Positions 1 to 64,000 of a stretch of DNA of 64,000 nucleotides are shown piece after piece (positions within the stretch are counted from its first letter, which is position 1; the number at the start of each line of letters is the position of its first letter). Origin of the DNA: Eledone cirrhosa (Eukaryota); contig CAXHJY010001082.1 in assembly GCA_964016885.1 (NCBI GenBank), positions 1 through 64,000 of the forward strand, written 5' to 3'. Both the position numbers and the translations under genes were made by a program. The notes below the pieces were generated by a model. The model ran no database searches. It was not told the origin of the DNA and saw nothing but the letters and a program-made list of their open reading frames with translations.

Positions 1-16124: not shown

Positions 16125-16218
16125 ACCCCTTGAGAAGATCGGCTATTTAAATACCAGGATAAATGTTCATTTAGTCCAGAATTAGCCGTCGAAACGGCTT
16201 GAGCTCAGCTGTCGGGGT
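16125..16218 (+). ncRNA. Type I hammerhead ribozyme with variant U3:A8 core (family A)
   Basis: Stem I ACCCC/GGGGT; core TTGAGAA (16130-16136); stem II GA(T)CGGCTA/TAGCCGTC; GAAA (16191-16194); stem III ACGGCT/AGCTGT around palindromic GAGCTC; GUC site, predicted cleavage after 16213. Confidence 0.75.
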
Positions 16219-16928
16219 CTTACTGGTTCCTATATACGTATATATATATATATACATGTAATATATATATGTATATACGTATATATATATATATATGTAT
16301 ATACGTATATATATGTATATACGTATATATATACATGTAATATATATATGTATATACGTATATATATATATATATATATACAATATATATATGTATATAT
16401 ATATATGTGTACATATATATAATGTATACATATATATAATGTATACATATATATAATGTATAGATGTATATATATATATATATATAATATATATATTTGT
16501 ATATATATATATATATAATATATATATGTGTATATATATTATATATATGTATATATATATAATATATATATGTGTATATATGTATATATATATAATATAT
16601 ATATGTGTATATATGTATATATATTTAATATATATACGTATATATATATTTAATATATATATATATGCATATATATATAATATATATATGTGTATATATA
16701 TATTTATATATATATATAATATATATGTGTATATATATATTTATATATATATAATATATATATGTATATATATATTTATATATATATAATATATATATGT
16801 GTATATATATATTTATATATATATAATATATATATGTATATATATATTTATATATATATAATATATATATGTGTATATATATATTTATATATATATAATA
16901 TATATATGTATATATTACATATATATAT

Positions 16929-16959
<31 letters not shown>

Positions 16960-17267
16960 TACATATATATATTATATATTTATATATGTATATATATATA
17001 TTACATATATATATTATATATTTATATATATATATAATATATATATATGTATATATATATTACATATATATTATATATATATTTATATATATGCATAGTG
17101 TTTTTGTTTTGACATTTGTGTTCTCGTGATAATCCCACATAAAACCTTCTCTCCGAATGTCTTTGCAAGTTTATAGTGATGACTTTTAGAAAGTCAGGTA
17201 ATTGGAAAATTACTTAGCTTGTTCATTCTCTTTGCCTTTTTTACACACACACACACACACATACACA

Positions 17268-17384
<117 letters not shown>

Positions 17385-17560
17385 TAATTGATACAGTGTA
17401 ATGAAGAAATATATTAGTTTAACGCTTGAAATGTGTATGTATGTATGTGTGTATTATGTATGCATGTATATTTTTGTTTGTATATATGTATATTTGTGTC
17501 TATTTTTAATATTTTTAATTTTATTTTTTATTTTATCATTTCCTACAATGACCATAACGA

Positions 17561-17608
<48 letters not shown>

Positions 17609-17652
17609 TACTTCAAAATATTAATAAATATAAACATTCATGTGATCAAATA

Positions 17653-17718
17653 TATTTTATTATACATATTTCAGAGGTACTGAGCTACTTCAACAGTACG
17701 TCCTCATCAGATAAAATA
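17653..17718 (-). ncRNA. Type I hammerhead ribozyme, minimal stem III
   Basis: Minus strand: TATTTTAT-CTGATGA-GGACGTACTG..CAGTACCTCT-GAAA-TATGTA-TA-ATAAAATA; 8-bp stem I and near-palindromic stem III. Confidence 0.85.
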
Positions 17719-17732
17719 AATTGATGTCTGAC

Positions 17733-17794
17733 ATACCTTGACTGTGTTGATGGTTAAAATGACCGAATTTTAACCATCAACACAGTCAAGGTAT
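17733..17794. repeat. Perfect hairpin, 28-bp arms and 6-nt loop
   Basis: ATACCTTGACTGTGTTGATGGTTAAAAT-gaccga-ATTTTAACCATCAACACAGTCAAGGTAT. Confidence 0.9.
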
Positions 17795-18528
17795 ATATTT
17801 ATTAATATTTGGAAGTAATATTAATAACTCCAGAAAACCTGACTGTAGTGTGCTTCTAATCTATTGTAAAACTTTATTCTTTGATTAATTCATTGAACCT
17901 TGTTAAACTTTTAATATATATATATATATATATATATACACAATGTATATATATATATACATTTTATCATATATGTTTTTGGAGGGTGATGAAAGCGTAA
18001 TAGAGAATGGTAACAAGAATTCTAGAAAGGAATTAAAAGACAACAACGAGCTGTCTAATGCTTTGAGAAAGAAAAAAAAAGGAAAAATAAACTAACTAAA
18101 ATAAATCAATTTCTCACTAGAAACGATTAAAAGCAATTCTTTCTACTTGTTTGCCTTCTCTTATATGTTCATGTTATACCTTGACTGAGTGCTTGTCAGG
18201 CGCATGCGCCAATAAAGTCAATTTAAAATTTACCTTCCTTTACTGGGTGTATAGACATCATTGTGACATAAATTACACGAATAAGCCTACAACTGTGGTC
18301 AGCGATTCGTTGCTAATTTGTTAATTTTCATTTAATTAAAGAAAAACAAACAATCAAACAAACAAAACCTTTCTAATTCAACAAATGCTTAGCACATAAA
18401 ATAAAATAAATGCAAATAAATGACTGCGAAAATCTTTTGATATTAATTATGTGTTAAAATAAAATGTTAAGAATGAACTAAATAATATCTTTATTCCGCT
18501 GTAACCTAGAAAACTACAGCGTTTTATC

Positions 18529-18572
<44 letters not shown>

Positions 18573-18831
18573 AGGAGGGTCATGCTGCCAATAAAATACA
18601 CACGCACCTGTTGGTTTTACAGGAGGTCGGACAGGTTGTATTCCTTTACATTTTATTACTGCAAACACCATGCATATTTTAGTGGCCAGGTTACGTATGA
18701 ATCCGGTGACACCATCAGGTGTATAATTGCATAATAGTTAGGAAGGAACAGGGAAAGAAGAAAAAATGAGAATGAAAAAATATATATATATATATGTGTG
18801 TATAAAGCCAGAGAGAGAGAGATAGATAGAT

Positions 18832-18895
<64 letters not shown>

Positions 18896-20059
18896 CCGCA
18901 CTAGCAATTGGTCTTTGGTAAATTTTTATCGACCTTGAAACGATGAAAGAGCAAAATAGGCCAACGCGAAATTTGAACTCAGGGTTCAAAGCCAGAACAA
19001 ATATCCAGCGCCTTAATAACTCTGGTGGATCGTCCGCCTAGTAGGGAATAATTAATTACATTACTATAATTAGACCCAACAGAATAATTCAAATATTTAA
19101 AAAATAACCACATTACTGTATTGATTTTTACAAAGAATAATATTGATTATTAAACATTTATTATAAAGTCACGTGGTTACTGAGTTGTGAATCAAGACCA
19201 CATGAAACCAGAACAAGGCATTCCTGAAAAGTATAAAACAGCTCTAATACTGCATTACATTAACAATTGATGTTTTAATCAAATACCGCAGATTTTTACA
19301 ATCACTCCACCAGTAAATGTACTATAAACTTTTGAATTAACAAATCACACGAAACCACATTAGAACGACATTTTTGGAAAAGTACAAAACAGCGCTATGA
19401 CTGCATCTTATTAAAATGCATCAAACCCGTTTTAAAATATTTTCAACTAAATTATTTCTAGAGTTAAACTGTTGCTTGGAATAATTAAGACACTCTAAAC
19501 AGCAATATGGTGACCAGGCCCATAATTATAGTAATAGGAATTTCTCGAAGACTGACGGTTTTAACACCTGGTGTTATGTTTGTGTTTAGTTTTGTATTTC
19601 TGTTCCAGAAATTGCTTTTTCTCTCAGACTAATAAGATTTCCAAACGGCAGATTTAAGTAGAAAAATAATTTTCACTCAATTTTTTCCCAATGAGTTCTG
19701 ATTTTACAGTCTGAAGGATATGAAAGAAACGGTAAATTAGCTGCTGTGTATAGCCACAGAAAATATAAACAGAATGCAAGATAAAATACACTGTTTGGAC
19801 AGATAATGATATAATGTATTTTTTTCTTTCGTTTACTCAAAGCAACAGCTATTTTCTAAGAAGATATAAAACAGTTGCTTTTATCGTTTTAGTCACGGAT
19901 GGATGGCAAGGAAATACACCTGATTCTTTTCTATGTTCATTGAGACTGGTAGGAGGAAGGGAGGACGGTATCCTTAAATTGGAGACATTACTCGAATACT
20001 TAGAACAGATCTGCTTCCTCTAAAGCCACCCAGATACCAGATGGTAATCATGTTAAATC

Positions 20060-20562
20060 GGAAGAATTGTTATAAGGTGAGGGCAGTGGAAAAAGTAACC
20101 CCATCAAATATTGGTGAAGGGAAGCAATCCCTGACAGCTGACGTTCTGGCGAAGAAGGAATGAATGCAGTTATTAATGCACTAACTCCGTGACAAGAAAA
20201 GGAAAGACGAACGGGGTGGTACGAGACCAACCAGGTCCGATACAAGGTGAGGGCTGTGGGAAAGAAACCCCACTAAAAGCAGGTGAAGGGAAGCAGCAAT
20301 TCCAGAGAGCCGACATTCTGGTGAGGAAGGAATGGAAGCTGTGTTGAAAGATGAGGGAACTGGTACTAGACGATCCAGATCCGATACAAGGTGAGAGCTG
20401 CGGGAAAACAAAAACCAGTAAAAACTTTTGAAGGGAAGTAGTAATTCCAGAGATCCAACGTTCGTTCTCATGAAAAATGAATGAATGCAGTTATTAATGA
20501 GGTGCCTGGGTGTTAATAAAAGGGAATACAAGCGAGGTGGCTCGAGATCAACCAGGTCCGAG
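20060..20562. repeat. ~150-175-bp tandem repeat, about three diverged copies
   Basis: Recurrent AAGGTGAG(G/A)GC..TGAAGGGAAG..TTCT..GAATG and ACCAGGTCCGA blocks. Confidence 0.7.
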
Positions 20563-20906
20563 AAGCAGATGCTACTACAGTTTATCTGATTATAGAACTG
20601 TGATGTGATATTTTACAATCAACTTTAACTTAGCCATTTCATGCTTTTTAATATGTATTTATATATCTATCTATCTCTGTATATATATATCTATGTATGT
20701 ATATATCTATAGATCTATTGTTATAGGCTTTGGCTGATATGTAGATGGTGCTTTGTGGTATTTGCAAAACCACAATGGCAATAACATGAATCAGTAAGAT
20801 GTATAGAACCACGAACAATAACTCGGCTGGAAAAATATGACAGCTTTAGCAGAGACGTTAGATACTCACAGATAAGTAATAATATAACCATGTTGTAGAA
20901 GGACAT

Positions 20907-21133
20907 TGTATGTATGTATGTATGTATGTATGTATGTATGTATGTATGTATGTATGTATGTATGTATGTATGTATGTATGTATGTATGTATGTATGTATG
21001 TATGTATGTATGTATGTATGTATGTATGTATGTATGTATGTATGTATGTATGTATGTATGTATGTATGTATGTATGTATGTATGTATGTATGTATGTATG
21101 TATGTATGTATGTATGTATGTATGTATGTATGT
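20907..21133. repeat. (TATG)n microsatellite
   Basis: Perfect tetranucleotide run. Confidence 0.98.
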
Positions 21134-21375
21134 CAGGTCACCAGTTGGTGCTACTGGTAACATGTATCCCAGTACAACCTGTCTCATGGTCGGGTCGTTG
21201 GCGACTAAACTGCCAACGCCACCAAGGTTTCTTGGTGAGGAGCGTGACTTTGGACATCCTGCAGGACTAAAAACAAAACCTGTCAAAGGGCAAAGTCACA
21301 CTCGTTCAGCGCATCGGTAGGGGTTCTCCAACATGGATATAAAGTAGTGGCCGTACTCGAAAAAGAGTTGGCAGC

Positions 21376-21409
<34 letters not shown>

Positions 21410-21544
21410 TAAAGTATAGAAATTATTGTGAGCGTGAAGCCAGCAGTATTTCATGATATATAAGTGACTATAACGTCAAAATGGAAAAATAGTTAACGTA
21501 AGATGTGGGAAAATAATTTTAACTCAATAAAAAAAACAAACAAA

Positions 21545-21844
21545 AAAATGGCGGGTAAAATTCCCGAGATCCATGGATGAGTTCTCTCCAGCGGTCCCTG
21601 TCCCTCATTATCGCTGCCATGTCCTGCGTCTCCAACAGACCAGTGTCTGTCCTCAGAGCATCAACATACGTTAACCTTCGTCTTCCTCTTCCAGTGTGTC
21701 CATGTAGGGGCTCCCACAGGAGCACTGAGTGCAATGTCAACTCTGGATGTCGGTGAGCATGTCCAGCTAACCTCAGTCTCCTCTGTGTCACTTTTCAGCT
21801 GACCTTTGGGAGGCTCCCATACAGCTCTGAATTTTTCATCCTCA

Positions 21845-21846
<2 letters not shown>
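21545..21846 (-). mobile_element. 3' fragment of RTE/RTEX-like LINE ORF2
   Basis: [51 protein letters not shown], typical of the RTE-group C-terminal tail. Confidence 0.8.
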
Positions 21847-21892
<46 letters not shown>

Positions 21893-24305
21893 TGTATATA
21901 TAAGTATCCGTGTATATAGGTACCAAATATACTAGAATAACAATAATTACCAGATTCTCACCAAACCTCTCTATAAAGAGTGGATTATAAAAATCAATAT
22001 TAACATCTATCTCTATCTATCTACTTATCTTTCTATCTGTCTGTCTGCCTCCTGTCTATCTATATCTACCTATCTATATATCTATCTATTTACCTATCTC
22101 TTTAGACACCCCCCCCATATATATATATATATACACACATGCATACCCATAAACACATGTGTTTACGACAAATATAATTACTTCCCCTTAGACCCACTGG
22201 CATGTCTTTTGTGATACATTTGCTGCTTAATTAAATGGCTTCAGAGTATATCTTGCAGTAGTGTCTGAGAATACAAGCATTTTTACATGTGTATTTACCA
22301 CCTTACTAAATTTTACTGAAGATAAATGAACGAATGAATAGATATATAAGCAAAGTAAACGAAATAAAGGGGAAAAAATAATGTTCTTTCTGCAATGAAA
22401 AGGACAGAACTGGTAGTGAATAGTGTTTGTTGTTTTAATTTTACTTGTCTTTTTGTAGTAATCGTATGCATAGTTTTATGTCACCCCGCGACAAGAAATG
22501 ACATAAGTAGTTAAGTGAATTCTTTATTAAAATGTACAGACTTAGAGAAAATAGGCGACATTTTCACTGAATCTTGTTTTAAAATAACAGCATCAACTGT
22601 ATATAAAAGAAAACTGTTAGAATATTCTTTATTCCAGGCAGGGAATATTGCCTTTTCTAGGATTATAGCTTATATTGAAAGCAAAGTTCAGTATTTTGGA
22701 GACATTGAGGAAATAGACAGTAGTTTATTATTGCTTCTAAATCCCTAGATGATTTGATAGACTTAATGAATATATATTTTTTGGTGAGGTGAAGATGTGA
22801 AGACACTATTTCTCTTGTACGCTTAAGAAATACAGTCAATGATTTGGATTTCATGAAAGCAGAGTTTCCTCGTTGTGTATCTCGACGAATAGAGATGAGA
22901 TGTTATCGAATAGTCAGTCTTTGACTTTGAACCGTAAATTAAACACAGGAGTAGTTACATGTGTGTGTGTACGTTTATGTATGTGTGTGTGTGATTGTGT
23001 GTAAGTGTGAGTGTACGTTTGTGTGTGTATGTGTATATGAGCTTGTGTGTGCTTGTGTTGGTTTGTGTTTGTATCTGAGTATGTGTGAGTTTATGCGTGC
23101 ATTTGTATGTGTGTGTGTGTGTGTATGTGTGTGCTGTTGTCATATAAGCTTTGCTATATGTTTATGTAGTTGAGTGAGTGTGTGTGTGTGTGTGCAGTTG
23201 TATGTGTGTGTGTGTATATATGTATGTATGTGTGTAAGTGTGATTGTATGTGTGTGTTGTCATAAGCTTTGCTATATGTTTATGTAGCTGAATGAGTGTG
23301 TAAATACGTTCGTGTATGTGTGTATGAGTGTATGTATGTGTGTGCAGTTGTATGCGTGTGTGTATGTGTGTATGAGTGTATGTGTGTGTGCAGTTGTCAT
23401 TATATAATATTTAATATGCTTATGTAGTCGAGTGAATGGAGAACAGACGTCACCAAAGCTATGTGAATCCTTGATATATGTTTATGTAGCTGAATGAGTC
23501 TGTGTGTGTGTTTGTGTTTGTGTGTGTATGTGCGTGTGCGTTTGTGTGTGTCTATGTGCGTTTGTGTATGTGTGTTTGTGTGTGTGTGCATATGTTTAAG
23601 TGTGTCTGTGAGTTTGTATGTGTCTCTTTGTGTTTGTGTCTCTGTGTATTTATATGTGTTTATGTGTGTCTTCTGTGTGTTTGTGTGTGTCTGTTTTTGT
23701 CCAGGGGTGTCTGTGTGTGCCTGTATGTGTTTGTATGTTTCTCTGTGTGTTTGTGTGTGTCTCTGTGTATTCGTGTTTGTATCTGTGTGTATCTGTGTGT
23801 GAATCTATATATGTGATTAAATGTGACTACTTGTATATGTATAATACTGGAAAATGGAGGTTACCATGCAGTGGAACACGTATCTTCTTTTATTGGTATT
23901 AAGACTAGGTTATACTCTACTGGAAACCACAGATCTTTTCAAAATCTCTCTGAATGTTTCAGAGCTAATAACGACCATCACATCCGGTGGAAGTTTCGAA
24001 TTGGCCTCACTATTATACCATTTATCGATTCAAACTTCACATTGGCTTGCATATCAGTTTATAGCAAAATATTAATTTAGAAAAATCGCTGTTAAAACTA
24101 GCCATCTTTTAGTGAAATGGCACTAGGAAAGGTCTTAATTTACTGATAAACTACACAGTGTAAACAAAAGTTTCCCAAAAGCCATATCTTAAAAGAGATA
24201 AATACAATAAATAACTCCAATGCTCTATTTTAGACAGGTTTTAGACAGACAAACAACCATTATTGATTATTATCACTAGTTGTTTATCATATATGAACTA
24301 GCCTG

Positions 24306-24350
<45 letters not shown>

Positions 24351-24354
24351 TATA

Positions 24355-24462
24355 GAACAGTTCTAGTCCTGTAGAAGCTCTTCTATATTAAAACTGTTAT
24401 ACTCTGCTTTGTATTGAGTACCTTACTTCCTGTGGTTACCTCCGATTCAACCCCGGAATAAC
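24355..24462 (+). mobile_element. Family B terminus fragment
   Basis: AACAGTTCTAGTCCTGTAGAA..GTATTGAGTACCTTAC..CCGGAATAAC, homologous to 37071-37175. Confidence 0.8.
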
Positions 24463-24543
24463 ATATATATATATACACATACTTACATACTTGCCTTGCA
24501 CTCACTCACTCACTCACTCTCTCTCTCTCTCTCTATATATATT

Positions 24544-24615
24544 TATTCAGAAGATCCCGTTAAAGGTGAAAGCAGCGATTCTTTGCTTAAACTTAATCTG
24601 TTATTTTAATAAATA
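24544..24615 (+). mobile_element. Family D repeat copy, truncated just 5' of the core
   Basis: TTCAGAAGATCCCGTTAAAGGTGAAAGCAGCGATTCTTTGCTTAAACTTAATCTG. Confidence 0.7.
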
Positions 24616-24699
24616 TTTGCTCTACGGTTCTTATACATCTCATATATATTTATCCTTATCGAGCCCTCTTTGGATTTTAGTCTTGAAATTTATTATTAT

Positions 24700-24739
<40 letters not shown>

Positions 24740-24774
24740 CTTTCATACGTAAATGCATATGCACTTATACATGA

Positions 24775-24813
<39 letters not shown>

Positions 24814-24865
24814 TATATACATCGTTTTATACACACACACACATATATATATATATGAATATATA

Positions 24866-24901
<36 letters not shown>

Positions 24902-24905
24902 GTTT

Positions 24906-24982
<77 letters not shown>

Positions 24983-25083
24983 TTCTCTCTCCCACTCTTT
25001 CTCTATTTATACACACATACAAAACACCCATCCACCATATACAAATTTATACATATAGGTACATTCATTATACACGCACACAG

Positions 25084-25119
<36 letters not shown>

Positions 25120-25858
25120 GCGTGTGTGTGCGTGCTTGTGTGTTTATTTTTCTGTGTTTGTATTTAAATAACATCAAAAAGAAATCTGTTTTTTTTTCAT
25201 CAATAATACAAAAGGAATCTATGCAGTCATTTAAGAATATACTCAAAGTATAATTCACGCAAATATTTTCTAGAATTATTTACATTTGGAAGACTTGTTA
25301 TAATCAAAGAGACAAAATCTTGTAAAGAACTTCAAAACTGAGGGAAAAAAATGGAGTCTTGCATTGGAAACACTATTGAAAGTTATTGTATATACTCGGA
25401 AATAGTTTGTTTCATTTATTCCGAAGAATATAGAATTTTTATTCTGAACTGACAGAATTATGCCACGTTAGGTTTTTGAAAAAACAAATCAAAACAAACA
25501 TATATATAAAGAAACAACAACAACTAAAAAAAAAAACAGACAACAATAACAACAACAGCAGCACAAGAGTAATGTTTGATATGAATGTCTATAGGAATGT
25601 AGAAAAAACATTGTTTTAAGAGAGTTGAATGGTGGTGAAAGAGAAGAGAATCGATGTTTAAAAAACAACACTGGTTTAGACATCTGAGAATATACATATA
25701 TGTTATAGTTAGTTTTCATGTATATCTTAATAGTACTGTCTATTATGAAGATGTAAAACATTTCGTTGTCATTCTACATCCTAACCTATTTTCTAACATA
25801 GACTGTCTCTAAGTTTTCTTGGACGCTGTTTATTTTTTTTATGTTATATACAAATTAT

Positions 25859-25997
25859 GTGGCGAATTGGTAGAATCGTTAGAACGACGGACACAATGCT
25901 TTGTGTTATTCCTTCTAGCTCTCTGAGTTCAAATCCCGCCAAGTTAAACTTTGCCTTTTATCATTTCAAGGTGGATAAATAAAGTACTAGGATCAAT
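25859..25997 (+). mobile_element. tRNA-derived SINE (octopus-like)
   Basis: A box TGGTAGAATCG, B box GTTCAAATCC, body AACTTTGCCTTTTATC..ATAAATAAAGTAC. Confidence 0.75.
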
Positions 25998-26023
25998 TCT
26001 TCCTCTATGTCTGTTTCTCACTT

Positions 26024-26062
<39 letters not shown>

Positions 26063-26134
26063 ACCTGTTTAGCTTGACTTGTTTTTGGCTTAGGTGGTTA
26101 ATGCCTTCTTGACCGCCTTCTCAGTTTGTATGGC

Positions 26135-26401
26135 GTTTATAACCTATGTTTATAACCTATGTTTATAACCTATGTTTATAACCTATGTTTATAACCTATG
26201 TTTATAACCTATGTTTATAACCTATGTTTATAACCTATGTTTATAACCTATGTTTATAACCTATGTTTATAACCTATGTTTATAACCTATGTTTATAACC
26301 TATGTTTATAACCTATGTTTATAACCTATGTTTATAACCTATGTTTATAACCTATGTTTATAACCTATGTTTATAACCTATGTTTATAACCTATGTTTAT
26401 A
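26135..26401. repeat. Homogeneous 13-bp minisatellite (GTTTATAACCTAT), ~20 copies
   Basis: Direct reading; no variant units seen. Confidence 0.95.
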
Positions 26402-27251
26402 GCTCTGGTTTTTTAGCCATAGGAGCGCTTGCGTTACGTTTCGCTTTTTCTACCCGCCGAAATGCGATTCTCGCTGAATTTATATATATAAGGTCTGTTA
26501 GGTCCCTGCAGCGATAGAAAATAAACCAGATTCCAGCAGGAATTAGATTGAACTCGACAACAGAAAGGCACAAGTCTAATGTTATGAAAGATTTAGTCCA
26601 AACCTCAATATTTTCTAACGCCGACTTTATATAAAATAGTTCATTTAGATTATTAAAAGAAAAAAAGAAAATCAATTTTTTGGGCGGTTGGTAGTAGAAA
26701 TCATTGTATTCATTTCGATAATTTTTTTTATACTCCCTGACCCCGGAAAAATAAAATCAAAGTAGCATCTGATAGAACTCGAACTCATAATGTAACGGAT
26801 TGAAAGAAATACAGCAAGGAACATTAACCACTTCACTACAACATATATAACCGACAACAACCCACGAAAATATAATTCAATGTTAATTTTTTTTCTTGCG
26901 AGAAATAGGTTTTAAGTAAAAAAAACAAAGCAAAGAAAATCTAAAAAAAACAAAACAAAAAAAAACACGACAAAAACAAACAAACAAAAAGCGATTTCAT
27001 TATTAATCTTAATATGAGATACACTTATAAGAAGTGAAATTGAATTTCCTCTAATAATATATGGTATAAGAATCTAATTAGAGGAGAATATTAAAATGGT
27101 TACTTCCATGTCAGAGTCAATCTATGTCTATACGTAATAGTTGCAAGTGGACTCTTCTTTTTAATACGTAAAAATCTGACAGGACAAGATGTGTGTGTTG
27201 ATAATATTCACAGATACACACAGTTATACACATACACACACTCACACAGAC

Positions 27252-27282
<31 letters not shown>

Positions 27283-27455
27283 GTCATACACACACACACT
27301 CTCTCACACACACAGTCATACACATACACGCACTCACACAGATACACATACACACACTCACACTCACACAGACGTACACACACACACACACACACACAAA
27401 GATACACAAACACCGATGCACGCCCATATATATAGATATATATATAAAAACATAC

Positions 27456-27497
<42 letters not shown>

Positions 27498-27560
27498 GTG
27501 TGTGTGTGTGTGTATTTATATAACAGTGACACACTCATATACAGATACACAGACATAGTC

Positions 27561-27591
<31 letters not shown>

Positions 27592-27637
27592 TATACATAT
27601 ATATATATACACACGCATATATACATGCATACATACA

Positions 27638-27688
<51 letters not shown>

Positions 27689-27989
27689 ATATGTTTCTTT
27701 TTCCTTATTTGATAATATCTCTTCAGATGAAACGTTCTGAAAATGTCATTCCTAGTCGTTGGAGAAGGTTCTTAAACCGAAAATAGAACGTCATGCTACT
27801 CCATGATCCAACACTTGAAACCAATAACGGCAGAATACCACCCCCTCCCCCACATATATATATACATATATATGTATGCATGTATGCATATATATATACA
27901 TACAAGCATTCATTCACACATGTATATATATATATATGTATGCGTATACACACACTCACACATAGGCACACACTCACACGCACACACAG

Positions 27990-28024
<35 letters not shown>

Positions 28025-28275
28025 CACACACATATATGACACCATATACATGTATTTATGTGTATGTGTATAGGATTATATGTATAAGAGTAACACAGAG
28101 ATACGATAAAACACACACACACACACATATATAGATATATGTAAATATATGTATATATTTACATATATATGTGTGATGCAGGATATATATATATATAACA
28201 TATACATATATATGTATGATGCAGGATATATACAAATATATTACACATATATACCCATACATATATATGTAAGCA

Positions 28276-28361
<86 letters not shown>

Positions 28362-28756
28362 GTATATATATTAAAGAATACGAATGTGAAGGCATGCAAT
28401 AAACACAGTGGCAAAAGCCACCATTTTAAATACCATTTGTGACGTCAATCGACAAATATTGAAAGTCCTTTGTTTCACAAGGAAATTCAAAATTGAATTA
28501 CTCTGTCAGAGTTTCCAAATCCGTTTCCTTCAAAAATTAATTATTATTGTTTTAAATGATTATCTATTTTTAGAAATAATCTCAAATACTTTATTCTACA
28601 TTGTTATATACAAAACATTGCAACCATTCGAACTATTGTCTCGTGGGGGGTGGGGTTGTGGATTTGTGGTGGGGTGGGAGTTAGGTTTGCGGTGGGGTGG
28701 CTTGGTAGTTCGATAATGCTTTAATAATGGTCAGTTATTTGTAGATTTATGATATA

Positions 28757-28915
28757 CGAGGGTCGGCTAAAACGTTCATAGGCTAGACTGTGAAGGAAGT
28801 GATGCCAGAGCTGTGAAATCTTTTATGCATTAATTTTAACTCTTCTGATTAATAACTGCATTGTTTTTTTCCAGGGACTATGTTGAAAAACAAACCTCAT
28901 TTGGTCATTCCATCC
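28757..28915 (+). mobile_element. Truncated mariner-type MITE
   Basis: TA|CGAGGGTCGGCTAAAACGTTCATAGGCT is a mariner-style TIR; partner TIR absent. Confidence 0.55.
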
Positions 28916-28984
28916 TTATATATATATAGACATATAGGACCTTTTATACAAAATCATTGAAGGTTAGATTACCGTAGAAGCATA

Positions 28985-29052
<68 letters not shown>

Positions 29053-29082
29053 ACACAAGAATCAAAGCTATGTTAGAACATT

Positions 29083-29137
29083 TAATTGCTGACAATTGTT
29101 TCTTCCAAGCTTAGGCTTGGAGTCTTCGGAGCATTAT
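29083..29137 (-). ncRNA. Hammerhead-like motif (CCGAAGA, U4>C)
   Basis: Minus: TGCT-CCGAAGA-C TCCAAGC..GCTTGGA A-GAAA-CAATTG-TC-AGCA; palindromic ACAATTGT. Confidence 0.7.
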
Positions 29138-29545
29138 TAATAATGTTTTTACATATAATCAGCCTCCTATTCCGCTGAAGAGTCATACAGATACATATTG
29201 TGGACAACAGTGTGTGATGGGTAAGATTCAAAATTACAATTAAAAGCTTTTGGTGGAGCATGTGTCAGATAATACAAGAGCGTCTAGTACATAAATAAAA
29301 TGAAAGAGACAGTACGTGCGTTAGTCATACATAAAGCAATTGAACAGGCAAAAGTATCAAGCATATACGAATGCTGGGTGTTGCATACAAAATACAAGCA
29401 CATAAAGCAGGTGTGTTAACATATTATGGTAGTTGCAATGCTGAGATATTTTCAGTGTAGATCGAATATGTGTGTGTGTGTAGAATAAGACAGTTCCAGG
29501 TTTCACATCCATTACATATGTCACGATGTATGTGTTGAGTGTTTG

Positions 29546-29633
29546 TTATAACAAACACTCAATACATAGCAGAGTATAACTATGTAATATAGAAATGGCT
29601 TCCATATGACTAGAACTGTTTCATTCGAAGGAA

Positions 29634-29636
<3 letters not shown>
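29546..29636 (-). mobile_element. Family B terminus fragment
   Basis: Minus: GAATGAAACAGTTCTAGTC..TATACTCTGCTATGTATTGAGT; ends in a ~20-bp-arm hairpin at 29529-29568. Confidence 0.7.
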
Positions 29637-29673
<37 letters not shown>

Positions 29674-30543
29674 AATATATATCCATTGAATTCAGAGAGA
29701 ATAAATTTATCGTTCCAAATGTGATATAAAAACAAATATTACTTTCTGTAAAATATGTTAATAGGTTGTCAGAATGTCATTTACATTATCCAAGAGGAAC
29801 GCCCTAGTACCATTTACCATTACTGATAAATTAAATTATATTAAAATTTCTAATCGGATTTAATTCTCAGATATAGTCGTGTGACCTCTCTCAGATAAAT
29901 CCCTTTAAAACAGGTTTAATAAATGTTTGTAGGCACCCATTACTATTTACTCCCACCCCTTATATTATATGATATATAATGGGGAAAGTGATATATATAT
30001 AAAATGAGGCTAAACAATGCAAAATGGAGGGTAAGATGAAGGCAACGAAAAAAATTAGTTACCTGGTAATCATTGTTATTTTTTGCTGTTTCTTTCCTCC
30101 TTATATTACGGAACTTAAAATTCCCTTCGTCAGATTATAAGGAATTGCCAGAGAACAAAATATTCCGGTCTCTTCTCTTTGAAATTAAATTTGAATTTAA
30201 AATTTAAATAATGTTTAGATTGTCTTTCTAGGTGAAGATTAATAAAAGTTTGAATACTGTTGAACGATCTATCTATCTATATTATAAATATATACATTTT
30301 TACGGGCCGAAAGATTTACTTAAGCGGGGTTTCTTCTCTGAAGACCTTCTGCTTGAGACTTTCTTGCCACCAAAAGAGAACCTATTGAAATATGTCAGTT
30401 TGCTTATAATGACGTCACTGCATTGTTGAGTTACGCTTTGAACTATCTATCTTACACACACACACAGACAGACAGACAGACAGACAGACACACACGCACA
30501 CGCACACGCACACACGCACACACACACACACGCACACACACAC

Positions 30544-30588
<45 letters not shown>

Positions 30589-30689
30589 CTCTCTCTGTAT
30601 TTCTGTTTAATCTGTTGACAGACTTGCATTTAATAGTCTTCTTTGAAAGTGTGTCGTCATCATTTTCATTCTGACGTCATAAACGATTC

Positions 30690-30888
30690 ACCTCTGATTT
30701 AGACACAAGGCCACCAATTTCCGTGTAGGCAAAGGTCGTGTGAATCGACCCCAGTGTGTTACTGGTATTTCATTTTAACAATTCCGTAAGGACGAAAAGC
30801 AAAAACTAACATTGGTGGGATATGAATTCAGAACGTAAAGGGCAGTATCTCTACCGATGCTCTACCGATACTGCCAATTCACCGCCCT
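30690..30888 (-). mobile_element. tRNA-derived SINE, diverged
   Basis: Homologous to neighbouring copies (CGACCCCAGT..ACTGGTA..CCGATACTGCCAATTCACCGCC). Confidence 0.7.
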
Positions 30889-31112
30889 CATAATAATGAT
30901 TTCATTTATTGGCCACAAGGGCCGACATATAGGGGACAATACAAAAGAGTGGGACAGTGGAGTTTTACAGAAACATCGAGTACACAATACGAATAACAAT
31001 AACAAAGTAACAAGAAAAATACAAGAAAAATTCCTCAATAGGGGGGATGACCACTCAGGGTTCGCTCAGGTACCCCACCAATCCTGAACGACCCGACGCT
31101 TCGAGAGCACCC

Positions 31113-31537
31113 TAATAATAATTGTTTCTACTTTTGGTACAAGGCCAGCAATTATCCCAGTGAAATTACTGGTACTTTATTTTATCGACCCCGTAAGGAT
31201 GAAAGACAGTTAATCTCGGCGGGATTTGAACTCAGAGCGTAAAGGGCCGTAACTCTACGCTACAAAGCATGGTGTCCGACTCTCTACTGATACTGTCAAA
31301 TGGTTTCTTATATAGGCAAAAGGCCATCAATTTTTTGGGGGAGGGAAAAAGTCGAGTAAATCGACCCCAGTACGTTACTGGTACTTTATTTCATCGTTCC
31401 CGTAAGGATGAAAGGCAAAGTTAATGAAAGGCAAAGTTAACCTCGGCGGAATTTGAACTCAGTCCGTATACGGACGTAACTCTATACTGCAAAGCATGGC
31501 GTCCGGTGCTCTACCGATACTGCCAATTCACTTCCCT
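31113..31537 (-). mobile_element. Two tandem tRNA-derived SINEs
   Basis: Two copies of ACTGGTACTTTATTT..GTAAGGATGAAAG..CTCGGCGG.ATTTGAACTCAG..GATACTG. Confidence 0.85.
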
Positions 31538-31541
31538 CATC

Positions 31542-31584
<43 letters not shown>

Positions 31585-31949
31585 CCACGACACTAACAAC
31601 AACAAGAATATCCTCGATGAAACAATACTAGCCATAGTAATATATTAAATAAATGTGTACTGATCTGACTGATCTCTTAATCATTTAGAACATGAAAAGA
31701 AAAAGAATAAACGATTTATTATAGTCTTCATTAATGAGTCGCAATACGATTTGAACAACAATAACAACTGTAACAAGATTATGAACAACAACAATAACAG
31801 TAACAACAGTAGTAACATCAAAACCATCTAGATGATGGACATGAGCAAGTACAAGAAAGACAACAATAACGACAACGACAGCTGCAACAACAAAGAAAAT
31901 AAAAAAAAAGTATTGACAAGAAAATATAGAAAACAATGACAGAAATATC

Positions 31950-32450
31950 TACAACAACAACAACAACCACGAAAATAAGTATAACAAAAAACACCAACAA
32001 CAATAACAACGGTAATAAGACCATGTTCAACAACTATAACAACCTCCACCACGAAAATAAGTATAACAAAAAGACCACCAACAACAATAACAATATCATC
32101 ATTAACAACAACAATAACAACAGTAATAAGACCATGTTCAACAACAATAACAACAACCACAACCACGAAAATAAGTATAACAAAAAAACACCACCAACAT
32201 TATCATCATTAACAACAACAACAACAACAATAACAACAGTAATAAGACCATGTTCAACAACAATAACAACAACCACAACCACGAAAATAAGTATAACAAA
32301 AAGACCACCAACAACAATAACAACAATATCATCATTAACAACAACAACAATAACAACAGTAATAAGACCATGTTCAACAACAATAACAACAACCGCAACC
32401 ACGAAAATAAGTATAACAAATAACCACCAACAACAATATCATCATTGACA
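31950..32450. repeat. (AAC)-derived higher-order repeat, 4-5 copies of variable length
   Basis: CACGAAAATAAGTATAACAAA and GTAATAAGACCATGTTCAAC recur. Confidence 0.85.
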
Positions 32451-33215
32451 ACAACAATATCAATAATTACAACACTTACAAGACCAAGAACAACAACAAT
32501 AACAACAACAACAGTGAGAACGTCAAAACCAACTAGATGAACATGAGCAACAAGGACAACAACAACAACAGCAACAAAAAAGAGAAAAGTGTTTACAAGA
32601 AAACATGAAAAATAGTGACAAAAATATCATCATCAACAAGAACCACAAAATACGTATAAACAAGTACAACAACCATACTACACCAATAACAACAACATCA
32701 TCATTAACAACAACAACAGCAACAACATGAAAGGGGACATAAAAAGAAAGGTGGTAAAAGTTTCCTTTTGGATAATTACTCAAAAGACTGGAATTTATTT
32801 ATGGAAATAATAATAAATATATCTTGTGGTATAATCCTTATCATCATCATCATCATAGCCAACATCATCGCCATCACCATCACCATCATCATCATCATCA
32901 TCATCATCTTCATTATCGCCATCATAACCATCGTTACCATCATCATAATGATTGTTTACATTGCCATAACCATCATTTTCTCATTCTCCCTCATAACCAC
33001 CATTATCATCATCATCATAACCATCATTATCATCCCTATCATAACCATTATCATCCCCATCATAACCATCATCATCACCATCATAACCATCATTATCATC
33101 ATCATCATAAACCATCATTATCATCACCATCATAACCATCATTATCACCACTAAAACCATCATCATCATCATTATAATCATCATAACCATCATCATCATC
33201 ATCATCATCATCTTC

Positions 33216-33656
33216 AAATTGTTGGCCTTGTGCTTAAATCAGACACCGGTGGATTGGCAGTATCGGTAGAGGGTCAGACACCATGCTTTCCAGCATAGTG
33301 TTACGTCCCTTTACGATTTGACTTCAAATTCCGCCGAGGTTAACTTTGCCTTTCATTCTTACAGAGTCGATAAAATAAAGTACCAGTAATGTACTGATTG
33401 CTGGCCTTGTGCCAACAGTAGAAACAATTATTTGAAGGCGCTGGATTGGCAGTATCGGTAGAACGTAGGACACCATGCTTCGGGACATAGAGTTACGGTC
33501 CTTTAAGTTCTGAGTTCAAATCCTGCTGAGGTTAGCTTTGTCTTTTATCCTTACGGGGTCGATGAAATATAGTACCATTAATTCACTAGGTCGATTACAT
33601 CGACTTTCACCTTCCCCCAAAATTGTTGGCTTTGTGATTAAATCAGACACCAATAT
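33216..33656 (+). mobile_element. Tandem tRNA-derived SINEs (tail + two copies)
   Basis: A box TGGCAGTATCGG and B box TTCAAAT(T/C)C in each unit; reverse complement of the 31.1-31.5 kb copies. Confidence 0.85.
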
Positions 33657-33794
33657 TAACCATGTATTTGTTATTAACGTTTAATAACGTTCTTTATATT
33701 CCTGTGTGTCAAATTGGAACTGTCTCTGTTTTGTCTTTTAAAATCTTTATTCAATTACATTTTTAAATATTATTTTAGAATCTCGTTTTTTTTT

Positions 33795-34320
33795 CATATA
33801 AAAAAAGAAAACTATGCTTTTATGTTTTCAAAAAATGATGGAGACGTATTCATAGTTAATATCTTTGTGTATATACCGCCTCCACTGCCTCGGAGGAGGT
33901 GGGGGTCTTATTATATAAAAAAAGAAAATCATGCTTTGTGTCATAAAACAATGATGGAGGTGTATTTATAGTTAATATCTTTGTGTATAACAATACCTCG
34001 GAGGAGGTGAGGGTCTTATTGTAAAAAAAAGAAAATCATGCTTTTCTGTTTTAAATCAATGATGGAAGTGTATTCATAGTTAATATCTTTGTGTATAACA
34101 CCACCTCCTGAAATGTAGTAGTAGTACTACTGTTGCTGCTGCTGCTATTACTACTACTACTAACAATATAAAGGGGGGGGGGTCTTATTGTAAAAAAAAG
34201 AAAATCATGCTTTTGTATTTTCAAAAAATTATGGAAGTGTGTTCATAGTTAATATCCTTGAGTATAAGACCACCTCCACTACACCAGAGCGTGTGTGGAG
34301 CGTGGGGGTGGGGTCTTATT
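33795..34320. repeat. ~110-170-bp tandem repeat, four copies
   Basis: AAAGAAAATCATGCTTT..ATGGA..CATAGTTAATATC..GGGGTCTTATT recurs. Confidence 0.85.
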
Positions 34321-34404
34321 GAACCAGTCATCGAAGCGGAGAACCGTGAAAGGAGACCGTTCGGAGCAAACATCAAGAATAAGAATAACAGTGGTAGTAG
34401 TAAT

Positions 34405-34659
34405 GTGCTGCTGATACTACTACTGTTACTCCTGTTACTATTGTTACTACTACTGCTGCTGCTGTTGCTGCTGCTACTACTACTACTACTACTACGACTA
34501 CTACTGCTATTGCTACTACTACTACTGTTGCTGCTGCTGCTACTACTACTACTACTGCTACTACAGCTGCTGCTACTACTACTACTACTATTACTACTAC
34601 TGCTACTGCTGCTACTACTACTATTATTACTGCTACTGCTGCTACTACTACTAGTACTG

Positions 34660-34702
<43 letters not shown>

Positions 34703-34710
34703 TACTACTG
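34405..34710. repeat. (CTA/CTG)n trinucleotide repeat; (CAT)n at 32838-33215, (GGT)n at 37747-38425
   Basis: Direct reading; yields poly-L/V/H/G ORFs. Confidence 0.9.
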
Positions 34711-35272
34711 GTGTGATTATATACTTATCTATATATGTATATATGTACGTGCATGTTTGTTGTATGTGTGTATATGTATGTATGATGTAAGGATGTATGT
34801 ATGCATGTATGTATATGTGTGTGTGTATATATGTGTGTGTGTATGTATGTATATGTGTCTGTATGTGTGTATGTATATGTGGGTATGTGTGTGTAAGTAT
34901 GTAGTGTGTATGTGTATATATATATATATATATGTGTGTGTGTATGTATATATATATGTGTATGTGTGTGTGTGTGTGTATATATATATGTGTATGTGTG
35001 TGTGTGTGTATGTATATATGTGTGTGTGTAGGTATGTATGTGTGTATGTATATATATTTATATATGTGTGTGTGTGTGTGTATGTATATATGTGTGTGTG
35101 TAGGTACGTGCATATGTATGTATGTGTGTGTGTGTATATGTATATATATATATATGTGTCTGTGTATGTGTGTGTATGTATATATGTGTGGGTGTATGTA
35201 TGTGTGTGTAGGTACGTGCATATGTATGTATGTGTGTATGTGTATATATCTCTCTCTCTATATATATATATA

Positions 35273-35465
35273 TAACGAAGGAAATGTGGTAAGGAACCAG
35301 GTGGACCATAACGCACCAAAGTACTCAATACTTAGGGTAGTAGAGTGGGTAATAGGAACGAGTAGGACCCCGAAGGCTGAGCTCAAGCCGTTTCGACGGC
35401 TAATTCTGGACTAATTAGCCGTCGAAACGGCTTGAGCTCAGCCGTCGGGGTCCTACTCGTTCCTA
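35273..35465. mobile_element. Family A head-to-head inverted terminus pair (two HHR 3' halves)
   Basis: Left arm (minus) carries the HHR 3' half plus ~100 nt of downstream tail; right arm (plus) AATTAGCCGTCGAAACGGCTTGAGCTCAGCCGTCGGGGTCCTACTCGTTCCTA; junction near 35411-35414. Confidence 0.85.
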
Positions 35466-35522
35466 TATATACATATATATAGATATATGTGTATTGGTGT
35501 GTATGTGTGTGTAGTTACGTGC

Positions 35523-35560
<38 letters not shown>

Positions 35561-36025
35561 ATGTGTGTGTATGTATATATGTGTGTGGGTGTATGTATGT
35601 CAGATTGTTTATTTTCTATTTCATCACGTGACAAAGCTGAAGAATTCACCATTGAATGGAATAAATAAAGGTAGAAATTGTATGTGTATTGGATATTCAA
35701 CTGGATATTCAACTCATTCAACATGGCGTACACCATTGCTGTAGAATTAATAAAGGAACCATTGCAGAAGAAATAATGAAAGACGAGGTGAATGAACGTT
35801 AGAAAAAATGGATGGAATTAGAAAAAAATAAATGGCTAAAGTGATTTCATTTAGAATGCGAAATCTGAAATCTGAAATATTTACGTAATATGAAGAATCG
35901 AAATCTAAACCTGTTTATAAATGTTTATTTACCATTCTTTCTTGATTTACCATTCCTTCCTTCTTTCTTTCTTTATTCCTCTCTTTCTTCCATCTCTTTC
36001 TTTCTTCTCTTTCTTTCTTTACCAT

Positions 36026-37070
<1,045 letters not shown>

Positions 37071-37250
37071 GTTATTCCGGGTTGAATCGGAGGTAACCAC
37101 AGTAAGTAAGGTACTCAATACATAGCAGAGTATAACAGTTTTAATGTAGATGAGATTCTACAGGACTAGAACTGTTTCATTCATTAGAAATGATGATTTC
37201 TAATGAATGAAACAGTTCTAGTCCTGTAGAATCTCATCTACATTAAAACT
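37071..37250. mobile_element. Family B head-to-head palindrome broken at the hammerhead core
   Basis: ~55-bp inverted arms around 37191-37196; + strand reads TGATGA-TTTCTAATGAAT-GAAAC-AGTTCTA-GTC; left arm carries a longer tail ending GGAATAAC. Confidence 0.8.
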
Positions 37251-37255
37251 ATATG

Positions 37256-37291
<36 letters not shown>

Positions 37292-38671
37292 TGTATATAC
37301 ATGTGTCTATACGTATATAGATACATGTATACGTATAAGCAAGTGTGTATATACTTATATACATGTGTGTATATACTTATATACATGTGTGTATATACTT
37401 ATATACATGTGTGTATATACTTATATACATGTGTGTATATACTTATATACATGTCTGTATATACGTATATGCATGTATGTATTTACGTATCTACAGTAGA
37501 TGTGTGTATACGTACATACATACATGTATACGTATATGCAAGTGTGTATGTGTTTATATACGTATATGTATGTGTATAGTTCCCTACGCATGTATTTATA
37601 GAAGAAGACCACATGTAGTAATCTGTAAATGTAGAAGAAATAATCCCAAAAGATGCGAAAGATTTAAGAAAATTCTAGAAAATAAGTTGGACCAATTCTG
37701 GCCTGTAGAGAAAATCTCTAAAGTATGTTTTTGTTTTAATAGTATCGGTGGTGGTATTGGTGGTGGTATTGGGGGTGGTAGTGATGGTGGTGGTGGTAGT
37801 GGTGCTGATCGTGGTAGTGGTGGTGGTGGTAGTAATGGTGGTGGTGGTAGTGGTGATAGTGGAGGTGGTGGTAGTGATGATGGTGGTGGTAGTGGTTCTG
37901 ATAGTAGTGGTGGTTGTGGAGGGGGTGGTAGTGATGGTGGTGGTGGTAGTGGTGCTGATCGTGGTGGTGGTTGTGGAGGGGATAACGGCAGTGGTTGGTT
38001 AGTGGTGGTGGTAGCTGTGTTGGTGGTAGTTGTGGTGTTGGTGATAGTTGTTGATGTTGTGGTGGTGGCATTGGTAGTATAGGTGATGGTGGTAGTGGTG
38101 CTGATGGTGGTAGTAGTAGTGCTGGTGGTAGTTGTTGATGTTGTGGTGGTATTAGTAGTGTAGTTGTTGATGTTGTGATAGTATAGGTGATGGTGGTAGT
38201 GGTGCTGATGGTGGTAGTAGTAGTGCTGGTAGTAGTTGTTGATGTTGTAGTGGTATTAGTAGTGTATTTGTTGATGTTGTGGTAGTATAGGTGATGGTGG
38301 CAGTGGTGCTGATGGTGGTAGTAGTAGTGCTGGTGGTAGTTATTGATTTTGTGGTAGTATAGGTGGTAGTTGTGGTGATTGTGCTGGTGTTAGGGGTGAG
38401 GGTACTGATGGTGGTAGTTGTAGTTGGTTTTTGTGGAGCGAGAGAATCCTAGACTTCACCAAGACATCTCGCTAGGAGACAGGCACACTCATACTTACGA
38501 CTTCGTTTGCATCCAATGATGTAGATCAGTTGTTCTTTTAAGGCAAATGCATTCGGTATTCAAAGAGTGGCATTGGCCCAGCCTTTCCTCAGTTTCAAAC
38601 ACAGGCATCGCTTGATATGTGGCATTTTCTCGCGGCGTGTGGTATTGCTGGCCATCATGTATGTATGTATG

Positions 38672-38888
38672 TTATATCTTTCTCTTAATTTCGAGTATAT
38701 TTTTGACCGGCCACCTTCCTGGTGGCAAGGTTGTAAAAGAAAAGAAATTGTCATCCCTTGAATCGCAAGAATGTTTTGTAAATTTTGAAGGTGCCAGCTA
38801 TCGCAGCCATTTGTAGACTATGAATTAGGGAGCTGCGCTCTTTGTCCGCAAATCCAAGTTTAGTTATACATTGGTCCAAGCGGGTTGG
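38672..38888 (-). mobile_element. Short 3' fragment of the same R4/Dong-like family
   Basis: [46 protein letters not shown] plus the same 3' UTR; (TATG)n on both sides. Confidence 0.85.
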
Positions 38889-39439
38889 TATGTATGTATG
38901 TATGTATGTATGTATGTATGTATGTATGTATGTATGTATGTATGTATGTATGTATGTATGTATGTATGTATGTATGTATGTATGTTCTTCTGGTTTTATA
39001 ATTTCACAAATTTTTGCCAATAGAGAGAGAGTGGGTTTCTAACATAGACACAAGACTCTCTCATTGTAATTTACACAACATCAACTAGGTATATATGTAT
39101 GTCTGCATGCATGCTTGTGTAGGTATGGATGTTATTGTACGTGTGGATGTGTATATTTTGAGTCTGATGTGTGCATGTGTATACGATTTGTATCTGTACA
39201 TGTGTATATACAGTTATTAGATGCAAAATCTTTGGAATGTTTTACATATTTTCACTGTTCCATTAATGAATTGTACTTGTAATTTACAAACTAGTTATGT
39301 TCTTTCTGTTCCTGTGAAGCCTAGCTTCTCAAGATTTGTATTGAAGAAGTTACTAACATGTACTAATATGTGTGTATGTATTTATGTATGTATGTATGTA
39401 TGTATGTATGTATGTATGTATGTATGTATGTATGTATGT

Positions 39440-39665
39440 CACAACCATGTTCAAAGAGAGCCAGTGAACTATGATCTCCACGGTATTGTGAAGGTACACA
39501 GGCAACCTGATGCAAGACCTAAGGCCAGGGAGATCCATAGTTGTCATAAATATACGAAGGAGTGCAAGTCTCTAGCAGGCTTGAAAGGTCATATCCGAGC
39601 ATCACACATCTGAATCTGATAAGGGATTGCAATACTCTTGGCAGAGTTTGCAGCCATCCTGTGTG
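39440..39665 (+). mobile_element. Probable LINE 3' fragment with C2H2-like tail
   Basis: HSCHKYTKECKSLAGLKGHIRASH resembles the RTE C-terminal zinc-finger motif; flanked by TATG repeats. Confidence 0.45.
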
Positions 39666-39839
39666 CATGTATGTATGTATTTCAAAATCTACTGCCGTAT
39701 TCGAACTCTCCGCCAGAACATTATATAGATACCAATGCTGACAAATTCTGCCAATTACTTGAAATGATATCTGATGAAGAAATATATTTATAGTTTTAAT
39801 TGTCAAACCACAATAGTCCTTATTATCGCAGTTACGTAA

Positions 39840-39935
<96 letters not shown>

Positions 39936-40331
39936 TATATATATATATATAGAGAGAGGGTTATAAATAAATGTGTATATATATCAATGTGGAAATATAT
40001 ATAAATGTGAATATATATATATATATATTTGTATAGAGAAGTCATTTAAATAGCACAGCACTTTGTCATTGTCAAGTAGCATACATTGATGACAGAGGTT
40101 ATAGGAAACTCACCTCACCTACTCCGCTTACATCTTAATAAGCGGTTATCTTATTTGCCGGGGAATAATTCTCTTTGACTGTCTGTATGTCTGACTTTCT
40201 TTCGCCCACTCTCGCCCACTCTCGTTCTCCTTTCTCTCTTTCTCTTCTGTTCTCTCTCTCTCTGAATGAAAGATATAAAATTCATCTTAATTATGAAACC
40301 CTCGGAGGTTTGAAACAGATAAATCCTGCAG

Positions 40332-40380
<49 letters not shown>

Positions 40381-40397
40381 ATATATATATATATATA

Positions 40398-40494
40398 CAG
40401 GGTGCCTCCAAAAAATGTATTCACACTTCAACACCATTCTAAAAAATAGTGCCTGAACAGGTAATCAATGTGTGCATACAATTTTTGGGACACC

Positions 40495-40497
<3 letters not shown>
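40398..40497. mobile_element. 100-bp Tc1/mariner-type MITE
   Basis: Imperfect TIRs CAGGGTGCCTCCAAAAAATGTAT / ATACAATTTTTGGGACACCCTG with TA on both sides. Confidence 0.8.
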
Positions 40498-40547
<50 letters not shown>

Positions 40548-40555
40548 CACATATT

Positions 40556-40640
<85 letters not shown>

Positions 40641-40698
40641 CATACACATATATACATATATATAGATAGATATACATACACACATATATATAAGTATA

Positions 40699-40745
<47 letters not shown>

Positions 40746-41119
40746 GTATATATACACACATATACATATATATATATATCTGTAAAATTAAAGCACCCCG
40801 CCATTACATTAAACAAGAGAGCAAGTACAGGTGGTAGAAACTTGTCCAATATACAGACATAAACTGTCTTCTAGAAGAGATTCCATTATATACACTGTAT
40901 TAGTGCCATTTTACCAGAAGGTGCGTGGGACACTCGAATCAGCGAGATATTTCAAGTGGAAAGATAATTATTTGACAGGTAGTATTTGAATTAAAATTTA
41001 TCAGACAAACAGACTCCATATAAGTACATATATATACACACCTATATATATATATATATATAATATTATATTATATTATATATATATGTATATATATAAT
41101 ATTATAGTATATTATATTA

Positions 41120-41231
<112 letters not shown>

Positions 41232-41271
41232 TATGTGTGCGTGTGTGTGTATGTGTATATGTATATATGTG

Positions 41272-41304
<33 letters not shown>

Positions 41305-41358
41305 ATGTATTTATATGTGTATATATGTATTTATATATATGTATACATATATGTATAC

Positions 41359-41392
<34 letters not shown>

Positions 41393-41928
41393 GTATACAT
41401 ATATATATATATATGTATACATATATATATATATATATATATATGTATACATATATATATATATATATATATATGTATACATATATATATATATATATGT
41501 ATATATATGTATACATATATATATATATGTATATATATGTATACATATATATATATATGTATATATATGTATACATATATATATATATGTATATATATGT
41601 TAACACATATATATATATATATATATATATACGCACATACACACACATATATATATATATATGCAGAGAGCTTAACCTTACGCACTTAGGCAATTGTCTA
41701 TAGAAATATATTTTGGGAAAAATTTGCTTTAGTTGTATATTCAATGCCCAGAAGAAGAACAATTTTCTAACGTAAACCAACTTTGGTAAATAGTATTTAA
41801 AATGCAAATGTCTTTCTGACCAATACCTGATTTATTCTTTTGCGGTTCTTTCTTACCGCCATTTTGATTTGATACATATGCCATAAGGGCCAAGTTTTAA
41901 TAGTTTAGCGCACGTCCATTATGTTAGC

Positions 41929-42026
<98 letters not shown>

Positions 42027-42684
42027 ATATATTTATATATATATATATATATATAATATATATATGTATATATATATATGTGTGTGTGTATTTATTTATA
42101 TATATATATATATATATGTGTGTGTATGTATATATATATATATATTTGTATGTATATATATGTATATATATATATATGTATGTATATATATGTATATATA
42201 TATATATATGTATGTATGTGTATGTATATATATATATACATGTATGTGTATGTATGTATATATATATACATGTATGTGTATGTATATATATATATACATG
42301 TATGTGTATGTATATATATATGTATGTGCATATATATATATATGTATGTGCATGTATATATATATATGTATGTGCATGTATATATATATATATGTATGCG
42401 TATGTATATATATATGTATGTGTATGTATATATATATGTGTATGTATATATATATATGTGCATGTGTATGTATATATATATATATATATATATGTGCATG
42501 TGTATATATATATGTATGTGTATGTATACATATATATGTGCATGTATATATATATGTATGTGTATGTATATATATGTGTGTGTATGTATATATATATATA
42601 TGTATGTGTGTGTATGTATATGTATATGTATATATATATATGTATATATGTATATGTATATATATATATGTATATATGTGTATG

Positions 42685-42727
<43 letters not shown>

Positions 42728-43328
42728 GTATGTATATATGTGTATGTATATATGTATATATATGTGTATGTATATATGTATATATATATATGTATGTATA
42801 TGTATGTATATATGTGTATGTATATAGGTACATGTATATATATATATATGTATGTATATATATGTATATATGTGTATGTATATAGGTATATATACATATA
42901 TATATATATATATGTATATATGTGTATGTATATAGGTATATATATATATATATATGTGTATATGTGTATGTATATATGTATATATATATATATATATATG
43001 TATATATGTGTATGTATATATGTATGTATATGTATATATATGTATATATGTGTATGTATATATGTATGTATATGTATATATATATATATATATATGTATA
43101 TATGTGTATGTATATATGTATATATATGTGTATGTATATATGTATATATATATATATGTATGTATATATATGTATATATGTGTATGTATATATGTATATC
43201 TATGTGTATGTATATATGTATATATATATATAAATATATGTATATATGTGTATGTATATATGTATATATATGTATGTATATATGTGTATGTATATATGTA
43301 TATAAATATATGTATATATGTGTATGTA

Positions 43329-43385
<57 letters not shown>

Positions 43386-43400
43386 GTATATATATATATG

Positions 43401-43441
<41 letters not shown>

Positions 43442-43726
43442 TTATGTATATATATATATGTATATATATGTATATATATGTATATATATATATGTATATA
43501 TATGTATATATATATATGTATATATATGTATATATATATATATATGTATATATATGTATATGTATATATATATGTATATATGTATTTGTATATATGTATA
43601 TATATGTATATGTATATATATATGTATATATGTATTTGTATATATGTATATATATGTATATATGTATATATATGTATATGTGTATATATGTATATATATA
43701 TATATATATATTTGTGTATCTATATA

Positions 43727-43757
<31 letters not shown>

Positions 43758-43770
43758 GTATGTATATATG

Positions 43771-43819
<49 letters not shown>

Positions 43820-44147
43820 GTATATATGTATATGTATATATATATATATGTATATATGTATATGTATATATATATGTATATATATATATATGTATATATG
43901 TATATGTATATATATATATATGTATATATGTATATGTATATATATATGTATATGTATATATATATATATGTATATATGTATATGTATATATATATGTATA
44001 TATATATATATGTATATGTATATATATATGTATATATATATATATATATATGTATATATGTGTATATATATATATATGTGTATATATATGTATATATGTA
44101 TATATATATATATGTGTATGTATATATATATATATATGTATATATGA

Positions 44148-44188
<41 letters not shown>

Positions 44189-44230
44189 TATGTATATATG
44201 TATATATATATATGTGTATATGTGTATGTA

Positions 44231-44289
<59 letters not shown>

Positions 44290-44368
44290 ATATGTGTATG
44301 TATATATGTATATATATATATATATGTATATATGTATATATATATGTGTATATGTGTATGTATATATG

Positions 44369-44421
<53 letters not shown>

Positions 44422-44518
44422 GTGTATGTATATATGTATATATATATATATATATATGTATATATGTGTATGTATATATGCATATATTTATATATATATA
44501 TATATATATGTGTATGTA

Positions 44519-44563
<45 letters not shown>

Positions 44564-44582
44564 GTGTATGTATATATGTATT

Positions 44583-44613
<31 letters not shown>

Positions 44614-44622
44614 GTGTATGTA

Positions 44623-44673
<51 letters not shown>

Positions 44674-44682
44674 GTGTATGTA

Positions 44683-44727
<45 letters not shown>

Positions 44728-44764
44728 ATATATATATATATATATATGTATATATGTGTATGTA

Positions 44765-44809
<45 letters not shown>

Positions 44810-44879
44810 ATGTATAATATATATATATGTGTATGTATATATATATATATATGTGTATGTATATATATATATATATGTG

Positions 44880-44922
<43 letters not shown>

Positions 44923-44925
44923 ATG
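41929..44925. repeat. ~3-kb (TA/TG) array
   Basis: Direct reading; source of the 1004-aa spurious ORF. Confidence 0.95.
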
Positions 44926-46734
44926 TAAAAGGTAAACAGAAATAACAACACAATCTGTACAGTATATGGAAGGTATATAGTAGGTTAACGCTTGATATAG
45001 AAGTCCTTCATCAGAAGAATGAATTAGAAATAAAATAGATTGAGGGTACGGGTGGGATGGAATTTGAAAAAATGATTTTAGATAGAAATAACAGGTCCAT
45101 TCATGTATATATATATATATATTTTTTCTTCTCATGTTTTTTTATATATATTTACCTCGGCTGGGTTTGTCTGTTTCTCTCTTACTGCTTCCCCGCTCTC
45201 TCTGTTTCTCTCACCTTCTTTCGCCCCATCTGTCAGTTACACTTTCTCTCGACTGAGCTCTTCCTCACACTTCCACTCACTCACTCTCTGTTTCTCCCTT
45301 TCTCACTTGCTCCCGTTTGGCTTGTGTGTGTCTCTTCTTGCTTACATCTCACACACATTGACACGGTCTGTACCTCTCTCGCTCATGAAACCCACCCAGA
45401 TTAAGCTGACCGGACAACCATGCTGCTTGTTTATTTTCCTATCTTCGGTTTGCTTTTATCCTTCTATGTTGTTTACTTGTCCCCCTCGCTTTACGCGAAT
45501 TACTGGTCCCAATACCTTTTTTTAGTTATTGCTCGCACCAACCTGAGGTATCTGATTTTTAATGCGATGAAATACCAATGATGGTTGGAAAATCACTGAC
45601 GGACTATTTTTATCATATGTAACCCATGTGCAACCACGCAGTATTCTTCTTTCTTTTCATGTTTTTTATATATATATAAATAGCTTTGGCGTAATCATAT
45701 AGAAAGTACACAATTAGACAGTTGCAGCCTAATAACGTCTGCCTTTGCTATTAGGTGGCTATTGTTGTCCAGTTACGTAAGCTGAGTTTGGGGTGATGGG
45801 TGATCCACGTTTGATTTGCCGAACTTAGAGGGTTAATGATGTTTAGCAGGTGTCGTGAGAACAGGTTGGTGTTCGGGTTACGGTATTTGCTGAATGTTGA
45901 GTGGTTATGAATTGGATTCGAATCGCGAGGCTGAGCTTTCGTTTCCAGGATAGGGCAACGAGTTATGTCTTTGAACAAGACTTTATATTCCACGTTGCTC
46001 AGCTTGCCAACAGTTGCGAACGGTAGATAGTATTAACAATTGGAAGGACGTTTGTAAATATTGTTTCCTCGGTTCGATTTGACGTACTTCACTCTACTCG
46101 GTAAGCGAATGAGTTCTGGGTTCTTGTCAATCTACGATCATTCATTCAGAATTTCATAAAAAGAAGCTGGCAATGACAGACGCTATAATGTGATGGTAAA
46201 TCTGGGTTATTTTCCATACGAAATGTCACAATATCTGAAGAAATGTTATCGTATATATTTAATTCTTTAGACATTGATGACACCACAGGGATGAAGTAGC
46301 ATGAGATTTAGAGTTTCTAAAAAAACAAATCATCGATGTAATGTGAATTAAAATGAGTATAACCGAGATTAGAAACCAGTCTCATGAGAATACCGTTGTT
46401 CCGCAGTACATGATTACACTCTCCTCCCTCTCCCCTCCCCCTCCCTCCCTCTTCCCTCCCCTCCCCCTCCCTCTCCCCGCCCCTCTCTCTCCCCTCTCCC
46501 CCCACTCTCCCTCCCCCACACACATATATATATATGAATATATGAATATATTCAAATGAGATATGTTAGTCATGTGTGCGTGTGAAAGAGACAAAGAGGG
46601 AAATGAAGGAACAATCAGATTATATATATATAGATATATATGCACATTACATATATATATAGATATAAGTACTACACACACACACACACACACATAACTA
46701 TATATTTATGTAATGTATATATATATATAAGTAT

Positions 46735-46766
<32 letters not shown>

Positions 46767-47211
46767 TATATATGTGTGTGTATATATGCTAATCGATAGA
46801 AAATAGGCCTTTTTCGATTAGTTTTTACATTCACTGGAAACCTGACCCTAAATAATATATTTAGTTTGTTAACATTCTATGATATATATATATATATATT
46901 ATATATATATATATATACATACATACATAAATATGCATATATATATATATATATAATAGAAAATAAATGAGGAAGTTTCGTTTACATATATGTGCAGGTG
47001 TATGTCTGTATATATATATATATATATGTATATGGGATTATATGTTGATGGCTGGTCAGATATCATTTTACCCATCACTGATTGGTTACTGTCGAGCATA
47101 CCAATGGAATCTTATAGCCACAAGTCTGCGTTCGGATAATTAAACATCCACACTGATTACCAGAAAATTTACCGATATTCTATTATTCTTTTTTTCCTTT
47201 ATTCGTTAATT

Positions 47212-47370
47212 CGTTTATTGCTTTCAGTCATTAGACTGCGGCCAAGCTGTGGCATTGCCTTGATAAGCGTTAATCGATAATACCAAACTCAGTGTTTAGT
47301 GTTTATTTAGTTTATTTTATTGATCTCTCTTTGTCGAACCACTAAATTTCAGGATATAAATAAATAATAA
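47212..47370 (-). mobile_element. Diverged SINE fragment
   Basis: TTTCAGTCATTAGACTGCGGCC..TCTCTTTGTCGAACCACTAA resembles a common octopus repeat as I recall it; not verified. Confidence 0.5.
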
Positions 47371-47410
47371 ACACACACACACAAACATACATATATATAT
47401 ATATATATGT

Positions 47411-47450
<40 letters not shown>

Positions 47451-47626
47451 TGAGGGTGGCCTAATCCATTATTATTTAGGTAATGTACATTAAGCTCGAT
47501 GCATTATTATATTCGAGAGAATAAAAACAATTGTGCAAATTAGATGGATTTTGAATAAAAACCTTTGTTTTACTTTAGTATTAACTACACACACACTCAC
47601 CCCCCCTCACACATATATATATATAT

Positions 47627-48015
47627 AATAATAATTGTTTCTACTTTTGGCACAAGACCAGCAACTACCCAGTGCATTACTGGTATTTTATTTTATCGAC
47701 CCCCCTAAGGATGAAAGGTAAAGTAAACCTCGGCGAGATTTGAACTCACATCATAAAGGGACGTAACTCTATGCGTCAAAGCATGGCGTCCGACCCTTTA
47801 CCGATACTACCAATCCACCGCCCTTATATATAATAATAATAATAATAATTGTTTCTACTTTTGGCACAAGGCTATCAATTATCCAAGTGCATTACTGGTC
47901 CTTTATTTCATCAACCCAGTAAGGATGAAATGCAAGGTTGACAGACCGTAAATGGGCGAAACTCTATGCTGCAAAGCATAGTGTCCGAACCTCTACTGCT
48001 AGTGCCAATCCACTT
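47627..48015 (-). mobile_element. Two tandem tRNA-derived SINEs with (AAT)n tails
   Basis: Same family; the second copy has an internal deletion spanning the B box. Confidence 0.85.
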
Positions 48016-48246
48016 GACGGAACTAGCATGGGATTCGCAGTTAGTACCGGTTGCATCTCAGCGTACTCAATAGGAAATGTTAAAGAAACTCTCAGCGTAG
48101 ACACATAGTCATTCGCTTCAATACAATGCACGTACATAGATAACTTCAATCGTCACCCGTACTCGAGTTTTGGCCACACTTAATGGAGCAATAGAGTGCA
48201 CACACACCATCTACTGTCTGCATTTATTATGAAGCAATGCACAATG

Positions 48247-48321
<75 letters not shown>

Positions 48322-48361
48322 GTGCCAATAAGAATTGCAGCTTCTTGTAAACTTTATTTTT

Positions 48362-48423
48362 TCATATTACAATTGTTTCTGTATCGGTCAGCTCAGGTTT
48401 AATCGTCTCTCCTTCAGATATGA
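48362..48423 (-). ncRNA. Degenerate hammerhead-like motif (CTGAAGG)
   Basis: Minus: TCATAT-CTGAAGG..GAAA-CAATTG-TA-ATATGA; 6-bp stem I, weak stem II. Confidence 0.6.
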
Positions 48424-48483
48424 GAGTTTACATGGGTGGTCCAATCCAAACAGGTATCCCAAAACATCTCGTCCACCCTGCCA

Positions 48484-48539
<56 letters not shown>

Positions 48540-48551
48540 TTATTAAAATAA

Positions 48552-48625
48552 CAGATTAAAGTTTAAGCAAAGAATCGCTGCTTTCACGCTTAACGGGATC
48601 TTCTGAAACTAAAAAAATCAATCTG
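48552..48625 (-). ncRNA. Family D hammerhead-like motif with CAGAAGA core
   Basis: Minus: CAGATTGA..AGTTT-CAGAAGA-TCCCGTTAAGCGT-GAAA-GCAG..TTGC-TT-AAACT-TTAATCTG; homologs at 24544-24615 (+) and 49721-49793 (+). Confidence 0.45.
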
Positions 48626-48881
48626 TTAACGCAGAAGTAAATGTTTCGAATAACGTTGTAACTGAAGGAAAACAGGAAGACGATACTTTGATTCGTGAAG
48701 ACGTTCCCTGGCAATGAACGGAAAAAAGCTTAGATAATACGTCGTTATGTGGAGCGTAGAGAAAAAATACACGCAAAGACAAAACCACGTTTATGGTATA
48801 AATGGAGTCATAGACTAATATTCTATTTAGGAAACCGAATGATTCTCGGCTTTGGATTTTAGTCTTCATATTTATTATCTA

Positions 48882-49321
48882 CTAGCAGATGTACCCGGCG
48901 TTGCTCGGGAAATGAATGACAGCCTGTTTGTCCGTATAAAGAGAGCCAAAGGTTGAACAAAGAATTGAAATGTAATTGTAAAAAAAAAGTTTAACAAAAT
49001 GGGTGTACAGTGACATGATTGAGTGAAATAAACGGCAACATAAAAACAATTCATGGGGTAGCTTGAGTTAATTGACGGGAATGATTTCAGGTCCGGCCTT
49101 GCTGTAGTAGGTATGAGTAAGGGGATAAAGATGGAATAGACGCACCGTATGTCCTTCAGTAGACTAAACCGTATGCGTAAGATGGCGCTGCCACTACCAC
49201 GTTGACCATCCACTGGACATAGAAATATCATTCCTTGAAGCAAATCGGCCTAGTACTTCAAAAGTTAAAAGGAGCCTAGTATTTGTACACAGACAAACAA
49301 ACTTCCTTATATATATATAGA
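48882..49321 (-). mobile_element. Non-autonomous Helitron
   Basis: Minus strand starts TCTATATATA and ends with hairpin CCCGAGCAACGCCGGG then CTAG; inserted between A48881 and T49322 without TSD. Confidence 0.8.
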
Positions 49322-49628
49322 TATATCTAAAACAGAGAATGTCTGTCTGTCTGACTCCCTAAAACTCGAGAACCACCCAACCGACTTTTTTCAAACGTTA
49401 CACATGTAATACTTATGGCCCTGTGAGTCTTTTGAGCAAATAAAATTTCAAATTTTCAATGCCCTAGGGACCGCATTAGGCGATTTAGCGATCTCTCTCT
49501 ATAATTCTTAGTCCTTCATTTTAGATAGATACATAGATGTACCGTTGCGCCCTTATAATATCTGTCTGTATATCTGGCTGTCTGCATTACGACATTATGA
49601 CGTCACTATGTATGTGTGTGTATGTATG

Positions 49629-49685
<57 letters not shown>

Positions 49686-49687
49686 TG

Positions 49688-49793
49688 TAACGTTTTTCGA
49701 AATATTTACTTCTGCGTTCACAGATTGATTTTTTAGTTTTAGAAGATCCCGTTAAGGGTGAAAGCAGCGATTCTTTGCTTAAACTTTAATCTG

Positions 49794-49797
<4 letters not shown>
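49688..49797 (+). mobile_element. Family D repeat copy inside a Helitron-borne microsatellite
   Basis: Inverted homolog of 48541-48660, flanked by (TA)n on both sides. Confidence 0.7.
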
Positions 49798-49837
<40 letters not shown>

Positions 49838-50439
49838 GTGTACAGATATTTTTGCATACACTATAACAAAATATAAACAAAGGTATTTATTTCACGAGGC
49901 TCGATAAGGATAAATATATATCAAATATATAAGAACCCTAGAGCAAATCCCGAGCAACGCCGGCCCGTTCTGCTAATTATTACTAATATATATCTATCTA
50001 TCTCTCTATATATATATATATTGCTAAAAGAATCGAACGGACGGGATGTTTGAGATGTCTGTTTTCAGCTCTGTAGGTTCTCTGATGAAGTTACGTCCCT
50101 TGTCACAGGAAAAACGGTTAAGTCTTTATCAGGGGATTCGTCCACAGAGCGTGTCAGTAATGGAAAGCCCAACGATAGCTCTGTTCATATTTTCTTCTTC
50201 CTTTCTTTTTCTTTAAGATCTTACCTCGTTAATCTAGAATGTCGGAATGCCCGAATGCCAGAATGCAAGAATACCATTCGTAAAATATTCTGAGGTTCTT
50301 TTACTGTCATTTTCAAGAACACTAACGACACCAACTCTTCTAATTGATATATTATGTAATAACCAGAAAAAAATTCCCAACGTTTAAATGAAACACAGTA
50401 TTACAAATGGAAGAAAGATTTCCCGAAGGGTTTCAACCG

Positions 50440-50854
50440 TATGTATGTGTGTATGTGTGTGTGTGTGTGTGTGTGTTTGTGTGTGTGTGTATATATATAT
50501 GTATATATATATATGTGTATATATATATGTATATATATATATATGTGTATATATATATGTATATATATATATATGTGTATATATATATGTATATATATAT
50601 ATATGTGTATATGTATATATATATATGTGTATATGTATATATATATATGTGTATATGTATATATATATATATGTGTATATGTATATATATATATGTGTAT
50701 ATTTATATATATGTGTATATTTACATATATATATGTGTATATATATATGTGTATATATATATGTATATATATATATGTATATATATGTGTAAATATATAT
50801 GTATATATAAATATATATATATGTGTAAATATATATGTATATATAAATATATAT

Positions 50855-50888
<34 letters not shown>

Positions 50889-51047
50889 ATGTGTAAATAT
50901 ATATGTATATATAAATATATATATATGTGTATATATATATGTATATATATATATATATGTGTATATATATATGTATATATATATATGTATATATATATGT
51001 ATATATATATATATATATGTGTATATATATATGTGTATATATATATG

Positions 51048-51079
<32 letters not shown>

Positions 51080-51161
51080 TATGTGTGTATATATGTATAT
51101 ATATATATATATATGTGTGTATATATATGTATATATATATATATGTGTGTATATATATATG

Positions 51162-51192
<31 letters not shown>

Positions 51193-51211
51193 GTATATAT
51201 ATATACATGTG

Positions 51212-51242
<31 letters not shown>

Positions 51243-51261
51243 GTATATATATATACATGTG

Positions 51262-51300
<39 letters not shown>

Positions 51301-51315
51301 GTGTATATATATATG

Positions 51316-51346
<31 letters not shown>

Positions 51347-51415
51347 GTGTATATATATATGTATATATATATATATGTGTATATATATATGTATATATAA
51401 ATATATATATATGTG

Positions 51416-51446
<31 letters not shown>

Positions 51447-51491
51447 GTGTAAATATATATGTATATATATATATATGTGTAAATATATATG

Positions 51492-51524
<33 letters not shown>

Positions 51525-51561
51525 GTATATATATATATGTGTATATATATATGTGTATATA

Positions 51562-51630
<69 letters not shown>

Positions 51631-51677
51631 GTGTATATATATATGTATATATATATATATATGTGTATATATATATG

Positions 51678-51740
<63 letters not shown>

Positions 51741-51767
51741 GTATATATATATATATATGTGTATATA

Positions 51768-51812
<45 letters not shown>

Positions 51813-51817
51813 ATATA

Positions 51818-51856
<39 letters not shown>

Positions 51857-52153
51857 ATATATATATGTATATATATATATGTATATATATATATATGTGT
51901 CTATATATATGTATTTATATATATGTGTATATATATATATGTGTATATATATGTATATATATATGTGTGTATATATATATATGTTTATATATATATATGT
52001 GTATATATATGTATATATATATGTGTGTATATATATATATGTTTATATATATATATGTGTATATATATGTATATATATATGTGTGTATATATATATATGT
52101 TTATATATATATATGTATATATATATGTATATATATATGTGTATATATATATA

Positions 52154-52186
<33 letters not shown>

Positions 52187-52421
52187 GTGCATATATATAT
52201 ATATATGTGTATATATATATGTGTATATATATATGTGTGTATATATATATATATGTGAGTATATATATATATATGTGTATATATATATATATATGTGTAT
52301 ATATATATATGTGTATATATATATATATGTGTATACATATATATATATATATGTGTATATATATATATGTGTATATATATATATGTGTATATATATATAT
52401 ATGTGTATATATATATATATA

Positions 52422-52488
<67 letters not shown>

Positions 52489-52548
52489 CTCTCTCTCTCG
52501 ATATATATATATATCCATATATAAATTCTTAGACAAACACGTAAAGTC

Positions 52549-52607
<59 letters not shown>

Positions 52608-52961
52608 AAGACTATGTATATGTTATTTTTATTATTATAATATTTTTTTACAACACATAATTTCCAAGTATTCATACAATCATAGAATACGTTTGCAATG
52701 TTTTTCAACAATTCTTCTGCTGTTTTACATTCTATGAAAAATTGTGGATTTACTCACGTACATAGCGTTCAGCCTCCATAACTCGTTACACCTGTATATT
52801 TGAACAGTTGCTTGCGTCCTTACACACACACACACATACACACACACATACACACACATATATACATACATACATACATACATACATACATACATACATA
52901 CATACACACATGTATATATATATACGTATATATATATATATATGTAATATATATATATGTA

Positions 52962-52992
<31 letters not shown>

Positions 52993-53292
52993 ATATTTAT
53001 ATATATATGTAATATATCATATTTATATATATATGTAATATATATATTATATATTTATATATGTAATATATATATTATATATTTATATATGTAATATATA
53101 TATTATATATTTATATATATATGTAATATATATATTATGTTTATATATATATGTAATATATATATGATATATTTATATATGTAATATATATATATAATAT
53201 GTTTATATATATATGTAATATATATATATATGATATATATATGTAATATATCTATGTAATACACACACACACAGACATATATACACACACAT

Positions 53293-53348
<56 letters not shown>

Positions 53349-53365
53349 GTATATATATATATATC
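50440..53365. repeat. (TA/TG/CA) arrays
   Basis: Direct reading; short unique spacer at ~52600-52820. Confidence 0.95.
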
Positions 53366-53465
53366 TAAATGAAGTAATTCCGACGGAAAGTTCCAGGAAA
53401 AAAGAGTGCTCTATGTAGGTTAAAGAGCTTGTTAGTTATGTAATAAACATCATAAAAGATAATTA

Positions 53466-53526
53466 TTTAATTTACCAGTGGTTTCTTGAAAGCAAGCAAA
53501 ATTGGCTTTCAGTCATCAGAATGAAA
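53466..53526 (-). ncRNA. Type I hammerhead ribozyme, inverted twin of 53551-53611
   Basis: Reverse complement gives the same core and stems with one stem I mismatch; homology extends over ~53440-53635. Confidence 0.8.
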
Positions 53527-53550
53527 AAAAAATAAAATACACCAGGATTT

Positions 53551-53611
53551 TTTCATTCTGATGACTGAAAGCAAATTTTGCTTCCTTTCAAGAAACCACT
53601 GGTAAATGAAA
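53551..53611 (+). ncRNA. Type I hammerhead ribozyme
   Basis: TTTCATT-CTGATGA-C TGAAAG..CTTTCA A-GAAA-CCACTGG-TA-AATGAAA; 7-bp stem I; GUA site at 53602-53604. Confidence 0.85.
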
Positions 53612-53637
53612 TAATTATCTTATGTTGTTTATTACAC

Positions 53638-53686
<49 letters not shown>

Positions 53687-53891
53687 AACAGCATCACAAT
53701 GGGACACAGACGTTAACATAGGAGTACATAATAACACAAAAACATCAACACGGAGAGACTTATATACAAATATGGCTGCACATGTGCACAAATATAGACA
53801 GGTATGCACGCATGCGTATATTTATGCCCGTATATAAGTGCAGATAGGTAACATCATTAAAAGGCAGCAGGTCTATATATCAGAAATACAG

Positions 53892-54420
53892 TGTACGTAG
53901 TTGTATACACATGTACATAGTTATATACACATGTACATAGCTAGTTATATACACATGTACATAGTTAGTTATATACACATGTACATAGTTATATACACAT
54001 GTACATAGCTAGTTATATACATGTACGTAGTTAATTATATATAGATGTACATAGTTGGTTATACACATGTACGTAGTTATATACCCATGTACGTAGTTAG
54101 TTATATACACATGTACATAGTTAGTTATATACACATGTACGTAGTTATATACACATCTACATAGTTAGTTATATACACATGTACGCAGTTAGTTATATAC
54201 ACATGTATAGTTAGTTATATACACATGTACATAGTTAGTTATATACACATGTACATAGTTAGTTATATACACATGTACATAGTTAGTTATATACACATAT
54301 ACATATTTAGTTATATACACATGTACATAGTTATATACACATGTACGTAGATATATACACATGTACATAGTTAGTTATATATACACATGTACATAGTTAG
54401 TTATATACACATGTACATAA
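53892..54420. repeat. 20/24-bp minisatellite ATAGTT(AGTT)ATATACACATGTAC
   Basis: More than 20 slightly variant units. Confidence 0.9.
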
Positions 54421-54502
54421 TATATAATATTGATTTATTCTCGCATACTTTGACATCGATCCAGAGAAATTGTAGTCACATATACACTGACCTCTATACA
54501 AA

Positions 54503-54649
<147 letters not shown>

Positions 54650-54704
54650 TATTTTATATTAACATGTAGTTTATTTTACTTTAGTTATTTTGCTTTAATC
54701 CAGC

Positions 54705-54845
54705 AGAGAACTCAATCAATACTTGGAATAGTAGAATATAAGTAGAGAAAAGTCAGGGCCCGGCGACTGAGTTTTAACTGGCATTCGCTCTCGAAACAAG
54801 ATCTCAGCCGTCAGTCCCGATTCTCCACTATATTCAAATACTTAT
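54705..54845. mobile_element. Diverged family A-like inverted pair
   Basis: GAAACAAGATCTCAGCCGTC on + with an imperfect inverted copy to the left and an ACTCAAT..AATACTT motif like the family A tail. Confidence 0.45.
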
Positions 54846-55160
54846 ATTCATGTTCGTATGTATACACAGAAATATATATATATATATACAGAAACATATA
54901 TATATATATACACAGAAACACTTAAATATGTATATATATATATATATATACATAATATATTCATATATACATATGTTTATATCCTATTTCCATGTAATTA
55001 GTCAACATCTAATTCCCCGAAAGCGAAATAAATATTTGAACGATATATAAAGTAAATTTAATTAATTAACAAAACACTAATTAGAATTACATCATATATA
55101 TATATATATACATACATACATACATACATACATACATACATAGATACATACACACACACA

Positions 55161-55250
<90 letters not shown>

Positions 55251-55642
55251 ATGTATGTATGCATGTATGCATGAAAATGTATACATATATATGTATATAT
55301 ATATATATTTATATATATATATATATGAATATGTATATATATGAATATATATGTATATATATATGAATATGTATATATATATATATTTATATATATATAT
55401 ATACATATTCATTAATAATATATCTATTTACATCACAAGGTCAGATTACCAATGAACAGGTAAATGCTTCTTTCCATTTTACTTCCTCCTCTCCATCGAC
55501 ACCCCGCCACCATTTAATCACTCCCTCGCCCTCGTCCATCACACCATCATCATGACAATCATCACCAGCACCAACACTTATATCACCTCCTTTTCCTTTG
55601 TCACAACAACTGCAATCTACAATCACCCCCCCCCCCCACACA

Positions 55643-55703
<61 letters not shown>

Positions 55704-55897
55704 TCACTCACTCACTCACTCACTCACTCACTCACTCACTCACTCACTCACTCACTCACTCACTCACTCACTCACTCACTCACTCACTCACTCACTCACA
55801 TATATATTTTTTTCGATCGACTTTCGTCAAATCGGACCAAGGAAACAATGTTTCCATTAGTCTTTCCAATTGCTGATACTATCTATCGGTCGCAACT

Positions 55898-56028
55898 CCA
55901 GGTAGAAGGAGCAACGTGAAATAAAGTGTCTTGCTCAAGGACATAACGCATCACCCGATCCGGGAATCGAACTCATAACCTCACGAGTGTGAACCCAATT
56001 CTCTAACCAACTCAGCCATACGCCTTCA
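55898..56028 (-). mobile_element. Second tRNA-derived SINE family (head + GTCCTTGAGCAAGACACTT central domain)
   Basis: Minus: TGGCTGAGTTGG (A box), GTTCGATTCC (B box), TGTCCTTGAGCAAGACACTTTATTTCACGTTGCTC; decayed + copy at ~45895-46000. Confidence 0.75.
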
Positions 56029-56100
56029 CATATATATATATAATATGAAAACGAAGGGATTTCGTTTTACATGTATATATACATTTTTATTGTATACCGA

Positions 56101-56177
56101 TCTGTTACGCGCGTTTCGCAGATGAAAAGCTCAAGGCCACCTATAGAAGTTTTGAACCCGACTGTTCATCAGACTGA
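56101..56177 (-). ncRNA. Type I hammerhead ribozyme, partly degenerate
   Basis: Minus: TCAGT-CTGATGA-ACAG..CTGC-GAAA-CGCGCG-TA-ACAGA; palindromic ACGCGCGT stem III; mismatches in stems I and II. Confidence 0.7.
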
Positions 56178-56248
56178 ATCATAAGCGCAATATATATATA
56201 TATTATTCACACACACACACACACACACAGACAGAAAAACACACACGC

Positions 56249-56321
<73 letters not shown>

Positions 56322-57055
56322 GAGTGTGTGTGTGTGTATATATGTATATATAACAGGATGATATTACTATCTACTCCAGAGCGAAGAAGGGAGTGTGCAA
56401 CGTGTCTTTTACACGCTAGAAATAGCAGTTACATTTCCCTCAAATCATACTTTAATCTCCTGAACAATTAAGGAGGCTATTAGGAAATGAAGCCCTTGAC
56501 ATATCCTCAACACACAAAGAAATTTACAACTGCCTTTCAGCAGTGTGACTCTCCATCAAACAGGATCTGATGAAAAATAACAAAAACTACAGTTTTAAGA
56601 AGGAATCAAATATTTAAATGCAATAAATGTCCCAGAAACGTATGTAAGTTGTAAAATCTCAAAACAATATCTAGGGCTCATTTGTTTACACGGAGAAAAA
56701 TTATTTTAATGTTTAGAATATGTTGAACATTAATTTCGAAGGCAGGAAAAAACTGTAAACACAGTTTATTACTATAAATAATATCTTGAAAAATCGAGTA
56801 AATTATCCTTTATAGGGAAGATATGGCCAGCAGCCACAACAATAAACTGTGTTCCCAGTTCTTTCCTGCATTCGAGATTTTCTATATTTTCTATATTTTC
56901 TATATTTTCTAATCATTTCAACTCACTCGACCCATCCCTCATTGTTTATTTATAAATTACGTTATATTTCATACATATTTGAATAAAGAAAATATGCATT
57001 AGACAAATGGTCTAGGATGGTGACGACTGGAATGCCTTTCATTAGATGAATTTAA

Positions 57056-57205
57056 GAATCAAGAATATTTAAACCGAATCAAGAAGATTTATATCGAACC
57101 AGGAAGATTTAAACCGAAGATTTAAACTAAACCAAGTAGATTTATACCAAATCAAGAAGATTTAAACCGAAAATTTAAACTGAATCAAGAAGATTTAAAC
57201 CGAAG
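57056..57205. repeat. 20-bp minisatellite AATCAAGAAGATTTAAACCG
   Basis: Several imperfect copies. Confidence 0.8.
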
Positions 57206-58559
57206 TTAAATAACAGAAGTTCATTAGTGTTTTAAAAAAGAATGTGATCTTATACACGACAAATGCCACAAAGATTTATGTCAACAGTAAAACATTTACA
57301 AGAATTGCTATAAAACCAGCAAAATTCAACTTCTGTGATTCATTGGTTTAAAGAGTAAAACATAACACAAAAAAAAAAACATTCTTGTTTCCCTCATTGT
57401 AATTTTGCGCAATGGGAACCATATCTTAATTTGTTCAATTGATGCAGAATGGAATAATCTTGAAATTTTTTTTATAATTAATTCCTTTTCTGGAGTACAA
57501 AAATAAAAAAATATGAAAAATGGGGTTAAAAAAATATTGTAATACAAAATAATTACAAATATAAAAATATAAAAATAGTCATCAATAACAATGGTAGCAA
57601 AGAGTAGAAATAAAATAAAATAAAATAAAATAAAATAAAATAAAATAAAATAAAATAATATAAAAATAAAGACTGCAACGACGACGGCAACAACAACAAT
57701 AGCAGTGGTAGTAGTAGCAGTGGCAAAAGTTGTACTAATAGTAGTAATAATAATAATAATAGTAGTAATAATAATAATAATAATAATAACAATAGTAGTA
57801 GTAATAATAGTAGTAATAATAATAATAATAACAATAGTAGTAGTAATAATAGTAGTAATAAGAGATGTAATAATGATGACGATGATGATGATGATGAAGA
57901 TGATACAAGAAGAGGAAAAACAACAACAACAATAGCAACAACAATAATACTATTCATGATGATGATGCAAATAATAATTACTAGACAGGCTGGATATATT
58001 TTGTAGAAAATTTATGGGAAATATCGCCTAACATGTATTTTAATTCAATTTATTTCAGTTATTGCGATTGTGTACATATAGAATGAAAACTAAATTGCAG
58101 ACCGTGTTATAATCACAAGAAAAAACAAAACCTAAAAGTCAGGGCAAAATTTAATGTTTGTCACTAGATGATAATAATCATTTTAACATTGACTCTAGTG
58201 TTTGGTGGATGAACATAGATGCTAATCTAGAAGCTATAACACAATCTCGACATGTTTACCTCTATTCAATAATGAGAAATGCTGGACAAGAAAACAACAT
58301 TTTGAGCCGAAGCGTTTGACATGTCTGTGGGTTTGTATGGTGCTGTTAAAGTGTGTGAAGAGGAAGGTTTGTATTTCATGAGCAGAGTTTAACAGAAAGA
58401 CAGCAATGACGACTATACTAGCATGAGATGAGATTTATGGAGACAACAGCCTCATAATTTTGAGGACCGGGAGTGAGCTCGTACCCGGCATGTTAACAAA
58501 TAATAACAAACTTTAAAAAAATATCCACTTGAAAATAATATTGGAAACAAATACGGCAT

Positions 58560-59440
58560 TTTCAATCTTCTTTGATGCATCATCGGTTCACACGAATCTT
58601 ATAGAAAGTCAATAAACAGCTCAAAATTCACCAAGTATGCAACCTTTTATCAAATTACATTAAACAATTATCTATAGCAATAAGCAAACTATTAAATCCC
58701 CTCTCCAGTGACGAAATGAAACTTCAATAAAAAGATAGGAAATAAATCACACACTCCAAACAATGAAAGAAGCCCACAGTAGAAAGAGAAACATGAGGTG
58801 AGTCAGCCCCCATTTAGTAAAAATCTCATGACTTGAATGGTAATGGCATTCATCTCTTCATTCAACAAACAAATTACACAAATTATTCAACAAAAGTGAT
58901 ACAGAATCCAACTATTCTACCAAAGTTTCCATTAGAAATATCGTTTCATTACAGAACACAAAAAATATGTAACACCACACTGAAAATGCTAACAAAAGGG
59001 GAAATAATTGCAATTACTAAACTACCGAGTAGTCTCGTCCTCCCCCTCAGCTCATGAGTACCTGTATCATGTATTGAGTCACTATTACTACAAATTGGCA
59101 GTACATCCTCCCAAATCGGCCTAATAGAACATTGATTTAAATTAGATTATATAAACACACGAGCTCTCCGAAACAACCCTTACAAGGAAAATACCACATC
59201 TTTGTTGAAGTACATCTAGTAGAAGAAAGCTAAAGGTTGATAACACTCCCCAAAATAGTTCTGATCGTTGTCAGCTAAAAGAATCAGAAATGAAGTTCAA
59301 TGATCTGGACAAAGATTTATGTTTTTGACAGAGAATATGTAGTATGTGTATGATCATCCACGAACTCCATGGATTCTTGTATTCTAGAACAAATATGAGC
59401 TTGTTCCATCGAAACACTTATAAAGAAAACATTTCAAAAG
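58560..59440 (+). pseudogene. Heavily decayed Penelope-like RT/GIY-YIG remnant
   Basis: Read across frames, fragments occur in the expected order: FDASSVHTNL, LNPLSSDE, PPFSKNLMT, NKLHKLFNKS, QIGSTS, IRLYKHTSS, TTSLLKYI, DLC..TE. Most parallel motifs of 13683-15026 ([36 protein letters not shown]). Confidence 0.65.
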
Positions 59441-60224
59441 TGAAAACAAGCACGAGAAAATACATTTACCTTCTTGCTTAGGTTTTAATTTTGAAAAGTT
59501 ATTACAAACATGAAATAGTAGAGTCGCAAATGTTTTACTTCACGTTAAGAAATTGGACAATGTCCATATTTGACTGTGAAGTTTAATAGAATACTTGAAA
59601 GATGATAATTTATTATTTCATAATTAATTATATTGCTTCTAAACTGTTTAAAAATTAATTGCTTTAAAATTATTTCAAAATTGTTTTCATCAAAATTTGA
59701 GTGAATCAATTGATATTTAATTCGCAAATTTTAATTCTAATTTTTCGTTTTTATTTTATTGTTGTTAATTTTACTGTTATAAGCTTTGATATCATTTGAT
59801 GCAAATGGCCTCCAAGTATTCTCGCTATCTTATGTGTTGCTTCCATTAGAAATGCATAGTGCATTAATTGGTTGTATATACCAATGTTTAAAGCATCATT
59901 ATGTGAGGCACAGAACCGAGCTTTGGGCTGTTTTCCTCTATTGAAAATAATTATCGAAAGCTCTCACCAAAGATAGTGTCTATAAAATGATCATACAGAA
60001 ACCTCTAAAGGATGTATCAACACCAACTATATGACATCTTATCCTAACATAGTTAGAGTTTCTTCTCATATATAGCTATCTACATATTTATTGTAAAATC
60101 ACTTAACTTTTAACTCTACAAAATATTGCATTGCTCTGTATAGTCACTGCCTTTGTCTCTCTCGCTTTCTCCATCTCTCACTATTATAAGCAAATGGGGG
60201 ATCATGCTCTGACCACCCCGCGGC

Positions 60225-60565
60225 CCCGGCGGACAGAATAGAGAAGGCGTTTCCTCGGAGGATGGTGAGGGAGACGCGTTGGAAGAGCCATTCCAGCTCG
60301 TGAGACTCAAACCGGCAGGTAGCAATCCATGCCAATGGTGGTGAGTAGGGAGGTGGTACTAGGGCCAAGGACACCTGATATCTCCACTGCCACGGGTAGC
60401 CAACACTGTGCTGATAGTGGTGTGTACAGAGGTGCTCCTAGGGCCAAGGACACCAGAAGTCTCCACTGCAAAGGGCTCTACCGCAAACCTGTCGAAGAGC
60501 GACCGATATTTAGAGAGTTTACCTTGCTCGTCCTGATACCAGTTCATCTGAAGCGACAGCCCAAG
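60225..60565 (-). mobile_element. CRE-like non-LTR retrotransposon RLE C-terminus, frameshifted
   Basis: KLSKYRSL..VEPFAVETSGVLGP and WLFQRVSLTILRGNAFSIL; short internal duplication (CTAGGGCCAAGGACACC twice). Confidence 0.75.
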
Positions 60566-60841
60566 AAAATCTAGCACATATTCTTGACAACGAATTGAAC
60601 AGAGACATGTAAAATGGAATATGCTCAAATACGTAAGGAAACATCTGCTCTTTGACTTCAGTTGTTATTGGCTGCTTGATAATAGTTTACCTACCCAACC
60701 ATTTCACAAATAAATGGAATTGCATTTTAGCATTCAAATAACAGAACGTAAAGTGTATATTCAACTTGTACGAAACTTTAAGAAGACTATATTAAAAAGA
60801 AAGATGATATAACATGAAATAGTCAGAAAGAATGAAGTAAT

Positions 60842-60895
<54 letters not shown>

Positions 60896-61116
60896 GTTGC
60901 GTGTGAGTGTGTTTGTATATGTGAGCGCGTGCGTCTGTGTCTGTGTTTGTCTGTATATAATATATAAATATCCTCACACATTACACACACACATATATAC
61001 ATATATATATGTGTGTGTGTGAGGATGTATATGTGAGCGCGTGTGACTGTGTGTCTGTGTTTGTATGCCTATAATATATAAATATGCCAACAAATATTAT
61101 ACATACACACATATAC

Positions 61117-61200
<84 letters not shown>

Positions 61201-61524
61201 CCAATTTCTGTTCAATTCCACCGTGTGTTCGTCGGTGATATGTTTCGTGACTTCGTGTTAAAAATACTTTGTTGAGTTAAATTATCTAATCTTCTGAATG
61301 TAAAGCTGTTTGAATCTTTCAGTGAAGTCTGTTAATATTTTATCGTATGTCTAAGCATAATTTGAACATCAAAATATTATGTAGATAGTAAAAATATGAT
61401 TTCATAACAGTCAAAATAGATTGCTTATTACATTGTACATATAGCTTATTACGTTTTTAGTTCGTTTCAGCCGTCTATGGTAAGTTCATGATAGTGCAGC
61501 ATCTTATATATATATATATGTATA

Positions 61525-61705
61525 TAACGAAGGAATTGTGGTAAGGAACCAGATGGACCATAACGCACCAGAGTACTCAATACTTAGGGCAGTAGAGTGG
61601 GTAATAGGAAAAAGTATGACCCCGACGGCAGAGCTCAAGCCGTTTCGACGGCTATTTCTGGACTCCAGAAACGGCTTGAGCTCTGCCGTCGAGGTCATAC
61701 TTTTT

Positions 61706-61709
<4 letters not shown>
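61525..61709. mobile_element. Family A head-to-head inverted terminus pair, second locus
   Basis: Same organisation and near-identical tail as 35273-35465; junction near 61663. Confidence 0.85.
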
Positions 61710-61736
<27 letters not shown>

Positions 61737-61742
<6 letters not shown>

Positions 61743-61988
61743 ATAAATATTTCGTATCTCCGAAGAAATACGGTTTTAGGAAGCCGTAGCTATGCAAACA
61801 CCGGGGGGGGGGGGGGGGGGGGGCTAACGCCCTCTGGTGATGTCCAGCAGAAGCAAGGAGGCAACCATCTATGCATTTCAGGCTTAACTGGCCTTCGTCA
61901 GGACGGTCCCTCCCACCGCTTGCGACTGCTGCACTAGAAGACAGGCGAAAACCGTATTTCTTCGGAGATACGAAATATTTATACAAAT
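61737..61988. repeat. Perfect 41-bp inverted repeat enclosing 170 bp of GC-rich sequence
   Basis: 61737-61777 is the exact reverse complement of 61948-61988. Confidence 0.9.
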
Positions 61989-62066
61989 TGTATAAAGCTA
62001 TGCTTGAAGCAAAATCCTAAATATTTATTTATTTATTTAATTATATAGTAAACAACACAGTATAAT

Positions 62067-62140
62067 TATTCCATTACCCAAGGTTTCACGAAGTTAGAGG
62101 ATTCTAACAGAGACGCCTTGTTCGTTCATCAGATGAAATA
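62067..62140 (-). ncRNA. Type I hammerhead ribozyme
   Basis: Minus: TATTTCAT-CTGATGA-ACGAA..TTCGT-GAAA-CCTTGGG-TA-ATGGAATA; 8-bp stem I with one GU pair, 5-bp basal stem II. Confidence 0.85.
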
Positions 62141-62224
62141 TTTCTATCTATATGTATATATTGTTTAGGGATCGATGCGTAGTTTCCAGCAGGTATATGG
62201 GTGTTGTTCTAAGCAGAGTGCAAT

Positions 62225-62402
62225 ATTTGTTTCTACTTTAGGCACAAGGCCAGCAATTACCCAGTGTATTACTGGTACTTTATTTTATCGACGCCGTAAG
62301 GATGAAAGGCAAAGTTAACTTCGGCGGGATTTGAACTCAGAACATAAAGGGTCCTAACTCTTTGCTGCAAAGCATGGCGTCCGACGCACTACCGATACTG
62401 TC
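62225..62402 (-). mobile_element. tRNA-derived SINE
   Basis: Same family (GGCACAAGGCCAGCAATT..GGATTTGAACTCAG..CCGATACTG). Confidence 0.85.
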
Positions 62403-62450
62403 AGTGTAATAATAATAATAAAAAGGACGCGGTGTTAGATTTTATTTCTT

Positions 62451-62534
62451 GAAGTGTGACGCGCGTTTCGCGATTGAGCAGCTGAAGGCTCGATTTGTAC
62501 CAATCGGACCCGACACTGAAGTTCGTCGGACTTC
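62451..62534 (-). ncRNA. Degenerate hammerhead-like motif (CCGACGA)
   Basis: Minus: GAAGT-CCGACGA..GAAA-CGCGCG-TC-ACACTTC; palindromic stem III; stem I offset by 2 nt. Confidence 0.55.
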
Positions 62535-62582
62535 TAAATGTAATGAAGATCTAACACCTCATCTTTTTTATTATTATTATAT

Positions 62583-62646
<64 letters not shown>

Positions 62647-62659
62647 GTGTGTGTGTGTA

Positions 62660-62735
62660 TCCCGAGTTCAAACGGGGATAACCACAGTAAATAAGGTACT
62701 CAATACATAGCAGAAGCAGAGTGTAAATATTCTAT
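62660..62735 (-). mobile_element. Family B tail fragment
   Basis: TAACCACAGTAAATAAGGTACTCAATACATAGCAG matches 37094-37129. Confidence 0.7.
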
Positions 62736-62739
62736 ATAG

Positions 62740-62814
<75 letters not shown>

Positions 62815-62815
<1 letters not shown>

Positions 62816-63628
62816 TAGCAGCTGAGCCCGGTTGCACCCGGGGCCACTTTTTATTAAGTTAATAATTAAAAAAATATTATTGAAAGTTTATTATAAAGAA
62901 GCAGTTTCAGGAAAATAAATAGAAATATGCACTTGGGGCTGGACGGCGTACAATGAGAAGGTAAGGGTTTTATTTCTTTTGTTAGAAAACAGTGACCTTT
63001 TTCGATTTGGCATTTCGTAAAATTTTACTGCAGAATCGATTTCAGAAAACGATACTGTATGATCGTTATAGAAGTATTTAAATTTAATATAGAGCAAGTG
63101 TAATTTGAAAAATGAAAATGAAACGTACTGTAGAAGGCAACAGTTTATTAATCTGCATTTTCAAACTTGCATATCATCGACATTGCTATTTCCCTGTTAA
63201 TAAACAACGCTTTTTACGTCGCTCCACCTCTCATTGTACGCCGTCCAGCCCCAAGTGCATATTTCTATTTTTTTCCCTGAAATTGTTTCTTTATAATAAA
63301 CTTTCAATAATATTTTTCAAATTATTGGTACTGTATGTTAACAGCGAAAGAACGTTGATGAGTTTAAAAATGTGTATGAAATTGTAAATAACTCATCCAA
63401 GTATTAGAATAGGGGGAAATAACTCACCGAACGCGATAGTAAATAGACCGTTTGGGGGCCCTAGGGACCACATTTTTCAAGTTAGAGATTTGAAACCTCG
63501 TCTATTTGCTTCCTTGGCACTTTTTACATAGGTGTGTAAATTTTCATGTCCGTCCGACCACGTCTACTACCATTTAACCGTGTACATCTGAATTTCAACC
63601 ACCACCCATTTCACAAATATATATTAGA
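62815..63628 (-). mobile_element. Non-autonomous Helitron
   Basis: Minus strand 5' TCTAATATATA, 3' hairpin CCCGGGTGCAACCGGG then CTAG; sits in (TA)n. Confidence 0.7.
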
Positions 63629-64000
63629 TATATATATATACATATATGTATATGTGATGAATAGGAGTGGGTGTATCACTCGTTCGTTTCAAAATGCTGA
63701 AAAGCTCAATGTATTAAACGCTTCTGGACAAATACAGAGCATCATTTAATTTAGATGAAAAACCAAATATAATACTTCAAATCATTTCAATTTTAAAGAA
63801 AAACAATTGCTCAATGGACTGGGTGCATTCTATCGTGGCACCACCACCATCACCAACCCCACCAAACACCACCCCCACCACCACCAACAGAGTGGTTGTC
63901 ATGTTTTCGACAAATTTAAAACACCCTTTCTACATTACTTTCTACTTACTTTCGATCGTCAAGCACTTTTACAGAATGTACTGGGTGTATTTTATGGATG

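Follow-up and report, generated by a model that had tools for sequence, protein, structure and literature searches.

A U3:A8 hammerhead motif with a candidate RNA start in its loop II, at the end of a Penelope-like retrotransposon of Eledone cirrhosa

A natural U3-A8 covariation of the hammerhead 3:8 pair has been described and is stated to be active in vitro (Perreault 2011, PMC3088659). In Penelope-like elements (PLEs), U3-A8 was recorded with ~1,300 matches in Schistosoma (Cervera and De la Pena 2014, PMC4209133). The same work gives low in vitro activity for metazoan PLE hammerheads and proposes circular templates. For the Anolis Poseidon element PAc (Frangieh et al. 2024, PMC11167929), uncut RNA served as template, and the hammerhead (HHR) was dispensable in vitro and protein-assisted. 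HHR mutants were without effect on insertion in vitro, and no reads ended at the cut site; the single mutants C3G or G8C abolished cleavage and left insertion unaffected. The pseudo-LTR of the D. virilis Penelope element contains an internal, TATA-less promoter with Inr and DPE (Schostak et al. 2008, PMC2377424). These accounts follow the available parts of the cited papers.

We analysed a stretch of 64,000 nucleotides from Eledone cirrhosa (contig CAXHJY010001082.1, positions 1 to 64,000), called the window below. An initial annotation had noted in it a hammerhead-like motif with the core box UUGAGAA. The U3:A8 core alone adds little and cannot be called new, because it was already published from nature (PMC3088659) and from PLEs (PMC4209133), as the available text of both papers states. 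In this family, thousands of dated copies carry natural cores of both kinds, paired and mismatched. Helix III could work in a monomer, a candidate start lies inside the ribozyme, and there is a natural mini-array with a short loop; together these make both the need for cleavage and the template testable. The literature covered, which included few subscription papers, held no description of an amplified mismatch state or of a 5′ boundary inside the loop.

Host element and hammerhead motif

The motif was proposed to be the terminal hammerhead of a PLE, and it does end an element with an RT/GIY-YIG ORF at 13673-16233. The following pieces of the element were found in the window (unit positions are given with a sign; +1 is A16173).

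13673..16233, plus strand: 5′-truncated copy of a Hydra-clade PLE in a (TA)n target, unit +1032 to +3592 (identity to the full unit)
13673..15026, plus strand: 3′ two-thirds of an ORF for RT plus GIY-YIG, with YRDD, CxCx5C linker, YIG, CxxC and CxH (motifs, homologues)
15027..16233, plus strand: 3′ UTR or pseudo-LTR, which stops where extended stem I has its base (at this point loose ends run into (TA)n)
8425..8481, minus strand: short arm of an older subfamily, +5 to +61 (match to the unit)
35272..35466, both strands: palindromic mini-insertion whose minus arm spans about -2 to +141 and whose plus arm spans +8 to +61 (match to the unit)
61524..61710, both strands: palindromic mini-insertion whose minus arm spans +1 to +141 and whose plus arm spans +19 to +61 (match to the unit)

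Over 2561 nt, the window copy matched a natural full unit elsewhere in the genome (G000) with 99.96% identity. The full unit has 3531 bp, is found in tandem arrays elsewhere in the genome and encodes an ORF of 717 aa, with RWR at 37, DKT at 117, YRDD at 348, CxCx5C at 572, YIG at 606, CxxC at 670 and CxH at 698. Pfam had no family for the ORF, whole or truncated. Homologues numbered 2049 among 8000 candidates scored, with 38-54% identity in the best 120. The single ORF, RT followed by a C-terminal GIY-YIG, has the Hydra-clade motifs. The (TA)n target, the tandem or inverted arrangement and the one-sided tail were all present, as in that clade. By the motifs and (TA)n targeting in the available text of Craig et al. 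(2021, PMC8557442), the element matches the Hydra clade. Insertions had two fixed 3′ ends, one at 16233 (+61; 37 of 73 arms) and one 80 nt further (+141; 28 of 73 arms).

Other pieces were seen in passing. At L297:1971-5542 (G000:C1, 91489-91493 kb), a 55-nt piece from within the ORF (+1755..+1812) is repeated ~65 times in tandem; the repeats sit at an inversion junction and adjoin a five-unit array. A divergent, internally deleted older copy with a UUGACAA core (L035:6827-7500) adjoins a young insertion. On the minus strand of the window, 12519-13070 holds an ORF fragment without a Pfam match, and a similar piece occurs in locus L309. The fragment resembles the C-terminal zinc-knuckle/restriction-like endonuclease region of an RLE-type non-LTR retrotransposon.

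Every part named in the initial annotation (three stems, GAAA, GUC and UUGAGAA) was present in the sequence at 16125-16218. All parts lie on the plus strand.

16125..16129, plus strand: stem I, 5′ arm, extending to 16119 (sequence inspection, fold, pair counts)
16130..16136, plus strand: core box UUGAGAA, U3 at 16130 and A8 at 16135, N7 free across subfamilies (sequence, genome census, fold)
16137..16145, plus strand: stem II, 5′ arm (sequence inspection, fold)
16146..16182, plus strand: loop II, 37 nt (sequence inspection)
16183..16190, plus strand: stem II, 3′ arm (sequence inspection, fold)
16191..16194, plus strand: GAAA box, G12-A15.1 (sequence inspection)
16194..16212, plus strand: stem III, 6 bp, 16194-16199 with 16207-16212 (sequence, fold, pair counts)
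16211..16213, plus strand: GUC triplet, C17 at 16213, predicted cut after C16213 (+41) (sequence)
16214..16218, plus strand: stem I, 3′ arm, extending to 16230 (sequence inspection, fold)

Around the core boxes the helix order is I-core-II-GAAA-III-NUH-I, a type I hammerhead arrangement (own descriptor and fold), and the Watson-Crick 3:8 pair of the window copy is U3:A8. Stem II has one bulge between its arms (16137-16145 and 16183-16190). The loop of stem III has 7 nt, includes a palindromic hexamer and is dimer-competent by sequence. Helix III has six pairs in the window copy and five in older subfamilies. By these features the motif is not a min-HHR (absent or 1-2-bp helix III, dimer-only fold), though it would work like a PLE hammerhead.

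The minimum-energy fold of 16113-16233 was the hammerhead three-way junction (-27.7 kcal/mol), and the 11 pairs checked in it had probabilities of 0.48-0.98. Its energy gave no extra stability over shuffles (z -0.54; 54 of 200 equally good). The 3′ arms of stems II and III (16184-16190 and 16207-16213) are near-identical repeats, so the stems should be able to swap partners. In the predicted fold of an RNA beginning at +1, GAAA is buried in an alternative hairpin loop. Pattern searches for CUGANGA miss the family, as had been expected, and so did Rfam: no hammerhead family matched the motif at gathering score, and none was among 34 matches at E<=10.

Genome-wide, exact patterns gave 9570 matches for the 3′ half and 2099 for the core, and their reversed controls gave 0. 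In 56 aligned copies, GAAA, U16.1/C17 and the stem arms were 94-98% conserved versus 84% for the 5′ part of loop II; the search pattern dictated the letters of the core box and of the stem II 5′ arm, which therefore do not count as evidence of conservation. Stem positions were paired in 89% of cells versus 29-51% in slid controls. Two-sided changes occurred in 5 of 24 stem pairs, one cell each, and 21 of 500 shuffles were as high (56 rows, family too young). Stem covariation is weak. The 3:8 pair was standard in 39 of the 56 copies, a sample in which older forms are over-represented because the youngest subfamily is absent save for the window copy. Its position at the end of the RT/GIY-YIG ORF element and its conservation take the motif beyond chance, and 16125-16218 is almost certainly a PLE hammerhead motif.

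Census and history of the 3:8 pair

In the youngest subfamily UUGAGAA is the genomic consensus, a point on which the initial annotation had asked for a check. It was found in 2099 of 2137 matches with these flanks (98%), and reversed controls gave 0. With relaxed flanks, the wider family had 6773 matches, which comprised 5070 U3:A8 (75%), 1559 C3-A8 (23%) and 144 other cores; U4, G5, A6 and A9 were required in this search, so that their constancy is partly built in. C3:G8 occurred at most 9 times, with a slightly looser pattern. A8 was nearly fixed across the wider family and N7 took all four bases. Position 3 alternated between U and C, and was only U or C in 56 of 56 aligned rows.

Both arms carried C3-A8 in 9 of 9 inverted insertions checked, so these copies do not reflect decay after insertion. 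Long ORF remnants in them were mostly 88-97% identical to the young protein, with one locus lower. Judged by their sequences, the C3-A8 subfamilies are real templates that were amplified and transposed. A C3-A8 core would be expected to be nearly inactive. A literature search covering few subscription papers found no kinetic data on it; the closest published result covered is the loss of PAc cleavage in the C3G or G8C mutants, which still inserted normally (PMC11167929).

Two trees were calculated. The 3′ UTR tree used the last 800 nt and 20 rows (the window copy and those 19 of 67 loci whose upstream homology reached 700 nt or more). The ORF-end tree had 23 rows (99/97), and some of its ORF pieces may derive from partner arms. 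In both small, unrooted trees the C3-A8 rows formed a ladder or grade basal to a starred crown that holds the window copy. The crown was U3:A8 except for one row, and another, older clade was also U3:A8. Rooting with other Hydra-like ORF pieces gave long branches, with the outgroup as one clade in 52% of bootstrap trees. We infer that A8 is an old, early-fixed change and that position 3 moved between U and C. Since the C3-A8 subfamilies transposed and are basal to the window clade, the U3 of the window lineage was probably re-paired late, from a mismatched C state, and fast cleavage seems dispensable.

Short copies, a candidate start and two template classes

The difference between 9570 matches for the 3′ half and 2099 for the core half means that roughly 78% of arms begin between the two, the patterns differing in length and subfamily reach. 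These arms are 60-140-nt pieces of palindromic mini-insertions, and their 5′ ends pile up in loop II at A16173.

16171..16176, plus strand: initiator-like TTAGTC with A16173 as +1, the 5′ boundary of short copies (copy ends, alignment; putative function)

Short arms were sampled in 58 loci from the first 100 listed matches, leaving out those seen with a core. An exact +13..+32 anchor was required, which excludes starts beyond +13. Among 97 anchored arms, 86 started at +1..+11 (17 at +1, 22 at +2), 10 at -1..-4, often sharing a junction base, and one was a long copy; none started elsewhere upstream. Between +12 and +60, 12 arms were seen to start in 121 loci, only one of them at the predicted cut. 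Positions -3..+7 were 96% conserved versus 84% for the rest of loop II (56 copies). The site reads TTAGTC in the window subfamily and TCAGT in a sister subfamily, with T and C alternating at -1. It fits an arthropod-type initiator of the YYA(+1)GTY type. The copy ends indicate that A16173 is likely the transcription start, or RNA 5′ end, of the element. An extra G, possibly cap-templated, was present at a few filler junctions (L058, L064, L070), too few to use. In the literature covered, with few subscription papers, no description was found of a start site inside a PLE hammerhead or of such palindromic mini-copies.

Two other origins of the boundary were rejected. A splice acceptor at +1 does not fit, as the arms keep the AG and have no common leader. 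A second hammerhead cutting at -1/+1 was dismissed by inspection, with no matching stem III.

The ~37-nt loop had also been called unusually long. Its length was confirmed as 37 nt, but two other high-copy repeat families of this genome have canonical cores and a loop II of similar length. The second hammerhead family (L309, L321, L334-L358) had 1552 first-look candidates with a canonical core and long loop II. The third, older family (L314, L330, L359-L383) had 707 candidates, again with a canonical core and long loop II, and shows inverted arms and two 3′ ends. A pattern that combined the canonical core with TYAGT matched 48 times, and its control 14 times. In 25 loci from each of the two families, picked for full coverage, the initiator-like motif was not typical of the family, and the arm ends listed did not accumulate at +1. 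A long loop is therefore not unique to the present family, and a start in the loop is not general.

Short and long insertions were shown to be separate classes. The first 100 core matches included 28 long inverted pairs, and the median of their gaps was 2022 nt. Short arms pair with short arms: among 20 single long arms, just one was accompanied by a +1..+11 partner. Thirty loci gave 18 independent insertions that span +155..+255; 15 continue past +1 into the upstream unit, two are mini-tandems and one (L279) begins at +41/+42. Full-length arms stopping at +1 of the upstream unit were sought and rejected, with 0 of 16 ORF-bearing arms and none among 13 loci (L291-L303). This rules out a simple one-unit capped template, and a second template class is needed. 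The 15 run-throughs point to long copies from a template without a stop at +1, either a circle or tandem read-through. Short arms cross the uncut GUC site. The ORF-bearing arm at L279:1387 (G000:C2, near 40830.1 kb) has its 5′ end at the predicted cleavage site, +41/+42, and is a possible fossil of a cleaved template.

The first mini-tandem (L262-268/L384, G000:C2:356029.8-356032.1 kb, in (TA)n) has a 299-nt unit in which +1..+262 is joined to -58..-20. It has 8 starts and 7 complete U3:A8 cores, with loop II 19 nt shorter. The array is retrozyme-like, and its best predicted fold is not a hammerhead. The second (L273) is a +1..+336/+1..+141 dimer with its junction at +1. Both independent mini-tandems thus have a junction exactly at +1, which suggests that the RNA has its 5′ end there and that RT jumped, or a circle closed, at this end.

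The account that we moderately favour is that of a young element with a type I hammerhead, a slow U3:A8 cut that is helpful and not essential, a transcription start housed in loop II, and two template classes. Transcription would start at A16173 of the upstream unit, giving an RNA with just the 3′ half of the ribozyme at its start and a complete ribozyme at its end. The U3:A8 core would cut slowly, or with protein assistance, after C16213. Reverse transcription begun at two sites near the capped, uncut 5′ end would run off at +1 and yield ~200-bp palindromes. Long and multi-unit copies would come from a second template without a stop at +1. This could be a unit circle, cut at both +41 sites and then ligated, with the leader half borrowing the downstream core; alternatively, tandem units could be read through. 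A8 would have been fixed early, and position 3 would have passed through a mismatched C before U was regained in the lineage of the subfamily that is active at present. A more specific version is unlikely as a whole. In it, a split ribozyme with the start in loop II sorts capped, uncut RNAs (thousands of 200-bp palindromes) from cut, circularised units (long and multi-unit copies), and a compensatory path led from C3-A8 to U3:A8 on the active trunk.

There is a sizeable minority chance that the loop II pile-up does not mark a start at all, and instead reflects RT stalling at a structure, a YpA bond that is sensitive to nuclease, or a non-autonomous family of palindromes that propagates itself. 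In the predicted fold +1 falls within a weak hairpin, and T/C at -1 is equally compatible with a YpA cut and with a YAG splice acceptor. Some junctions recur, and long arms never stop at +1. From a stall, however, one would expect pairs of a short and a long partner, and such pairs are rare (1 of 20 singles, against 28 long-long pairs); moreover, the RT had already crossed stronger stems. The arms also include the AG, which makes a splice acceptor unlikely, and they join no common leader and have diverse junctions.

The remaining alternatives concern the core. The initial annotation read UUGAGAA as a selected variant and not as decay, and the consensus in 2099 of 2137 matches agrees with this. 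What did not survive is a strict double change: C3-A8 accounts for 1559 of 6773 cores, was shared by the two arms in each of the 9 inverted insertions checked and is basal to the window clade in two trees. That U3:A8 is a strictly selected compensatory double change keeping an essential, efficient ribozyme is accordingly improbable, even with U3:A8 at 98% in the youngest subfamily and 75% overall, and with C3:G8 throughout the rest of the Hydra clade (all 26 File S2 rows in the available part of PMC8557442; 16 matches in 14 of 77 metagenome loci). The 23% of mismatch copies are real templates and lie on the trunk of the trees. The opposite case, a catalytically vestigial fold that serves as RNA structure for RT or protein recognition and as promoter DNA, with a freely drifting 3:8 pair, is somewhat unlikely. 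It would accommodate the 1559 amplified mismatch copies, the templates copied across the uncut site, the normal insertion of PAc HHR mutants in vitro with no reads ending at the cut site (PMC11167929, available text) and the low in vitro activity of metazoan PLE hammerheads (PMC4209133, likewise). It fits less well with N7 being free while variants of U4, G5, A6 and A9 never took over (partly pattern-built), or with GAAA and U16.1/C17 being 95-100% conserved though pattern-free. Position 3 was only U or C in all 56 rows, the paired state occurs in older and youngest clades, and one arm (L279) starts at the cut. A slow U3:A8 cut, likely helpful and not essential, remains our preferred reading.

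Comparison with known systems

The following comparisons refer to the available parts of the cited papers. The U3-A8 variants of Perreault (PMC3088659) show the same covariation as here; they are not PLE-specific, and no mismatch intermediate is described in that part. The Cercyon PLEs of Schistosoma mansoni (PMC4209133), whose hammerheads are minimal, likewise have a type I hammerhead in a pseudo-LTR, with a U3-A8 core, a long helix II and a short helix I. They also share a palindromic loop 3 and many truncated and opposite-strand copies. Unlike Cercyon, the present element has a full 6-bp helix III, which could work as a monomer, a 37-nt loop II and a Hydra-clade affiliation. The amplified C3-A8 state and the loop II 5′ pile-up are found here, and neither is in the Cercyon description.

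With the C-terminal EN+ PLEs of the Hydra clade (PMC8557442), the element shares RW[K/R], DKT, CxCx5C, CxxC and CxH and the lack of CCHH. (TA)n targets, inverted 5′-truncated arms, a one-sided tail and a 3′ hammerhead are also common to both. The element has a 3.5 kb unit, a 1.2-kb 3′ UTR and an 80-nt tail; the published Hydra-clade tail is 30-40 nt. All 26 Hydra hammerhead rows in File S2 are CUGANGA with a loop 2 of 3-10 nt (descriptor-limited), in contrast to UUGAGAA and 37 nt here. In 77 metagenome loci, a descriptor open at positions 3 and 8 gave 16 CUGANGA matches in 14 loci and no U3:A8, with one weak non-paired match. U3:A8 within the Hydra clade seems unreported in the sources available.

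As in PAc of Anolis (PMC11167929), two internal RT start sites would bound the tail. PAc differs in its canonical core overlapping the start codon and in its clade, and no loop-internal RNA start is reported in the text available. The Penelope of D. virilis (PMC2377424) has an internal promoter, with Inr and DPE, in the pseudo-LTR of a partially tandem copy, and an internal start in the pseudo-LTR is proposed for the present element too. The start in Penelope is upstream of the hammerhead, with an intron behind it whose end is at helix I; the start proposed here lies inside loop II. Animal non-LTR retrozymes (bioRxiv 10.64898/2026.07.22.740005) consist of short tandem hammerhead units from PLE pseudo-LTRs, like the 299-nt array; unlike those spreading families, the 299-nt unit was seen here as one array.

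Follow-up and report, generated by a model that had tools for sequence, protein, structure and literature searches.

In a 64,000-nucleotide stretch of Eledone cirrhosa DNA (the window), a Penelope-like element (PLE) has a hammerhead ribozyme motif at its 3′ end, in which two 3′ strands, one in stem II and one in stem III, are nearly the same sequence. The initial annotation had proposed that this duplication could make the ribozyme a conformational switch, since a single strand of the motif could pair with either of the two. The question raised by the locus is therefore whether the repeated strand gates cleavage in a regulated way, dampens it passively, or has no effect on folding at all.

The element in the window (Table 1) is 99.96% identical to the 3′ 2,561 nt of an intact 3,531-bp tandem unit at locus L032. 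The 717-aa ORF of that unit is a single frame that encodes a reverse transcriptase (RT) together with a GIY-YIG endonuclease (EN) at the C terminus; these domains were read from motifs, and a Pfam scan assigned no family to the ORF. Compared with the motif list in excerpts of PMC8557442, the ORF has RWR (RWK with K changed to R), DKT in place of DKG, a CxCX5C linker, and CxxC and CxH around the EN. Insertion in (TA)n, tandem copies, inverted copies and a tail are further traits of the Hydra clade, and on these sequence features the element is a member of that clade of PLEs. The Naiad clade was considered and rejected on the C-terminal position of the endonuclease and the DKT motif.

The family is abundant, with at least 2,049 homologues of the 717-aa ORF among 8,000 candidates scored. 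All 40 scored matches to 16110-16231 (414 candidates) were 100% identical, which argues that subfamily A is young. Genome-wide, a 19-nt tail pattern occurred 44,293 times (control, 0), and a 5′-core pattern counted without subfamily A occurred 3,160 times (control, 11), although the latter required CRGCTA and barred G at position 7 and is alone no measure of stem II conservation. Most of 95 tail-anchored copies, read by eye, were miniature inverted pairs in TA repeats, and TA repeats dominated a repeat search of the window. Two other features were also recorded. A fragment of a non-LTR retrotransposon C terminus with a PD-(D/E)xK-like motif (NRPDIVVWD...VVEISCP) adjoins the element at 12519-13085 (−), and inverted short repeat arms of the AATGGTAATT...GCAGTCAGAAT family surround a TA tract at 2700-3890 and are likely a different Penelope-like end.

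From position 16125 the window reads ACCCC TTGAGAA GATCGGCTA, followed by a 34-nt loop region and then by TAGCCGTC GAA ACGGCT TGAGCTC AGCTGT C GGGGTC, with 12 more bases before a TA repeat. This sequence has the features of a type I hammerhead, namely, a core at positions 3 to 9 with a 3:8 pair (UUGAGAA), G10.1-C11.1, GAAA and an NUH triplet (GUC). The region first annotated, 16137-16213, extends from G10.1 to C17, so that the 5′ half of the core (16130-16136) and stem I fall outside it. The predicted minimum-energy fold (MFE) of the motif is a type I hammerhead, with a z-score against shuffled sequences of just −0.29. Rfam gave no match in the window at the gathering score, and there was no hammerhead among the 150 of 903 weak Rfam matches listed, a list filled by microsatellite matches.

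Stem I was predicted to pair with a probability of 0.74 to 0.98 in contexts of 113 to 132 nt and of 0.01 to 0.03 with 110 more nucleotides upstream. Of 57 distinct complete copies, 47 have U3:A8 at positions 3 and 8, while 6 have C3/A8 and 4 have U3/G8. Stem II shows two-sided changes between subfamily C (three copies) and the others, from G-C to A-U at pair 2 and from T-A to A-T at pair 8, and at pair 7 it has G-C against T-A in subfamily D. In the 57 copies, no pair of stem III changes on both sides; this stem contains a G-U pair in subfamily A and has lost its final pair in D. A candidate pseudoknot between ACCAG of loop II and CUGGU after stem I was rejected by eye because B1 alters the 3′ side while the loop is unaltered.

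Table 1. Features of the window discussed in the text, with the evidence or remarks for each
Feature	Position	Strand	Basis or remark
5′-truncated Hydra-clade Penelope-like element	13673..16233	+	Lies between TA-rich repeats; match to the L032 unit
RT and GIY-YIG ORF, 3′ part	13676..15026	+	Intact counterpart of 717 aa at L032:1618-3771
Stem I, 5′ strand with upstream extension	16119..16129 (ACCCC, 16125-16129)	+	MFE, pair probabilities
Catalytic core, 5′ half (UUGAGAA, U3:A8 replacing C3:G8)	16130..16136	+	Sequence
Stem II (G10.1-C11.1, CGGCUA/UAGCCG) and long loop II, with inner hairpin 16157-16177	16137..16190	+	Fold; compensatory changes in subfamily C
Loop II pile-up of copy 5′ ends; initiator-like TCATTT (A16169) and TTAGTC (A16173)	16167..16179	+	End mapping
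Rival hairpin AGCCGU-CGAA-ACGGCU, G12-A13-A14 within the tetraloop	16184..16199	+	Folding, shuffles, comparison
Core GAAA (G12, A13, A14, A15.1)	16191..16194	+	Sequence, fold
Stem III ACGGCU/AGCUGU with palindromic UGAGCUCA	16194..16212	+	Fold
Predicted cut site GUC/G	16213..16214	+	Copy 5′ ends accumulate here too, at 16214
Stem I, 3′ strand, and short 3′ end of element; likely first RT start	16214..16233	+	Copy ends
Miniature head-to-head pair, not a ribozyme	35269..35466	tail arm −, short arm +	Both arms end in loop II
Miniature head-to-head pair, D-type subfamily	61521..61710		Same build as the 35.4-kb locus
Lone short arm ending in loop II	8425..8481	−	Sequence match

Hammerhead-like motifs of other families (CUGANGA...GAAA) lie at 53487-53600 (both strands), 17660-17710 (−), 61880-61901 (−), 62085-62132 (−), 56115-56172 (−) and 50082-50112 (+). 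The motif at 53.5 kb is an inverted pair with a whole ribozyme in both arms and belongs to a family (F178) tied to another intact Hydra-type ORF. At loci L170-L199 the genome holds at least two more intact Hydra-type families (frames of 714 to 719 codons) that have canonical C3:G8 hammerheads with a short stem III.

The near identity of the two 3′ strands was borne out, with TAGCCGTC at 16183-16190 in stem II and CAGCTGTC at 16206-16213 in stem III. So was the alternative pairing, in which ACGGCT (16194-16199) turns upstream to form a perfect 6-bp hairpin with CGAA as its loop. The stem III loop is also self-complementary, as had been noted, and contains the palindromic 8-mer TGAGCTCA (16200-16207); the predicted energy of stem III as a duplex (−26.3, compared with −4.9 per hairpin) was discarded as evidence of dimers, as any hairpin gains as a duplex in such a comparison. 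The family copy at 35.4 kb, which had been annotated alongside this one, does have two AGCCGTC strands but is not a complete ribozyme, having neither the core nor a true stem II 5′ strand. It consists of two loop II-truncated arms joined head to head, which gives the inverted arm the look of a stem II 5′ strand. Complete copies of its subfamily were found elsewhere (L413, L417 and L424).

The two folds are predicted to be close in energy. Alone, the hairpin was predicted at −7.5 kcal/mol and stem III at −4.9 kcal/mol. When the whole motif was constrained to one fold or the other, secondary structure prediction gave minima of −27.7 kcal/mol for the active fold and −27.3 kcal/mol for the rival, a difference of 0.4. 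In the rival fold the stem II 5′ strand, once freed, pairs with the stem III 3′ strand. The rival hairpin is predicted to be populated, making up 0.237 (24%) of the ensemble, and 0.89 with 110 more nucleotides upstream, in ViennaRNA folds that omit tertiary contacts and Mg2+, both of which favor the active fold. For an RNA that starts at A16173, the predicted share was 0.18 at 60 nt and 0.75 to 1.0 at 140 to 240 nt.

A selected, gated switch is one way to read these values. In that scenario, the hairpin would keep the ribozyme inactive while the RNA is transcribed and until it is refolded by the element's protein or by another RNA, and would stand in for the dimer lock of relatives with a short stem III. 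It is consistent with the predicted dominance of the hairpin in chains ending at 16199 to 16209 (0.71 to 0.85, falling to 0.09 at 16212), although these shares are equilibrium snapshots and not kinetics. It is also consistent with the improbability of the repeat by chance, in that a hairpin share of 0.237 was reached by just 3 of the 400 sequences in which the six stem II pairs had been shuffled in order and orientation. Furthermore, a PLE hammerhead of the anole cleaves only with protein present (excerpts of PMC11167929).

Comparison of copies bears on the same question. The six hairpin pairs are intact in subfamilies A, B and D, where the strands with two partners are unchanged and the fixed changes sit in the stem III 3′ strand, as a switch would predict. 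The strand identity is therefore conserved in three subfamilies; it is weakened in C, which turns one hairpin pair into U-G while compensating stem II, and this speaks against a switch. None of the six hairpin pairs changes on both sides in the 57 copies, a result that also counts against selection on the hairpin but has little power with four close subfamilies. The predicted hairpin share over 39 complete copies ranged from 0.00 to 0.99 (median, 0.24; above 0.5 in 17), being high in B1 and below 0.1 in 10 of the 12 D-type copies, which a tuned switch would not readily explain. Finally, a comparable hairpin of at least 5 bp was present in none of 30 distinct hammerheads of other families (4 bp in 2 of the 30), for which 28 of 77 metagenome loci had a hammerhead and to which four families of this genome were added. 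The stem III segment was 8 to 10 nt in all 30. Taken with the shuffles, this comparison implies that the repeat did not arise by chance and yet is confined to one lineage. At two loci (L113 and L115), stems II and III of an unrelated Hydra-type hammerhead share the 6-nt sequence CCTGTA, which gives a weak 4-bp rival hairpin (−1.2 kcal/mol).

The absence of two-sided change and the unstable share, judged on four close subfamilies that give little power, fit a by-product of duplication or fold-back that dampens folding better than they fit a tuned switch. The proposal of a conformational switch thus stands as regards two predicted folds of nearly equal energy and is not supported as regards selection or gating, which we regard as unlikely. 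We favor, with a probability of about 0.55, the reading that the repeated strand gives an inactive fold of nearly equal predicted energy and lowers cleavage passively; a regulated switch is less likely than either a passive damper or a by-product.

The 5′ ends of genomic copies may offer a record of the RNAs that were reverse transcribed. We counted these ends in tail-anchored samples; in subfamily A, where 7,535 places matched, 90 of the 100 listed first were mapped against a natural copy, with the duplicated locus L322 and the triple tandem L354 kept in the counts. Among the matches listed there were 88 tail arms, 7 with the whole ribozyme, 54 starting at 16169-16179, 18 at 16182-16211 and 9 at 16214-16215, and 61 short arms, 47 starting at 16169-16179 and 4 at 16214. 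No arm of either kind among the matches listed started at 16140-16168. The ends therefore pile up at two places, one in loop II and one at the predicted cut site.

Within the first pile-up, TCATTT and TTAGTC are close to the initiator TCAKTY, a Drosophila consensus (excerpts of PMC4581360). The same pile-up is seen in subfamilies B1 and C, in which loop II differs and YAGTY is kept, although the C-type loci (L033-L062) were chosen by a query starting at the loop II junction, so that the sharp +1 peak in C is inflated. Of 13 arms whose first base is A at +1 or +6, 9 are preceded by a G that has no template (p ~0.008 under an assumed base mix of the inserts); the raw test (10/14 against 6/32, p 0.0016) is biased by exclusion of the native upstream base, and the adjusted figure leaves out L386. 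An extra G at the 5′ end of a copy is expected from a reverse-transcribed cap. Together, the initiator-like pile-up, its recurrence in B and C and the untemplated G suggest that transcription probably starts inside loop II.

An unrelated hammerhead-bearing family (F170) had no loop II pile-up in 30 tail-anchored copies, of which 26 keep the ribozyme and upstream flank, 1 starts in loop II and 3 start just upstream of the core; three ORF-bearing F170 copies start in stem II. A step in contig depth at loop II was dropped as evidence, being confounded by subfamily divergence upstream. At L354 (G000:C1:27009560-27010102), the loop II-truncated copy is in tandem with a 257-bp spacing and resembles a retrozyme-like array without a whole ribozyme.

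At the second pile-up, 7 of the 88 tail arms among the matches listed start at the cut site after removal of two indel artifacts (L383 and L365). With 7 whole-ribozyme and 7 cut-site tail arms among those matches, the counts fit a ribozyme active on part of the RNAs. All four short arms starting at 16214 partner tail arms starting at 16214-16215 (Fisher p 3e-5, artifacts included). Short head-to-head junctions number 335 genome-wide, against 21 in the control. By hand count of the 49 listed of these 335, both arms lie exactly at G16214 with untemplated letters between them in 16, and both lie within 2 nt in 5; one arm runs 2 to 3 nt past the cut in 8, and 6 are of other kinds. The remaining 14 are blunt or nearly blunt (CCCC/GGGG type) and are ambiguous, as a 2-nt microhomology could make them. 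Mixed pairs, with one arm from loop II and one from the cut site, occur among C and D copies and imply that the states of paired arms sometimes differ.

Some junctions have further peculiarities. Short iterated copies of the arm end, as from repeated slippage or end-joining synthesis, are present at L384, L386, L054 and L318, and poly(A)/poly(T) runs at L345, L404, L412 and L449. At L258, L268 and L284, subfamily-diagnostic positions are not alike in the two arms of a single insertion, so that two different template RNAs may have been used.

Both pile-ups might instead mark places where RT stalled at RNA structure, the loop II inner hairpin and the base of stem III, and so reflect neither a transcription start nor a cut. 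The 3′ strand of the inner hairpin is predicted to span precisely 16169-16177, the ends are scattered over 11 nt, and F170, without the pile-up, would make the effect as lineage specific as the repeat. However, the inner hairpin is weak, and in subfamily C it lies elsewhere while the ends still cluster at YAGTT. Nor would stalling supply the extra G in front of arms that begin with A. Had RT stalled at stem III, C16213 should have been copied, yet the exact junctions stop at G16214, and independent stalls would seldom be expected in both arms of one insertion. We therefore consider stalling a doubtful explanation. The 16214 ends are most simply read as marking a template RNA whose physical end was the hammerhead cut, and we consider this quite probable. 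On this evidence the cut-site copies likely record cleavage in living cells. Cleavage in trans, read-through transcripts and protein assistance may each have contributed.

If transcription starts at A16173, the repeated strand would also lie within a downstream promoter region, and this allows another explanation of its conservation, namely, that it is kept as promoter DNA (+11 to +33) while the hairpin is a by-product that is not populated and folding of the ribozyme is normal. Counted from A16173 as +1, CGAA occupies +18 to +21, the place of the MTE/Bridge element, and the DPE set DSWYVY agrees at 5 of 6 positions with TGAGCT at +28 to +33 (consensus from excerpts of PMC4581360). Normal folding would agree with the active fold being the MFE and with the cut-site copies, which imply that cleavage likely happens. 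These motifs are short and degenerate, however (the MTE matches at 7 of 12 positions), the isolated hairpin is predicted to be more stable than stem III, and half of the cuttable tail arms carry the whole ribozyme, so that we hold this explanation to be improbable, if somewhat less so than a selected switch.

Passive damping would fit into a cycle of the following kind. Transcription would start in loop II of the upstream repeat, so that the RNA 5′ end has half a ribozyme and would not cut itself there. RT would start 17 to 19 nt and ~99 nt downstream of the cut site: short ends fall at 16231-16233, and the tail ends ~80 nt beyond them, at one position in 80 of 92 cases. The abundant head-to-head miniature pairs with ends in loop II would come from priming near the RNA 5′ end. 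If priming took place in the downstream repeat, which has the whole ribozyme, uncut RNA would yield long copies, such as that in the window, and cut RNA would yield tiny copies starting at 16214. Because the cut severs the priming sites from the ORF, a partly misfolding ribozyme might be tolerated or mildly favored, and the rival hairpin could replace the need for a dimer as a brake on cleavage. A single duplication or fold-back likely created the repeat, at a time when stem III in this lineage became long enough to fold without a partner. A bolder version, in which a strand-swap lock replaced the dimer lock, the start moved into loop II so that the RNA begins with half a ribozyme and carries a complete, gated one at its 3′ end, the element's own protein flips the fold and hundreds of insertions log cleavage to the nucleotide, seems to us unlikely.

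The role of the hammerhead in endonuclease-bearing PLEs has been called unclear (PMC8557442), and no cut-site RNA reads were obtained for the one element tested (PMC11167929). For these reasons, as far as excerpts of the two papers go, we consider the copy ends the more valuable result. Insertions with both arms from the cut site would be evidence of cleaved RNA that was reverse transcribed in germ line cells, and the count of cut-site copies can be applied to any genome with young PLEs. The rival hairpin would provide a small, clean test of how a ribozyme competent as a monomer spares the link between ORF and priming site. The element and its ribozyme are of known kinds; the repeated strand and the cut-site-anchored copies appear to be new. 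No report of either was present in the literature searched, subscription papers falling mostly outside that search, and the motif was not found in the supplement file of PMC8557442 that was searched, a file to which the Hydra ribozyme list (file S2) may not belong.

The closest known systems are compared here as they are described in excerpts of the cited papers. The element resembles the Hydra clade of Craig et al. (2021; PMC8557442) in its single RT and C-terminal GIY-YIG ORF with RW(K/R), DKT, CxCX5C linker, CxxC and CxH, in its (TA)n targets, partial tandems, inverted truncated partner and tail, and in having a hammerhead in the terminal repeat. It differs in its 3.5-kb unit (described units are generally <3 kb), its ~80-nt tail (described tails are 30 to 40), its U3:A8 core, a stem III of 5 to 6 bp, the repeated strand and insertions that are mostly miniature pairs. 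The PLE hammerheads of Cervera and de la Pena (2014; PMC4209133) are likewise type I, with a short helix I, a large helix II, G10.1-C11.1 and a palindromic helix III loop. The U3-A8 variant is known from the Cercyon elements of Schistosoma, and a processing role has been proposed for PLE hammerheads without in vivo evidence (PMC4209133). Metazoan PLE hammerheads have a minimal helix III and are thought to need dimers (PMC4209133; PMC6765202), and activity as a dimer joined through a palindromic helix III has already been described, as has assistance by protein (PMC4209133; PMC11167929). In contrast to the metazoan examples (PMC4209133), stem III here is predicted to fold as a monomer and to compete with a hairpin.

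In the green anole, the Poseidon element PAc (Frangieh et al., 2024; PMC11167929) also has two internal RT starts that set the tail, AT-rich targets, extension of both DNA strands and a hammerhead just upstream. Whereas PAc gave no cut-site RNA reads and its cleavage was dispensable in vitro, genomic copies here start at the cut site. Penelope of Drosophila virilis (Schostak et al., 2008; PMC2377424) has a TATA-less internal promoter in the terminal repeat with an initiator and a DPE, as the present element appears to have. Its hammerhead, however, follows the start site and lies at the end of an intron (PMC4209133), whereas the start that we propose here would split the ribozyme.

Follow-up and report, generated by a model that had tools for sequence, protein, structure and literature searches.

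Head-to-head half-ribozyme palindromes in Eledone cirrhosa as probable products of two primings on one RNA of a Hydra-type Penelope-like element

Introduction

The closest described systems are Penelope-like elements (PLE) of the Hydra clade which, in the available text of PMC8557442, encode a reverse transcriptase (RT) followed by GIY-YIG, with an RW-basic motif, DKT, CxCx5C, CxxC and CxH, carry a hammerhead ribozyme, target (TA)n and leave an inverted 5'-truncated copy with a tail on one side. The element reported here resembles them in all of these respects. It differs from what that text gives for the clade in its 3,531-bp unit (generally <3 kb), its 80-nt tail (30–40 bp in the Hydra scheme) and RWR in place of RWK. 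It has also left stubs in the tens of thousands that stop in a fixed zone, of which that text gives no description. Hydra-1_Obim, listed in the supplement to that paper, is given as 2,507 bp with 'no pLTR'. The inverted truncated copy, the one-sided tail and the microsatellite target are already published in the accessible portions of PMC8557442 and PMC3846280.

Poseidon of Anolis carolinensis (PMC11167929, as far as its available text goes) is also similar: two RT start sites bound the tail, the target is AT-rich, both strands are cut and extended, the ribozyme lies near the start sites and initiation is internal. In vitro, the Anolis element cut and extended both strands from these two sites, and a dimer was predicted. 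That text reports no RNA ends at the cut site and has uncut RNA as the dominant substrate. In our element, most arms stop at a point inside the ribozyme, and the predicted cut is the end of both arms in a minority class. The min-HHR of PLE, in the part of PMC4209133 available, share with our motif a type I fold, a 5-bp helix I, a long helix II, a U3-A8 core, a palindromic loop III and the occurrence of motif pairs on opposite strands, and a circle template was proposed there for more-than-unit copies. Our motif, in contrast, combines a complete helix III with a loop II of about 37 nt, and where their opposite-strand pairs are whole motifs 100–700 bp apart, ours are core-less halves.

Non-LTR retrozymes (bioRxiv 10.64898/2026.07.22.740005, available text) are likewise short, non-coding, PLE-derived and hammerhead-related, and consist of head-to-tail repeats with a complete ribozyme in each unit. 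The stubs described here differ in being head-to-head and core-less, with no sign of self-copying. In L1 twin priming, both target ends prime and the resulting head-to-head inversion is joined by microhomology. By comparison, the start sites found here are internal and do not vary, and the arms overlap and together make up a palindrome that is close to perfect. Self-priming fold-back has been proposed for the head-to-head palindromes of Adineta PLE (PMC3846280, in the portion available), and the origin of inverted and tandem PLE insertions and the role of the hammerhead are posed as questions in the accessible text of PMC8557442 and PMC11167929.

Results

Two palindromes carry core-less halves of a ribozyme

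Coordinates refer to the window, the whole 64,000-nt stretch of DNA analysed. Element positions are numbered from 0, the last A of TTCCTA at window position 16232 in the parent copy; on this scale the ribozyme core lies at -102, the A of TTAGTC at -59, the stem II 3' strand at -49, the predicted cut before -18 and the tail at +1 to +80. Locus A (35273–35465) and locus B (61525–61709), singled out in the initial annotation, were both found there, embedded in (TA)n. Their layout was as described: a long minus-strand arm with an 80-nt tail, a junction adjoining CTGGACT and a short plus-strand arm running to TTCCTA, the catalytic box being absent from both.

The tail of locus A (35273–35352, minus strand, element +1 to +80) ends at the outer priming site, TTCGTTA, against (TA)n. 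The long arm (35353–35412, minus strand) runs from the stem I 3' strand through the cleavage triplet (TTC in this copy), stem III, GAAA and the stem II 3' strand to A(-59), and an AA beyond A(-59) is common to the long and short arms. The short arm (35413–35465, plus strand, element -52 to 0) ends at the inner priming site, TTCCTA, against (TA)n. Locus B belongs to another subfamily; its tail and long arm (61525–61664, minus strand) stop exactly at A(-59), and its short arm (61665–61709, plus strand) starts at -56, or at -55 after one extra base, and ends in TTCCTA. The stem II 3' strand, said to be kept by both arms, has been lost from the B short arm, which lacks 12 nt between two GAAA words. 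Nor are the loci almost exact repeats of each other, as they are only 87.6% identical (193 alignment columns). Their junctions differ, as does the stem I bulge that marks the subfamily (CCTACTCG in A and CATACTTT in B), each bulge being present in both arms of its own locus. A partnerless short arm of the same family lies at 8425–8481 (minus strand, element 0 to about -55). Judged by their sequence, A and B are the ribozyme-bearing end of an active Hydra-type PLE.

Other repeats in the window adjoin (TA)n. A second family with the same tail-plus-palindrome layout in (TA)n (37071–37249, 24356–24462, 29529–29626 and 62658–62714) probably represents stubs of another PLE, and palindromes or inverted pairs of further families are found at 53435–53640, 17733–17794 and 48540–48657 with 49689–49798. 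Beside locus B there is a 248-bp MITE-like insert with perfect 39-bp terminal inverted repeats (61739–61986), which has no relation to the ribozyme family. Units of about 180 bp make up a dispersed repeat with several copies on both strands (31115–33652, 47628–48015 and 62222–62403).

The parent is a young Hydra-type element

A 5'-truncated parent copy occupies 13677–16232 (plus strand) in (TA)n and includes an RT and C-terminal GIY-YIG ORF to about 15026, a 3' UTR and the ribozyme, ending in TTCCTA. It is identical at 2556 of 2557 aligned bases to the 3,531-bp unit of a tandem array that was found in the genome and that contains a 784-aa stop-to-stop open frame. In the tandem units the tail follows TTCCTA and runs on into the 5' UTR or leader of the ORF of the next unit. 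The array (G000:C1:437198000-437214400) has at least four such units, neighbours differing by one base, and forms one arm of a head-to-head insertion; it is a candidate source locus or rolling-circle product. A protein search of the genome gave 41,339 candidates. The parent family is very young, with all of the best 150 ORF matches 99–100% identical.

The domain order in the 784-aa frame is RT then C-terminal GIY-YIG, with YRDD and YIGLT identified by eye. The frame has LRWRT (R for the K of RWK), SDKTGN (DKT for DKG), a CxCx5C linker, and CxxC and CxH (CKH) flanking conserved E and N residues, and both a hammerhead in the pLTR, with the U3-A8 variant core, and a (TA)n target were found. The parent therefore carries the motifs given for the Hydra clade in the available text of PMC8557442 and, on its sequence, is a Hydra-type PLE. 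No Pfam family matched the truncated or the full ORF. Naiad membership was ruled out by the domain order.

The intact motif (16125–16232, plus strand; stem I 5' strand 16125–16129, core TTGAGAA 16130–16136) is predicted to fold as a type I hammerhead with a U3-A8 core, in agreement with the initial identification. The minimum-energy fold has three helices around an unpaired core, with a fold z-score of -0.34, and the TTGAGAA core is found in 86 of 101 intact motifs. This core variant is known from other PLE (PMC4209133, available text). Rfam gave nothing at gathering score within the 64-kb window, and around 16125–16232 only microsatellite-driven miRNA matches, with no hammerhead family at E values up to 10. 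A second pairing, between the 3' strand of stem II and the 5' strand of stem III, is possible at element -49 to -33 (window 16183–16199) and would mask GAAA; RNA that starts at -59 is predicted to fold in this way, which could hold that end inactive.

Palindromes formed at their own insertions

The family is abundant. The arm 17-mer has 60,041 exact matches in the genome and its reversed control has none, so chance is excluded, and the tail 19-mer has 34,428 exact matches. Head-to-head pairs of exact arms within 30 nt of each other number 11,823 genome-wide, and a stricter pattern reading through across stem II occurs at 3,548 loci; reversed controls again gave zero in each case. As only exact matches were counted, these figures are lower bounds. 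The loci sampled below came mostly from the first 63 Mb of one contig.

One earlier suggestion was that the palindrome is a self-propagating element of about 190 bp, which would make it a MITE- or SINE-like non-autonomous unit copied as such. This would fit the result of a similarity search with the palindrome, in which all 40 of the scored best matches were full-length with 93–100% identity, but that list was selected by similarity and unbiased lists give diverse junctions. Among 22 scored palindromes in a position-ordered sample, 18 distinct junctions were present, and the exact junction of locus A accounts for only 47 of the 11,823 palindromes (0.4%). When 30 of these A-junction loci were fetched, the tail was on one side in 11 and on the opposite side in 19, and three subfamilies were represented. 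Private variants were mirrored in both arms at five of them (L224, L227, L238, L245 and L247). In an alignment of 30 copies, no derived changes were shared. Unlike in a MITE, the internal sequence is not fixed and neither end is an inverted repeat of the other; unlike in a retrozyme, the arms are head-to-head and the core is absent. Copying of a 190-bp unit is refuted for locus A by the A-junction loci and extremely improbable in general, and the same junction types appear instead to have recurred independently.

The two arms were expected to be closest to each other within a locus if the inversion forms at insertion, and this was borne out by the stem I bulge, which was identical in both arms of 29 of 35 palindromes compared with a mean of 10.2 and a maximum of 19 in 10,000 shuffles. 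Since the junctions vary and the arms match within a locus, each palindrome was formed at its own insertion. Two of the 30 A-junction loci (L226 and L246) have arms from different subfamilies, so it seems that two RNAs are sometimes used.

The initial annotation also held that such halves could be cut in trans. In silico, a catalytic strand forms a hammerhead with free RNA spanning -59 to +5 and does not invade the hairpin of the locus A transcript. Trans cutting of palindrome transcripts is unlikely because their halves are locked in this predicted hairpin, of about -120 kcal/mol, which resists the enzyme strand. The unpaired 5' end of the mRNA of the element itself may be a substrate.

Outer ends point to two primings on one RNA

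In nearly all inserts, whether short or several kilobases long, one arm ends at the tail and the other at TTCCTA. Both outer ends abut (TA)n and face outward, at fixed sites 80 nt apart. An inverted partner was detected for 73 of 99 tailed arms of the young subfamily, and 62 of these partners end in TTCCTA-TATA. The layout is that of an EN+ PLE, namely an inverted 5'-truncated copy with the tail at one end only, and long inserts are alike. The 69 short junctions comprised 24 with microhomology, 22 that were blunt and 23 with inserted bases.

If one cDNA or antisense RNA had copied itself by self-priming fold-back, the agreement of arms within a locus and the perfect hairpins at some junctions would follow. 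Against this, 11 of the 73 two-arm inserts have a tail-less arm with at least 10 nt that are not present in the tailed one, and the tail cannot be copied from a tail-less arm. The bases inserted at a third of short junctions (23/69) and outer ends that lie on (TA)n at fixed and different sites are also at odds with fold-back. As a general route it is contradicted by these junctions and quite improbable, though it could survive for a subset of inserts. Priming of two cDNAs on one RNA is the reading that we prefer.

Most arms end in a narrow zone inside the ribozyme

Inner ends were mapped for 225 arms containing the -49 to -35 anchor, with loci chosen by junction, read-through or ORF left out. 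Most (186/225) end between -52 and -65, with 43 at -59, 35 at -58 and 30 at -53, and the remainder comprise seven at -49 to -51, one at -71 and 31 long arms. Against a single start at -59, there is the second peak at -53, and 24 of the 225 reach -60 to -65, many of which are accounted for by microhomology. What had been described as a reproducible template-switch point is reproducible as a stopping zone, but behaves like an RNA 5' end met by two separate cDNAs and unlike a template switch, a fold-back or a structural block. At L041, L060 and L101 arm ends were seen at about -120, two inserts having an arm that ends at a short palindrome just upstream of stem I; these are possibly a minor stop or an effect of microhomology.

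Arm-end mapping places the candidate transcription start, A(-59), at window position 16173 (plus strand). Where the base next to the end was unexplained by the partner arm, it was G in 18 of 25 arms at -59 compared with 20 of 52 elsewhere (Fisher p = 0.008). Nine solo arms at -59, with this base unhidden by (TA)n microhomology, had four G, four C and one A when scored by eye, which is equivocal as regards a cap. RT can copy a cap as an extra base. A(-59) in TTAGTC resembles the animal initiator consensus. Our literature search located no paper on cap-templated G at retroelement 5' junctions. The Penelope of D. virilis has an internal promoter within its pLTR (PMC2377424, available text).

Arms that enter a second repeat behave differently. 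An intrinsic block in the zone should also halt them on the second pass. Among 34 such long arms, drawn non-randomly from the best 150 ORF matches of the youngest subfamily, one stops in the zone (L404, at -58), and because the other 33 do not stop there we read the zone as the 5' end of a major RNA. Seven further long arms ended at +1 to +178, short of the second-pass zone. L404 (G000:C3:311708000-311710000) is the only full-length copy seen to start in the zone and is a candidate copy of the whole capped mRNA. Taken on the sequence evidence, the zone likely marks a capped RNA start inside the ribozyme, and we read the spread of ends as trimming during joining that accompanies run-off at the RNA 5' end.

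Twin priming could instead be combined with a conditional road-block to the first pass at the -59 zone, caused by a bound protein, the ribozyme fold or a cDNA hairpin. A perfect 6-bp hairpin with a four-base loop, formed by the stem II 3' and stem III 5' strands, is completed about 10 nt before the zone, the arm ends are spread across about 12 nt, and abortion soon after initiation would spare second passes. However, the upstream edge is sharp, at a single A, G is in excess beyond that A, and one full-length copy begins at -58; in addition, the other sharp end, at the predicted cut, is evidence that the arms do record ends of RNA. We regard a road-block as unlikely. It is still less probable, and indeed very improbable, that the arms stop at an RNA end made in loop II by processing, through a nuclease cut or a splice-related step, instead of at a cap. 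TTTAG and CCAG adjoining the zone look like splice acceptors, and the intron of D. virilis Penelope ends at its ribozyme (PMC4209133, available text), but the AG that splicing would remove is retained in the arms and no constant upstream exon or leader was seen. For these two reasons the splice-acceptor reading was rejected.

A minority of inserts end at the predicted cut

A small class of inserts, beside the much larger -59 class, ends at -18, where the ribozyme is predicted to cut (between 16213 and 16214, plus strand). Among the 73 young two-arm inserts, three have this end on both arms, and a -18 arm was never paired with an arm of another class. Genome-wide, a pattern with both arms ending near -18 was found at 389 loci, and when 50 of these were listed and scored by eye, 32 ended exactly at -18 on both arms and 18 extended past it on at least one side. 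The 32 exact loci include 24 with foreign bases between the arms (a single A or T in 10) and eight blunt joins, which read CCCC/GGGG and so have ambiguous ends; -18 coincides with the edge of a G4 run. L343, whose arm is of the loop-II type and has an additional G at the cut site, was placed outside this class. On their sequence, the -18/-18 stubs suggest cleavage by the ribozyme inside cells and the origin of both arms from one RNA species.

Read-through arms had no indel at the cut site in any of 97 cases. Sloppy template jumping at the cut site was rejected on this basis; the intact sites fit precise ligation and uncut RNA alike.

Discussion

The features to be accounted for are seen directly in the sequence: outer ends at fixed sites, inner junctions that vary, inner ends of three classes, arms that match within a locus and were joined in place, and long arms that pass -59 and -18. 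The palindromes probably arise when the two ends of a cut (TA)n target prime reverse transcription on a single RNA, from fixed sites that lie 80 nt from each other. Each cDNA would run off the nearby 5' end of this RNA, likely a capped transcription start inside the ribozyme, before the two are joined head to head. A(-59) in TTAGTC would be a Pol II start and the extra G a copy of the cap. RNA starting at -59 would lack the catalytic core, and because of this its 5' end would stay uncut. The ribozyme at the 3' end of the same RNA may trim off downstream priming sites and leave only the 5'-proximal ones, and this would account for the share of stubs among the arms, about 85%. Priming at 0 and +80 near the 5' end would give cDNAs of 59 and 139 nt. 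The -18/-18 stubs may be copies of ribozyme-cut RNA, and more-than-unit arms may come from RNA with no such end nearby, either a circle or a long uncut array.

A broader and tentative reading, doubtful as a whole, takes the stubs as the read-out of a three-state Penelope life cycle in which the hammerhead also switches RNA between translation and service as a replication template. The promoter would fire inside the ribozyme, and the capped mRNA, unable to cut its own 5' end, would yield only dead stubs. Ribozyme cutting in vivo would be recorded in the stubs that have -18 ends on both arms, and more-than-unit copies able to transpose again would come only from monomers that had been cut and circularised. 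The catalytic half at the 3' end of the mRNA could pair with the half-ribozyme at the 5' end, remove the cap and license circularisation.

In the openly searchable literature, we found no paper that places PLE junctions at a start site within the ribozyme or, for both arms, at the cut. In repeat annotation these stubs would be classed, wrongly, as a palindromic MITE. They represent tens of thousands of junctions from a very young family that can be mapped to the base. These junctions speak against self-priming and in favour of two primings on a single sense RNA, they point indirectly to in vivo cleavage by the ribozyme at the base predicted, and they predict a transcription start.
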